In this document: positions 1-64,000 of the stretch, one piece after another
Position numbering within the stretch: the stretch's first letter is position 1
Layout: every line of letters starts with the position of its first letter
Assembly: GCA_964016885.1 (NCBI GenBank)
Contig: OZ024760.1
Span: 6,076,001-6,140,000 of the forward strand
Direction: 5' to 3'
Length of the DNA: 64,000 nucleotides
DNA from: Eledone cirrhosa
Taxonomy: Eukaryota
Position numbers and translations under genes: made by a program
Notes under the pieces: generated by a model
The model's input: the letters and a program-made list of their open reading frames with translations, nothing else
Told to the model about the DNA's origin: nothing
Databases searched by the model: none

Positions 1-335
1 GCACAGCTTTCTGTTAACATAAGTCTCAGGGAGATTCAACGTGACACAGTGTGACAAGGCTGGCCCCTTTTAATTACAGGTACAATTCATTTATTTGTTG
101 TACAGACGCTACCAAATCTTCCAATAGTTTGAACAATGGACCAGCCTGCTTTTTAAATAAATTAACATACAGTAGGCTGAACTTACCACAGATATGTGCA
201 CTTTTGACGTAACTCTCAGGAAGATTTAGCATGACACAGTCTGACAAAGCTCTTTGAATTTATAAGGGCAGCCAATTTCTGCCAGCTGAGTGAACACTGG
301 AGCAACATGAAATAAAGTGTCTTGTTTAAGATGCC
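1..335 (-). mobile_element. Degenerate CORE-like SINE fragments (two partial copies)
   Basis: The motif tctcaggg(a)agattc/tagc/acgtgacacag...tgacaa occurs twice. The tract ggagcaacatgaaataaagtgtcttg matches the reverse complement of the SINE core seen at 3655-3700. Confidence 0.5.
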
Positions 336-904
336 CACCAATATATAGGCTACAGTCTAATGCCTGAACTAGTAAAAATTTAAAATTAAGATTAACATTT
401 GAATAAAATGAAAAACAAACAAACAAAAGGTTAAAAAAAAATCTCCTTAAATTACATGTTTATCAAATTGATCTTGTTAAAACTATATAAATAAATGGCC
501 ATTTTTATAATATCATCTTAGAAGCAAAGATAAAATTAAGATTTTTATGCAAAATTGAAAACAAGATAACAAAGCGCCAAAAACAGCACAAAAAAGTACC
601 AAAGACAGTATCAAAAACAACTGTGGTGTTCTCTTTAACATGCAAACGTTAAGCTTTGTAAATGAACTATTAAAATTTATAAATTTTTAAAGTAATTTTT
701 TTATAATTTTTTTTTTCATTATTTTTTTTTTTCTTCAAAAACTTAAATGAATTCAGAACTAGAATTTAATGAGTGTTTGACAAATAATTCATAGGTTGTT
801 TGTGAGAATATGGCAACCATATCTTGCTCCTCTGCTATGCTATCTGAATTATATTGAAAGATTATCTTCTATTATAATGAAACGATATTGTGGCCATTTT
901 GTTG

Positions 905-2222
905 CTGTGTGTGTGTGTGTATGTATGTGTGTGTATGTGTGTGTGTGTGTGTGGTTTTAATTTTATCATTATCATCATCATTAATATCATCTCCATCATC
1001 ACTTTCTTTTTGTGTGTGTGTGTATATGTGTGTGTCTGTATGTTCTTATTTTATCGTCATCATCATCATCAATATCATCACCATCGTCATTTTCTTTGTG
1101 TGTATGTGTATGTGTGTGTGTGTATGTGTCTGTGTCTGTATGTTTGTGCCTGTGTATGTTCTTATTTTATCATCATCATCATCATCATCATCATCATTTT
1201 CTTTGTGTGTGTGTGTGTGTGTGTGTATGTGTCTGTGTCTGTGTATGTTCTTATTTTATCGTCATCATCGTCATCATCAATATCATCACCATCATTTTCT
1301 TTGTGTATGTCTGTGTGTCTGTGTGTTATCATTTTATTATTATCATCATTAATATCTTCGTTATTATTATCATCATTATCATCGTTATTATCTCCATTGA
1401 TATCACCACCATTAATATTATCATTATTACCATCATCACCATCATCACCATTAATATCATCACCATCATCATCATCATCATCGTTATTATTACCATTATC
1501 ATCATCATCATTATCATCACCATCAATATCATCACCATCAATATCATCACCATCAATAATATCATTATCATCATCGTTATCATCATCATCATCATTGTTA
1601 TTATCACCATTAATATTATCATCATCATCATTGTCATCATAACCATTAATATTGTTATTATTATTATCATCACCATCATTGTTATCATCACCATCAATAT
1701 CATCATCATCATCAATATTGTTATCACCATCAATATCATCATCATCATCATCATCAATATCATTATTATCACCATCAATATCATCATCATCATCAATATC
1801 ATCATCATCAATATCGTTATCATCACCATCAATATCGTTATCATCATCAATATCGTTATTATCACCATCAATATCATCATCATCATCAATATCGTTATCA
1901 TCATCAATATCGTTATCACCATCAATATCATCATCATCATCAATATCGTTATCATCAATATCATCATCATCATCAATATCATCATCATCATCAATATCGT
2001 TATCATCATCAATATCGTTATCACCATCAATATCATCATCATCATCGTTATCATCACCATCATCATCATCATCATCGTTATCATCACCATCAATATCATC
2101 ATCATCAATATCGTTATCATCACCATCAATATCATCATCATCATCAATATCGTTATTATCACCATCAATATCATCATCACCATCAATATCATCATCATCA
2201 TCAATATTGTTATCATCATCAC

Positions 2223-2271
<49 letters not shown>

Positions 2272-2272
2272 T
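905..2272. repeat. Compound microsatellite: (TG)n/(ATC)n blocks, then a long (ATC/ATT/AAT)n tract
   Basis: Read directly. It explains the low-complexity ORFs at 888-2413. Confidence 0.95.
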
Positions 2273-2522
2273 CATAAAACGAGGAATAAAATTTCAACAT
2301 TAAAAATGAAATTTGAATTTTGGTCTCCAATAAACGAGAGATTGCTACGCCCTACTTTTGGATGTTTCCCCTACAACGGGTGGGGGCTAGTTCAACAGTT
2401 GAATATGCAATGAGGTCCCAGTAGGGAAGGGGTAGGGGAGGTAGGGGGGAAGGAGGTTTGTGGTGTCATTTTAATATGTGTACACATAGTTATTCTCACC
2501 CCCCCCCCCCCACACACACACA

Positions 2523-3104
2523 CACCACCACCAACATCACCACCACCACCTCCATCATCATCACCACCATCACCACCATCACCACCAACACCACCATCAC
2601 CACCACCATCACCACCACCACCACCATCACCATCACCACCACCATCACCACCATCACCATTACCACCATCATCACCACCACCATCACCACCATCACCACC
2701 ACCACCACCACCATCATCAAATTGATGATGGTGGTGGTGGTGGTGGTGATGGTGGTAATGGTGATGGTGGTGATGGTGGTGGTGGTGGTGATGGTGATGG
2801 TGGTGGTGATGGTGGTGGTGGTGATGGTGGTGGTGATGGTGGTGGTGGTGGTGGTGATGGTGGTGGTGATGGTGGTGGTGGTGGTGGTGGTGGTGATGGT
2901 GGTGGTGGTGATGGTGGTGGTGGTGGTGATGGTGGTGGTGGTGGTGGTGTTGGTGGTGATGGTGGTGGTGATGGTGGTGGTGATGGTGGTGGTGATGGTG
3001 GTGTTGGTGGTGATGGTGGTGGTGATGGTGGTGGTGGTGGTGGTGGTGGTGGTGGTGATGGTGGTGGTGGTGGTGGTGGTGGTGATGGTGGTGGTGGTGG
3101 TGAT
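2523..3104. repeat. (ACC/ATC)n abutting its reverse complement (GGT/GAT)n: foldback trinucleotide repeat
   Basis: The centre ccatcatcaa-a-ttgatgatgg at 2711-2731 is an inverted repeat with a 1-nt spacer. Confidence 0.9.
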
Positions 3105-3289
3105 GAGAATAACTGTTAACATGGTTCTTATATAAAATTATGTTGAAAGGTTTAATATATACATTTTATATACACACGATATATACACACGATATATACA
3201 CTTTATATGCACATGATATATATACTTTATATACACATCATATATACACACGATATACACACTTTATATACACATGATATTTTAGGAAT

Positions 3290-3501
3290 GATCGACTTTC
3301 GTCAAATCGGACCGAGGGAACAATGTTTCCGTTGGTCTTTCCAATTGCTAATACTATCTATCGGTCGCCACTCCAGGTAGAAGGAGCAACGTGAAATAAA
3401 GTGTCTTGCTCAAGGACATAACGCATCGCCTGGTCCAGGAATCGAACTCACAACCTTACGATTGCGAACCCAATTCTCTAACCGCTCAGCCACACGCCTT
3501 C
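3290..3501 (-). mobile_element. tRNA-derived CORE-like SINE
   Basis: The reverse complement has an A box (tggctgagcgg), a B box (gagttcgattcc) and the core gtccttgagcaagacactttatttcac. Related copies lie at ~4095-4225 and ~4330-4537. Confidence 0.75.
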
Positions 3502-3573
3502 ACTAATATATAAACTTTATATACACATGATATATAAACTTTATATACAAACGATGTATACACTTTATATATA

Positions 3574-3960
3574 GGAGGTACATGGCTTAGTGGTTAGAGC
3601 ATTGGCCTTGCTATCGAAAGGTTGTGAGTTCAATTCTCAGACTGGGTGAAGTGTTGTTTCCTTGAGCAAGACACTTTATTTCACATTGCTCCAGTTTACT
3701 CAGCTTTAGAAATGAGATGATAGGGACTGGGGTCCCTATCATTCCACTGCAAAGTGGTCGTGGAGGTGCCACGGCAAAAAAGGACCCAGCCCACACTGTA
3801 AAGTGGATGTGTAGGCGCCACGGAAAAAAAAAGCACCCTGCCCACACTGTAAAGGAGGTTGGTGTTAGCAAGGGCATCCAGCTGTAGAAATCAAGCCAGA
3901 ATCAGTTCCCGTCCCACCCTTGCAAGCAGGGAAAAGCGGACGTAAAATGATGATGATGAT
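3574..3960 (+). mobile_element. Full-length tRNA-derived SINE with CORE-like domain, two 48-bp modules and an RTE-type (ATG)n tail
   Basis: A box tggcttagtgg, B box gagttcaattct and core ccttgagcaagacactttatttcac are present. The 3' end cccacccttgcaagcagggaaaagcggacgtaaaa(tga)n is identical to the LINE end at ~51956-52005. Confidence 0.85.
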
Positions 3961-4564
3961 ATACACCTTATATACACACGATATATACACTTTATATACA
4001 CACGATATATGATGATGTCCAATGGAAAGGCAAAAGCCAATACAACTTTACATCGGTGTCATCACAATTGTGTTTTTCTTTTGCTTTTTCCAGCAGAGTG
4101 GTCTTGAGCAATTTGAAATAAAGTTTCTTGTTCAAGGAAACAATGGGCTACCCTATGCAGTAAACAAACTCACAACCTTACAATCCTGACACCAACACAC
4201 TAACCACTAAACGATACACCTTCACTGTCTTTGTTTAGGTAGATGTAAATAATGTACAATATTTTCTAGTATTTTTTTTCCATTTTTTTTTAAAAAAAGA
4301 TCCCCAGATCTCATTCACTTACTGAATGAGGGTGAAGTTTGTTGAATTGGAGCAAGGAACCAGTCTTTCCATTGGTCTTTCCATTGCTGATACTATCTAT
4401 CAGTTGCAACTCCTAGCAGAAAGAGTAACGTGAAATAAAGTGTCTTGCTCAAGGACACATCACCCCAGTCCAGGAATCGAACTCACAATCTCATGATTGT
4501 GAATCCAATTCCCTAACCACTAAGCCATGCACCTTCACTATCTTTATCTTAGATAGATGTAAAT

Positions 4565-4940
4565 AATGGTTTCTGCTTTTGGCACAAGGCCAGCAATTAC
4601 CCCAGTGCATTACTGGTGCTTTATTTTATCGACCCTGTAAAGATGAAAGACAAAGTTAACCTTGGTGGGATTTGAATTCAGAACGTACGTAAAGGGCCAT
4701 AACTCTATGCATCTACCGATACTGCCAAATGGTTTCTGATTTAGATCAACAATTTTGGGATGGATGAGGGACGTCAAAGTCGATCAAATCAAGCCCAGTC
4801 CATTACTGGTACTTTATTTTATCAAACCAGTAAGGATGAGAGGTAAAGTTCACCTTGGCGAGATTTGAACTCAAAACATAAAGGGACATGACTGTATGCC
4901 TCAAAGCATGGTGTTCGACACTCTACCGATTCTAGCAATA
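4565..4940 (-). mobile_element. Two Meta-like tRNA-derived SINE copies
   Basis: Reverse complement of ccgaggttgactttgcctttcatccttacggggtcgataaaataaagtaccagt, which resembles the MetaSINE/Sauria central domain (recalled, not searched). Confidence 0.7.
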
Positions 4941-4946
4941 TAGATG

Positions 4947-5099
4947 TACCGTGTATACTCAAATATAAGCTGACACCTCCTTCCTTATTTTGTATGCTTA
5001 GGTGGTAAATATAAGCTCCCCTCCCCCCACCTTCATTTTACCATCGATTTTTTTTTTTTTGGTTACATATTCCTCAGCTTATATTCTAGTATATCCGTT
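4947..5099. mobile_element. Putative Tc1/pogo-type MITE
   Basis: Imperfect TIRs taccgtgtatactcaaatataagctga ... tcagcttatattctagtatatccgtt. Confidence 0.5.
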
Positions 5100-5282
5100 T
5101 AATAATGTAATATATTTGCTATTATTAGTTACTAGTAACTTTACTAGTTTTCCATTACTAGCTAGCTAATAACTTCATTTTGGTAGCTGTTCATCTTTAA
5201 AGAATACAAACACACACACACACGCACGCGCACACACACACATATATACATACACAGATATATATATATATATACAGATATA

Positions 5283-5322
<40 letters not shown>

Positions 5323-5559
5323 TATATATAATATATAGTTATTTATTTTCACCATTTTTCTGGTACTGGCATCCTTCATAACAGAATTTTTCCCTTGCTC
5401 AATGTTTTGGGAAGAAACGGTTTCTTTTATTTTGTGATCTTGTGTATATGATGTAAGTTTCATTATTATTATTATGTCAGTAGCTCTGGACAGAAATTCC
5501 TTTAAAGAATTATTACATCTTATCTATCAACTACTTCACACGTTAGAACACACTACAGA

Positions 5560-7710
<2,151 letters not shown>

Positions 7711-8009
7711 TTGAAAGAAAATCTATTAAAAAAGGTATTGCTATCTCACTATCTATATAAGCTACCAATTGGTTTACAAATATAGGAATAAACACTTTGA
7801 CCAAACTCTGAGTAAATAATCTAAAAACTAGTTTTGTTCTTGTGTTTTGTTTTAGAACATATTGCAGAAGATATAATATAGTATTTTTAGTATTTTCATC
7901 TGGAGATAACTTTGGTCTTTTATATATGTTTGTGTATATGTGTTTATATATGTCTGTATATGTGGTATATATATATTTATGTATGTGTATATATATATAT
8001 TAATATATA

Positions 8010-8040
<31 letters not shown>

Positions 8041-8044
<4 letters not shown>

Positions 8045-8457
8045 GCAGAGGTTATATTTAATTTGTTGGGATTCAACAAGCTTAAACATTTTTTTATAAC
8101 TGATATAAAGCACTCAACAGATAAGTGGAGTAAATATACAATATATTAACAAATGGAAACTATATTTATAAAACCATATTTATTTTATTATACATATTTC
8201 AAGGACCACCAAGGCAAATTATGGTGCGCTTTCATCAGATATTCTGTATTATATTTTATATGATGAAAGTGCACCATAATCTGCCTTGGTGGCCCTTGAA
8301 ATATGTATAATAGAATAAATATGGTTTTATAAATATAGTTTCCATTTGTTAATATATTGTATATTTACTCCACTAAACTGTTGAGTGCTTTATATCAGTT
8401 ATAACATTTTTTTAAAGCTTTTTGAATCCCAACAAATTAAATATAACCTCTGCATAT
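8041..8457. mobile_element. Foldback (palindromic) hammerhead-bearing element, family A, copy 1
   Basis: Inverted arms of ~200 bp run from atatgcagaggttatatttaatttgttgggattc to gaatcccaacaaattaaatataacctctgcatat, with (TA)n on both sides. Homologous to 41383-41761 and 53202-53599. Confidence 0.85.
8181..8241 (-). ncRNA. Type I hammerhead ribozyme motif (family A, stem I shortened)
   Basis: Minus strand reads tat-CTGATGA-aagcgcacca...tggtggtcctt-GAAA-tatgta-TA-ataaaata. The mirror copy on plus (8252-8317) has ATGATGA, so its core C3 is mutated. Confidence 0.55.
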
Positions 8458-9069
8458 ATATATATATATATATATATTGTCTGCAATGTGTGTGTGTGTA
8501 TATATGTATATATATCACCATCATCATTTTACGTCCATTTTCCACGCTAGCATATATATATATATGAAAGCAACTGGTGCGTGTGTTTCTTATTGGCAAC
8601 ATGACCCTCCCAAAGTATAACAATATATTAAGACTATTTTCCTACTATATCAAGTGGTAAACTAATATATTTCTTCATTGTATTGAGTCGTTTGCTTTGT
8701 TATATCTTTTGCACATAGGTATGTGTGTATGTATGTATGTATGTATGTATGTATGTATGTATGTATGTATGTATGTATGTATGTATGTATTTATGTATGT
8801 ATGTATGTATGTATGTATCTATAGTGTATTCCCAGTGAATGTTTTGGTTGCCGACTCTGTGCAAGACATTTTAGATCATTGGCTGGGCTAAAAAGCCACA
8901 TTCGATCACAGCGCTGTTAGTTGCTATCGTGTGTGTGTGTGTATAGATATGTTTATGTGTGTGCGTATATATATATGTATATGTATATTATTTTTGTTGT
9001 TGTTGTCATTATTATTATTGTTGTTGTTATTATTATTATTGTTATTAATATATGTGTATGTATATATAT

Positions 9070-9300
9070 ATATGTGTAGTAAAAAATTGAACGGGAACAA
9101 AACAGAGAGGCAGTACGAACAAAGGTTTATTAGTTTCACGCTCTTGAGAGTGGGGTGGTGGTGGGGAACGACGTTTCGGGCATAAGCCCTTCTTCAGGCG
9201 AAAAGTGTGTGGGAAGAGAGTTCCAAGGGTGTGTAGGGGAGTGGTGGAGAGACATATAGAAAAAAGGGGGTGAGAGGAAACGGTACAAATGAAATTAAAT
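9070..9300 (-). mobile_element. Penelope-like pLTR fragment (family B)
   Basis: A minimal hammerhead is followed on the minus strand by AATAAA (9126-9131) and then a (TA)/(CA) tract. Boundaries are approximate. Confidence 0.55.
9167..9200 (-). ncRNA. Minimal type I hammerhead ribozyme motif (family B)
   Basis: Minus strand reads cgc-CTGAAGA-a-gggc-ttat-gccc-GAAA-cg-TC-gtt. Stem II is perfect, stem III is the palindrome ACGT, and stem I is weak. Confidence 0.65.
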
Positions 9301-9395
9301 ATAAAAGCATAATAAAAATAAAAGTGTATATATATATTTCGTTTCTGAATTTGTTTAGCAAGATTCTTTATCTGAAATCGTGTGTTGAAACCGAT

Positions 9396-9685
9396 ATTGT
9401 TATACTTTGGGAGGGTCATGTTGCCAACAAAATGGCGTAGGATAGAAGAAAGGAAAGGCACAGAAACGAAGAAAGAAATCCCCAGTCACTGAAGAGGTCA
9501 CAGAGTGTGTGACGAAAGAACTATGACTATATATATATAAACAAATATCTGGTTGTGGAACCAACCAACCAACCAGAAATTTATAAATTTGTAAATTTAT
9601 AAATATATAATAAATTAAATTGAAGTGAAAGCAACTGGTGCGTGTGTTTCTTATTGGCAACATGACCCTCCCAAAGTATAACAAT
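9396..9685 (+). mobile_element. 290-bp element with perfect 32-bp terminal inverted repeats and an internal hammerhead (family C)
   Basis: attgttatactttgggagggtcatgttgccaa (9396-9427) is the exact reverse complement of 9654-9685. A solo right end lies at ~8565-8625 and a diverged reverse copy at ~36305-36560. Confidence 0.75.
9484..9528 (+). ncRNA. Type I hammerhead ribozyme motif (family C)
   Basis: agtca-CTGAAGA-g-gtcaca-gagtg-tgtgac-GAAA-gaac-TA-tgact gives a 5-bp stem I, a 6-bp stem II and a 2-bp stem III. Confidence 0.75.
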
Positions 9686-9722
9686 GTATATATATATATA
9701 TATGTATGTATGTGTGTGTGTG

Positions 9723-9754
<32 letters not shown>

Positions 9755-10184
9755 ATTTTATTTTTTTATTTATTTGTTATTATCATTTTTTTTCCTCATG
9801 CAATGGCCATACTCGATAACGAGGGGGCAGCCATCATAGCGTATGTATGTATGGAGGTATGTAATGTATGTATATATATAGTGTATGTATGTATGTGTGT
9901 GTACGTAAGATAAATGTCTTGTTTCATAAGATCTTTTATGCTTTTATGTGAGACTACAATTATGAAGCAATCTAAAGTGAAAAACTGAAAAACCGAAGAG
10001 ACTCGGTGGAGTTTCTTAGTTGCTAAAGAAATCAATGTCTCGGGGAGATTATTAGAAATAAAGTTTGTGTGTAAACACCGGAAATATCAAAGTGATACGA
10101 TAGAATCCATGGACACTGGTTATTGTCCGGGTCAGCAAATATTAAGTACAAACAGTTCACTTAGTGAGAATAAGGTGGAGGTGG

Positions 10185-10286
10185 AAGTAGAGGGAGAGAG
10201 AGGGGGGGATCTGGTGTATATTAGCAAGGAAGTGCAGAGATGTATGTATGTATATATATGTGTGTGTGTGTGTGTGTATGTATGTT

Positions 10287-10332
<46 letters not shown>

Positions 10333-10485
10333 TATGTATATATATGTGTGTGTGTGTGTGTGTGTTTGTATGTATGTGTGTGTGTGTGTGTGTGTGTGTT
10401 TGTATGTATGTATGTATATATGTGTGTGTGTGTGCGTAAGTAGAGAGATCTGGTGTATATTAGCAAGGAAGTGCAGAGATGTATG

Positions 10486-10518
<33 letters not shown>

Positions 10519-10531
10519 ATGTATGTTTGTA

Positions 10532-10562
<31 letters not shown>

Positions 10563-10569
10563 TTGTATG

Positions 10570-10602
<33 letters not shown>

Positions 10603-10677
10603 ATGTATGTTTGTATGTGTGTGTGTGTGTTTGTATGTATATATATATGTGTGTGTGTGTGTGTGTTTGTATGTATG

Positions 10678-10714
<37 letters not shown>

Positions 10715-11475
10715 GTAGAGAGATCTGGTGTATATTACTTATAAAGCACAGAAAAGATGTATGTATATGTGTGTGTGTATGCATGTATGTATGTGTGTGT
10801 GTGCGTGTATGCATAGAAGTAGAGAGAGAGGGGGAGAGATCTGGTGTATATTAGTTATAAAGCACAGAAAGGTATGTATATATGTGTGTGTGTGTATGTA
10901 TGTGTGTGTATGCATGTATGTATGTGTGTGTGTGCGTGTATGCATAGTAGAGAGAGGGGGGGGGCTGGTGTATATTAGCCAGGAAGCACAAAGATGTATG
11001 CATGCATGTGTGTGTATGCATGCATATATGTGTGTGTGTGTGTATGCATGCATGTGTGTGTATGCATGCATATGTGTGTGTGTGTATGCATGCATGTGTG
11101 TATATGCATGCATATATGTGTGTGTGTGTATGCATGCATGTGTGTGTGTATGCATGCATGTGTGTGTGTATGCATGCATATGTGTGTGTGTATGCATGCA
11201 TGTGTGTGTATGCATGCATATGTGTGTGTGTATGCATGCATGTGTGTATGCATGCATATGTGTGTGTGTGTATATGCATGCATATATGTGTGTGTGTGTG
11301 TGTGTGTATGTATGCATGCATGTATATGTGTGCGTGTGTGTGTATGCATGCATATACGTGTGTGTATGCATGCATATATATGTGTGTGCGTGTGTGTGTG
11401 TATGCATGCATATGTGTGTGCGTGTGTGTGTGTGCATGCATATGTGTGTGTGTATGTGTGTGTGCATGCATACAT
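10185..11475. repeat. Compound repeat: five ~45-bp anchors (gagatctggtgtatattagcaaggaagtgcagagatgtatg) separated by variable (TG)n/(TA)n/(TGCA)n
   Basis: Anchors lie near 10205, 10443, 10718, 10835 and 10962. Confidence 0.85.
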
Positions 11476-11879
11476 CAGGTGTGGTTGTGGAGGTTCATAA
11501 TTGAAACCAATCAGTTTTCTATCTTTGGGGCCAGGGACCAAACTATTTGTTACCTTCCAGGGTCCTCTAGGGTAACACTGTCAGTATCTATTCTGTCTGC
11601 CGCTAGGACCACGAGAGGGCATACTCCTGGGGTTTCTCTATGTCGCAGAGGCAGAGCAGATGAACAATGTGTGTGTGTGTGTGTGTGTGTATGTTTTTTT
11701 TTTGTTGGCCACTACAATCACACACACGCACACACACATCATCATTATTTTTACGTCTGCTTTGAATAAAGCAGGGCTTTAATACATAGATACACACATA
11801 CATACATTTGCTGTCCAGCCCATGCAAGCATGTAAAAACAGACATAAAACATTGATGATAATGATGATGATAATATATA

Positions 11880-12140
11880 TCATCATTTTACGTTCGCTTT
11901 TCCCTGCTTGCAAGGGTGGGACGGGAACTGATTCTGGCTTGATTTCTACAGCTGGATGCCCTTCCTAACACCAACCTCATTTACAGTGAGTGCTGGGTGC
12001 TTTTTTTCCGTGGCACCTCCACGACCACTTTGCAGTGGAATGATAGAGACCCCAGTCCCTATCATCTCATTTCTACAGCTGAGTAAACTGGAGCAATGAG
12101 AAATAAAGTGTCTTGTTCAAGGAATCAACACATCACCCAG
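11880..12140 (-). mobile_element. 5'-truncated copy of the 3574-3960 SINE family
   Basis: Reverse complement of the tail and body, nearly identical to 52560-52820. Confidence 0.85.
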
Positions 12141-12152
12141 CTACAAGCAAAC

Positions 12153-12843
12153 TATTGTTGGTACTGTGATACTGGTATGGTGGGATATATAGTCATATAT
12201 TGTTGGTACTGTGATACTGGTATGGTGGGATATAGTCACATATTGTTGGTACTGTGATACTGGTATGGTGGGATATAGTCACATATTGTTGGTACTGTGA
12301 TACTGGTATGGTGGGATATAGTCACATATTGTTGGTACTGTGATACTGGTATGGTGGGATATAGTCACATATTGTTGGTACTGTGATACTGGTATGGTGG
12401 GATATAGTCACATATTGTTGGTACTGTGATACTGGTATGGTGGGATATAGTCACATATTGTTGGTACTGGAATACTGGTATGGTGGGATATAGTCACATA
12501 TTGTTGGTACTGTGATACTGGTATGGTGGGATATAGTCACATATTGTTGGTACTGTGATACTGGGATGGTGGGATATAGTCACATATTGTTGGTACTGTG
12601 ATACTGGGATGGTGGGATATAGTCACATATTGTTGGTACTGTGATACTGGTATGGTGGGATATAGTCACATATTGTTGGTACTGTGATACTGGTATGGTG
12701 GGATATAGTCACATATTGTTGGTACTGGAATGGTGGAATAGTGGGATATAGTCACATATTGTTGGTACTGTGATACTGGTATGGTGGTATATAGTCACAT
12801 ATTGTTGGTACTGGAATACTGGTATGGTGGGATATAGTCACAC
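12153..12843. repeat. 43-bp minisatellite, ~16 copies (array 1)
   Basis: Unit atattgttggtactgtgatactggtatggtgggatatagtcac, with no spacers. Confidence 0.95.
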
Positions 12844-13940
12844 TTTCTCTATTCTGTTTGCTGCTGGGACCATAAGGTGACACACTCCTGGGGTTTCTCC
12901 ATGTCACAGAGTCAGAGAAGATGAATGGTGTGTGTGTTTGTGTGTGAATTTATGTGTGTTTGTGTGTGTGTTTGTGTTTTGTGTTGTTACTATAGGCCAC
13001 TACACTACTTACAAATACAACTACACGCTCATACAGCTACAAACTATTTGATTAAAGTACATTATTTTACCCTTGTGAGAATACTTGACAAAATGTAGGA
13101 AATATTTATATAAATAAACCAAATTACCAACATTATCTATAAACCTTATACTTTTATTTTAAAAAAAATTAGTTTTTTTTTTCGTTTTCATTTATTTTAT
13201 GTTGTTTATATTTTTATTTTGTATTTTTTTATACATTTTTTTTTTTTTTTTGGCGATATTAAATTTTCTTTATTCAGTAAATTAAATTATCCAGCTCCTG
13301 CTGGTATTCTAAAAGATAATAAAGAAAAATCAGAGAAAATGTTAACAAACAAACACACAAAAAAAAATGTTTGTCTCAGAATTTTAGTTATACCAAAATC
13401 CAATAGAATTGATTGATTTCCGATGTCTTTCACCCAAATTCAAAAACATATTTACATGTTGAGGATATTGAAAGATTTTTAACACTTTCTGGAGCTGTGG
13501 CTGTCTTAACATCATTTTCTCACATTGGTAGTGTGTGTGTGCGTTTGTCTGTGTGTATGTGTGTATCTATGTATGTGTGTGTCTATGTATGTGTGTGTGT
13601 GTGTGTGAGTCTATGTATGTGTGTGTCTATGTATGTGTGTGTGTGTGTGAGAGTCTATGTATGTGTGTGTGTGTGTGAGTCTATGTATGTGTGTGTCTAT
13701 GTATGTGTGTGTGTGTGTGTGAGAGTCTATGTATGTGTGTGTCTATGTATATGTGTGTGTGTGTGTGAGTCTATGTATGTGTGTGTCTATGTATGTGTGT
13801 GTGTGTGTGAGTCTATGTATGTGTGTGTCTATGTATGTATGTGTGTGTGTGTGTGTGAGTCTATGTATGTGTGTGTCAATGTATGCTTATGTGTGTATAT
13901 GTGTATCTCTCTGACTTTGCTTAAATTTCTCTCTCCCTCA

Positions 13941-14645
13941 TAGTCACATATTGTTGGTACTGTGATACTGGTATGGTGGGATATAGTCACATATTGTTGG
14001 TACTGTGATACTGGTATGGTGGGATATAGTCACATATTGTTGGTACTGTGATACTGGTATGGTGGGATATAGTCACATATTGTTGGTACTGTGATACTGG
14101 TATGGTGGGATATAGTCACATATTGTTGGTACTGTGATACTGGTATGGTGGGATATAGTCACATATTGTTGGTACTGTGATACTGGTATGGTGGGATATA
14201 GTCACATATTGTTGGTACTGTGATACTGGTATGGTGGGATATAGTCACATATTGTTGGTACTGTGATACTGGTATGGTGGGATATAGTCACATATTGTTG
14301 GTACTGTGATACTGGTATGGTGGGATATAGTCACATATTGTTGGTACTGTGATACTGGGATGGTGGGATATAGTCACATATTGTTGGTACTGTGATACTG
14401 GTATGGTGGGATATAGTCACATATTGTTGGTACTGTGATACTGGTATGGTGGGATATAGTCACATATTGTTGGTACTGTGATACTGGTATGGTGGGATAT
14501 AGTCACATATTGTTGGTACTGTGATACTGGTATGGTGGGATATAGTCACATAGTGTTGGTACTGTGATACTGGTATGGTGGGATATAGTCACATAGTGTT
14601 GGTACTGTGATACTGGTATGGTGGGATATAGTCACCTATTGTTGG
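13941..14645. repeat. 43-bp minisatellite, ~16 copies (array 2, same unit and orientation)
   Basis: Same unit as 12153-12843. Confidence 0.95.
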
Positions 14646-14859
14646 GGACCAGAACACGAAGATGGTAGGTAGGGTTCAAAGTGCAAACAATGTAGCAAGG
14701 ATTCTTCATAAATTGAATCTTTTGACTTTTGCGAAGTGTGAAGCCATTAATTAAGTGAGGTGTTACTTATGAAACATTAAGCTTCAAGATGGGGAATATT
14801 GTGCATCTCAGCAGAATGTTGCTTTATTGGGAAAATTGGTTGTATGAAGTATGGTTGGC

Positions 14860-16035
14860 ACCTTGGAATAAGAGAGATAGAGATAGTAGCGAGGGATAGA
14901 GAGAGGAGGGGCATGGGGTGTTGATGTGGAAGAGGGAGGGGTCTGAAGTGGGGGAGAGAGGGGTGTTGATGTGGAGGAGAGGGAGGAGTGATGTGGAGGA
15001 GGGGGGAGTGATGTGGAGGAGAGGGGGGAGTGATATGGAGGAGAGGGGGGGTGATGTTGAACAGAGGGCAGGGAGAGGGGTGTTGATGTGGAAGAGAAGG
15101 GGAGAGAGAGTGGGGTGTTGATGTGGGTGGAAGAGAGAGGAGGAGGGAGAGAGAGATATGGAGATAAAGAAGAGGACATTAAAGGGGATAGAGAGAGAGG
15201 GAGAGGTGGAGGGGGTTGAAGAGGTGGGAGAGAGAGAGAGAGATGAGGAAGGAAGGGAGAGAGAGATGTGGAGATCTGGATAACATATTAGCACCTTGAA
15301 ATAAGAGAGAGAGAGAGAGATATGAGTAAGAGATAGCGAGGAAGAGGGCAGGGCTGAGGTGGGAGAGGGAGAGGGAGGAAGGGAGAAGGGGGCTGAAATG
15401 GAAGAGAGAGGGGTAGGGGGAGAGAGAGATATGGAGATATAGAAGAGGACAGGATAGGGGACAGATAGGTGAGGATGGGAGGGAGGGAGGGATATTTGGA
15501 GATGAAGATAGCATATTAACACCTTGAAATAGCTTGAGATAGGAGGGAGAGAGATAAAGGGGACATAGATAGGCTGGAGAGAGAGAGAGAGGGGACTATG
15601 GTGGAGAGGGTATGATAGAAAGATTAAGAGGGAGAGAGATATAGAGATAGATAAAGACAGATATAGGAGGGAGGAGAGAGTGAAGGACAGGGAGAAAGAG
15701 ACAAAGAGAGAGAGAGAGGGAGAGGACAGAGAGAAACATTAAAATGGAGAGTAAGGAAAGAAAGATATATATATAGAGAGAGGTGGAGAGAGAGGTGGAG
15801 AGTGAGAGAAAGAGAGAGAGAGCGAAGTGGAGAGTGAGAGTGAGAGAGAGAGGTGGAGAGTGAGAGAGAGAGAGAGAGAGGTGGAGAGTGAGAGAAAGAG
15901 AGAGGTGGAGAGTGAGAGAAAGAGGTGGAGAGTGAGAGAGAGAGAGGTGGAGAGTGAGAGAAAGAGGTAGAGAGAGGTGGAGAGTGAGAGAAAGAGGTAG
16001 AGAGAGGTGGAGAGTGAGAGAAAGAGGTAGAGATA
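14860..16035. repeat. Purine-rich (GA/GGA) low-complexity tract with short internal repeats
   Basis: Recurrent ggggtgttgatgtggaagaga, agaggtggagagtgagagaa and catattagcaccttgaaata. Confidence 0.85.
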
Positions 16036-16440
16036 TGGAAGTTTATATATTGTTATGAGGTGACATGTCAATAATCTAACTCTATGAAATTTATGCTTAC
16101 CGAAAATTTAATTCCATTAGAAGAGGTGATAATTTGATTAGGTGAGATTTTCCAAATTTCACATTGGGCTTTCTCTTACAGACAACCACCAAGAATATAT
16201 TAAAGATTCCCTCGAAATAATTAGTTTTATAAAATTAGAAATGAGAAATTTGGAAATTTCTGAAAAGCTGGCATGTCATCAAGTGCATAATTTTGAAATG
16301 ATTTTATTAAATAATTAATTATATCTGTTTTATAGTGAAGTTTCTATTGATTAACGACTTAGGAACACGGTGACCTGTAGATTTTTGTGGGGTTTTTTTT
16401 CTTTCAGTTTTTAATGTTTATTTTTGTATTCTTTCGTTCC

Positions 16441-17100
16441 AAGCAAGGCCACTAAAATTTAAGGGGTTACTGTGAAGGGAGAAGGACAAGACAGAGAGAA
16501 CATAATCCCAAGCAAGGCAATAAAGCCACTAAAATTTAAGGGGTTACTGTGAAGGGAGAAGGACAAGACAGAGAGAACATAATCCCAAGTAAGGCAATAA
16601 AGCCACTAAAATGTAAGAGGTGGAAGGACAAGGCAGAGAGAATATATTCCCAAGTAAGGCAATAAAGCCACTAAAATGTAAGGGTTACTGAGAAGGGAGA
16701 AGGACAAGACAGAGAGAACATAATCCCAAGCAAGGCAATAAAGCCACTAAAATGCAAGGGGTTACTGAGAAGGGAGAAGGACAATGCAGAGAGAATATAT
16801 TCCCAAGTAAGGCAATAAAGCCACTAAAATGTAAGGGGTTACTGAGAAGGGAGAAGGACAAGACAGAGAATATATTCCCAAGCAAGGCAATAAAGCCACT
16901 AAAATGTAAGGGGTTACTGAGAAGGGAGAAGGACAAGACAGAGAGAACATAATCCCAAGTAAGGCAATAAAGCCACTAAAATGTAAGGGGTTACTGAGAA
17001 GGGAGAAAGACAAGACAGAGAGAATATAATCCCAAGTAAGGCAATAAAGCCACTAAAATGTAAGGGGTTACTGAGAAGGGAGAAGGACAAGACAGAATAT
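16441..17100. repeat. ~77-bp minisatellite, ~8-9 copies
   Basis: Unit aaggcaataaagccactaaaatgtaaggggttactgagaagggagaaggacaagacagagagaacataatcccaagt. Confidence 0.9.
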
Positions 17101-17409
17101 AATTCTGGTAGATGGAAGATGACAATTGATGTTGCTTTTAAATTTTTAAACTTAGAAAGCAGAGAACTCGAATGAACACTGCAATGCATTCTATCCAACA
17201 CTGCCAATTCATGACCTTTTATCAGATGCTAGTGGTCATATTTAAATTAAAACATTCCAACAGCTTTTCATGTAAGAAATCTTTGTTAAGCTGTGTTCTA
17301 AGAAACTTAATAATAGCAAAGTTAGTTATTTTCTTAAATAGTTTCAAGTTCTGAATTATTTTTAAAATTAATCAAAACACTTGAACATTCTATTAACTTT
17401 TACATCAGG

Positions 17410-17890
17410 TAATGATTTAGCAGAAAATATCTAAAAACAGGTTTTTAATTTGTTATTGTATTGTTGTGAAAGTTTTCATTATCTCTTAACATTTTGTAAT
17501 GATTTAGCAGAAAATGTCTAAAAACAAGTTTGTTAATTCAAATATTTATAGTATCTTTACTGGTGGACAGATTGTTGTGAACATTTGTAGTATTATCTCT
17601 TAACATTTTGTAATGATGTAGCAGAAAATGTCTAAAAACAGGTTTGTTAATTCAAATATTTATAGTCTGGACAGATTGTTGTGGAAATTTGTAGTATTAT
17701 CTCTTAATATTCTGAAAGGGTTTAACAGAAAATATCTAAATACAAGTTTGTAATTTAAATCCTTATAGTATCTTTGTTAATGGACAGATTGATGTGAAAA
17801 TTTGTAGTAATATCTCTTAACATCCTGTAATGATTTAGCAGAAAATATCTAAAATAAACACAGGTTTGTTAATTCAAATTTTTATAGTAT
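17410..17890. repeat. Degenerate ~110-120-bp tandem repeat, ~5 copies
   Basis: Recurrent taatgatttagcagaaaatatctaaaaacaggtttgttaattcaaat...attatctcttaaca. Confidence 0.8.
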
Positions 17891-18068
17891 CTCATTTGTT
17901 TGTTTAGTATGTCTTAGTATGTCTTAGTAAAGATAGTTGCATAACTAGCTGCTGAGTGGCAGGGCATCTGTCTATGCAGAATTTAAACAAATATTACCAC
18001 CTGCACCAAATACAAAGAGAAGGGACAATAATTCATACACACACACACACTTGCACATACAGCATATA

Positions 18069-18114
<46 letters not shown>

Positions 18115-18186
18115 GTAATAATAATAAATTCTTTGCTTAAACTTTAATCTGTTATTTTAATAAATATATATATTTATATATATATA

Positions 18187-18234
<48 letters not shown>

Positions 18235-18529
18235 ATGATAGGCTTCTGTACAGTTTCCATCTACCAATTCTACTCACATAGTAGCTTGAGGATATAGTAT
18301 GCCATATCACACTTATATTTTAATTAGAAAGTATATTAATCAACCCAAGGTAGAAGACACCTGCCCAAGGTGGTACGACAGTGGGGATTGAACCAAAAAG
18401 CAGGGTGTTTACAGAGTAAACATCTTAACTATACAGCCGAACCTGCACCTACACCTATGCCAAACCTGCACTTCTATTATACTATACTTGCAGCTATATT
18501 TTAATTAGGGAGTAAAACTCACATGTAGA

Positions 18530-19050
18530 GTGCATTGTGCAGGCTTCCATGAAAAGAGTGTGTAACTTAGAGATCAGAGAGTTGCTCCAGGTAGAGCTGC
18601 TACCTCCCCGAATTGAGATATCATATTACAGACATGTGGTTAGAATGGCTCGGCAAAGAATCGCTGGGCAGGACCAACTGGCAGGAGACCCGGGGTTAGA
18701 CCTTGGGTCTTTGGAGTAAACATTACTCGATAGAGTGCATAGCTCAGAAATCAGGAAGTCACTCCAGGTAGAGCTGCCACTTTTCCAAATTGAGAGAACA
18801 CAGATCTGATATGGACATGATGTTAGAATATCTCAGAAAAGAAGCGCTGGACAGATTGTACAAGCAAAAACTAACCAGCAGAAGACCGAGGGGTAGACCC
18901 CAAGCAATATGGTTGGATAACATCCATGAGCTAGTCTCACTTGGGGAACCAGCCAGATCATTTGGAGACAGTTGCTTCTGACAGAACCTGCTGGAAGGAG
19001 TATTTGAGGACCCCCACAACCCTCTCAGGAATAAGGGGGTAAAGAAGGAG
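18530..19050 (+). pseudogene. Decayed 3' end of an Expander/Rex3-like RTE LINE (partly duplicated)
   Basis: Translates as EIRELLQVELLPPRIE...HVVRMARQRIAGQ and RRPRGRPQAIWLDNIHEL, like RTE C-termini. Related pieces lie at ~27960-28180 (+), ~36770-36965 (-) and 47150-48050 (-). Confidence 0.65.
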
Positions 19051-19304
19051 AAGTGTGAAACTTAGATACTAACGAAAGATCCCCTGAAGAGATTAAAGAT
19101 AAGGGTAATAATCTGAATTCTGTGGTACTACACACTTGGGCTTGAACTGAAGACTAGGTGGGTGCAAAGCAAACTTGTTAACCACACAGCCATGTCTGTA
19201 CTTATGTGGTCGCTATAACTATGCCAATCTTACACCTACCTGTGTTTTAATTAGAACATATATTAATTGTGCACACCATACTTACACTGTGAACAAGATA
19301 TATC

Positions 19305-20135
19305 CAACCCACACTGTAAGGTGGTTGTGTAGGTGTCATGACAAAAAACACCCAGCCCACACTGTAAAGTGGTTGTGTAGGTGTCACGACTAAAAGCACC
19401 CAGCCCACACTGTAAAGTGGTTGTGTGGGTGTCACGACAAAAAGCACCCAGTCCCCACTGTAAAATGGTCGTGTGGTTGTCACGACTAAAAGCACCCAGC
19501 CCACACTGTAAAGTGGCCGTGTGGGTGTCACGACTAAAAGCACCCAGTCCCCACTGTAAAATGGTTGTGTGGGTGTCACGACTAAAAGCACCCAGCCCAC
19601 ACTGTAAAGTGGTTGTGTGGGTGTCACGACTAAAAGCACCCAGCCCACACTGTAAAGTGGTTGTGTGGGTGTCACGACTAAAAGCACCCAGCCCACACTG
19701 TAAAGTGGTTGTGTGGGTGTCACGACTAAAAGCACCCAGCCCACACTGTAAAGTGGTTGTGTGGGTGTCACGACTAAAAGCACCCAGCCCACACTGTAAA
19801 GTGGTTGTGTGGGTGTCACGACTAAAAGCACTCAGTCCACACTGTAAAGTGGTTGTGTGGGTGTCATGACTAAAAGCACTCAGCCCACACTGTAAAGTGG
19901 TTGTGTGGGTGTCACGACTAAAAGCACCCAGCCCACACTGTAAAGTGGTCGTGTGGGTGTCATGACTAAAAGCACCCAGCCCACACTGTAAAGTGGTTGT
20001 GTGGGTGTCACGACTAAAAGCACTCTGCCCACACTGTAAAGTGGTTGTGTGGGTGTCATGACTAAAAGCACCCAGCCCACACTGTAAAGTGGTTGTGTGG
20101 GTGTCACGACTAAAAGCACCCAGCCCACACTGTAA
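19305..20135 (+). repeat. 48-bp minisatellite, ~17 copies, followed by a retroposon tail ending in (ATG)n at ~20277
   Basis: Unit cacccagcccacactgtaaagtggttgtgtgggtgtcacgactaaaag, the same module found in the SINE at 3765-3860. Confidence 0.95.
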
Positions 20136-20796
20136 AAGTTGTTGGCAGCCAGCCATAGAAACCTAGGCAGAAAAGTCTTATATGAGTAAGACTTACCTCA
20201 AATGGGACAACTCGTCTAACCCATGCTAGCGTGGAAAACAGACGTTAAACAATGATGATGATGATGATGATGATGATGTGATAGTAGGTGACACCTACTT
20301 AAGATCGAACTGGAAACCTGGTGGGTGCAAAAGAAACTCATTAAGCACACAGCCAGACCTACACCTACCTATATTTTAATTAGGAAGTAAAAATCAGATG
20401 TTAACGAAAAGATCCCCCTAAAGATATTTTGTTAGCTTTAATAGCTGAAAGACAAGGATTATAATGTGAAAGACTGCAACAATAGGATGTTGAGATGTAG
20501 CTCCTGAATGTTATTATATTCTCACCTCATGCTTGAGTGGTTGGTAGCAAGACAGAAGAAAGAACCTTCAGATATTATATAAAGAGGATATTTTAATTAA
20601 CGAAATACTGAACCAGTCTTTTAATGAGTCTTTGTTAATCAATACATGTTATTAAACTGACCTTAAGTTTAGAGCATTTCAACTAATTATAACCAGCTTT
20701 AGGTGTTCTTAATGGAGTTATTAAAAGGAGCAAGGAGCAGGATTTGAAATGCAAGCAAGCTTTATGAATTAACTGAACTCTTTATCACACACAAAT

Positions 20797-21970
20797 GGTG
20801 GTGGTGGTGATGGTGGTGGTTGGTGATGGTAGTGGTTGTGGTTGGTAGTGGTAGTGGTTTAAGTGTTGGTCTGTGATGGTAGTGGTTGTGGTGGTTTAGG
20901 TGGTAGTAGTGGTTTAGGTGGTGATAGTAGTGGTGGTGGTTGGTAGTGGTAGTGGCTTAAGTGGTGGTTGGTGATGGTAGTGGTTGTGGTGGTTTAGGTG
21001 GCGGTTGTGATGGTAGTAGTTGGTAGTGATGGTGGTGGTGGTGGTGATAGTAGTAGTTGGTAGTGATGGTGGTGGTGGTGGTGGTGGTGGTGGTGGGTGT
21101 TGGTGGTAGTGGTGGTGGTGGTTGTGGTGGTTTAGGTGGTGATAGTAGTGGTGGTGGTTGGTAGTGGTAGTGGCTTAAGTGGTGGTTGGTGATGGTAGTG
21201 GTTGTGGTGGTGGTTGGTAGTGGTAGTGGTTTAAGTGGTGGTCTGTGATGGTAGTGGTTGTGGTGGTTTAGGTGGTAGTAGTGGTTTCGGTGGTGATGGT
21301 AGTGGTGGTGGTTGGTAGTGGTAGTGGCTTAAGTGGTGGTTGGTGGTTTAGGTGGCGGTAGTGATGGTAGTAGTTGGTAGTGATGGTGGTGGTGGTGGTG
21401 ATAATAGCAGTTGGTGGTGGTGGTGTTTGGTGATGGTAGTAGTTGGTAGTGATGGTGGTGGTGGTGGTATTTGGTGATGGTAGTAGTTGGTAGTGATGGT
21501 GGTGGTGGTGGTGATAGTAGTAGTTGGTGGTGGTGGTGGTGGTGGTGGTGATAGTAGCAGTTGGTGGTGGTGGTGGTGGTGGTGGTGATAGTAGCAGTTG
21601 GTGGTGGTGGTGTTTGGTGATGGTAGTAGTTGGTAGTGATGGTGGTGGTGGTGGTGGTGGGTGTTGGTGGTGGTGGTGTTTGGTGATGGTAGTAGTTGGT
21701 GGTAGTGATGGTGGTGGTGGTGGTGGGTGTTGGTGGTGGTGGTGGTGTTTGGTGATGGTAGTAGTTGGTAGTGATGGTGGTGGTGGTGGTGGTGGTGGGT
21801 GTTGGTGGTGGTGGTGTTTGGTGATGGTAGTAGTTGGTAGTGGTGGTGGTGGGTGTTGGTGGTGGTGGTGTTTGGTGATGGTAGTAGTTGGTGGTGGTGG
21901 TGGTGGTGGGTGGTGGTAGTGGTGGTGGTGGTGATGGTAGTAGTTGGTAGTGATGGTGGTGGTGGTGGTA
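20797..21970. repeat. (GGT/AGT)n-based compound repeat
   Basis: Read directly. Confidence 0.9.
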
Positions 21971-22539
21971 GTCGAAATGTTATTTCAATAAAATCTTTGA
22001 ACTGCGATGTTTCAACTGAAAGCAAACTTTCATTTACAAATGTTGGATTGGCTTTTAAACACAGCAATATATTATATTATATTTGTTCTGTATCACATAC
22101 TAGTGTGCTGTAGTTGTAATAATGGCGTGAGATTGGTGGTGGAGTGGGTGAAGGGAGGGCTGGAGTAGGTTGGTTGGGGCGGGGGAGAGAAAATAAATAG
22201 TGTAAAACTTTTAATAAGATATTAATTTTACAGTTAAATCCGTGTTAACTCTTCCAATGCAGTGAGGATTTAAAAGTGAGCTAGAAATAACTTTATGTGG
22301 TGAGGCAGAAAGACAGACAGACAGACTGACTGATATATATATATTCAAAATAATGGGCACACAAGACAAAGGCAACAGAAAAAACAACAGAAAGACGGAC
22401 ACACATACTTACATATATATATATATGTATAAAACTATGGATTATATACAAGTTTCTACATAACCTGGAAATTATTTACCCCAAATTGTAGAAATCTTAT
22501 AACGAAACGGCCGTCTGGAAGGAAAGAGATATTTATTTA

Positions 22540-22730
22540 ATAATTGTTTCTACTTTAGGCACAAGGCCAGCAATTACCCAGTGCATTACTGGTACTTTAT
22601 TTTATCGACCCCGTAAGGATGAAAGGCAAAGTCAACCTCGGTGGGATTTGAACTCATATCGTAAAGGGACATAACTATGCTGGAAAGCATGGCGTCCGAC
22701 CCTCTACCGATACTGTCAAACCACCGGCCT
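22540..22730 (-). mobile_element. Meta-like tRNA-derived SINE (representative dispersed copy)
   Basis: Same family as 29335-30285. Further copies at ~23755-23975(-), 24345-24535(-), 27630-27822(+), 28705-28912(+), 32210-32428(-), 33940-34072(-), 35741-36037(+, two), 36571-36734(-), 44338-44493(+) and 44735-44950(-). Confidence 0.8.
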
Positions 22731-22910
22731 TTTTATATTTATTTAATAATGTCTCATATAAAATAATACAACCAATTATCCACAAAATACTGATTAGTTA
22801 GCACCCCAAACACTAAATTGGGATAATACTTAGGTATATCCTAATGTTTGTTGAGTGAGATGGAGTTGGTCGGAGTATCGCTTAAGGCTTTCTTTGTTTA
22901 TGTATTGTAT

Positions 22911-23280
22911 ATCATCATCACCGTTTTACGTCCGTTCTTCCACGCTAGCATGGGTTAGACGGGTTGTCCTGTTGTGGGCAGTGTCTGGTCGGCTGACCAT
23001 GCCTTGCTCATACAGGAACTGATCTGGCTTGATTTCTACAGCTGGATACCCTTCCTAACACCAACCTCATTTACAGTGAGTGCTGGGTGCTTTTTCGTGG
23101 CGCCTACACGTCCACTTTACAGTGTGGGCTGGGTGCTTTTTTGCCGTGGCACCTCCACGACCACCTTGTGGTGGGGGGTGTGGGGGCATATTGTTTATAT
23201 GCTTCAGCTTGTACCCATGGGAGGTCGGGTACTCTGTATTACTGCGTGACGCCAGAAGTCACGGTCATGTGTCATTGTCT
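22911..23280 (-). mobile_element. RTE LINE 3' end (family C) with 3' UTR holding two 48-bp modules
   Basis: Minus strand encodes TMTHDRDFWRHAVIQSTRPPMGTS*, then a UTR and (ATG)n tail. Homologous to 62365-62600. Confidence 0.7.
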
Positions 23281-23306
23281 TATATATATATATATATATA
23301 TATATA

Positions 23307-23550
23307 TCATCATCTTTTACGTCTGCTTTTCCCTGCTTGCAAGGGTGGGACGGGTCATTTTCAGCACAGCATCTCTCCATTCGCCACGGCCCTGCTTCAG
23401 CAATCTGAGGTCAGCTCTCGCCACCTCCACCCATGATTTTCGTGGTCTTCCTCTACTTTGTCTTCCGTCCACTGGGATTTCTTGGCACTTCTTTACCCAG
23501 CGGTCACCCTCCATGTGTTTCACATGTCCATACCAACGCAGTAACCAGAG
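23307..23550 (-). pseudogene. RTE LINE 3' fragment (family A, as 50516-52005)
   Basis: [37 protein letters not shown]...[10 protein letters not shown] followed by a (ATG)n-like tail. Confidence 0.85.
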
Positions 23551-23986
23551 TAAGTAAGGTACATCCAAGGCTTGGGCGCCGTGCTATCCGCCCACAACCA
23601 AAATTACACTTGCATCTCATAACAACAATACGGCACAATTATTTCACCTCAATTGGTCCTGCTCTCTCTAACATCACAGCAAAACACTATTAAGTTAGAC
23701 ACGACCTGGGCCAATACTGGCCGAAACCTATCAAAGTTAAAGTTAAAATTGTTAAATAATTGTTTCTACTTGAAGTACAAGGCCAGCAATTTGAAGGAGA
23801 GGGTAAGTCAATTAATTTGACTCCAGTGCATTACTGGTACTTTTATTTTATCGATCCTGTAAGGATGAAAGATAAAGCTAACCTTGGCAGGATTTAAACT
23901 CAGTACGTAAAGAGACATAACTATATACCGCAAAGCATTATTGCCTGACGCTCTACCGAGACTGCCAATCCACCAATGTTTGTAAT

Positions 23987-24214
23987 TTAACCCTTTAATG
24001 TTCAAACCGGCCAAAACCGGCCAGAATTCTCTACCTCATTTTGTTGAAACTGGCTGTAACTGGTCGCTCAAACTGATGTTAAGGTATTGTTCTGAAAATA
24101 AATACTTTCAAAATCTCATAGATTCGATATTATGTGAGATAATTATGCGAGATAAAGCCTATACCATGAAAATATAATAGTATATATAGAGTAATGTGAA
24201 TGCTAAAGGGTTAA
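23987..24214 (+). mobile_element. piggyBac-type MITE (~220 bp)
   Basis: TTAA-ccctttaatgttca ... tgaatgctaaaggg-TTAA, i.e. TTAA duplication with CCC...GGG termini. Confidence 0.85.
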
Positions 24215-25210
24215 TATGAAATTTCTTAAATAAAATTATGATGGAAGGATTTATATATAAAAGTATAAACATTTTAAAATAAGCAGATTTGTAGTATCCT
24301 AAATCCAGGAGAAATTCCAGAGAATTTGGTATCGAAATTGTTAAATAATTGTTTCTAATTTTGGCACAAGGCCAGCAATTATCCCAGTGTATTACTGGTA
24401 CTTTATTTTATCGGCCCCGTAAGGATAAAAGGCAAAGTTAACCTCGGCGTGATTTGAACTCAGACCCTAAAAGGCCGTAACTCTTTGCTGCAAAGCATGG
24501 CATCTGACCCTCTACCAATACTGCCAATCCACTGCCCTTTGGTAATTTGATAGGACCATAATTTCTATTTATTTCTGAATAATTAAATATATAAGATACT
24601 GAACTAATATTTGTCTTTCTGTCTATGTTTGAATTTTGATATTTTAACAATAGGTTTCATTTTCAATCTAAATATTTGTTGGTACTTTGCAACAATGCTT
24701 TTAGATTTAATATATTGGTTTAAATTGGTGTTGGTGATGGTTGTGGTGGTAGTGGTGGTGATGGTGGTGGTGGTAGTGGTGGTGGTGGTGGTGGTGGTGT
24801 GTGTGTGTGTAGAGGTTGGGCTGGGCACAGGATCTATGGGAAGGAGGCGGAAACTTCTGGGCTGGAGGGGATGGAGTGGTGGTGTGGTGGAAAGGAATGA
24901 AGTGTCCGAGGAGGAGAGGGGGGGGACGATGGCGCAGACTGTTATGAAAGAGCAGTGAGAGGGGGAGTGGAGGGAGGGAAAAGGGTGTGGTGTTAACTGA
25001 AGGGGAGGAAGTGTGGAGGGGAAGGGTCGAAGGGGGAGGTGTGAGATGGAGAGGAAATGTTGAGGGAAGTGCATAGCAATTTGGTGGGGGAGGGAGAAAG
25101 AAGAGGAGTCGGAGTCGGTGGTGGTGGTGGGGATGTCATTGAAACTGGGCTGGAATTTTCCTTGTAGCTCTCTTAGCTGACAAATATTTCTCACTTAGAA
25201 CATATTTAGT

Positions 25211-26015
25211 ATGTCTTCTCACGTGTTCTGTCTTCTATATATGTTCTATCTCTTTTCATATGTTCTATATATATGGTCTTTATGTGTTTTGTATATGTTC
25301 TACCTCTTTTTATATGTTCTATATATATTTCATATGTTCTACGTGTTCTATATATGGTCTGCTTGTCTTCTATATAGGGTCTGCATGTGTTCTATATATG
25401 TTCTATTATATATGGTCTATATATGTTCTATATGTGTTCTATATATGTTTATATGGTCTATATATGTGTTCTATATATGTTCTATGTGTTCTATATGTGT
25501 TCTATATATGTTCTATAAATGGTCTATATGTGTTCTATATGTGTTCTATATATGTTCTATATATGGTCTAGATGTGTTCTATATGTGTTCTATATATGTT
25601 CTATATGTGTTCTATATGTGTTCTACATATGTTCTATATGTGTTCTATATGTGTTCTACATATGTTCTATATATGTTCTATATGTGTTCTATATATGTTC
25701 TATATATGGTCTATATGTGTTCTACATATGTTCTACATATGTTCTATATATGTTCTATATATGTTCTATATGTGTTCTATATGTGTTCTATATATGTTCT
25801 ATATATGTTCTATATGTGTTCTATATGTGTTCTATATATGTTCTATATATGTTCTATATGTGTTCTACATATGTTCTATATATGGTCTATATATGTTCTA
25901 TATGTGTTCTATATGTGTTCTACATATGTTCTATATATGGTCTATATATGTTCTATATGTGTTCTATATGTGTTCTACATATATTCTATATATGGTCTAT
26001 GTGTTCTATATGTTC
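25211..26015. repeat. 11-bp tandem repeat (tatatgttcta / tatgtgttcta / tatatggtcta)
   Basis: Read directly. Confidence 0.9.
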
Positions 26016-26307
26016 ACCATACTGTAGGAGTGCTACTATGGCCCCCGTCTCTTCAGTGTTGGTTATTAAAGTTTCTCTAATTACTGATTTTTGTTTAGGA
26101 ATTAAATTATATATATATATATATATATACACACACAAATGTGGGTGTATATGTATATATATATATTACATATATGTGAATGTGTGGGTGTATATATATG
26201 TACATATACGTAGGTGGGTGTGTATATGGGATCAACAGTAAACATTTTTTTCTGCTGTAAATTAAAATGAAGACAGGAAATTCCTTAAGTAAAATGTAAT
26301 TTGATCT

Positions 26308-26314
26308 AATACCA

Positions 26315-26368
<54 letters not shown>

Positions 26369-26369
26369 A

Positions 26370-26410
<41 letters not shown>

Positions 26411-26820
26411 GTACTACTACTACTACTACCACCACCAATACCACTACTACTACTACTACTACCACCACCAATACCACCACCACTACTGCTACTACTATTA
26501 CTACTACCACCAATACCACTACTACTGCTGCTACTACTACTACTACTACTACGACTACTACTACTACTACCACCACCAATACCACCACTACCACCACCAC
26601 CACTACTACTACCACCACCACCACTACCACCACCACCACCACCACCACCACCACCACCACCACCACTACTACTACTACTATTACTATTACTACTACCACC
26701 AATACCACCACCACTACTACTACTACTATTACTACTACCACCAATACCACCACCACCACCACCACCACTACTACTACTACTACCAATACCACTACCACCA
26801 CTACTACTATTATCACTATT
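26308..26820. repeat. (ACT/ACC)n trinucleotide repeat
   Basis: Read directly. Confidence 0.95.
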
Positions 26821-29334
26821 GATGTATGTTGCTACTATTGTTTATGTTTGCTGTTGTTGTTATATGGTAATCAAAGTCATTGATTTTAAAGTCCATTTTA
26901 CCATTTTACCATTTTACCATTCTATTAAGTGTGAATTGTGTTGGCGTCACAGTCTACTCAGTTGATAAAAAAATGAGTACCAGCAATAGCTGGAGAGTTA
27001 ACCCCTGCAATGGACTAGCATCTAGGCCAGGTGGGAATATTTTCATAATAGGACTGGGATCTCTTTCTTTAAAAATGACCCAAGAAATATGTATGCGTGT
27101 ATATGATTGTATGTATGTGTGTATATGTTTGTATGTGTGTGTGTCCCTCCAACATGTGTATATGTTTGTATGTGTGTCTGTGCATCCCTATGTTTGTATG
27201 TGTGTCTGTGCATCCATATGTGTGTATGTTTGTGTTGTCTGCATCGAATGGTTTAAACTGAACTGCATTTGTTTCACAGCTTTAACTCTTTCGTGACCAT
27301 ATTTCTAATGAATTACACCATATTTCAATTATTTAATTAGTTAATTAATGAAGAATTTCGAGAGAGATTCACTGAAATCATTAATTATTTCATTACTAAG
27401 ATAGTAATTTAACATATGGTTCTTATATCAAAATATGTAGAATGATTTTAATTTAAATAGGAACCATTTAACCCTTTTGTGTCTGTATTTTTAATGAAAT
27501 ACACTTTATTTTATTTAATTAATCAATTAATGAAGAATTTTGAAACATTCACTAAAATTGTTACCAGTAATGCACTGGGTTATTGCTGTCCTTGTGCCTA
27601 AAGTAGAAACAATTATTAATATAGTAAAATGGCAGTGGATTGGCAGTATTGGTAGAGGGTCGGACACCATGCTTTGGCGTATAGAGTTATGGCCCTTGCT
27701 TTTCTGAGTTCAAATCCTGCCAAGATTAACTTTGCCTTTGATCCTTACGGGGTCGATAAAATAAAGTACCAGTAATGCACTGAGTAATTGCTGGCCTTGT
27801 GCCTAACGTAGAAACAATTATTAATATAGTAACTTAATATATAAAATTATATTGGCATATTTTAATGTCAATAGGAACCCATTAAAATGTGTGGTTCTGT
27901 TTCATAAACCCAAGACCAATTTTGGCTAGGTTCCCATCAGAAAGGGTAAAATGTGTCTTTATTTTGATAATGTCTCGGGAAAGAATCGCAGGGCAGATTT
28001 TACGGGCAAAACGAACAGATAGGAGACCCAGGAGTAGATACCGAGCAAGATGGTTGGATAACATCCATGAAACTTGGCTGGTCATGCTTGGGGATCCAGT
28101 TGGATCAGTTTGGAGACAGTTGCTTCTGACAGGACCTGTTGGAAGGTGTGTTTAAGGACTCTGACCCCCTCCCTGTAATAGGTGGACATCGAAGATGTGA
28201 TAGCCACTGTAAAGTGGTAGTGCTAGTGCCACAGCAAAAAGCACCCAGTCCCCACCGTGAGGCGGTAGTGCTGGTACCACCATAAAAAGCATATGTAAGG
28301 CAACAGTGCAAGAGTCACAATAAAAAATTAAATTCCCAGTACACGCTGTAAAGTGGTTGGCATTAGGAAGGGCATCCATCCATGGAAACCCAGCCACCCA
28401 AAACGTGGTCACCTGGCGTGTCTGGTGACAACCTGTCTAACCCATAGTACGTGACAACCTGTCTAACCCATCTGTAAATGGAAAATAGACATTAAACGGT
28501 GATGGTGATGATGATATTGATATTGATGATGATATTGATGATGATGATGATTATCTAGGCACTTCTTAGCTAAAAACTCCCAAAGCCATAATGAATATTA
28601 GCTCTTCATATGTATTATAATTGGTGTTAACAAGAAGTAAAGGTAGTAGCTAGCAGCTACCTACCAATATTCTCTATTAGTTGACATACATTATAACAAT
28701 TGATTGGCAGACTTAGTAGATTGTCAGACACCATGTTTTGCAGCAGAGAGTTTACGGCTCTGCATTTTGAGTCCAAATTCTGCCATGATTAGCTTTGTCT
28801 TTCATCCTTAAGGGCCCGATAAAATAAAGTACCAGTCACGCACTGGGGTTGATTTAATTTACTTTCTCCTCCCCCCCAAAATTGCTGGCCTTATGTGTAA
28901 GCTAGAAACCATTATCATAAACTGAAAAGATACTATCTTAGCAGTTTAATTTTCTCTGTAGCTGTCTTCTGGAAAATTCCGAGATTTTCTTTATATTGTT
29001 TTTTTAAAAAATTTTTTTAATTTTCTTTCCACATATATATTATTGTTGACAACTGAGAGAGGGCATTTGCTCTAGCAGTCAAGGTTACCGTGGCCTTTAA
29101 TGGGCTTTCTTTACAAATGACCCTCGGAGATATCCCCCCCAACTTGGGGGGGAATTTGTTATGTTTTGATTTTTGAAATGTTTATTTTTTTAGTCTTCTT
29201 TATAAACCTTTCTCTCATCCCCCCAACCCCTCACACACTCTACCATCCTGTACCATCCTATACCGTCCTCTCAATGTAAGCCCTGTATGGTTAATAAAGA
29301 AACCCTTATTATTAAGGGGATTGACAGCATCAAT

Positions 29335-30285
29335 AGAGTTTCGACCACATACTTTGAGGTCTATAGTTAAAGTTCTTTATGTTCTGAGTTCAAATCCTGT
29401 CGAGGTCAGCTTTATTTTTCATCTTTACGGGGTTGATAAAATAAAGTATCAATAACAAACTGGGGTTATGTAATCGACTTCCCCTTCCCTTCAAATTGCT
29501 GGCCTTGTGCTTAAATCATAAACTATTATTATTTACGATCTGAGTTCAAATCCCGCCGAGGTTGACTTTGCCTTTCATCCTTACGGGGTCGATAAAATAA
29601 AGTACCAGTAATACACTGGGTAATTGCTGGCCTTGTGCCTAAAGTAGAAACAATTATTATTATTATAGCAGTGGATTGGCAGCATCAGTTGAGCATCGGA
29701 CACAATGCATTGCAGCATAGAGTTACGACCCATTACTTTCTGATTTCAAATCCTGCCGAGGTTAGCTTTGCCTTTCATCCTTATGGGCTGATAAAATAAA
29801 GTACCAGTAACTCACTGGGGTCGGTTGAATCGACTTTCCCCTCCCCCCCAAAAATTGTTTGCCTTGTGCCTTAATCAGAAACCATTATCATTGTTATTAG
29901 GCAGTATCGGTGGAGCATCAGACACCATGCTTTGCAGCATAGAGTTATGGCCCTTTAGGTTCTGGGTTCAAATCCCGCCGAGGTTAACTTTGCCTTTCAT
30001 CCTTACGGGGGTTCATAAAATAAGGTACCAGTAACGCACTGAGATAATTGCTGGCCTTGTACCAAAAAGTAGAAACAATTATTATTATTTTTATGGATTG
30101 GCAGTATCGGTAGAGGGTCGGACGCCATGCTTTCCAGCATAGAGTTACGTCCCTTTATGATCTGAGTTCAAATCCCGCCGAGGTTGACTTTGCCTTTCAT
30201 CCTTACGGGGGTCGATAAAATAAAGTACCAGTAATGCACTGGCATAATTGCTGGCCTTGTGCCAAAAGTAGAAACAATTATTATT
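29335..30285 (+). mobile_element. Head-to-tail cluster of five Meta-like SINE copies
   Basis: Five repeats of ttctgagttcaaatcccgccgaggttgactttgcctttcatccttacggggtcgataaaataaagtaccagt...gaaacaattattatt. Confidence 0.85.
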
Positions 30286-30361
30286 TTTATCGCCACGAGT
30301 AACCCTCGGAGGTTTCCCCCCTATTGGGGAATTTTTCATTGTTTCAATTTTCATTTTTATT

Positions 30362-30418
<57 letters not shown>

Positions 30419-31487
30419 TCTATGTCTTTTTTTTCTTTTCTTAGATAAATAATAAAAATCTTTACACGCACAAAACCCACATCGTACCGTCCTGTGCCGG
30501 CTGTAATGTGTTTCTTGATGTCAGCCCTTGTGGCCAATAAAGAAATTATTATTATTATTATTATTATTATCTATATTTCTATATTTCACGGTAGGGCATC
30601 TATTGTATGAATTTCATATCGATATCAATTTTTCTCCGATTTTTTTAAATTTATTTATTTATTTGTTTGTTTATTTGTTTATTTTTTAAGTTGTTATTAT
30701 TTTGTTTGTGTTTTAGTGCTGCTGTTGTTGTTGTATATTGTTGTTGTTGTTGTTGTGTGTTTTCAGTTGTGAAACTCACAAAAGGTTATCAAAAGATCAA
30801 TAGAAAAATTAAGAGCTGTGTTACCTCAAGCTGTCTGAATTCCTGGGAAAAAAATTGTTACCGTTGTTGTTGTTGTTGTTGTTACTGTTGTTGTTGTTAT
30901 CATTATTGCTGTTATTATAACTGTTATTATTATTGTTGTTATTACTGTTTTTTGCCTGTTGTTGTAAAAAAAAAAAAAAAAAAAAAAAATAATAATAATT
31001 ATGATAAAGATAATGATAATAATAATAATAATAATACTTTCTTTATTAACCACAAGACAATAATAATTATTATTGTTATTATTATTGGAGGATTTAATGA
31101 TCATGAAGAACAGGAACAAGTGAAATAACAACAACAACAGCATCGATAATAGTAATGATGATGATAATAATGGTGATGTTAATAAAGGCAAAAAGACATA
31201 ATAAATAAAAGATTATAATGGGGGTGGGCTCGACGTAAAGGCCATTGGGGTGTCCAATAAAAGAGTTATTGATCTCTTCAAAGATTTCTTTTATACATCT
31301 GCCATTGTATATTGTATGCATGGTTAGCCTAATTGATGATGTGCTTTCGGTTTGGCAGGTATATATACATACATACACGCACACAGACTTATATACACAT
31401 ATATATATATATATACACCCACCGACTTATATATATATATATATATATCCACTGAAGCACACACGTGTGTGTATATATATGTGTGTA

Positions 31488-31554
<67 letters not shown>

Positions 31555-31669
31555 GTGAGTGTGTGTGTGTATATGTGTGTGTGTGTGTATATGTGTGTGT
31601 ATATATGTGTGTGTGTGTGTATATATATGTGTGTGTGTGTATATATATATGTGTGTGTGTATATATATA

Positions 31670-31712
<43 letters not shown>

Positions 31713-32689
31713 TTATGTGTGTAAGTATATATATATATATATATATGTATATGTGTGTATATGTGTGTGGGTGTGTGTATATAAATGTGTGTGAGTGTGT
31801 ATATATATATGTATTGAGTGTATATATATGTGCATGTATATATATATATATATATAATGTATGTGTGAGTGTATATATATATATATATATATATAATGTG
31901 TGTGTGAGTGTATATATATGTATATGTATATGTGTGAGTGTATATATATATAATATGTGTGTATACATATATGGATGTGTGTTAGTATTTATTTCAGTTT
32001 AAATTTTATGGTTTAATTTATTTTTTACAACTGTTGTAGTGTGTCTCTTGTGGCAATTTAGATTTTATAACTTTTAAAAAATATATAAAACTAAAATGAA
32101 AAAAAAAATGAATAAATAAAATAATAAATAATAAATTAATTAATAAATAGAAAAAAAAATGTTTAAATAAAAAATTAGTTGAAGTATCATACTTCGGTGA
32201 TAATAATAATAATTGTTTCTACTTTAGGCACAAGGCCAGTAATTTTGGGGAAGGGGAAAGTTAATTAAATCGCCCCCAGTGCGTGACTGGTACTTAATTT
32301 TATCGACCCCGTAAGGGTGAAAGGCAAAGTTAACCTCGGCGGGATTTGAACTCAGAACGTAAAGGGCCGTAACTCTATGTCGCAAAGTATGGTGTCTGAT
32401 GCTCTACCGATACTGCCAATCTACCGCCCTAATACTGCCAATAATAATAATAATAATTTCTTTATTATTGGCCTCAAGGGCCGAACATAGAGGACAATAT
32501 AAAGATGGGGATAGTAGGGGTTTATATGCAATTGTGTAAAAAAAAATGAACAAACACAATTAACAAAAAAAAAAAAAAAATCAGCATTAAGGGGGTTTCC
32601 ACCCAAGGGTGACGTTAGGAACCCAACAAAGGACCCTAGGAGGGAACCCCTGATAAGGACAATAATGATAATGACAATAATAGTAATGT

Positions 32690-33120
32690 TTTCTTTATTA
32701 ACCACAAGGGTTGACACAAAGTGTAACATTAAGGACAGCACAGGACAGCACAGGAAGGTACAGGACGGTACAAATGGACATTTCTGTGTGTAAAAACAAA
32801 TACATAAAACAAAAACAAAGGATGTAACAAAAAAAAAAAAATGAAGCAAAGGAAAATTCCCCAATAGGGGTGAAACCTCCAAGAGTCATTCATGGAGAAA
32901 GCCCATTAGAAAAGCCACGGTGAACCTGACCACCAGGACAAGTGCCTTCTCCCAATTTCCCACCTCCAATCTTCAGGCATATACTCAGAGCAGGCCCATT
33001 CACTCGAGCCATGCTCGCCTCTCTCACTCATCTTTCAACAAAATGGTGGGAAAGGAGCACTTCCCTGATTTTCCTTTTCAAATGAAATTTGAAAAAGTTA
33101 ATCAGGCCATCACCGAAGAG
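32690..33120 (-). mobile_element. LINE 3' end, probably Tx1/L1-like
   Basis: Minus strand reads LFGDGLINFFKFHLKRKIREVLLSHHFVER*VREASMARV, then a UTR ending cccttgtggttaataaagaaa. UTR relatives lie at ~29040-29312(+), ~30290-30570(+) and ~32445-32660(-). The clade assignment is from memory only. Confidence 0.5.
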
Positions 33121-33297
33121 GTATGATAATTGAAGACTTTCAAATTATATGAATAATTTTGATAAATATTTCATAAAACTGCTTAGTTGAAAGAAATAGA
33201 GAACTGGAGTTCTGTTCTTTCATCTCTCATTTGTTGAAAACCTATTTCTTGGTATATCTTGTGAATGTGTGCGTGTGTGTGTGTTTGTTTGTTTGTT

Positions 33298-33760
33298 ATC
33301 AACACCACCACCACCACCTTTACTATCACCATTATCACCACCACCATCAATGCCAACACCATTATCACCACCACCATCAATGCCAACACCATTATCACCA
33401 CCACCATCAATGCCAACACCATTATCACCACCACCATCAATGCCAACACCATGACTACTATTGCCACCACCACCACCACCTTTACTATCACCATTATCAC
33501 CACCACCATCAATGCCAACACCATGACTACTATTGCCACCACCACCACCACCTTTACTATCACCATTATCACCACCACCACCACCATCAATGCCAACACC
33601 ACGACTACTATTGCCACCACCACCACCACCACCACCACCACTATCAACACCACCACCACCATCAATGCCAACACCATGACTACTATTGCCACCACCACCA
33701 CCACCACCACCACCACCACCACCACCACCACCACCACCACCAACACCACCACTAACACAA
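33298..33760. repeat. (ACC)n-based repeat with 30-bp subunits (accattatcaccaccaccatcaatgccaac)
   Basis: Read directly. Confidence 0.9.
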
Positions 33761-33769
33761 TCATATAGT

Positions 33770-34892
33770 TGTGGGTTCAATCCCTGGATTGGACGATGCA
33801 TCATGTTCTTGAGCAAGGCACTTCATTTCATGTTGCTTATAATGATATGACTGGGCCTCCTATATTTAAAATACCCAAGAAAGCTATCAAATATGACCAC
33901 ATATGAGGTCTGCTAAACCTACATAGGTGTGAAATGTAACTGTTTCTACTTTAGGCACAAGGCCAGCAATGGACCAGTGCATTACTGGTACTTTATTTTA
34001 TCGACCCCGTAAGGATGAAAGGCAAAGTCAACCTCGGCGGGATTTGAACTCAGATCGTAAAGGGACGTAACTATTTCACTTAGGTGTGAAATGTAACATC
34101 AACATGATAGGACTGGGGACTCCTATCATTCAAACTCTCGAAACCTCTTATGAGATGTAACCTTGAAGGAGGTCAGCTAAATTTACATAGGAGGCCCAGT
34201 CTTATCTCACACCTATCAAGAATACTCGAGAAACCTTCAATGAGATGCAACCTCGTAAGAGGCCACCTAAACCTACATGGTTGTGGGCTGTAACGATAAC
34301 AGGATAGAAGTGGAACCCTTATCTTTAAAACACTCAAGAAACCTCCTATGAGATACAACCACATACGAAGCCAGCTAAACCTACATGGCTGTGTGATGTA
34401 ACCTTATTGGAGACCAGCTAAATTTACATAGCTGTAAGATGTAACAAAAACATGATAGGACTGGGGCCCTTATTAAAATACTGAAGAAACCTCCTATGAG
34501 ATGTAATTACATGGGAGTCTAGATAAATCTACATAGGTGAGAGCTGTAACAACATGATAGGACTGGGGTCTCCTATCATTAAAACACCCAATAAGCCTCC
34601 TATGAGATATGACAAGATAGGAGACCAGATAAACCTACATAGGAAGCCAGGTAAACCTACACAGGTATGTGATGTAATCTCGTTAGAGGCCAGGTAAACC
34701 TACATAGGTATGTGATGTAATCTCATTAGAGGCCAGGTAAACCTACACAGGTATGTGATGTAATCTCATTAGAGGCCAGGTAAACCTACATAGGTGTGTG
34801 ATGTAATCTTGTAGAAGGCCAGGTAAACCTACATAGGTGTGAGGTGTAATCTTGTAGAAGGCCAGGTAAACCTACATAGGTGTGAGCTGTAA
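33770..34892 (+). repeat. Decayed SINE whose tail is amplified as ~120-bp units, then 43-bp units (gccaggtaaacctacataggtatgtgatgtaatctcattagag)
   Basis: A B box and core lie at 33770-33835. The atgataggactgggg...cctatcatt motif, shared with the 3574 SINE, recurs. About six 43-bp units lie at 34645-34892. Confidence 0.7.
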
Positions 34893-36480
34893 CATATCAT
34901 TTCATAACGAGTCTCTCTCTAGGTTGTAGAGAAACTTTAATTATATTACTTTAAAATATAAAACATAACTTATCATTTTAAGTGGTTGTAGTTGTGTAAT
35001 ATTCCATGGAACCCCCCTCCCCCCACCTATCCTAAAAAAGATTATTTTTCTCATCTTCAATTGAAGTGCCTGCTATGCAGTTGATAGATTTGTTCTTTTT
35101 TACATGTTTTATATCTGTTTTGTATATCTATTTTTTCTAAATTCCTTTTTTCCCCTATCAATAATGATATAATTATTATTGTTATTGTTTGTAAAAACTC
35201 TTCTACATAATAGTTTTATCTCGGTTATCATAATGGACTACACTTTAAAATGAAAAATAAAAATGAGAAAAAATATACGTTATATATTTTTTCTCTTATT
35301 TTTCCTGAACTTTGTGAGATTTAGCAAATTACTAGAAATAAGCGTGTTTCAGACAAATAAATAAATATGTTTTTCAACATACAGAGTGGGCCGTTTAAGT
35401 ATAAGCCATTACAAAAATATATATCTTTCTGTATATCTTTGATGAAACCGTACACTATTTTTGCATGATAAAGGTATATATACTTTTAAATATTTTTTTT
35501 TTGTATAATTCTATTTCTACTGTTTGTTATGATCCATTTATTCCATTCAACCCAACAACCCAACAAATGTGTTTGTCTTTTTCAGTCATAGAATAAATCC
35601 ATAGTGGATATTTTGAAAAATAAATATATATCTTATACATAATAATTGGAAAACTGCGAGACTGTGTCCTCTTTATATTTTTTTATCATGTCATTAAAAT
35701 AAGTTTGATTACTTTGAATAAATCATGAATGAATATTATATCCCGCCGAGGTTGACTTTGCCTTTCATCCTTACGGGGTCGATAAAATAAAGTACCAGTA
35801 ATGCACTGGGTAATTGCTGGCCTTGTGCCAAAAGTAGAAACAATTATATTATAGGATTGGCAGTATGGGTAGAGGGTCGGACGCCATGCTTTGACGTATA
35901 GAGTTATGGCCCTGCTATTCTGAGTTCAAATCCCGCCGAGGTTAACTTTGCCTTTCATCCTTCCGGGGTCGATAGAATAAAGTACCAGTAATGCACTGGG
36001 TAATTGCTGGCCTTGTGCCAAAAGTAGAAACAATTATATCATAACGTTTATGTTTCCTTTGCTAATCTCATTTTCTCCTTTTCCATTTTCATAACATTTC
36101 ACTGTAATGCAGTTTATATATAATATCGTCTTTTTTAAATGGATTACTTTACTGATTGATTACAGAAGAGAGTGTAACACAGTCTCTCTTCAATTTCTGT
36201 ACATATTCTCAATTTACTTTACATTTGACGTATCATATACACATGCTAGTAGAAAACCACTCGAACGGTGGTTTTTCTGCTAGTATATGTAAAAATAAGG
36301 AAATAATATTGTTATATTTGGGGAGGGCCATCTTGTCCTAGTATTGCCAAAAGTAATAAAACACACTCACTGTTTGCTTTGGTTTTCGCTTCAGTATATT
36401 TTATATTTTCATAAATAATTCAGCTGGCAATCAATGTTTATCATTGATTGACCAACAGTTAAAAATATAAACATAATTTC

Positions 36481-36522
36481 TCAAAGTTCTTTCGTCACAC
36501 ATATCTGTGACATCTTCAGTGA
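36481..36522 (-). ncRNA. Type I hammerhead ribozyme motif (family C, diverged copy)
   Basis: Minus strand reads tca-CTGAAGA-t-gtcaca-gatatg-tgtgac-GAAA-gaac-TT-tga. It keeps the same stem II arms as 9484-9528 with a different loop. Confidence 0.65.
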
Positions 36523-36977
36523 TTATCACTCTTTTCTCCCATTGTGTTTCTATGATGTTATAAATAAGAAAATAATTGTTTCTACTTTAGGCACAAGGCC
36601 AGCAAATTACCCAGTGCATTACTGGTACTTTATTTTATCGACCCCGTAAGGATGAAAGGCAAAGTCAACCTCGGCGGGATTTGAACTCAGATCGTAAAGG
36701 GACGTAACTATGCTGGAAAGCATGGCGTCCGACCATAAGAAAATAATGCTAATGAGAAATAAACTTCTTCTTCACCCATTTATTCCTTTCCTGGGAGGGT
36801 CCAAGAGGGCAGAGCCCTCAAACACTCCTTCCAGTGGGTCCTGTTTGAGGTAACTGTCACCAGCTGATCTGGCTGGATTCCCAAGTGAGACCAGCCAAGC
36901 TCATGGATGTTATCCTGGGTGGTTTGTGGAGGTAGGGTGGGGTGGGAGGACAGAGTCCTCAAACACTCCTTCTAGTT

Positions 36978-38640
36978 GGTGGTGGTGGTGGTGATAGTGG
37001 TAATGATGATGATTATGGTGGTGATGGTGGGGAAGACGATGATGACGACGATGATGATGATGATGATGATGATGGGGATGGTGATGAAGATGGTGGTGGT
37101 GAAGATGATAATAATGATGGTGGTGGCGGTGAAGATGATGGTGGTGGCGGCGGTGAAGATGATGATGGTGATGGTGGTTATGATGGTGATGATGGTGGCG
37201 GCGGTGAAGATGATGATAGCGGTTAATGATGATGATGGTGATGGTGGTGGTGGTGATGGTGGTCGTGAAGATGATGATAGCGGTTAATGATGGTGATGGT
37301 GGTTGTGTTGAAGATGATGGTGATGGTGATGGCTGCAAAGATGATGATGATGATGATAATCCATCCATGGGCGTTTAAACACAACAACAACAACAACACC
37401 ACAAATGTAAAGCTAATTAGTACTCCAGAGATAATGAGGCAAATATTCTGACATATCTTAGTAAATGTAATTAACTGCATGAATATATTATAGAGAAGAT
37501 GGTGGCATTGGCTTGGGTTGCAGAATATCTGATGGAAAGCAGCACCACCACCACCATCACCACCACCATCACCACCACCATCACCATCATCATCACCATC
37601 ATCATCGCCATCATCACCATCACCACCATCACCATCACCATCACCATCATCATCGCCATCATCATCATCACCATCACCATCACCATCACAACCACCATCA
37701 CCACCACCACCACCACCACCACCACCACCATCACCACCATAATCACCATCACCACCACCATCATCATCACCATCACCATCACCATCACAACCACCATCAC
37801 AACCACCATCACCACAACCATCACCATCACAATCACCATCACAACCATCACCATAATCATCATCACCACCATCACCATCACAACCGCCATCATAACCACC
37901 ATCACCACCACCATCACCATCATCTTCACTGCCACCACCATCACCACCACAACCACCACCACCACCACCACCACAACCACCACCACAACCACCACCACAA
38001 CCACCACCACCACCACCATCACCATCACTGCCACCACCACCACCATCACCACCATCACCATCATAACCACCATCACCATCATCATTATCATCGTTACCAC
38101 CCCCATCTTCATCCCCATCACCAAGATCATCATCATCGCTGTCGTCATCATCATCATCATCGTTATTATCATAATTATCACTCATCATCACCATCATCAT
38201 AGTCATCATCATCATAGTCATCATCATCATCATCACCATCACTATTATCATTGGTCATGGTCGCCATCACCATCATCCTCACTATCATAACCAACCACCA
38301 TCACCACCATCATCACCACCATCATCACCGTCACCACCACCACCACCACCACCACCATCACCACCGTCACCACCATTATCACCACCACCACCATCACCAC
38401 CACCATCATCATCATGGTCGCCATTACCGCCGTTATCACCACCACCATCATCATCATCATCATGATCACCACCGCCATCATCACCGCTGTCATCACTGCC
38501 ATCCCCACCGCCAACATCACCACTGTCATTACCATCACAATCATCATCATCATTATCACCACCGCTATCATCCCCACCGCCAACATCACCACTGTCATTA
38601 CCATCACAATCATCACCATCATCATTATCACCCTCAACAT
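36978..38640. repeat. (GAT/GGT)n block and a longer opposite-strand (CAT/CAC)n block
   Basis: Read directly. The two blocks are separated by ~170 bp of unique sequence. Confidence 0.9.
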
Positions 38641-38713
38641 CTATTTCCATATTCCTCACAGCTAGCTTTTATTCAATTAAACAGGTTATTGCCTTCAGCC
38701 CCCCCCTCCACAT

Positions 38714-38773
<60 letters not shown>

Positions 38774-38863
38774 GCTGTTGAAATTAAAATATTCTGCTAC
38801 TTGTAACTACAAATAAAAAATTAATATCCAAATTACATTTCATTTTTGTTTACAATATAAATT

Positions 38864-38925
<62 letters not shown>

Positions 38926-39318
38926 CATCATCATCATCATCGTTTAACGTCCATATTCCACGCTTGCCATATTCCACGTTTGGACGGGAGTTTTCCCACT
39001 TGAGGCAAGAGTGGTTGTCTTGCTCGTATAGGACTGTCTGGCGGGTTTTCTACGGCTGGATGCCCTTCCTAACACCAACCACATTTACAGTGTGGAACTG
39101 GGAGGTTTTTACCATGTTACCTACACGGCCACATTACAGCGTGGCCTGTGTGTTTTTTTTGTCGTGACACCTACACGACCTCATTTGTTTCGTCCTGGAT
39201 GTTGTGGTACCAACATAACTTTACATTGAAAGGGGCGGTGTGGATGGGGTGGGGGTAGTGGGACGGGGGTGTATTTTGTTAGAAGTGCCTACTGACTGTA
39301 GTAGGTTTTACTTTGTAT

Positions 39319-40680
39319 TTAGGTAAGGCGGGTCTTCTCTATTACTGAGTACCGCCAAAGATCTCGGTCCAGTGACATTGTCTTGGAGAGGTGTAAGTGT
39401 GTGAGGTCGGAATTTATCAAGTTGTCCCAGGTTTTTCTGGGTCTGCCTACTTCGTGGCTACCGTCTATTTTTATTGCCCTGCACTTTTTTATACAGCTGT
39501 CGTCTTTCATGCGCATCACGTGACCATACCAACGTAGCCTTCTCTCGAGTAAACAACATCTGATCCCTCTTATTTTTAATTTTTCCCTTAGTTCGTTAAT
39601 GCTTTGCCGTTTACGTATATTACTATTACACATCCAGCGGAGCATGCAAGCTTCGTTCCTCTCTAGTCTGCGTATATCCTCTGCACACAATGCCCAGGTC
39701 TCACTGCCATGCAACATTGCTGTTCGTATGCAGGCATCATACAGCCTGCCTTTCATTTTTAGGGAGAACCCTTTAGCGGCTAATAGTGGTATAAGCTCTC
39801 TGAACTTTTTCCATCCAGTTCTGACTCTAGCTACTGTACTTTCAGAGCACCCTCCCCCACTGCTGATTTTGTCACCCAGGTAACGGAAGCTATCCACTAT
39901 TTCTATAGAACCCTCTGTGCAATTGAAAGAACTAGTATTTTGTGGGCACTTGCTGCTACTTATTGCACCAAAGCACCGGCCACATGTAAAATCTATGTTC
40001 TTAGTTAGCTTACCTGTGATCCCACTACATCTTTTATGCACCCATACTTTGCATTTGGGACATAAAATGGAGTTTCTACCTATGCCTTTCCTACACACTG
40101 AGCATGGCCATTTCCCGGATGGGACCGGCGCCCTATTTTCTTTCCTACAAACTAGAACTTTAGTCTTAGCCAGGTTAATTTTAAGGCCTTTTGATTCTAG
40201 GCCGTGCTTCCATGTTTGGAATTTCTTCTCTAGTTCGGCCATTGATTCAGCTATGAGCGTTAGATCATCTGCGTATAGGAGTTCCCATGGGCAGCCGGTC
40301 TTGAACTCCACTGTTATAGCCTGAAGGGCAATAATAAATAGTAGGGGGCTGAGAACGGAGCCCTGATGAACACCAACTTTTACGCTAAACTCTTCACTAT
40401 ATTTGTTGTTAATTCTAACCTTGCTGACTGTTTCTTTATACATTGCTTGTATAGCTCTCACAAGCCATTCATCAACACCTAGTTTTCTAAGAGCCCACCA
40501 GATAATGGAACGGGGGACTCTGTCGAAGGCTTTCTCCAAGTCAACAAAAGCTAAGTATAGGGGTTTACTTTTAGCTAGGTACTTCTCCTGTAGTTGTCGT
40601 ACAATGAAAAGAGCGTCTGTGGTACTTTTGCCTGACACAAACCCGAACTGCATTTCATCTAGATCAATTCTCTCTCTGAT
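39319..40680 (-). pseudogene. RTE-type reverse transcriptase, C-terminal ~450 aa open, with inserted PHD-type finger
   Basis: Motifs [42 protein letters not shown] and GRPRKTW. The C4HC3 motif lies at 39973-40104. The upstream part is broken by an insertion and a frameshift. Confidence 0.92.
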
Positions 40681-40932
40681 TCATCATCATCATCATCATC
40701 AACGTTTAACGTCCGTGTTCCACGCTTGCATGGGTTTGGACGGGGGTATTCCCACTTGAGGCAAGAGTGATTGTCTTGCTCGCATAGGACTGTCTGGCAG
40801 GTTTTCTACAGTTGGATGCCCTTCCTAACACCAACCACATTTACAGTGTGGGTCTGGGAGGTTTTTACCGTGTTGCCTACACGGCCACATTACAGCGTGG
40901 ACTGTGTGTTTTTTTGTCGTGACACCTACACG
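40681..40932 (-). mobile_element. Nested 3'-UTR fragment of the same LINE family inserted in its ORF
   Basis: Near-identical to 38923-39178. It splits the codons for AQL/IRERIDLDEMQ, with gatt on both sides. Confidence 0.85.
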
Positions 40933-41312
40933 ATTAGTTGCGCTATTACTTTTTCCGTGACCTTCATGACCTGGTAATTTAATGCCTCTACAGTTACTCC
41001 TATCTAGGGCATCTCCTTTACCCTTGTAACAGTTAATGATGATGCTGCTACGCCAGTCCTTCGGAACAACCCCACTCTGTATGACTTGGTTTACTATCCG
41101 GGTGACCATGGTGTGTCCCACCGTTCCAGAGGCTTTCAGCATCTCAGCAACTATTTCCGAAGGCCCAGCCGCCTCACCCGTCTTCATATCTTTGATTGCC
41201 TTACTCATTATACTACTTTCGACTAACACTGCTGGTCCCTCTATTGGGTCGATGTGGGGGAGACTGTCTTTCTCCCATTTATTCTCCTCATTTATATATA
41301 TATATAATATAT

Positions 41313-41388
<76 letters not shown>

Positions 41389-41422
41389 TAACAAATGGAA
41401 ACTATATTTATAAAACCATATT

Positions 41423-41487
41423 TATTTCATTATACATATTTCAAGGACACCAAGTCAAATTATGGTGCGCTTTCATCAGATAAAATA
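41423..41487 (-). ncRNA. Type I hammerhead ribozyme motif (family A)
   Basis: Minus strand reads tattttat-CTGATGA-aagcgcacca-taatttgact-tggtgtcctt-GAAA-tatgta-TA-atgaaata. Confidence 0.7.
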
Positions 41488-41656
41488 TAATATAGATCAG
41501 TTTTATAAATAAATATTGACATACCCTTAAAGAATGCAATCATTTCTGTCAGAAGCTCCCAGATAGTCTATCGAGGAGCTTCTGGGATCTTCCAACAGAA
41601 ATGGTCGCATTCTTTAAGGGTATGTCAATATTTATTTATAAAACTGATCTATATTA

Positions 41657-41721
41657 TATTTTATCTGATGAAAGCGCACCATAATTTGACTTGGTGTCCT
41701 TGAAATATGTATAATGAAATA
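41657..41721 (+). ncRNA. Type I hammerhead ribozyme motif (family A)
   Basis: CTGATGA at 41665-41671 and GAAA at 41702-41705. Stem I is 8 bp (tattttat/atgaaata), stem II ~9 bp, and stem III is the self-complementary ATATGTAT. Predicted cleavage is after A41713. Confidence 0.7.
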
Positions 41722-42050
41722 AATATGGTTTTATAAATATAGTTTCCATTTGTTAATATATCGTATATATATATATATATATATCATAAAACATGTCTAT
41801 AGAATCACAAGATAAAATATATACTATTTCCTCTCCCAATTAGCATAATTAACCATATAAAAAATCGAATAGACCAGGCTATAAGAATGAGGCTTCTATG
41901 AAGAAATCTCCGACAAATAACCGAAACCAGCCCTTCGCGTCGGCCGTAGCGGAATATTTATCGAATATTTCGACAGCGTAATCGCCCAGATACAGTCAAC
42001 TAAACAGAATTAGGTGTAAAATAAACTAGGAGAAAATAGAATACATTTAA

Positions 42051-42142
42051 AAACCTCTACCATGGTTTCGTCCGTATTTTGAGTTTTCCAATAATTATGT
42101 AATAATTATATAAACTCAAGCGCCGGATTCATCAGGAAGCTC
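42051..42142 (-). ncRNA. Type I hammerhead ribozyme motif with long stem II (family D)
   Basis: Minus strand reads gagcttc-CTGATGA-atccg...ttgagttt...aaactcaa...cggac-GAAA-ccatgg-TA-gaggttt. Stem III is the palindrome ACCATGGT and stem I is 7 bp with G-U pairs. Confidence 0.7.
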
Positions 42143-42674
42143 GCTCTTATCTAGACACTAAATTTTCCAAAGTGATCGCGCCAAGAAATTCATTTCAAAA
42201 TGGCTAAAAATCGTGACGTAGTCGCGGTCAGGTTGGAAGGGGTGTGGTAGTTGCTTACGACTGGTGGCATTTTTGCCATATATATACCACTCATATGTTT
42301 TAGCTTGCTGAAGGTACCATATATTTAGATTGAACTAAGTACTATGTGATTGCAGAGTGAACCTCTTAACCACACAGCCATCCTGGCCCATCTTCTATGA
42401 TTTATAAATTTAAACAACTTTACTGTTAGATCAGTGATAGATAATAATAGTTATGGTGGTATAATAACATAATGTCCGCTTCGAAAAGCCGATAATGTCT
42501 TTACAAGACTTCACATATCTTCCAGAAAGATCTGAAATTCATTCACATTTATAGATCTTTCTTTTTCTCTTTCACCCTCTCCTTCTCCTCCTCTTTCTCT
42601 TTCTTTTAATAACTCTGTCAGTTGGCCATTAATTTTCAGCTGATAGAGAGATTTAGACCAGATTTTTGGGGGCG

Positions 42675-43345
42675 GTGTGGTAGATATGGCCAGATGAAGG
42701 GGGAGGGGGGGTGCGGTAGATATGGCCAGATGTGGTGGGTGTGGTGTGGTGGTAGATATGGCAAGATGTGTGGGGTGGATGGTGGTGTGGTAGATATGGC
42801 AAGATGTGTGGGGTGGATGGTGGTGTGGTAGATATGGCCAGATGAAGGGTGAGCGGGGGTGCGGTAGATATGGCCAGATGTGGTGGGTGCGGTGGTAGAT
42901 ATGGCCAGATGAAGGAGGAGCGGGGGTGCGGTAGATATGGCCAAATGTGGTGGGTGTGGTGGTAGATATGGCCAGATGTGTGGGGTGGATGGTGGGGGTG
43001 GTAGATATGGCAAGATGTGTGGGGTGGATGGTGGTGTGGTAGATATGGCCAGATGAAGGGGGAGCAGGGTTGCGGTAATATGGCCAGATGTGGTGGGTGT
43101 GGTGGTAGATATGGCCAGATGTGTGGGGTGGATGGTGGGGGTGGTAGATATGGCAAGATGTGTGGGGTGGATGGTGGTGTGGTAGATATGGCCAGATGAA
43201 GGGTGAGCGGGGGTGCGGTAGATATGGCCAGATGTGGTGGGTGCGGTGGTAGATATGGCCAGATGTGGGGGTGGTTGTGGTGTGGTAGATATGGCCAGAT
43301 GTGTGTGTGTGTGTGGGGGGGGGGGGGGTTAGATATGGCCAGATG
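42675..43345. repeat. G-rich minisatellite, ~28-37-bp units anchored on ggtagatatggccagatg
   Basis: About 20 anchors separated by three recurring G-rich linkers. Confidence 0.9.
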
Positions 43346-43820
43346 GGTTTGGGTCAGGGTTAGTGAGAGGGTTACATATAGATAGTTTTAGGGGCAGGGA
43401 TAGGGTTTCAGTTGAGGTCAGAGTAAGATTTGTGACAGGGTTAGAGCTAGGGATAAGGTTAGGATGACAATGGAGGACATTATGGTATAGTTAAGTGAAG
43501 GCTGGTGTGACCAGATGTGGCCAGATGTGGTAGTGTTAGGCCATTGCTACATGTGGCCAGAAGTGGTGAGCCTCACATAAGATTAGGGTTATGATGGCAA
43601 TGGAAAGGGATGAGTGGAAGGACATTGTGATAGAGTTAGGTTGAGGTTGATGTGACCAGATGTGGCCAGATCTAGTGGTAGAGTTAGGCCGAGGTTGATA
43701 GGACTAAAGGTGGCCAGATGTATTGGTGAAGGCTTATTTTAAAATGGTGAACCTTGCAAAGGGGATCGCAAAGGAAAGACACAAGCTGGGGTGAGGGATG
43801 CTGGAAAAGGTTCATCTAAC

Positions 43821-44584
43821 CTAGAGGTTCTCAAAGTGGGCGCTATCACCCCCCCCCCCCCCAGGAGGGCATTGAGAAAGTCCAGGGAATGCTGACCCTA
43901 TCTGGCCAGAATTCTCTTACCTTTTTTTGTTCAAACCAGCCATAACTGGCCACTCATACTTATGATAAGGTATTGTTCTTAAAATAAATAATATCAGAAT
44001 CTCATAGATACGATACTATGTGAGGTAAAGCCTTTACTGTGAAAATACAATAATATATGTAGAGTAATGTAAATACTAAAGGGTTAAACTTTTATTGTCT
44101 TTAAATGTATTATTTTTTGTCTTAATTTTTCGATCAACCTTGAAATATTTAATAACTTTTCATTTCTTTATATTTCAGGTATGTACTAAACAATATTTTG
44201 TAATTTGGGTAAGGTAAGTTATTTTTGAATTTTTATTTTACTTTATTAGTTTTTTTTTTCTAAAGCGTTAAGGGGGGTAGTAGAGATGACATAATAAAAT
44301 ATTAAATATCAAATGATACTTATTACATATAAACATATGGCGGTGGATTGGCAGTATCGGTAGAGGGCTGGATGCCATGCTTTGCAGCACAGGGTTACGG
44401 TTCTTTACAGTCTGAGTTGAAATCCCACTAAGGTTAACTTTGCTTTTCATCCATACGGGGTTGATAAAATAAAGTACCAGTAATGCACTGGGGTCAGGTC
44501 TCTCTGGAAATAGGGTTGGGGGACACTGAGGGCATTACGAGGCCATGAGGAGGGACTGTGGCCCAAAAAGTTTGAGAACCTCTC
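43821..44584. mobile_element. Possible hAT-type MITE with nested partial piggyBac MITE (~43900-44087) and SINE (44338-44493)
   Basis: Ends agaggttctcaaa ... tttgagaacctct are inverted repeats. No 8-bp TSD is recognisable. Confidence 0.4.
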
Positions 44585-45547
44585 GTATAGCCCATACATG
44601 CATGGAAAAATGTAATAAAAATGCTGATGAAAGAGAAAGGGAGGTGTCACATGGTCGCTTGATCTCATAGAAATAGCACTCAAATCTCCCTCAATTTGTA
44701 CCCTACTGGTTTCCAAAAAAAAAAAAAAAATGCATAATGATTTCTACTTTAGGCACAAGGCTAGCAATTTGGGGTGAGGGGGGGAAATTTGATTAAATCA
44801 ACCCCAGTGTATTACTGGTACTTTATTTTATCGAGCCCTGTAAGGCAAAGCTAACCTCGGCGGGATTTGAACTCAGTGTGTAAAGGGACGCAACTCTATG
44901 CTGCAAAGCATGTTGCCCGATGCTCTACCTATACTGCCAATCCACCGCCGTTAAATAATAAAACACATGCACACACTCACACACACGCGTGCTCACTCAA
45001 TCACGCACACACTCACTCTCACTCACTCACACACACGCACGCATTCACTCACACACATTCACAAACTCTCTCTCTCTTTCTCTCACACACACACACATAC
45101 ACACTCTCACACAATCCTCTCCCCAACATATACCCCCCCCCCCCACACACGCATTCACAAACACAAACACACACTCTCACCCACAACATACACAAAAGCC
45201 AGGTCCTGTATTTCAAGATAAACTGTGCCAGCCTGAAAAGAAAAATAATACCCCACTAAAAAACACAAACAAAAATAAAATTATTTTAGCCTCTTTAAAA
45301 AATCTACAGGGTTTGTTTAGTATTGGAATTATGTAATACTTATCATTGGGGCTTCTCTGGTTACCCCACCCCCTCGTTATTCCTCCTTTCCCCAGGGTGG
45401 GTGGTCAGGATGGGATGGGGTGGGGGGACTTAAGGTATTTGACCTATTTATCTTCTATGTGGTTTTTGTTGTTGTTTGTTTTCTGTTTTGTTTATTTATT
45501 TTTTATCTCTCTGCAACAATTTGTAGCTTAAACATCTCTCATATGGA

Positions 45548-46020
45548 AGGTGGTGGTGGTGGTGGTGGTGGTGGTGGTGGTGGTGGTGGTGGTGGTGGTG
45601 GCAGTGGTGGTGGCGGCAGTGGTGGTGGTGTTGGTGGTGGCGGTGGTGGTGGTGGTGATGGTGTTGGTGGTGGCAGTGTTGGTGGTGGCGGTGGTGGTGG
45701 CAGTGGTGGTGATGTTGGTGGTGGCAGTGGTGGTGGTGTTGGTGGTGGCAGTGGTGATGGTGTTGGCAGTGGTGGTGGTGTTGGTGGTGGTGGTGGCAGT
45801 GGTAGTAGTGGTGGTGGTGTTGGTGTGGTTGTTGTTGTTGGTTTTAGTGTTGGTGGTGGTGTTAGTGATGTTGGTAGTGGTGTTGTTGGTGACATTGGTG
45901 GTGGTGTTTTTGTGGTTGTTGTTGTTGGTGGTAGCAGTAGTGGTGATGGTGTGGCAGTGGTGGTGGTGATGGTGTGGTTGTTGTTGTTGTTGGTGGTGTT
46001 GGTGGCAGTATTGGTGATGG
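45548..46020. repeat. (GGT)n trinucleotide repeat
   Basis: Read directly. Confidence 0.95.
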
Positions 46021-46471
46021 GGTTATTTTTAGGTATTTTTCAGCCAGGATGCCCTTCCTCACACTAATCCTTTTAGTTGGTTCTTGTGACCCAGCGATAC
46101 AGTGTATCTATTATCAACCAGATATGTATCATCTATTCTTCTTCTTCTCCTCCTCCTTACCTCCTCCTCTTCCTCCGTCTTCTCACTTATTCCTGGGAGG
46201 GTTGTGGGGGCGGAGTCTTCAGGCACGTCTTCCAATGGGTCCTGTCACCACCAAGACCACCACCACTGCCACCACCAACACCATCACCACCAACAACAAC
46301 CACACCAACACCACCACCACCACCAACACCACCACCACTGCCACCACTAATCCGGCTGGATCCCAGATATATCCATATATAGAGTAGGAATCAAATGAAT
46401 TTGAGATGTTCACGCAAGCATTGATATATATCTATATACACACGCATACACACACATATATATATATATAT

Positions 46472-47085
46472 ATGGTGGCTGCCAACTCGTTTTCGAGTAC
46501 GGCCACTACTTTATATCCATGTAGGAGAACCCCTACCGATGCGCTGAACAAGTGTGACTTTTTAGTCCAGCCAGCGACTTGAAACCTCTGGTACAAACAC
46601 TACACTTGTGACAATTATTGACACATAGTGCTGGGCCCATGGTACCATGTGACGACAAGTGCAGAGAGATCTCCAGATATAAAGCAATTTCCTGTGCCGT
46701 GAAGCTTTTATAGTGAGCAAAGGCACTGCACAAGGCCAGTCCCACTCTCTTAACCAAGATGATATTTACCAAAAAGAAGAACAAGTCAACATCATTGGAT
46801 ACCATCAGGGTTGCAGGTGTTATATCAGAGTTTTCCTTCTCCTAGAATTCTGCCTTGACAAAGGCTAAGGGGTCATCTCTCCCGGTGATTTTGGATGGTC
46901 ATCGACTCTAAAGAGCTCCTTTGCCCTTTGACAGGTTTTGTTTTTAGTCCTGCAGGATGTCCAAAGTCACCCTCCTCACCAAGAAACGTTGGTGGGGTTG
47001 CCAGTTTAGTTGCCAACGACCCGACCATGGGACAGGTTGTACTGGGATACTTGTTACCAGTAGCACCAACTGGTGACCTGATACC
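46472..47085 (-). mobile_element. Internally deleted (bipartite) RTE/BovB-like element
   Basis: Minus strand has an RTE 5'-UTR-like motif (ctaggagaaggaaaactctga), then a terminal C2H2 finger CSVCTRGFKSLAGLKSHTCSAHR*, a short UTR with hairpin actcg-aaaa-cgagt, and (TA)n. Confidence 0.5.
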
Positions 47086-47149
47086 CATATATATATATAT
47101 ACATATATATACACATATACCATTATCATCATTTTTGCATTCACTTTTC

Positions 47150-48050
47150 CTCAAACACTCCCTCCAGCAGGTCCTCTCAAAAGCAACCATCACCATTTGA
47201 TCTGGCTGGATCCCCAATCAAGACCAGCCAAGCACAAGGATGTTATCCAACCATCTTGCTTGGGGTCTACCCCTGGGTCTCTTGCCAGTTGGTTTTGCCC
47301 GTAAAATCTGTCCAGCGATTCTTTCCTGAGACATTCTAACCACATACTCATAGTATCAGAGCTGTGATCTCTCAATCCGGAGAAGTAGCGGCTCTACCTG
47401 GAGTGACTCTCTGATCTCCGAGCTACAAATCTGTCCAGTGATTCTTTCCTGAGACATTCTAACCACATGTCCATAGTAACAGAGCTGTGATCTGTCAATT
47501 CAGAGTAGCAGCTCTACCTGGAGTGACTCTCTGATCTCCGAGCTACAAAGCTGTCCAGCGATTCTTTCCTGAGACATTCTAACCACATGTCCATAGTATC
47601 AGAGCTGTGATCTCTCAATCCGGAGAAGTAGCAGCTCTACCTGGAGTGACTCTCTGATCTCCGAGCTACAAAGCTGTCCAGCGATTCTTTCCTGAGACAT
47701 TCTAACCACATGTCCATAGTATTGGAAATGTGATCTCTCAATCCGGAGAAGTAGCGGCTCTACCTGGAGTGACTCTCTGATCTCCGAGCTACAAATCTGT
47801 CCAGTAATTCTTTCCTGAGACATTCTAACCACATGTACATAGTAACAGAGCTGTGATCTGTCAATTCAGAGTAACAGCTCTACCTGGAGTGACTCTCTCA
47901 TCTCTGAGTTACGCATTATATCAAGTAATTTTATTCCAACCATCTCCAACTGATTTGGCTGGATTCCCAAGCGAGATCAGCCAAGCTCATGAATGTTATC
48001 CAACGATCTTGCTTGGGGTGGGTTTACATCTGGATCTCCTGCTGGTTGGT
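47150..48050 (-). pseudogene. Expander-like RTE 3' end with ~5 tandem copies of a 120/123-bp coding segment
   Basis: cctgagacattc recurs at 47325, 47448, 47568, 47691 and 47814. The unit encodes SSEIRESLQVEPLLLRIERSQLxYYGHVVRMSQERIAGQIC. Confidence 0.8.
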
Positions 48051-48309
48051 TTTGCAAAATATGCATGCATGAAATTTACAGCTTTCGCTTATATGTAGCT
48101 TCAGCTGAGCCCCTACAGGGCTGCATATCATAGGATGTTTCTTGGCTGTTTTAATGTGATAGAGGCCCCTAGTCCCATCTTGAAGTAAAGCAAGGTGAAA
48201 TGAAGCATCTTGCTCAACAACACAGCATGCTGCTCAGTTTAGAAATCAAATCCAGGACATTAATATTGGGAGTCCAACACCCTAATATTTAAGCCATGTG
48301 CCTTCACTT

Positions 48310-48545
48310 GGTATGAACATGTGATACGCATGGACAATGACCAATGGGTGAAGAAATGCTAAGAAATCCCAGTAAAAGGAAGCCAGAGGACGACCAAGAA
48401 AGACCTGGGCAGTTGTTACGAGAGCGGACCTCAAATTGTTAAGACAGGAAGAGGAGATGACGAAGGAACGCAACAAGTGGAGAGATGCTGTGCTGAGAAG
48501 GACCCATCCAACCCATGTCAGGAATAAGTGGGGGTGAAGAAGAAG
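48310..48545 (+). pseudogene. Decayed RTE LINE 3' fragment (family A-like)
   Basis: WYEHVIRMDNDQWVKKC*EIPV...KTWAVVTRADLKLL...EMTKERNKWRDAVLRRT. Confidence 0.7.
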
Positions 48546-48825
48546 ACATTTTTGCATGGTTTTGACTTTTGTCCAGCTGTGTGGCACTTTGGGAAAGTAT
48601 TGTTAGTGTTATTATGATGGTGGTGGTGGTAGTATTGGTGTAGGTGTTGTTGTTGGTGGTGGTAGTGTTGGTGCTGTAAGTGTTGTTGTAGGTAGTGGTG
48701 TTGCTTTTGTTGTTGGTGGTGAACACCGGTGTTCATAAAGGCAGTGGTATAGGTGGTGGTGATGGTATAGATGTTGTTGGTGGTGATGGTGTTGTTGTTG
48801 TTGGTGGTGATGGTGTTGTTGTTGC

Positions 48826-48856
<31 letters not shown>

Positions 48857-48994
48857 GGTGTTGTTGCTGTTGTTGTTGGTGGTGGTGTTGTTGCTGTTGT
48901 TGTTGTTGTTGTTGGTGGTGGTGTTACTGTTGAAGTTGTTGGTTCACTTGAAAAGCTACGTAGTGTATTGTTACAAATGTTTACATAAGGAGGT

Positions 48995-49115
48995 ATGTGT
49001 TTGTTTGTGTGTATGTGTGTGTTTGTTTGTGTGTGTGTGTGTGTGTGTTTGTGTGTATGTGTGTGTGTGTATGTGTGTGTTTGTGTGTGTTTGTGTGTGT
49101 GTGTGTGTGTGTGTT

Positions 49116-49147
<32 letters not shown>

Positions 49148-49458
49148 ACTTTTTGATGTCTGTGTTGTATAAATAGTGTAACGTTTACTGTGGGAAATTG
49201 GTCCATAAGTAATTCTGTGTGCATGTGTGTGTGTGTGTGTGTGGTTGTGTACATATTGTATGCGTGCGTGTGTGACTGGATGTGTGTGATTGTGTACATG
49301 TCTGTGTGTGACTTCTGAAAATGGCATGTTTGTGGTTGTTTGATGTCTATATATATATATATATATACACATATATATATATATATATATACACATATAT
49401 ATATACACACATATATATATATATATATATATACACATATGTATATATATATATATAT

Positions 49459-49489
<31 letters not shown>

Positions 49490-49492
49490 CAC

Positions 49493-49554
<62 letters not shown>

Positions 49555-49579
49555 ACACATATGTATATATACATATATA

Positions 49580-49617
<38 letters not shown>

Positions 49618-49738
49618 CACGTATATATACATATATATGTATATATATATATATGTATATATACATGTGTGTATATATATATATACATATATATGTATAT
49701 ATATATATATGTATATATACATGTGTGTATATATATAT

Positions 49739-49782
<44 letters not shown>

Positions 49783-49966
49783 GTGTGTATATATATATAT
49801 ACATACATATATATATATATATGTATATATACATGTGTATATATATATATATACACATGTGTATATATATATATATGTATATATACATGTGTATATATAT
49901 ATATATACACATGTGTATATATATATATATATGTATATATACATGTGTATATATATATATATACAC

Positions 49967-50004
<38 letters not shown>

Positions 50005-50429
50005 GTATATATATTTATAGATATAGCGTGTGTGTGTATGGTTATGTATATGTGGCTGTGTGTAGTTATGTGTGTGTGTGCGTGACTTGTGAAAAAGCTG
50101 TGTTTGTGGATGTTTAATATCTACATTGTATATATAGTATAAGGTTTACTGTGGGAGATTGGCATGGTTCTATGTGTGAGTGTGTGTGTGTGTTTGTTGT
50201 GTGTGTGTGTGTGTGTGTGTTGTTCCAGATGTTTTATTTGTTGTAGTTGCTGTTGTTTAGTCCCAGGTAAATTTTCACTGAGCAGAGCGCTGATCAAAAG
50301 CATTCCAACCACAGCTGTGTCATCTTTCCCTAGGTTACTGTATATACATTTATATATACACATACATATATATATATATACACATACATACATATATACA
50401 TACATATACATACATATACATATATATAC

Positions 50430-50515
<86 letters not shown>
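48995..50515. repeat. (TG)n, (TA)n and (TA/CA)n microsatellite field
   Basis: Read directly. Confidence 0.9.
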
Positions 50516-50519
<4 letters not shown>

Positions 50520-51988
50520 GGGATGCTTTGGAGAGGAGCAATTATAGGGGTATAAAACTGATAGATCAGGTTATGAAAGTGGCAGAAAGGATTTTAGCAC
50601 AACTAATTAGAGAAAGGGTCAAACTAGATGAGATGCAGTTTGGTTTTGTGCCTGGGAAGAGTACAACAGATGCCCTCTTCTTGGTGAGACAAATGCAAGA
50701 GAGGTTCTTAGAGAAGAATAAGCCACTATACTTGGCCTTTGTTGACCTAGAGAAGGCCTTTGATAGGGTACCCCGATCTGTCATCTGGTGGTCCCTAAGG
50801 AAGCTGGGTGTTGAGGAATGGCTTGTAAGGACAGTGCAAACTTTGTACAGAGGTACTCTCAGTAAAGTCAGGGTAGGAATGGAGTTTAGTGAGGAATTCC
50901 AGATACAAGTAGGAGTACATCAGGGTTCGGTCCTCAGCCCGCTCTTGTTCATTATAGTCCTCCAAGCCATAACAGAGGAGTTTAAGACTGGCTGTCCATG
51001 GGAACTTCTCTATGCTGACGATCTGGCTCTTATGGCAGAATCAGTAGAGGAGCTAGAGAATAAATTCCGGCTATGGAAACAGCAGTTGGAAGCAAGAGGA
51101 CTGAGAGTAAATCTAGCTAAGACAAAAGTGTTGATGAGTAGAAAAGAGGACAAAACCCTGATTCCGTCAGGGAAATGGCCATGTTCGATATGCAGAAAAG
51201 GAACTGGCATAAATTCTATAAAATGCACACAATGTAGGTCCTGGGTACACAAGAGATGTAGCGGGATAGCAGGCAAACTAACAGGTAGGGAGAAATATGT
51301 ATGCAGTAGATGTACAGGGAAATTAGACAGTAGAAGTCGCACTGATAGACACATTTTTCAAATGCGAGAGGGCGCTATAGAAGTGGTGGATAGCTTCCGG
51401 TACCTAGGAGATCAGATTAGCATGGGAGGAGGGTGTTCCGAGGCCATAGTATCTAGAATAAGGACGGGTTGGAAGAAGTTTAGGGAGCTGCTTCCTCTGT
51501 TGACGAAGAAGGGTTTCTCCCTGCGTACGAAAGGCCGGTTGTATGATGCCTGTGTGAGGAGCGCGATGCTGCATGGTAGTGAGACATGGGCAGCTACCGC
51601 AGAAGATATGCGACGGCTGGAGAGAAATGAGGCAAGCATGCTCCGTTGGATGTGCAGTGTAAATGTGCGTGAACGACCCAGCATAAATGTGTTGAGAGAG
51701 AAACTGTGTCTGAGAGGGATAGAATGTAGTGTACGGGAGAGGAGACTGAGGTGGTATGGACATGTGATGCGCATGGAGGATGACCGATGGGTGAAGAAGT
51801 GCCAGGAAATGCCAGTTGAAGGAAGACGTAGTAGAGGTAGACCACGAAAAACATGGGCGGAGGTGGTGAGAACAGACCTCAGATCATTGAAGCTCACGGT
51901 GGAGATGACGAGGGACCGTGACGAGTGGAGAGATGCTGTGCTGAATAAGACCCTTCCCACCCTTGCAAGCAGGGAAAAGCGGACGTAA
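50516..51988 (+). pseudogene. 5'-truncated RTE-clade LINE reverse transcriptase (family A), ~490 aa without stops, with inserted PHD-type finger
   Basis: Motifs [57 protein letters not shown] and RGRPRKTW. It starts abruptly after (TA)n, and the stop is followed directly by (ATG)n to ~52005. No endonuclease domain is present. Confidence 0.95.
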
Positions 51989-52223
51989 AATGATGATGAT
52001 GATGATATATATATACACTCCCATGTACGTCAATACTCATCTTTTTCCATTTCTCCGAGGGTTCTTAACCCCACTATCAGGCTAAATAATTTCTTTAATT
52101 TCTTTAGTCAAAATACGGCGATAGCTAACATTTCTAATAATTTCAAATCCACTCGCTGTTTCGAAAATATTCTTACATATATATATATATCTGTCTAACC
52201 CATGCTAGCATGGAAAATGGACG

Positions 52224-52456
52224 TTAACCCTTTAGCATTCATATTACTCTATATATACTATTGTATTTTTGCGGTAAAGGCTTTATCATACATAATAACT
52301 CGCATAATATTGTATCGAATCTATGAGATTTTGATATTATTTATTTTGAGAACAATACCTTAACATCAGTATGAGTGGCAGGTTACAGCTGGTTTGAACA
52401 GAAAGAGGTGAGAGAATTCTGGCCAGATATGGCCGCTTTAAAAGCTAAAGGGTTAA
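52224..52456 (-). mobile_element. piggyBac-type MITE inserted into a retroposon tail
   Basis: TTAA-ccctttagc ... gctaaaggg-TTAA interrupts ggacgTTAAacgatgatga. Confidence 0.88.
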
Positions 52457-52544
52457 ACGATGATGATATATATATATATATATATATTTATATCATCATC
52501 ATCATCGTTTAACGTCTATCTTCCCCGCTAGCATGGGCTTAGAT

Positions 52545-52887
52545 CATCATCATCATCATCATTTCATTTTACATCCGCTTTTTCCCTGCTTGCAAGGGTG
52601 GGACGGGAACTGATTCTGGCTTGATTTCTACAGCTGGATGCCCTTCCTAACACCAACCTCATTTACAGTGAGTGCTGGGTGCTTTTTTGCCGTGGCACCT
52701 CCACGACCACTTTGCAGTGGAATGATAGAAACCCCAGTCCCTATCATCTCATTTCTACAGCTGAGTAAACTGGAGCAATGTCAAATAAAGTGTCTTGCTC
52801 AAGGAAACAACACATCACCCGGTCTGAGAATTGAACTCACAACCTTTCGATTGCAAGGCCAATGCTCTAACCACTAAGCCATGTGCC
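52545..52887 (-). mobile_element. Full-length tRNA-derived SINE (3574 family, one 48-bp module)
   Basis: Reverse complement of 53610-53940. Confidence 0.9.
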
Positions 52888-52898
52888 TATATATATAT

Positions 52899-53200
52899 AA
52901 TCGAAAGGTTGTGAGTTCAATTCTCAGACCGGGTGATGTGTTGTTTCCTTGAGCAAGACACTTTATTTCACATTGCTCCAGTTTACTCAGCTGTAGAAAT
53001 GAGATGATAGGGACTGGGGTCCCTATCTTTCCACTGCAAAGTGGTCGTGGAGGTGCCACAGCAAAAAAGCACCCAGCACTCACTGTAAATGAGGTTGGTG
53101 TTAGGAAGGGCATCCAGCTGTAGAAATCAAGCCAGAATCAGTTCCCGTCCCACCCTTGCAAGCAGGGAAAAGCGGACGTAAATGAAATGATGATGAATGA
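52899..53200 (+). mobile_element. SINE (3574 family), A box missing, head-to-head with the previous copy
   Basis: Near-exact reverse complement of 52557-52852. Confidence 0.9.
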
Positions 53201-53201
53201 T

Positions 53202-53599
53202 GAAACTATATTTATAAAACCATATTTATTTTATTATACATATTTCAAGGGCAACCAAGGCAAATTATGATGCGCTTTCATCAGATAAAATACAGATTTG
53301 TTTTATAAATAAATATTGACAAACCCGGAAAAAAAGACAACCTTAACTATCCAGGAAGCTCCAACTGTTAAGGTTGTCTTTTTTTCCAGGGATGTCAATA
53401 TTTATTTATAAAACAAATCTGTATTTTATCTGATGAAAGTGCACCATAATTTGCCTTGGTTGCCCTTGAAATATGTATAAAAAAAAATATGGTTTTATAA
53501 ATATAGTTTCCATTAATATATTGTATATTTACTCCACTAAATTGTTGAGTGCTTTATATCAGTTATAAAATGTTTTAAATTAAATATAACCTCTGCATA
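53202..53599. mobile_element. Foldback hammerhead-bearing element, family A, copy 3 (left arm shortened at the SINE tail)
   Basis: Inverted arms with hammerhead cores at 53227-53292 (-) and 53422-53487 (+; CTGATGA 53430-53436, GAAA 53468-53471). Confidence 0.85.
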
Positions 53600-53609
53600 T
53601 ATATATATA

Positions 53610-53940
53610 GGCACATGGCTTAGTGGTTAGCGCATTGGCTTTACAATCGAAAGGTTGTGAGTTCAATTCTCAAACCGGGTGATGTGTTGTTTCCTTGAGC
53701 AAGACACTTTATTTCACATTGCTCCAGTTTACTCAGCTGTAGAAATGAGATGATAGGGACTGGGGTCCATATTCCACTACAAAGTGGTCGTGGAGGGGCC
53801 ACGGCAAAAAAGCACCCAGCACTCACTGTAAATGAGGTTGGTGTTAGGAAGGGCATCCAGCTGTAGAAATCAAGCCAGAATCAGTTCCCGTCCCACCCTT
53901 GCAGGCAGGAAAAAGCGGATGTAAAATGATGATGATGATA
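53610..53940 (+). mobile_element. Full-length tRNA-derived SINE (3574 family)
   Basis: A and B boxes, core, RTE-type tail and (ATG)n. Confidence 0.9.
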
Positions 53941-54000
53941 TATATATACATATATATATATACATATATATATATTTGACATGTATGTATATATACATAT

Positions 54001-54423
54001 ATCATCATCATCATCATCATCAACGTTTAACGTTCGTGTTCCACGCTTGCATGGGTTTGGACGGGGGTAGTCCCACTTGAGGCAAGAGTGATTGTCTTGC
54101 TCGCATAGGACTGTCTGGCAGGTTTTCTACAGTTGGATGCCCTTCCTAACACCAACCACATTTACAGTGTGGGTCTGGGAGGTTTTTACCGTGTTGCCTA
54201 CACGGCCACATTTACAGCGTGGACTGTGTGTTTTTTTGTCGTGACACCTACACGACCTCATTTGTTTCGGCCTGGATGGCGTGGCACCAACATAACTTTA
54301 CATAGAACGGGGTAGTGGTGGTGGGACGGGGTGTATTTTGTTAGAGATGCCTACTGGCTGGAGTAGGTTTTACTATATATTTAGGTAAGGCGGGTCTTCT
54401 CTGTTACTGAGTACCGCCAAAGG
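54001..54423 (-). mobile_element. RTE family B 3' end (UTR plus last codons WRYSVTEKTRLT*)
   Basis: Homologous to 38923-39360, with TA-rich flanks. Confidence 0.88.
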
Positions 54424-55278
54424 TATATATATATATATACATACATGTCAATGGCGGTGCCCCAGCATGGTCTCAGCTTATCAGCTGGAACATGTAATAG
54501 AGTAAATAGAGTAATGTTAAGAGAAGCATTAGCAACAACAAATACAACAGCAACAACAACAACAAAGATAAAAGAATATAAAATAATTGATTGCTTAATC
54601 ATCATTTATCAAGTATTTGTTGAGAGACTTGAAATATTTCTAGATTTCTATAATATATATAATGTGTGTGTATATATATATATATAATGTGTGTATATAT
54701 ATAATGTGTGTATATATATATAATGTGTTTGTATATATATATATTTATATTTATATACATATAGGGTCAAGTATGAAATTTGTAGTGAGGCATATGGTTA
54801 TATGTTTTTTCTACAAATTTCATACTTGACGACCCATATATATATATATTCACACACACACACACACACATACGCACACGCAAGCACACGCTCACACACA
54901 CATATATATATGATGAACAAAATAACATATATTGTGTGTCTGTGTCTGTGTGTGGGTATTGTGCATGTGTATGTGTGTACATTTGTGTTTGTGTGTGTGT
55001 GTGTGTGTGGGTATTGTGCATGTGTATGTGTGTACATTTGTGTTTGCGTAAATATATATATATATATGTATATGTGTTGTGTGTGTTGTGTATCTGTATG
55101 TGTGTATTTGCGGGTGTCTCTGTGTTTGTGTGTATGTATGTATGTGTATGTGTGTGTGTATATATATATATATATATGTATGTATATGTGTTGTGTGTGT
55201 TGTGTATCTGTATGTGTGTATTTGTGGGTGTCTCTGTGTTTGTGTGTATGTATGTGTGTGTGTGTATATATGGATATA

Positions 55279-55337
<59 letters not shown>

Positions 55338-55687
55338 TATTGATCATAGATTGAGAAAAAATCACAAAGGCAGAGATGTTGATATTCAATATTTCATTTA
55401 TTCACACACATACCCCCCCCCCCCCCCCCACACACACACACATACACAAAATAAAATGAAATAAACTCCAAATATGAAGCTGCTTAGATTTTACATATCA
55501 TTTCATTGAAATATTGTTATATAGACAACTGCCACTGAAAATAGATTTTTATTTCATTTTATTTAAAATCATTTAAAAAGAAAACAACAAAAACCCCCCT
55601 CCCCCCGCCCCTTTCTGTATTAAAAACGCCAAACAAAATCCAACCGTTATATTATGTAAAAATATTCTGCTATTCCCTGCATTTATA

Positions 55688-56447
55688 TGAGGAGGCTTCA
55701 AAAAGTTTGTGGAAAAAGTACTTATCTAAGAATCATATGGAGGGATTTTGATGTCAATGCACCTGTACGTTCTCCTACTAACATGTCATAAATGTTGTAA
55801 CACGAACCCTTAAATGTATGTTACAACATGGCGCTGCCAGTCAGAAGTCAGCACCCGCTCGAGCAACATGGCCTCTCTCAAAACATTAAATCCATGGTGA
55901 AGCTAGGGCAGAAGAAGGGCAGCCAAATCATTGGAACTCTGGAGCAAGTTTATGGGGATAATGTCCCAAAGAAATCAACAACCTACAAATGGATAAGTTG
56001 TTTTAGAAGTGGAAGAGATGAGGTTGAAGATGATCCCCAGTTGAAGATGTAAAGAAAAGCTGCTTTGACATGGTTTAAATCACATGGCCTTCAGTTTTAC
56101 ACAGATGAACTTAACCCTTTAGTATTTAAACAGGCCATATCCGGCCCAAATTCTCTCACCTTCTTTCTGTTCAAACTGGCTGTAACCGGCCACTCATACA
56201 TATGTTAAGGTATTGTTCTCAAAATAAGTAATATCAAAATCTCATAGATTCAATATATGTGAGATAATTGTGGAGTAAGGCCTTTACCACGAAAATATAA
56301 TAGTAAATATAGAGTGATGTAAATGCTAAAGGGTTAAAGGCTAGTATCAATGCTACTAGAAGTATATTGACCTGGATGGAGCATATGTTGAAAAATAAAC
56401 ATGTTTTTTCCGACTGTCCTTTTTCCATGAACTTTGAAGCCCCCTTG
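55688..56447 (+). mobile_element. Internally deleted mariner (Hsmar2/irritans-like) DNA transposon
   Basis: TA-tgaggaggcttcaaaaagtttgtggaaaa ... ttttccatgaactttgaagcccccttg-TA. N-terminal HTH remnant NIKSMVKLGQKKGSQIIGTLEQVYGDNVPKKSTTYKWISCFRSGRDEVEDDP and C-terminal remnant KAALTWFKSH...IDLDGAYVEK*. Confidence 0.85.
56111..56337 (+). mobile_element. piggyBac-type MITE nested in the mariner
   Basis: TTAA-ccctttagtattta ... taaatgctaaaggg-TTAA. Confidence 0.88.
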
Positions 56448-57027
56448 TATATGTGATAGATGTTTTATCAACCTTATTTATTATTGCTACTTGAACAAGA
56501 GGATGTTATATGGAAAGGTGTATGGCCTAGTGGTAAGGCTGTTGGACTTAGGATCATAATGTTGTGAGTTTGATTCCTAGACTGGGTTGTGTGTTGTGTC
56601 CTTGAGCCAAAAAACACTTCATTTCATGTTGCTCCAGTACACTCAGCTGAAAAAAAAAATAGATAAAAAGCTTGAAGTGATAGAAAAAAAAAGTATTGTC
56701 ACTTTTAAACTCAGGGGCCCCAAAGTACTCAAGAAGCGGTCTCAAATTTTGGTCAGCAGAAATAAAAGCAAAATTTTGTTGATCATCATCATCACCACCA
56801 CCACCACCACCACCACCACCACCATCATCATCATCGTTTTACGTCCATTTTTCCACACTAGCATGGGTTAGACGAGTTGTCCTGTTGTGGGCAATGCTAG
56901 GTCAGGTGAGCATGTCTTGCTCATACAGAATTGATCTTGGCTTGATTTCTATAGTGAGTGCTGGGTGCTTTTTGTCGTGTCGCCTACACGACCACTTTAC
57001 AGTGTGGACTGGGTGCTTTTTGCTGTG

Positions 57028-57100
57028 TAATAATAATAATAGTAGTAGTAGTAGTAGTATTAGTAGTAGTAACAGTATTATTATTAGTAGTAGTAGTAAC

Positions 57101-57134
<34 letters not shown>

Positions 57135-58465
57135 ATAGTATTTTTAGTAGTAGTACTAGACGTAGTAGCAGTAGGTGTAGAAGTAGTAGTAGTAGTAGTA
57201 GTAGTAACAGTATTATTAGTAGCAGTAACAGTAGTAGTAGTAATAGTATTTTAGTAGTAGTACTAGTCGCAGTAGTAGTAGTAGTAGTAGTAGTAACAGT
57301 ATTATTATTATTATTATTATTATTAGTAGTAGTAGTAGTAGTAGTAGTTACAACTGCTTGTGTGTTGATTATTTTCTCATTTAGAACCATCCATCTTTTC
57401 CAATAGATTCCTCTCACCATTCAAATGTCCATTGATCAGAAATCAACATATGTATTGGATAGTTTATTTATAGCAGCATACAGCTACAGTAATGAGAAGA
57501 ATAAGTGATAGCACTGTTTGTTAGGAAGTAGTGGTGGTGGTGGTGGTGGTGGTATGGTGGGTGTGGCAGTGGTGGTGGTGGTGGTGGTATGGTGGGTGTG
57601 GCAGTGGTGGTGGTTGTAGCAGTGGTGGTGGTTGTAGTTGTTGTTGGTTGTTGTTGTTTGTGGTGGCAGTGGTGGTGGTGATGGTTGTTGTGGTAGCGGT
57701 GGTGGTGATGGTTGTTGTGGGTGTGGTTGTAGTTGTTGTTGTTGGTGGTGGTTGTTGTTGTTTGTGGTGGCAGTGGTGGTGGTGATGGTTGCTGTGGTAG
57801 CGGTGGTGGTGATGGTTGTTGTGGGTGTGGTTGTAGTTGTTGTTGTTGGTGGTTGTTGTTGTTTGTGGTGGCAGTGGTGGTGGTGATGGTTGTTGTGGTA
57901 GCGGTGGTGGTGATGGTTGTTGTGGGTGTGGTTGTAGTTGTTGTTGTTGGTGGTTGTTGTTGTTTGTGGTGGCAGTGGTGGTGGTGATGGTTGTTGTGGT
58001 AGCGGTGGTGGTGATGGTTGTTGTGGTTGTAGTTGTTGTTGGTGGTGGTTGTTGTTGTTTGTGGTGGCAGTGGTGGTGGTGATGGTTGTTGTGGTAGCGG
58101 TGGTGGTGATGGTTGTTGTGGGTGTGGTTGTAGTTGTTGTTGTTGGTGGTTGTTGTTGTTTGTGGTGGCAGTGGTGGTGGTGATGGTTGTTGTGGTAGCG
58201 GTGGTGGTGATGGTTGTTGTGGTTGTAGTTGTTGTTGGTGGTGGTGGCCATGGTAGTATGGTGGGTGTGGCAATGGTGGTGGTTGTAGCAGTTGTTGTTT
58301 GTGGTGGAAGTGGTGGTGGTGGTGGTGGTGGTGGTGGTGATTGTTGTGGTAGTTGTTGGTGGTGGTGGTGATAGTTGTTGTGGTAGTGGTGGTGGTGATA
58401 GTTGTTGTGGTAGTAGTGGTGGTGGTAGTTGTTGTGGCAGTGGTGGTGGTGATGGTTGTTGTGGC
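57028..58465. repeat. (AGT/ATT)n tract and a (GGT/GTT)n tract with ~95-104-bp higher-order period
   Basis: tttgtggtggcagtggtggtggtgatggttgttgtggtagcgg recurs about 6 times between 57657 and 58200. Confidence 0.9.
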
Positions 58466-58725
58466 ATTGATGAATAGATTGCAGATGGATATGTAATTTC
58501 TTTGCTTGTGTGTGTATGTCTGTGTGTGTATGTCTGTGTGTGTATGTCTGTGTGTGTATGTCTCTGTGTGTATGTCTCTGTGTGTATGTCTGTGTGTGTA
58601 TGTCTCTGTGTGTATGTCTGTGTGTGTATGTCTGTGTGTGTTCTATCATGCGTTAAACTAATATATATCATTATTGTATTCTATTGTTTTCCTTGTTGAC
58701 TTTTCTCATATATATGTGTGTGTTT

Positions 58726-58755
<30 letters not shown>

Positions 58756-58756
<1 letters not shown>

Positions 58757-59203
58757 CATCATCATCATCATCATCAACGTTTAACGTCCGTGTTCCACGC
58801 TCGCATGGGTTTGGACGGGGGTTTTCCCACTTGAGGCAAGAGTGATTGTCTTGCTCGCATAGGACTGTCTGGCGGGTTTTCTACAGCTGGATGCCCTTCC
58901 TAACACCAACCACATTTACAGTGTGGGGCTGGGAGGTTTTTACCGTGTTGTCTACACGGCCACATTACAGCGTGAACTGTGTTTTTTTGACGTGACACCT
59001 ACACGATCTCATTTGTTTCGGCCTGGATTTTGTGGCACCAACATAACTTTACATTGAAAGGGGCGGTGTGGATGGGGGGGGGGGGGGGGGGGGTGTATTT
59101 TGTTAGAGATGCCTACTGACTGTAGTAGGCTTTACTTTGTATTTAGGTAAGGCGGGTCTTCTCTATTACTGAGTACCGCCAAAGGTCTCGGTCCAGTGAC
59201 ATT

Positions 59204-59205
<2 letters not shown>
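58756..59205 (-). mobile_element. RTE family B 3' end in (TA)n
   Basis: Homologous to 38923-39383. Confidence 0.88.
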
Positions 59206-59258
<53 letters not shown>

Positions 59259-59261
59259 TTT

Positions 59262-59665
59262 CTGTTGATGTGGTCCTTGTTAAATTGAGAGTTTGGTTGA
59301 TTGGTCCTTATTAAATTAAGGTTTTGGTTATGTGGTCCTTATTAAATTAAGGTTTTGGTTATGTGGTCCTTATTAAATTAAGGTTTTGGTTATGTGGTCC
59401 TTATTAAATTAAGGTTTTGGTTATGTGGTCCTTATTAAATCAAGGTTTCGGTTATGTGGTCCTTATTAAATCAAGGTTTTGGTTATGTGGTCCTTATTAA
59501 ATCAAGGTTTTGGTTATGTGGTCCTTATTAAATCAAGGTTTTGGTTATGTGGTCCTTATTAAATCAAGGTTTTGGTTATGTGGTCCTTATTAAATCAAGG
59601 TTTTCGTTGATTTGGTCCTTGTTAAATCGAAGGTTTGGTTGATGTGGTCTTTGTTAAATCGAGAT
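59262..59665. repeat. 31-bp minisatellite, ~13 copies
   Basis: Unit tggtccttattaaatcaaggttttggttatg, with diverged end units. Confidence 0.93.
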
Positions 59666-60469
59666 TTGGCGCATCCTTCTGTAGAAAACTTGCCAAAGAA
59701 AATTGACTCTTCAGCTGTGTCAAAGACATGACAACCTTCCCAATCCTGGTGCCATGAGAAAAGGCACCCATTGCACTCTGTAGAGTGTGGGAATATATGT
59801 ACCTGAGATGCAGGCTTCCTACCTGTTTGAGAGGTCAGTATCTCCACTGGAGAACTCACTTGGTCAGTGACAACCTGTCCAACCATTGCTAGCAGGGAAA
59901 ACTGAGGGAATGCTTTTGCAGTCTTGTCTGTGGGGTGCAGCCCCTTTACTGCAACACCCTAGGTCCATTCCGCCACCTGATTCTTCTGTGACACTAGAGT
60001 CCTTGCCATTCCCTCACTTTCTGGGGTTTTTTTTTCCCCTTTTTTCTTAAATTTACCTATTTTACATTCCATTCTTCTCAATCTAAATTTACCTTTTCCT
60101 CTGTTTCTATTAAACTGTATTTACATTATATATTCCATTAATAAAATTATTCATTTTTCAATGGTTAATATAATGTTAAAAAGGTTAAAATGTCTATCCA
60201 AAGGCCATAGGTTCATCACCCTGAGCTGATTGATATTGGTTTCATTGGCATTGACTGAGGGTCAAGACTTCCCCCTGGACAGGATCCTAGTCCATTGCTG
60301 TGGTAACTCACAGATGTTCCTAGTACTCATTTTCAGCTGAGTTCACTGGAATGTGTGTGTGAGTGTGTGAGTGTGTGTGAGTGAGTGAGTGTGCTAACCT
60401 CTTCTTTCTCTGTGTATTGTATGTGTGTTAGTGAACAAATGTGTGTGTTAGCATGTGAAAATGTTTGTG

Positions 60470-60795
60470 TGTGTGTGCAAATATGTGTGTATGTGTGTTT
60501 GTGTTGTTAGGGTATGTGTGTGTGTGTGTGCAAATACGTGTGTATGTGTGCTTGGTTTTAGAGTGTGTGTGTGTGTGCAAATATGTGTGTATGTGTGCTT
60601 GGTTTTAGAGTGTGTGTGTGTGCAAATACGTGTGTATGTGTGCTTGGTTTTAGAGTGTGTGTGTGTGTGCAAATATGTGTGTATGTGTGCTTGGTTTTAG
60701 AGTGTGTGTGTGTGTGCAAATGTGTGTATGTGTGCTTGGTTTTAGAGTGTGTGTGTGTGTGCAAATGTGTGTGTATGTGTGCTTGGTTTTAGAGA
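60470..60795. repeat. ~40-44-bp TG-derived minisatellite (gtgcaaatatgtgtgtatgtgtgcttggttttaga(gt)n)
   Basis: About 7 copies. Confidence 0.85.
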
Positions 60796-61516
60796 GTGTG
60801 TGCGTGTGTGCGAGTGTGTGTGCATATATTTTAGTGTGTGTGTGTCAGTGTATGTGCGTGTGTGGTACATGTGTTTTATTCATTAACAACATAACTATTT
60901 GTCTGCTGTTATTGTTGATGTTGATGTTGTTATAGTTGTTGTTGTTGTTGTTATAGTTGCTGTTGTTGTTGTTATAGTTGAATTAAAAACCTCTTGTGTA
61001 GTTCAAACTGCTTGTATTCCATTATTTTCAGTATATTTTTATCTTCACCACCACCACCACCACCACCTCCACCAACATTAATCATCATCACCACAATCAC
61101 CACAACTATCGAAATGGCCACAAACTACCACCAATCATCATCATCGAAGCCATCATCACCACCACCCTAACCACTACTACCATCGCCACCACCACCCTAA
61201 TCACCCCACCACCCACCACCCACTATCGCCACCACTACCACTACTACCACCACCCTAATCATCCCACCACCACCCTAACCACCACTACCACCACCCTAAT
61301 CACCCCACCACCACAGCCAATATCTCCACCACCACAACCAATATTACCACCACCACCACCACCACCACCACCACCACCACCAAGACCACTACCACCACCA
61401 CCACTACTAAGTGTTATGTTATTAGTTTGTACTGATTCACAATCTATATATAGTTTAGTTGAGTTATAGCTAATATATAAAACATACTGGAACACCCCCC
61501 CCCCCCACCATTACTG

Positions 61517-61571
<55 letters not shown>

Positions 61572-61700
61572 AGTTACTATTACTACTATCACCACATCTA
61601 CTACTACTACTACTACTATTACCACCATAACTACTACTGAAAACAACAACCACTACAACAACGAAACACATTTAAATAGTTTCATGCTTGAGAGAGAGAA

Positions 61701-61768
<68 letters not shown>

Positions 61769-62364
61769 GTGAGATAGAATGAGAAAGAGAAAGGAAAGAG
61801 AGAAAAAGAAATGGAGGGGGAAAGACAAAGAGAAAGAGGAGTGTGAGATAGACAGAAAGCGGGATAGCAGTAGGAGAGAGAGAGGTGGGAAAGACAGAGA
61901 GAGAGAGAGAGAGAGAGAGGTGGGAAAGACAGAGAAGGGGAGACAGAGAGAGAGAGAGGGGAAAAGACAGAGAGAGAGAAAAAAACTGAAGAATGTTTTT
62001 CTATTGTTAGAAAAATAATATTTAGTCTTAATAATGGCTGGTTTTTAATATTTTTCCTTTGCTCCAATAAATCTTTCTTTCTTTATTCCCTTGACATAAT
62101 AATAATATTACTATTAATAATAATATATTAATCCTTTTGTTAACATATTTCTAATGAAAGACCCTGACTATAATTTTCAAATAATTTGGAAAATAATCAG
62201 GAATATTGAGGGATTTAGAGATTTCATAATATAACCATCTTTTTCATTATTAAGTTGCTGTTTGTGCCATAACAAAGGTTCTTACACAAAATTATTATAT
62301 TAAAATTAATATAAACACTTTAACCAATCATTTTGGAAATAATGAAGAATATGGAGCGGAGCAC

Positions 62365-62564
62365 TAAAAGTTGATGGAAGCCTTGGAGTGGGGAGACACA
62401 AGAAAACCTGGGATGAGGTGATAAAAGCTGACCTTGCTCAATCGCACCTCTCAAATGCAATGACACAGGAACAAGACCTCTGGCGTTACGCAGTAATACA
62501 GAAGAACCGACTTCCCATGGGTATAAGGCGCAGCTGAAGCATATAGACAGTATACCCCCCACCC
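62365..62564 (+). pseudogene. RTE LINE 3' coding end (family C)
   Basis: VDGSLGVGRHKKTWDEVIKADLAQSHLSNAMTQEQDLWRYAVIQKNRLPMGIRRS*. Confidence 0.8.
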
Positions 62565-64000
62565 CCACCCACTGTAAAGTGGTTGTGTAGGTGTCACGAC
62601 AAAAAGCACCCAGTCCACACCGTAAAGTGGTTGGGTAGGTGTCACAGTAAAAAGCACCCAGTCCACACTGTAAAGTGGTTGGATAGGTGTCACAGTAAAA
62701 AGCACCCAGTCCACACTGCAAAGTGATTGAGTAGGTGTCACAGTAAAAAGTACCCAGTCCACACTGTAAAATGGTTGGGTAGGTGTCACAGTAAAAAGTA
62801 CCCAGTCCACACTGTAAAATGGTTGGGTAGGTGTCACAACAAAAAGCACCCAGTCCACACTGTAAAGTGGTTGAGTAGGTGTCACAGTAAAAAGCACCCA
62901 GGCCACACTGCAAAGTGATTGAGTAGGTGTCACAGTAAAAAGTACCCAGTCCACACTGTAAAATGGTTGGGTAGGTGTCACAGCAAAAAGTACCCAGTCC
63001 ACACTGTAAAGTGGTTGAGTAGGTGTCACAGTAAAAAGCACCCAGTCCACACTGTAAAGTGGTTGAGTAGGTGTCACGACAAAAAGCACCCAGTCCACAC
63101 TGTAAAGTGGTTGGGTAGGTGTCACAGTAAAAAGCACCCAGTCCACACTGCAAAGTGATTGAGTAGGTGTCACAGTAAAAAGTACCCAGTCCACACTGTA
63201 AAATGGTTGGGTAGGTGTCACAGCAAAAAGTACCCAGTCCACACTGTAAAGTGGTTGAGTAGGTGTCACAGTAAAAAGCACCCAGTCCACACTGTAAAAT
63301 GGTTGGGTAGGTGTCACAGTAAAAAGCACCCAGTCCACACTGTAAAATGGTTGGGTAGGTGTCACGACAAAAAGCACCCAGTCCACACTGTAAAGTGGTT
63401 GAGTAGGTGTCACAGTAAAAAGCACCCAGTCCACACTGCAAAGTGATTGAGTAGGTGTCACAGTAAAAAGTACCCAGTCCACACTGTAAAATGGTTGGGT
63501 AGGTGTCACAGCAAAAAGTACCCAGTCCACACTGTAAAGTGGTTGAGTAGGTGTCACAGTAAAAAGCACCCAGTCCACACTGTAAAATGGTTGGGTAGGT
63601 GTCACAGTAAAAAGCACCCAGTCCACACTGTAAAATGGTTGGGTAGGTGTCACGACAAAAAGCACCCAGTCCACACTGTAAAATGGTTGTGTAGGTGTCA
63701 CAGTAAAAAGCACCCAGTCCACGCTGTAAAATGGTTGGGTAGGTGTCACAACAAAAAGCACCCAGGCCACACTGTAAAATGGTTGGGTAGGTGTCACAGT
63801 AAAAAGCACCCAGTCCACACTGTAAAATGGTTGGATAGGTGTCACAGCAAAAAGTACCCAGTCCACACTGTAAAGTGGTTGGGTAGGTGTCACAGTAAAA
63901 AGTACCCAGTCCACACTGTAAAGTGGTTGGATAGGTGTCACAGTAAAAAGCACCCAGTCCACACTGCAAAGTGATTGAGTAGGTGTCACAGTAAAAAGTA
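62565..64000 (+). repeat. 48-bp satellite, >=30 copies, running off the window, starting inside a LINE 3' UTR
   Basis: Unit cacccagtccacactgtaaagtggttgggtaggtgtcacagtaaaaag. Confidence 0.95.

Follow-up and report, generated by a model that had tools for sequence, protein, structure and literature searches.

Palindromic hammerhead repeats in Eledone cirrhosa DNA are most likely head-to-head insertions of a Penelope-like element end

Penelope-like elements (PLEs) offer the closest described counterparts to the repeats considered here. PLE insertions are reported to be biased toward (TA)n (PMC8557442) and often carry an inverted, 5'-truncated copy at their 5' end (PMC8557442, PMC3846280, PMC8969392), and head-to-head pLTRs of about 200 bp have been described (PMC3846280), while the tail of a PLE is usually one-sided (PMC8557442). 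PLEs of the Hydra clade occur in Octopus, and one of those listed with them, Penelope-13_HM, has a hammerhead on each strand (PMC8557442). For minimal PLE hammerheads, monomers were inactive and dimers of low activity, and truncated PLEs have been given as the source of the opposite-strand hammerhead pairs that lie 100-700 bp apart in Schistosoma (PMC4209133). Purified PAc cleaves its target on both strands and extends each of them, prefers AT-rich DNA, and starts reverse transcription at two internal sites matching the tail; its ribozyme required protein, was dispensable for insertion in vitro, and left no RNA ends at its cut site (PMC11167929).

The window analyzed here, a 64,000-nucleotide stretch of Eledone cirrhosa DNA, had been noted in a preliminary description to contain three palindromes adjoining (TA)n. 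All three were borne out, with their ends refined to 8044-8454 (copy 1), 41383-41768 (copy 2), and 53202-53597 (copy 3). BLAST comparison of each copy with the 64-kb window gave self-inverted matches of 91%, 95%, and 91%, respectively, and found no fourth copy in the window. In every copy the two arms point outward and their 5' ends meet at the center. Copy 1 consists of a left arm on the minus strand (8044..8242) and a right arm on the plus strand (8243..8454), flanked by (TA)13 at 8018-8043 and (TA)11 at 8455-8476. The arms of copy 2 (41383..41566, minus; 41568..41768, plus, with a small duplication near its 5' end) start at an identical family position and meet in a center (41562..41572) where a 5-bp perfect inverted repeat flanks the single base 41567; about 90 bp of interrupted (TA)n precede it (41293-41382), and (TA)10 lies at its right end (41764-41783). 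Copy 3 is made up of a left arm (53202..53346, minus) and a right arm (53347..53597, plus) followed by (TA)6. Adjacency to (TA)n, as in EN+ PLE insertions into AT-rich or (TA)n DNA, therefore holds for five of the six outer ends but fails at the left end of copy 3, which is asymmetric because it abuts the tail of a SINE-like repeat that has removed the 3' part of that arm. Target-site duplications are unreadable inside (TA)n.

Arms of the same copy differ at 14/191, 7/185, and 6/141 aligned positions in copies 1, 2, and 3 (4-7%), yet they carry the same diagnostic states (alignment column 32 is G/G, gap/gap, and T/T), and those of copy 2 are identical across 82 alignment columns. The shared diagnostic bases indicate that both arms of a copy derive from one source sequence. 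Polarized A-to-G editing was considered as a cause of the arm differences in the three copies and rejected, as the differences are of mixed type. An assembly artifact from hairpin reads would draw on the fact that no contig or read among those listed bridges the exact center of copy 2; against it, the arms are not mirror images, the centers contain unique sequence, and independent short-read data show strand-switch joints as well. We regard the palindromes as real, and the chance that they are an artifact as negligible.

The preliminary description had also proposed that the arms are type I hammerheads with five intact cores. GAAA, an identical 8-nt self-complementary stem III, and an AUA triplet are present in all six arms, and CTGATGA is found in five, the exception being the right arm of copy 1 (core at 8260), where the claimed mutation of C3 is confirmed as an A. 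The motif is complete in only half of the arms, namely both arms of copy 2, for which a complete stem I had been claimed, and the left arm of copy 3. In copy 1, the left arm (core at 8238) is cut about 4 nt before its core and keeps only a small part of the 5' strand of stem I at the junction; the right arm of copy 3 (core at 53430) has a 2-nt deletion within stem I. In the right arm of copy 2, the motif spans 41665..41713 on the plus strand, with the core at 41665-41671, stem II at 41672-41701, GAAA at 41702-41705, stem III at 41705-41712, and a predicted cut after 41713; on the minus strand, cuts are predicted after 41431 (copy 2 left arm, core at 41479) and after 53235 (copy 3 left arm, core at 53284). 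Stem II contains a C-C mismatch at pair 4, changed from C to T in two of the six arms, and is closed by an A-U pair. A strict scan for the core and stems I-III in type I order returned these three sites in the window compared with one in 30 dinucleotide shuffles, and that single site lacked a palindromic stem III. The Rfam models did not recover the motif: no hammerhead match was obtained at the gathering score, nor at E values up to 10 on 41300-41850, and the miRNA-family matches that appeared at E up to 10 are the hairpin itself and far under their gathering scores.

To place these copies within the family, public sequencing runs carrying the same species label, together with runs from other organisms, were aligned to them; X1 denotes contigs and X22 raw reads. 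On 41383-42150, a stretch that also includes a second repeat, 7,093 X1 contigs align, and the single right arm of copy 3 is matched by 3,560 X1 contigs and 26,111 X22 reads. The family is thus very abundant, with thousands of distinct contigs on one arm. At the core, contig depths add up to some 60,000 times the depth of single junction contigs, a ratio that is no measure of copy number, and RAD-seq depth, dominated by loci close to a restriction site, was left out of abundance. A second organism (run X5) also harbors the family; two presumed RNA runs (X15 and X16) gave only short, low-identity AT-rich matches and were counted neither for nor against. The family pattern had no match in viral, metagenome, or prokaryote contigs. 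Depth climbs from the leader toward the 3' part of the arm in both X1 and X22.

Variation in these reads follows the predicted structure. Among 40 of 64 variant rows, those falling in 53390-53523, minus four private to copy 3, were mapped onto the fold of copy 2. Among these rows, variants occupy 11/34 unpaired, 6/82 paired, 1/6 stem III, and 0/11 core positions, with one variant lacking a partner column; unpaired positions thus stand against 7/99 paired, core, or stem III positions (p 6e-4). The stem III variant makes the palindrome perfect. An abundant subfamily has a different stem II, in which A-U becomes G-C at pair 2 and C-G becomes U-A at pair 6 with the same C-C mismatch retained, a configuration read from variant rows 41444 and 41448 plus the loose-end consensus at 41447 and not from linked single reads; we infer that it is also changed at the free core position N7. 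Core conservation and stem covariation across copies, on which the hammerhead assignment had been staked, are both seen in the listed variant rows. With the core spared by variants and the changes in stem II compensatory, selection for the ribozyme fold has likely acted on the source elements.

Read in the sense of the ribozyme, a full arm is about 280 nt long and opens with an 83-87-nt leader, followed by the hammerhead and then by a 3' part. The first ~45 nt of the leader are strongly divergent between copies 2 and 3, and the remainder is conserved. Three arms begin at the same base (41566, 41568, and 53347), as does, within one position, a read joint at 53346; one X1 contig carries six extra letters before this point, and the common 5' start may accordingly lie slightly further upstream. 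Toward the outside, two fixed 3' ends 90 nt apart are used in the window: a short end about 55 nt past the cut (copy 2), at which loose ends in the reads continue into (TA)n, and a long end 90 nt further (copies 1 and 3; positions 8044 and 8454 in copy 1). A bulged hairpin, beginning 2 nt behind the short-end position, is found in all three long arms (8367..8386, plus; 8131, minus; 53531-53550, plus) and lies 58 nt past the cut in the right arm of copy 1, with the qualification that its search pattern was drawn after viewing both this family and the sequences compared with it and occurs 1.8 times per shuffled window. The block conserved between subfamilies (41620..41761, plus) is predicted to form a single extended helix I closing at the short 3' end, with a fold energy no more stable than that of shuffles (z -1.3).

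Several features of the arm were examined for coding or splicing signals. A splice-donor-like GG-GTATGT, at 41618-41626 and 53388-53396, opens the conserved block in three subfamilies and pairs with the short-end region in the predicted fold; it could be an intron donor or just the closing strand of the extended helix. PLE ends can contain introns, and a GT..AG skip is absent among the joints listed. Of two candidate open reading frames, the one from the ATG inside the core is closed by a stop codon after 16 codons at most; the other, starting at a later ATG and uninterrupted as far as the long end of the copy 1 left arm, depends on a minority base in the reads (53572 G to A). Both were rejected as coding candidates. 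Leader translations gave no Pfam match.

It was originally proposed that the mobile unit is the foldback itself, with a rod-like transcript whose ribozyme could be active only in RNAs starting near the center. Folding reproduces this on/off behavior in silico: for a read-through RNA spanning all of copy 2 the prediction is a rod (-274 kcal/mol) with hammerhead-helix pair probabilities of 0, and in an RNA starting at the center stems I and II are predicted to form with probabilities of about 0.5 and 0.97. Stem III, on the other hand, is unpaired in the predicted monomer, and its dimer duplex amounts to only -2.2 kcal/mol; we predict a weak ribozyme that depends on dimer formation or on a protein. 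The centers tell against the palindrome as a unit as well. No two of the three are alike in the window, and 31 distinct joints were found on copy 2. Among the 15 listed, the depth of the 14 with X1 support ranges from 10.6 to 44.7, most lying near 11; neither arm starts before the cut in 5, one arm is without all or part of the ribozyme in 3, and both begin upstream of the core in 7. In the 5 starting at or after the cut on both sides, the core would be missing, with the qualification that the intervening sequence is flagged as not known in 8 of the 15 (including 4 of these 5), that positions depend on alignment breaks, and that many joints have sides under 30 letters, which makes single rows weak. 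In raw reads, eight opposite-strand joints at varied positions appear among the 12 listed for the right arm of copy 3, their orientation not being given. Differing centers, many joints, a depth gradient, and shared arm bases are the pattern expected of an inverted pair that is created afresh with every insertion. The unit that moves is probably not the palindrome itself, and we give the original proposal only a very slight chance; nor does the analysis support one ribozyme per strand as a designed trait. Opposite-strand hammerhead pairs have already been ascribed to truncated PLEs, which makes the conditional activity probably a by-product of insertion geometry. Other parts of the preliminary description held up, namely that a single copy cannot release a circle and that the repeats belong to a mobile family of the Penelope/retrozyme kind that carries hammerheads and is non-coding.

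A palindromic shape, flanking TA, equal outer ends in copies 1 and 2, and variable centers are also what a MITE or foldback DNA transposon would present, with long terminal inverted repeats, variable internal deletions, and a hammerhead by chance. One family with two different outer ends departs from the single fixed terminus of such an element, and neither the 5'-to-3' depth gradient, nor the tracking of RNA structure by variation, with compensatory changes in stem II, nor a tail hairpin like that of Hydra PLEs fits it; we consider this origin very unlikely. A MITE finder would probably label so abundant a palindromic repeat a DNA transposon, when a retroelement footprint is more likely.

Our preferred reading is that each palindrome is the scar of an insertion: a PLE that targets (TA)n would have had its short 3' end, with the hammerhead, reverse-transcribed twice and the two copies joined head to head. 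We hold this specific account to be likely, and PLE scars in general to be slightly more so. The copies have arms pointing outward, outer ends at one of two fixed points beside (TA)n, variable inner ends, and diagnostic bases common within a copy. In the mechanism we envisage, a PLE protein with reverse transcriptase (RT) and GIY-YIG nuclease, probably Hydra-clade-like and encoded elsewhere, would bind an RNA comprising the 83-87-nt leader, the hammerhead, and the hairpin-bearing tail and would cut both strands of (TA)n. Both DNA ends would then prime cDNA on the same RNA sequence, from the short or the long start, and the cDNAs would halt at the RNA 5' end or before it, after which the ends would be joined. 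The ribozyme would be selected in the source elements and a passenger in the three copies. Pfam detected no GIY-YIG domain in 48 window segments, which comprised two long RT ORFs and 46 out of 251 high-complexity segments, a single one in shortened form, and among the same 48 no RT + GIY-YIG ORF was linked to an arm 3' end, so that PLE membership rests on architecture.

Priming from both target ends in particular is, in our estimate, slightly short of an even chance. The arms of copy 2 extend to an identical 5' base and are separated by a 1-nt spacer, as expected of two run-off cDNAs. The same PLE origin could instead have yielded the second arm by fold-back, with the first cDNA (or an antisense template) snapping back and copying itself, as self-priming has been proposed from similar junction palindromes (PMC3846280). 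In each of the two testable copies the outer ends of the arms are of one kind, long/long in copy 1 and short/short in copy 2, which speaks against the usual PLE tail and favors fold-back, two copies being too few to decide between the routes. The diagnostic bases common to both arms and the small inverted repeats at the centers of copies 1 and 2 point in the same direction. Full-length arms with a 1-nt spacer in copy 2 are nevertheless hard for a snap-back to produce, and PAc extends both target strands in vitro (PMC11167929). Fold-back is a close rival, with the balance against it.

A different template is conceivable, namely a circular retrozyme monomer of ~300 nt, of which the arms would be copies of less than one round. 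The full arm is close in length to animal retrozymes (PMC7229834), and retrozymes are stated to derive from pLTRs (preprint 10.64898/2026.07.22.740005). Against a circle, BLAST found no tandem (head-to-tail) unit in the window; the go-back joints among those listed measure only 19 and 34 nt, a deletion in the right arm of copy 3 being able to mask a longer one; and short- and long-ended arms stop at the same 5' point, suggesting a linear end. We judge a circular template improbable. Somewhat less doubtful, while still unlikely, is that the family exists as an independent linear RNA of ~280 nt whose 5' start is fixed and which, as a solo PLE end comparable to a SINE, relies on an enzyme of the Hydra type; its ribozyme would cut in vivo, and its 3' cleavage product would be reverse-transcribed. 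The common 5' start of three arms is one ground for this idea, and the joint ends are another. Among listed joint ends, 12/30 fall within -2 to +19 of the predicted cut, compared with 4.1 expected if uniform, and 1/30 inside the ribozyme, compared with 8.7 expected, the ends being non-independent, picked by support, and dependent on alignment breaks. RT stalling in helix I would give an identical cluster. If the idea of a cleaved template were true, arm starts clustered just past the cut would document, in the genome, that hammerheads cleave during the PLE cycle.

Other repeats lie near the three copies. A second, unrelated hammerhead-bearing repeat on the minus strand (41787-42200) shares the (TA)10 behind copy 2; it has a core at 42135, a long stem II, a palindromic stem III, and a predicted cut after 42058, is multi-copy with a depth in reads that drops toward its 5' end, and its stem III resembles that of Hydra-1_Obim (PMC8557442). 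Around copy 3, the intervals 52563-53186 and 53610-53935 hold two SINE-like copies standing head to head around (TA)6, with 92% identity over 633 nt, and a third one beyond the right end of copy 3. In their 3' part these SINE-like copies match the end of the RT ORF region (51951-51989), and it is one of them that cuts short the left arm of copy 3. Two long LINE-like RT ORFs, 39319-40680 (minus) and 50516-51988 (plus), each have a PHD finger behind the RT domain, and we take them to be RTE-type and not PLE-like. The stretches 55801-56049 (plus) and 46536-46841 (minus) show a fragment with a match to the Mos1 transposase HTH (E 1.6e-05) and a weak C2H2 zinc-finger match under the cutoff (E 0.009). 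Further inverted pairs of a dispersed repeat, together with a 65-bp palindrome, occur at 35875-36734, 44339-44949, 3383-4221, and 54766-54830, with no hammerhead core found within them.

Taken together, the repeats form a real, abundant, and structurally conserved hammerhead family, most likely to be read as head-to-head insertions of a PLE end. Among the papers found on hammerhead ribozymes and octopus, titles and the opening lines of abstracts mention no such family, and the main text of the O. vulgaris repeat paper contains neither 'hammerhead' nor 'ribozyme'; the family may already be catalogued in Repbase or Dfam. The insertions, thousands in number, short, and fully readable, combine two 3' ends and subfamily markers with a predicted cut site; they provide a test set for both-end priming versus fold-back and for cleaved RNA as a template.

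Of the described systems, animal non-LTR retrozymes (PMC7229834; preprint 10.64898/2026.07.22.740005) are likewise non-coding, low in GC, ~300 nt in size, equipped with a type I hammerhead, and related to PLEs. They are defined, however, by head-to-tail repeats with a ribozyme in each unit, whereas the window has none and the listed joints include no go-back joint of monomer length; by the tandem criterion, the family is not a retrozyme. With the minimal PLE hammerheads of metazoans (PMC4209133) it shares a long helix II, a palindromic helix III, predicted action as a dimer, dispersal mostly as truncated PLE ends, and opposite-strand pairs 100-700 bp apart, but it is without the unpaired base between 9 and 10.1 and the typical G10.1-C11.1 pair, and its helix I is longer, at 8 bp, and predicted to extend further. 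Hydra-clade PLEs (Hydra-2_Amil, Hydra-2_Ajap, Penelope-13_HM, and Hydra-1_Obim; PMC8557442) resemble it in their preference for (TA)n and in a hammerhead close to the 3' end. In 2 of 6 consensus sequences of File S7 of that paper, and more loosely in a third, a bulged hairpin lies 40-60 nt past the cut, and by eye the hairpin of the family resembles those in the tails of Hydra-2_Amil and Hydra-2_Ajap, a likeness that is suggestive only, such a hairpin not belonging to the published criteria of the clade. The family hammerhead matches none of those tabulated for the clade in PMC8557442, differing in a longer stem II with a C-C mismatch and an A-U closing pair and in a stem III that is an 8-nt self-complementary run, and by eye or motif searches the available Hydra-1_Obim sequence has no match to the family. 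The clade itself is delimited by RT phylogeny and by protein motifs (RWK, DKT, CxCX5C, no CCHH). The EN+ PLE insertions with an inverted, 5'-truncated copy (PMC8557442, PMC3846280) differ in that no ORF lies between or beside the arms here, in that the 3' ends are 90 nt apart compared with 30-40 bp, and in that the two testable copies are not one-sided. They agree with the present family in the ~200-bp head-to-head copies of a 3' end, the variable 5' truncation, the two 3' ends, the (TA)n targets, and the type I hammerhead near the 3' end, and a PLE footprint already described consists of 5'-truncated ends set head to head in (TA)n, each strand carrying a hammerhead.
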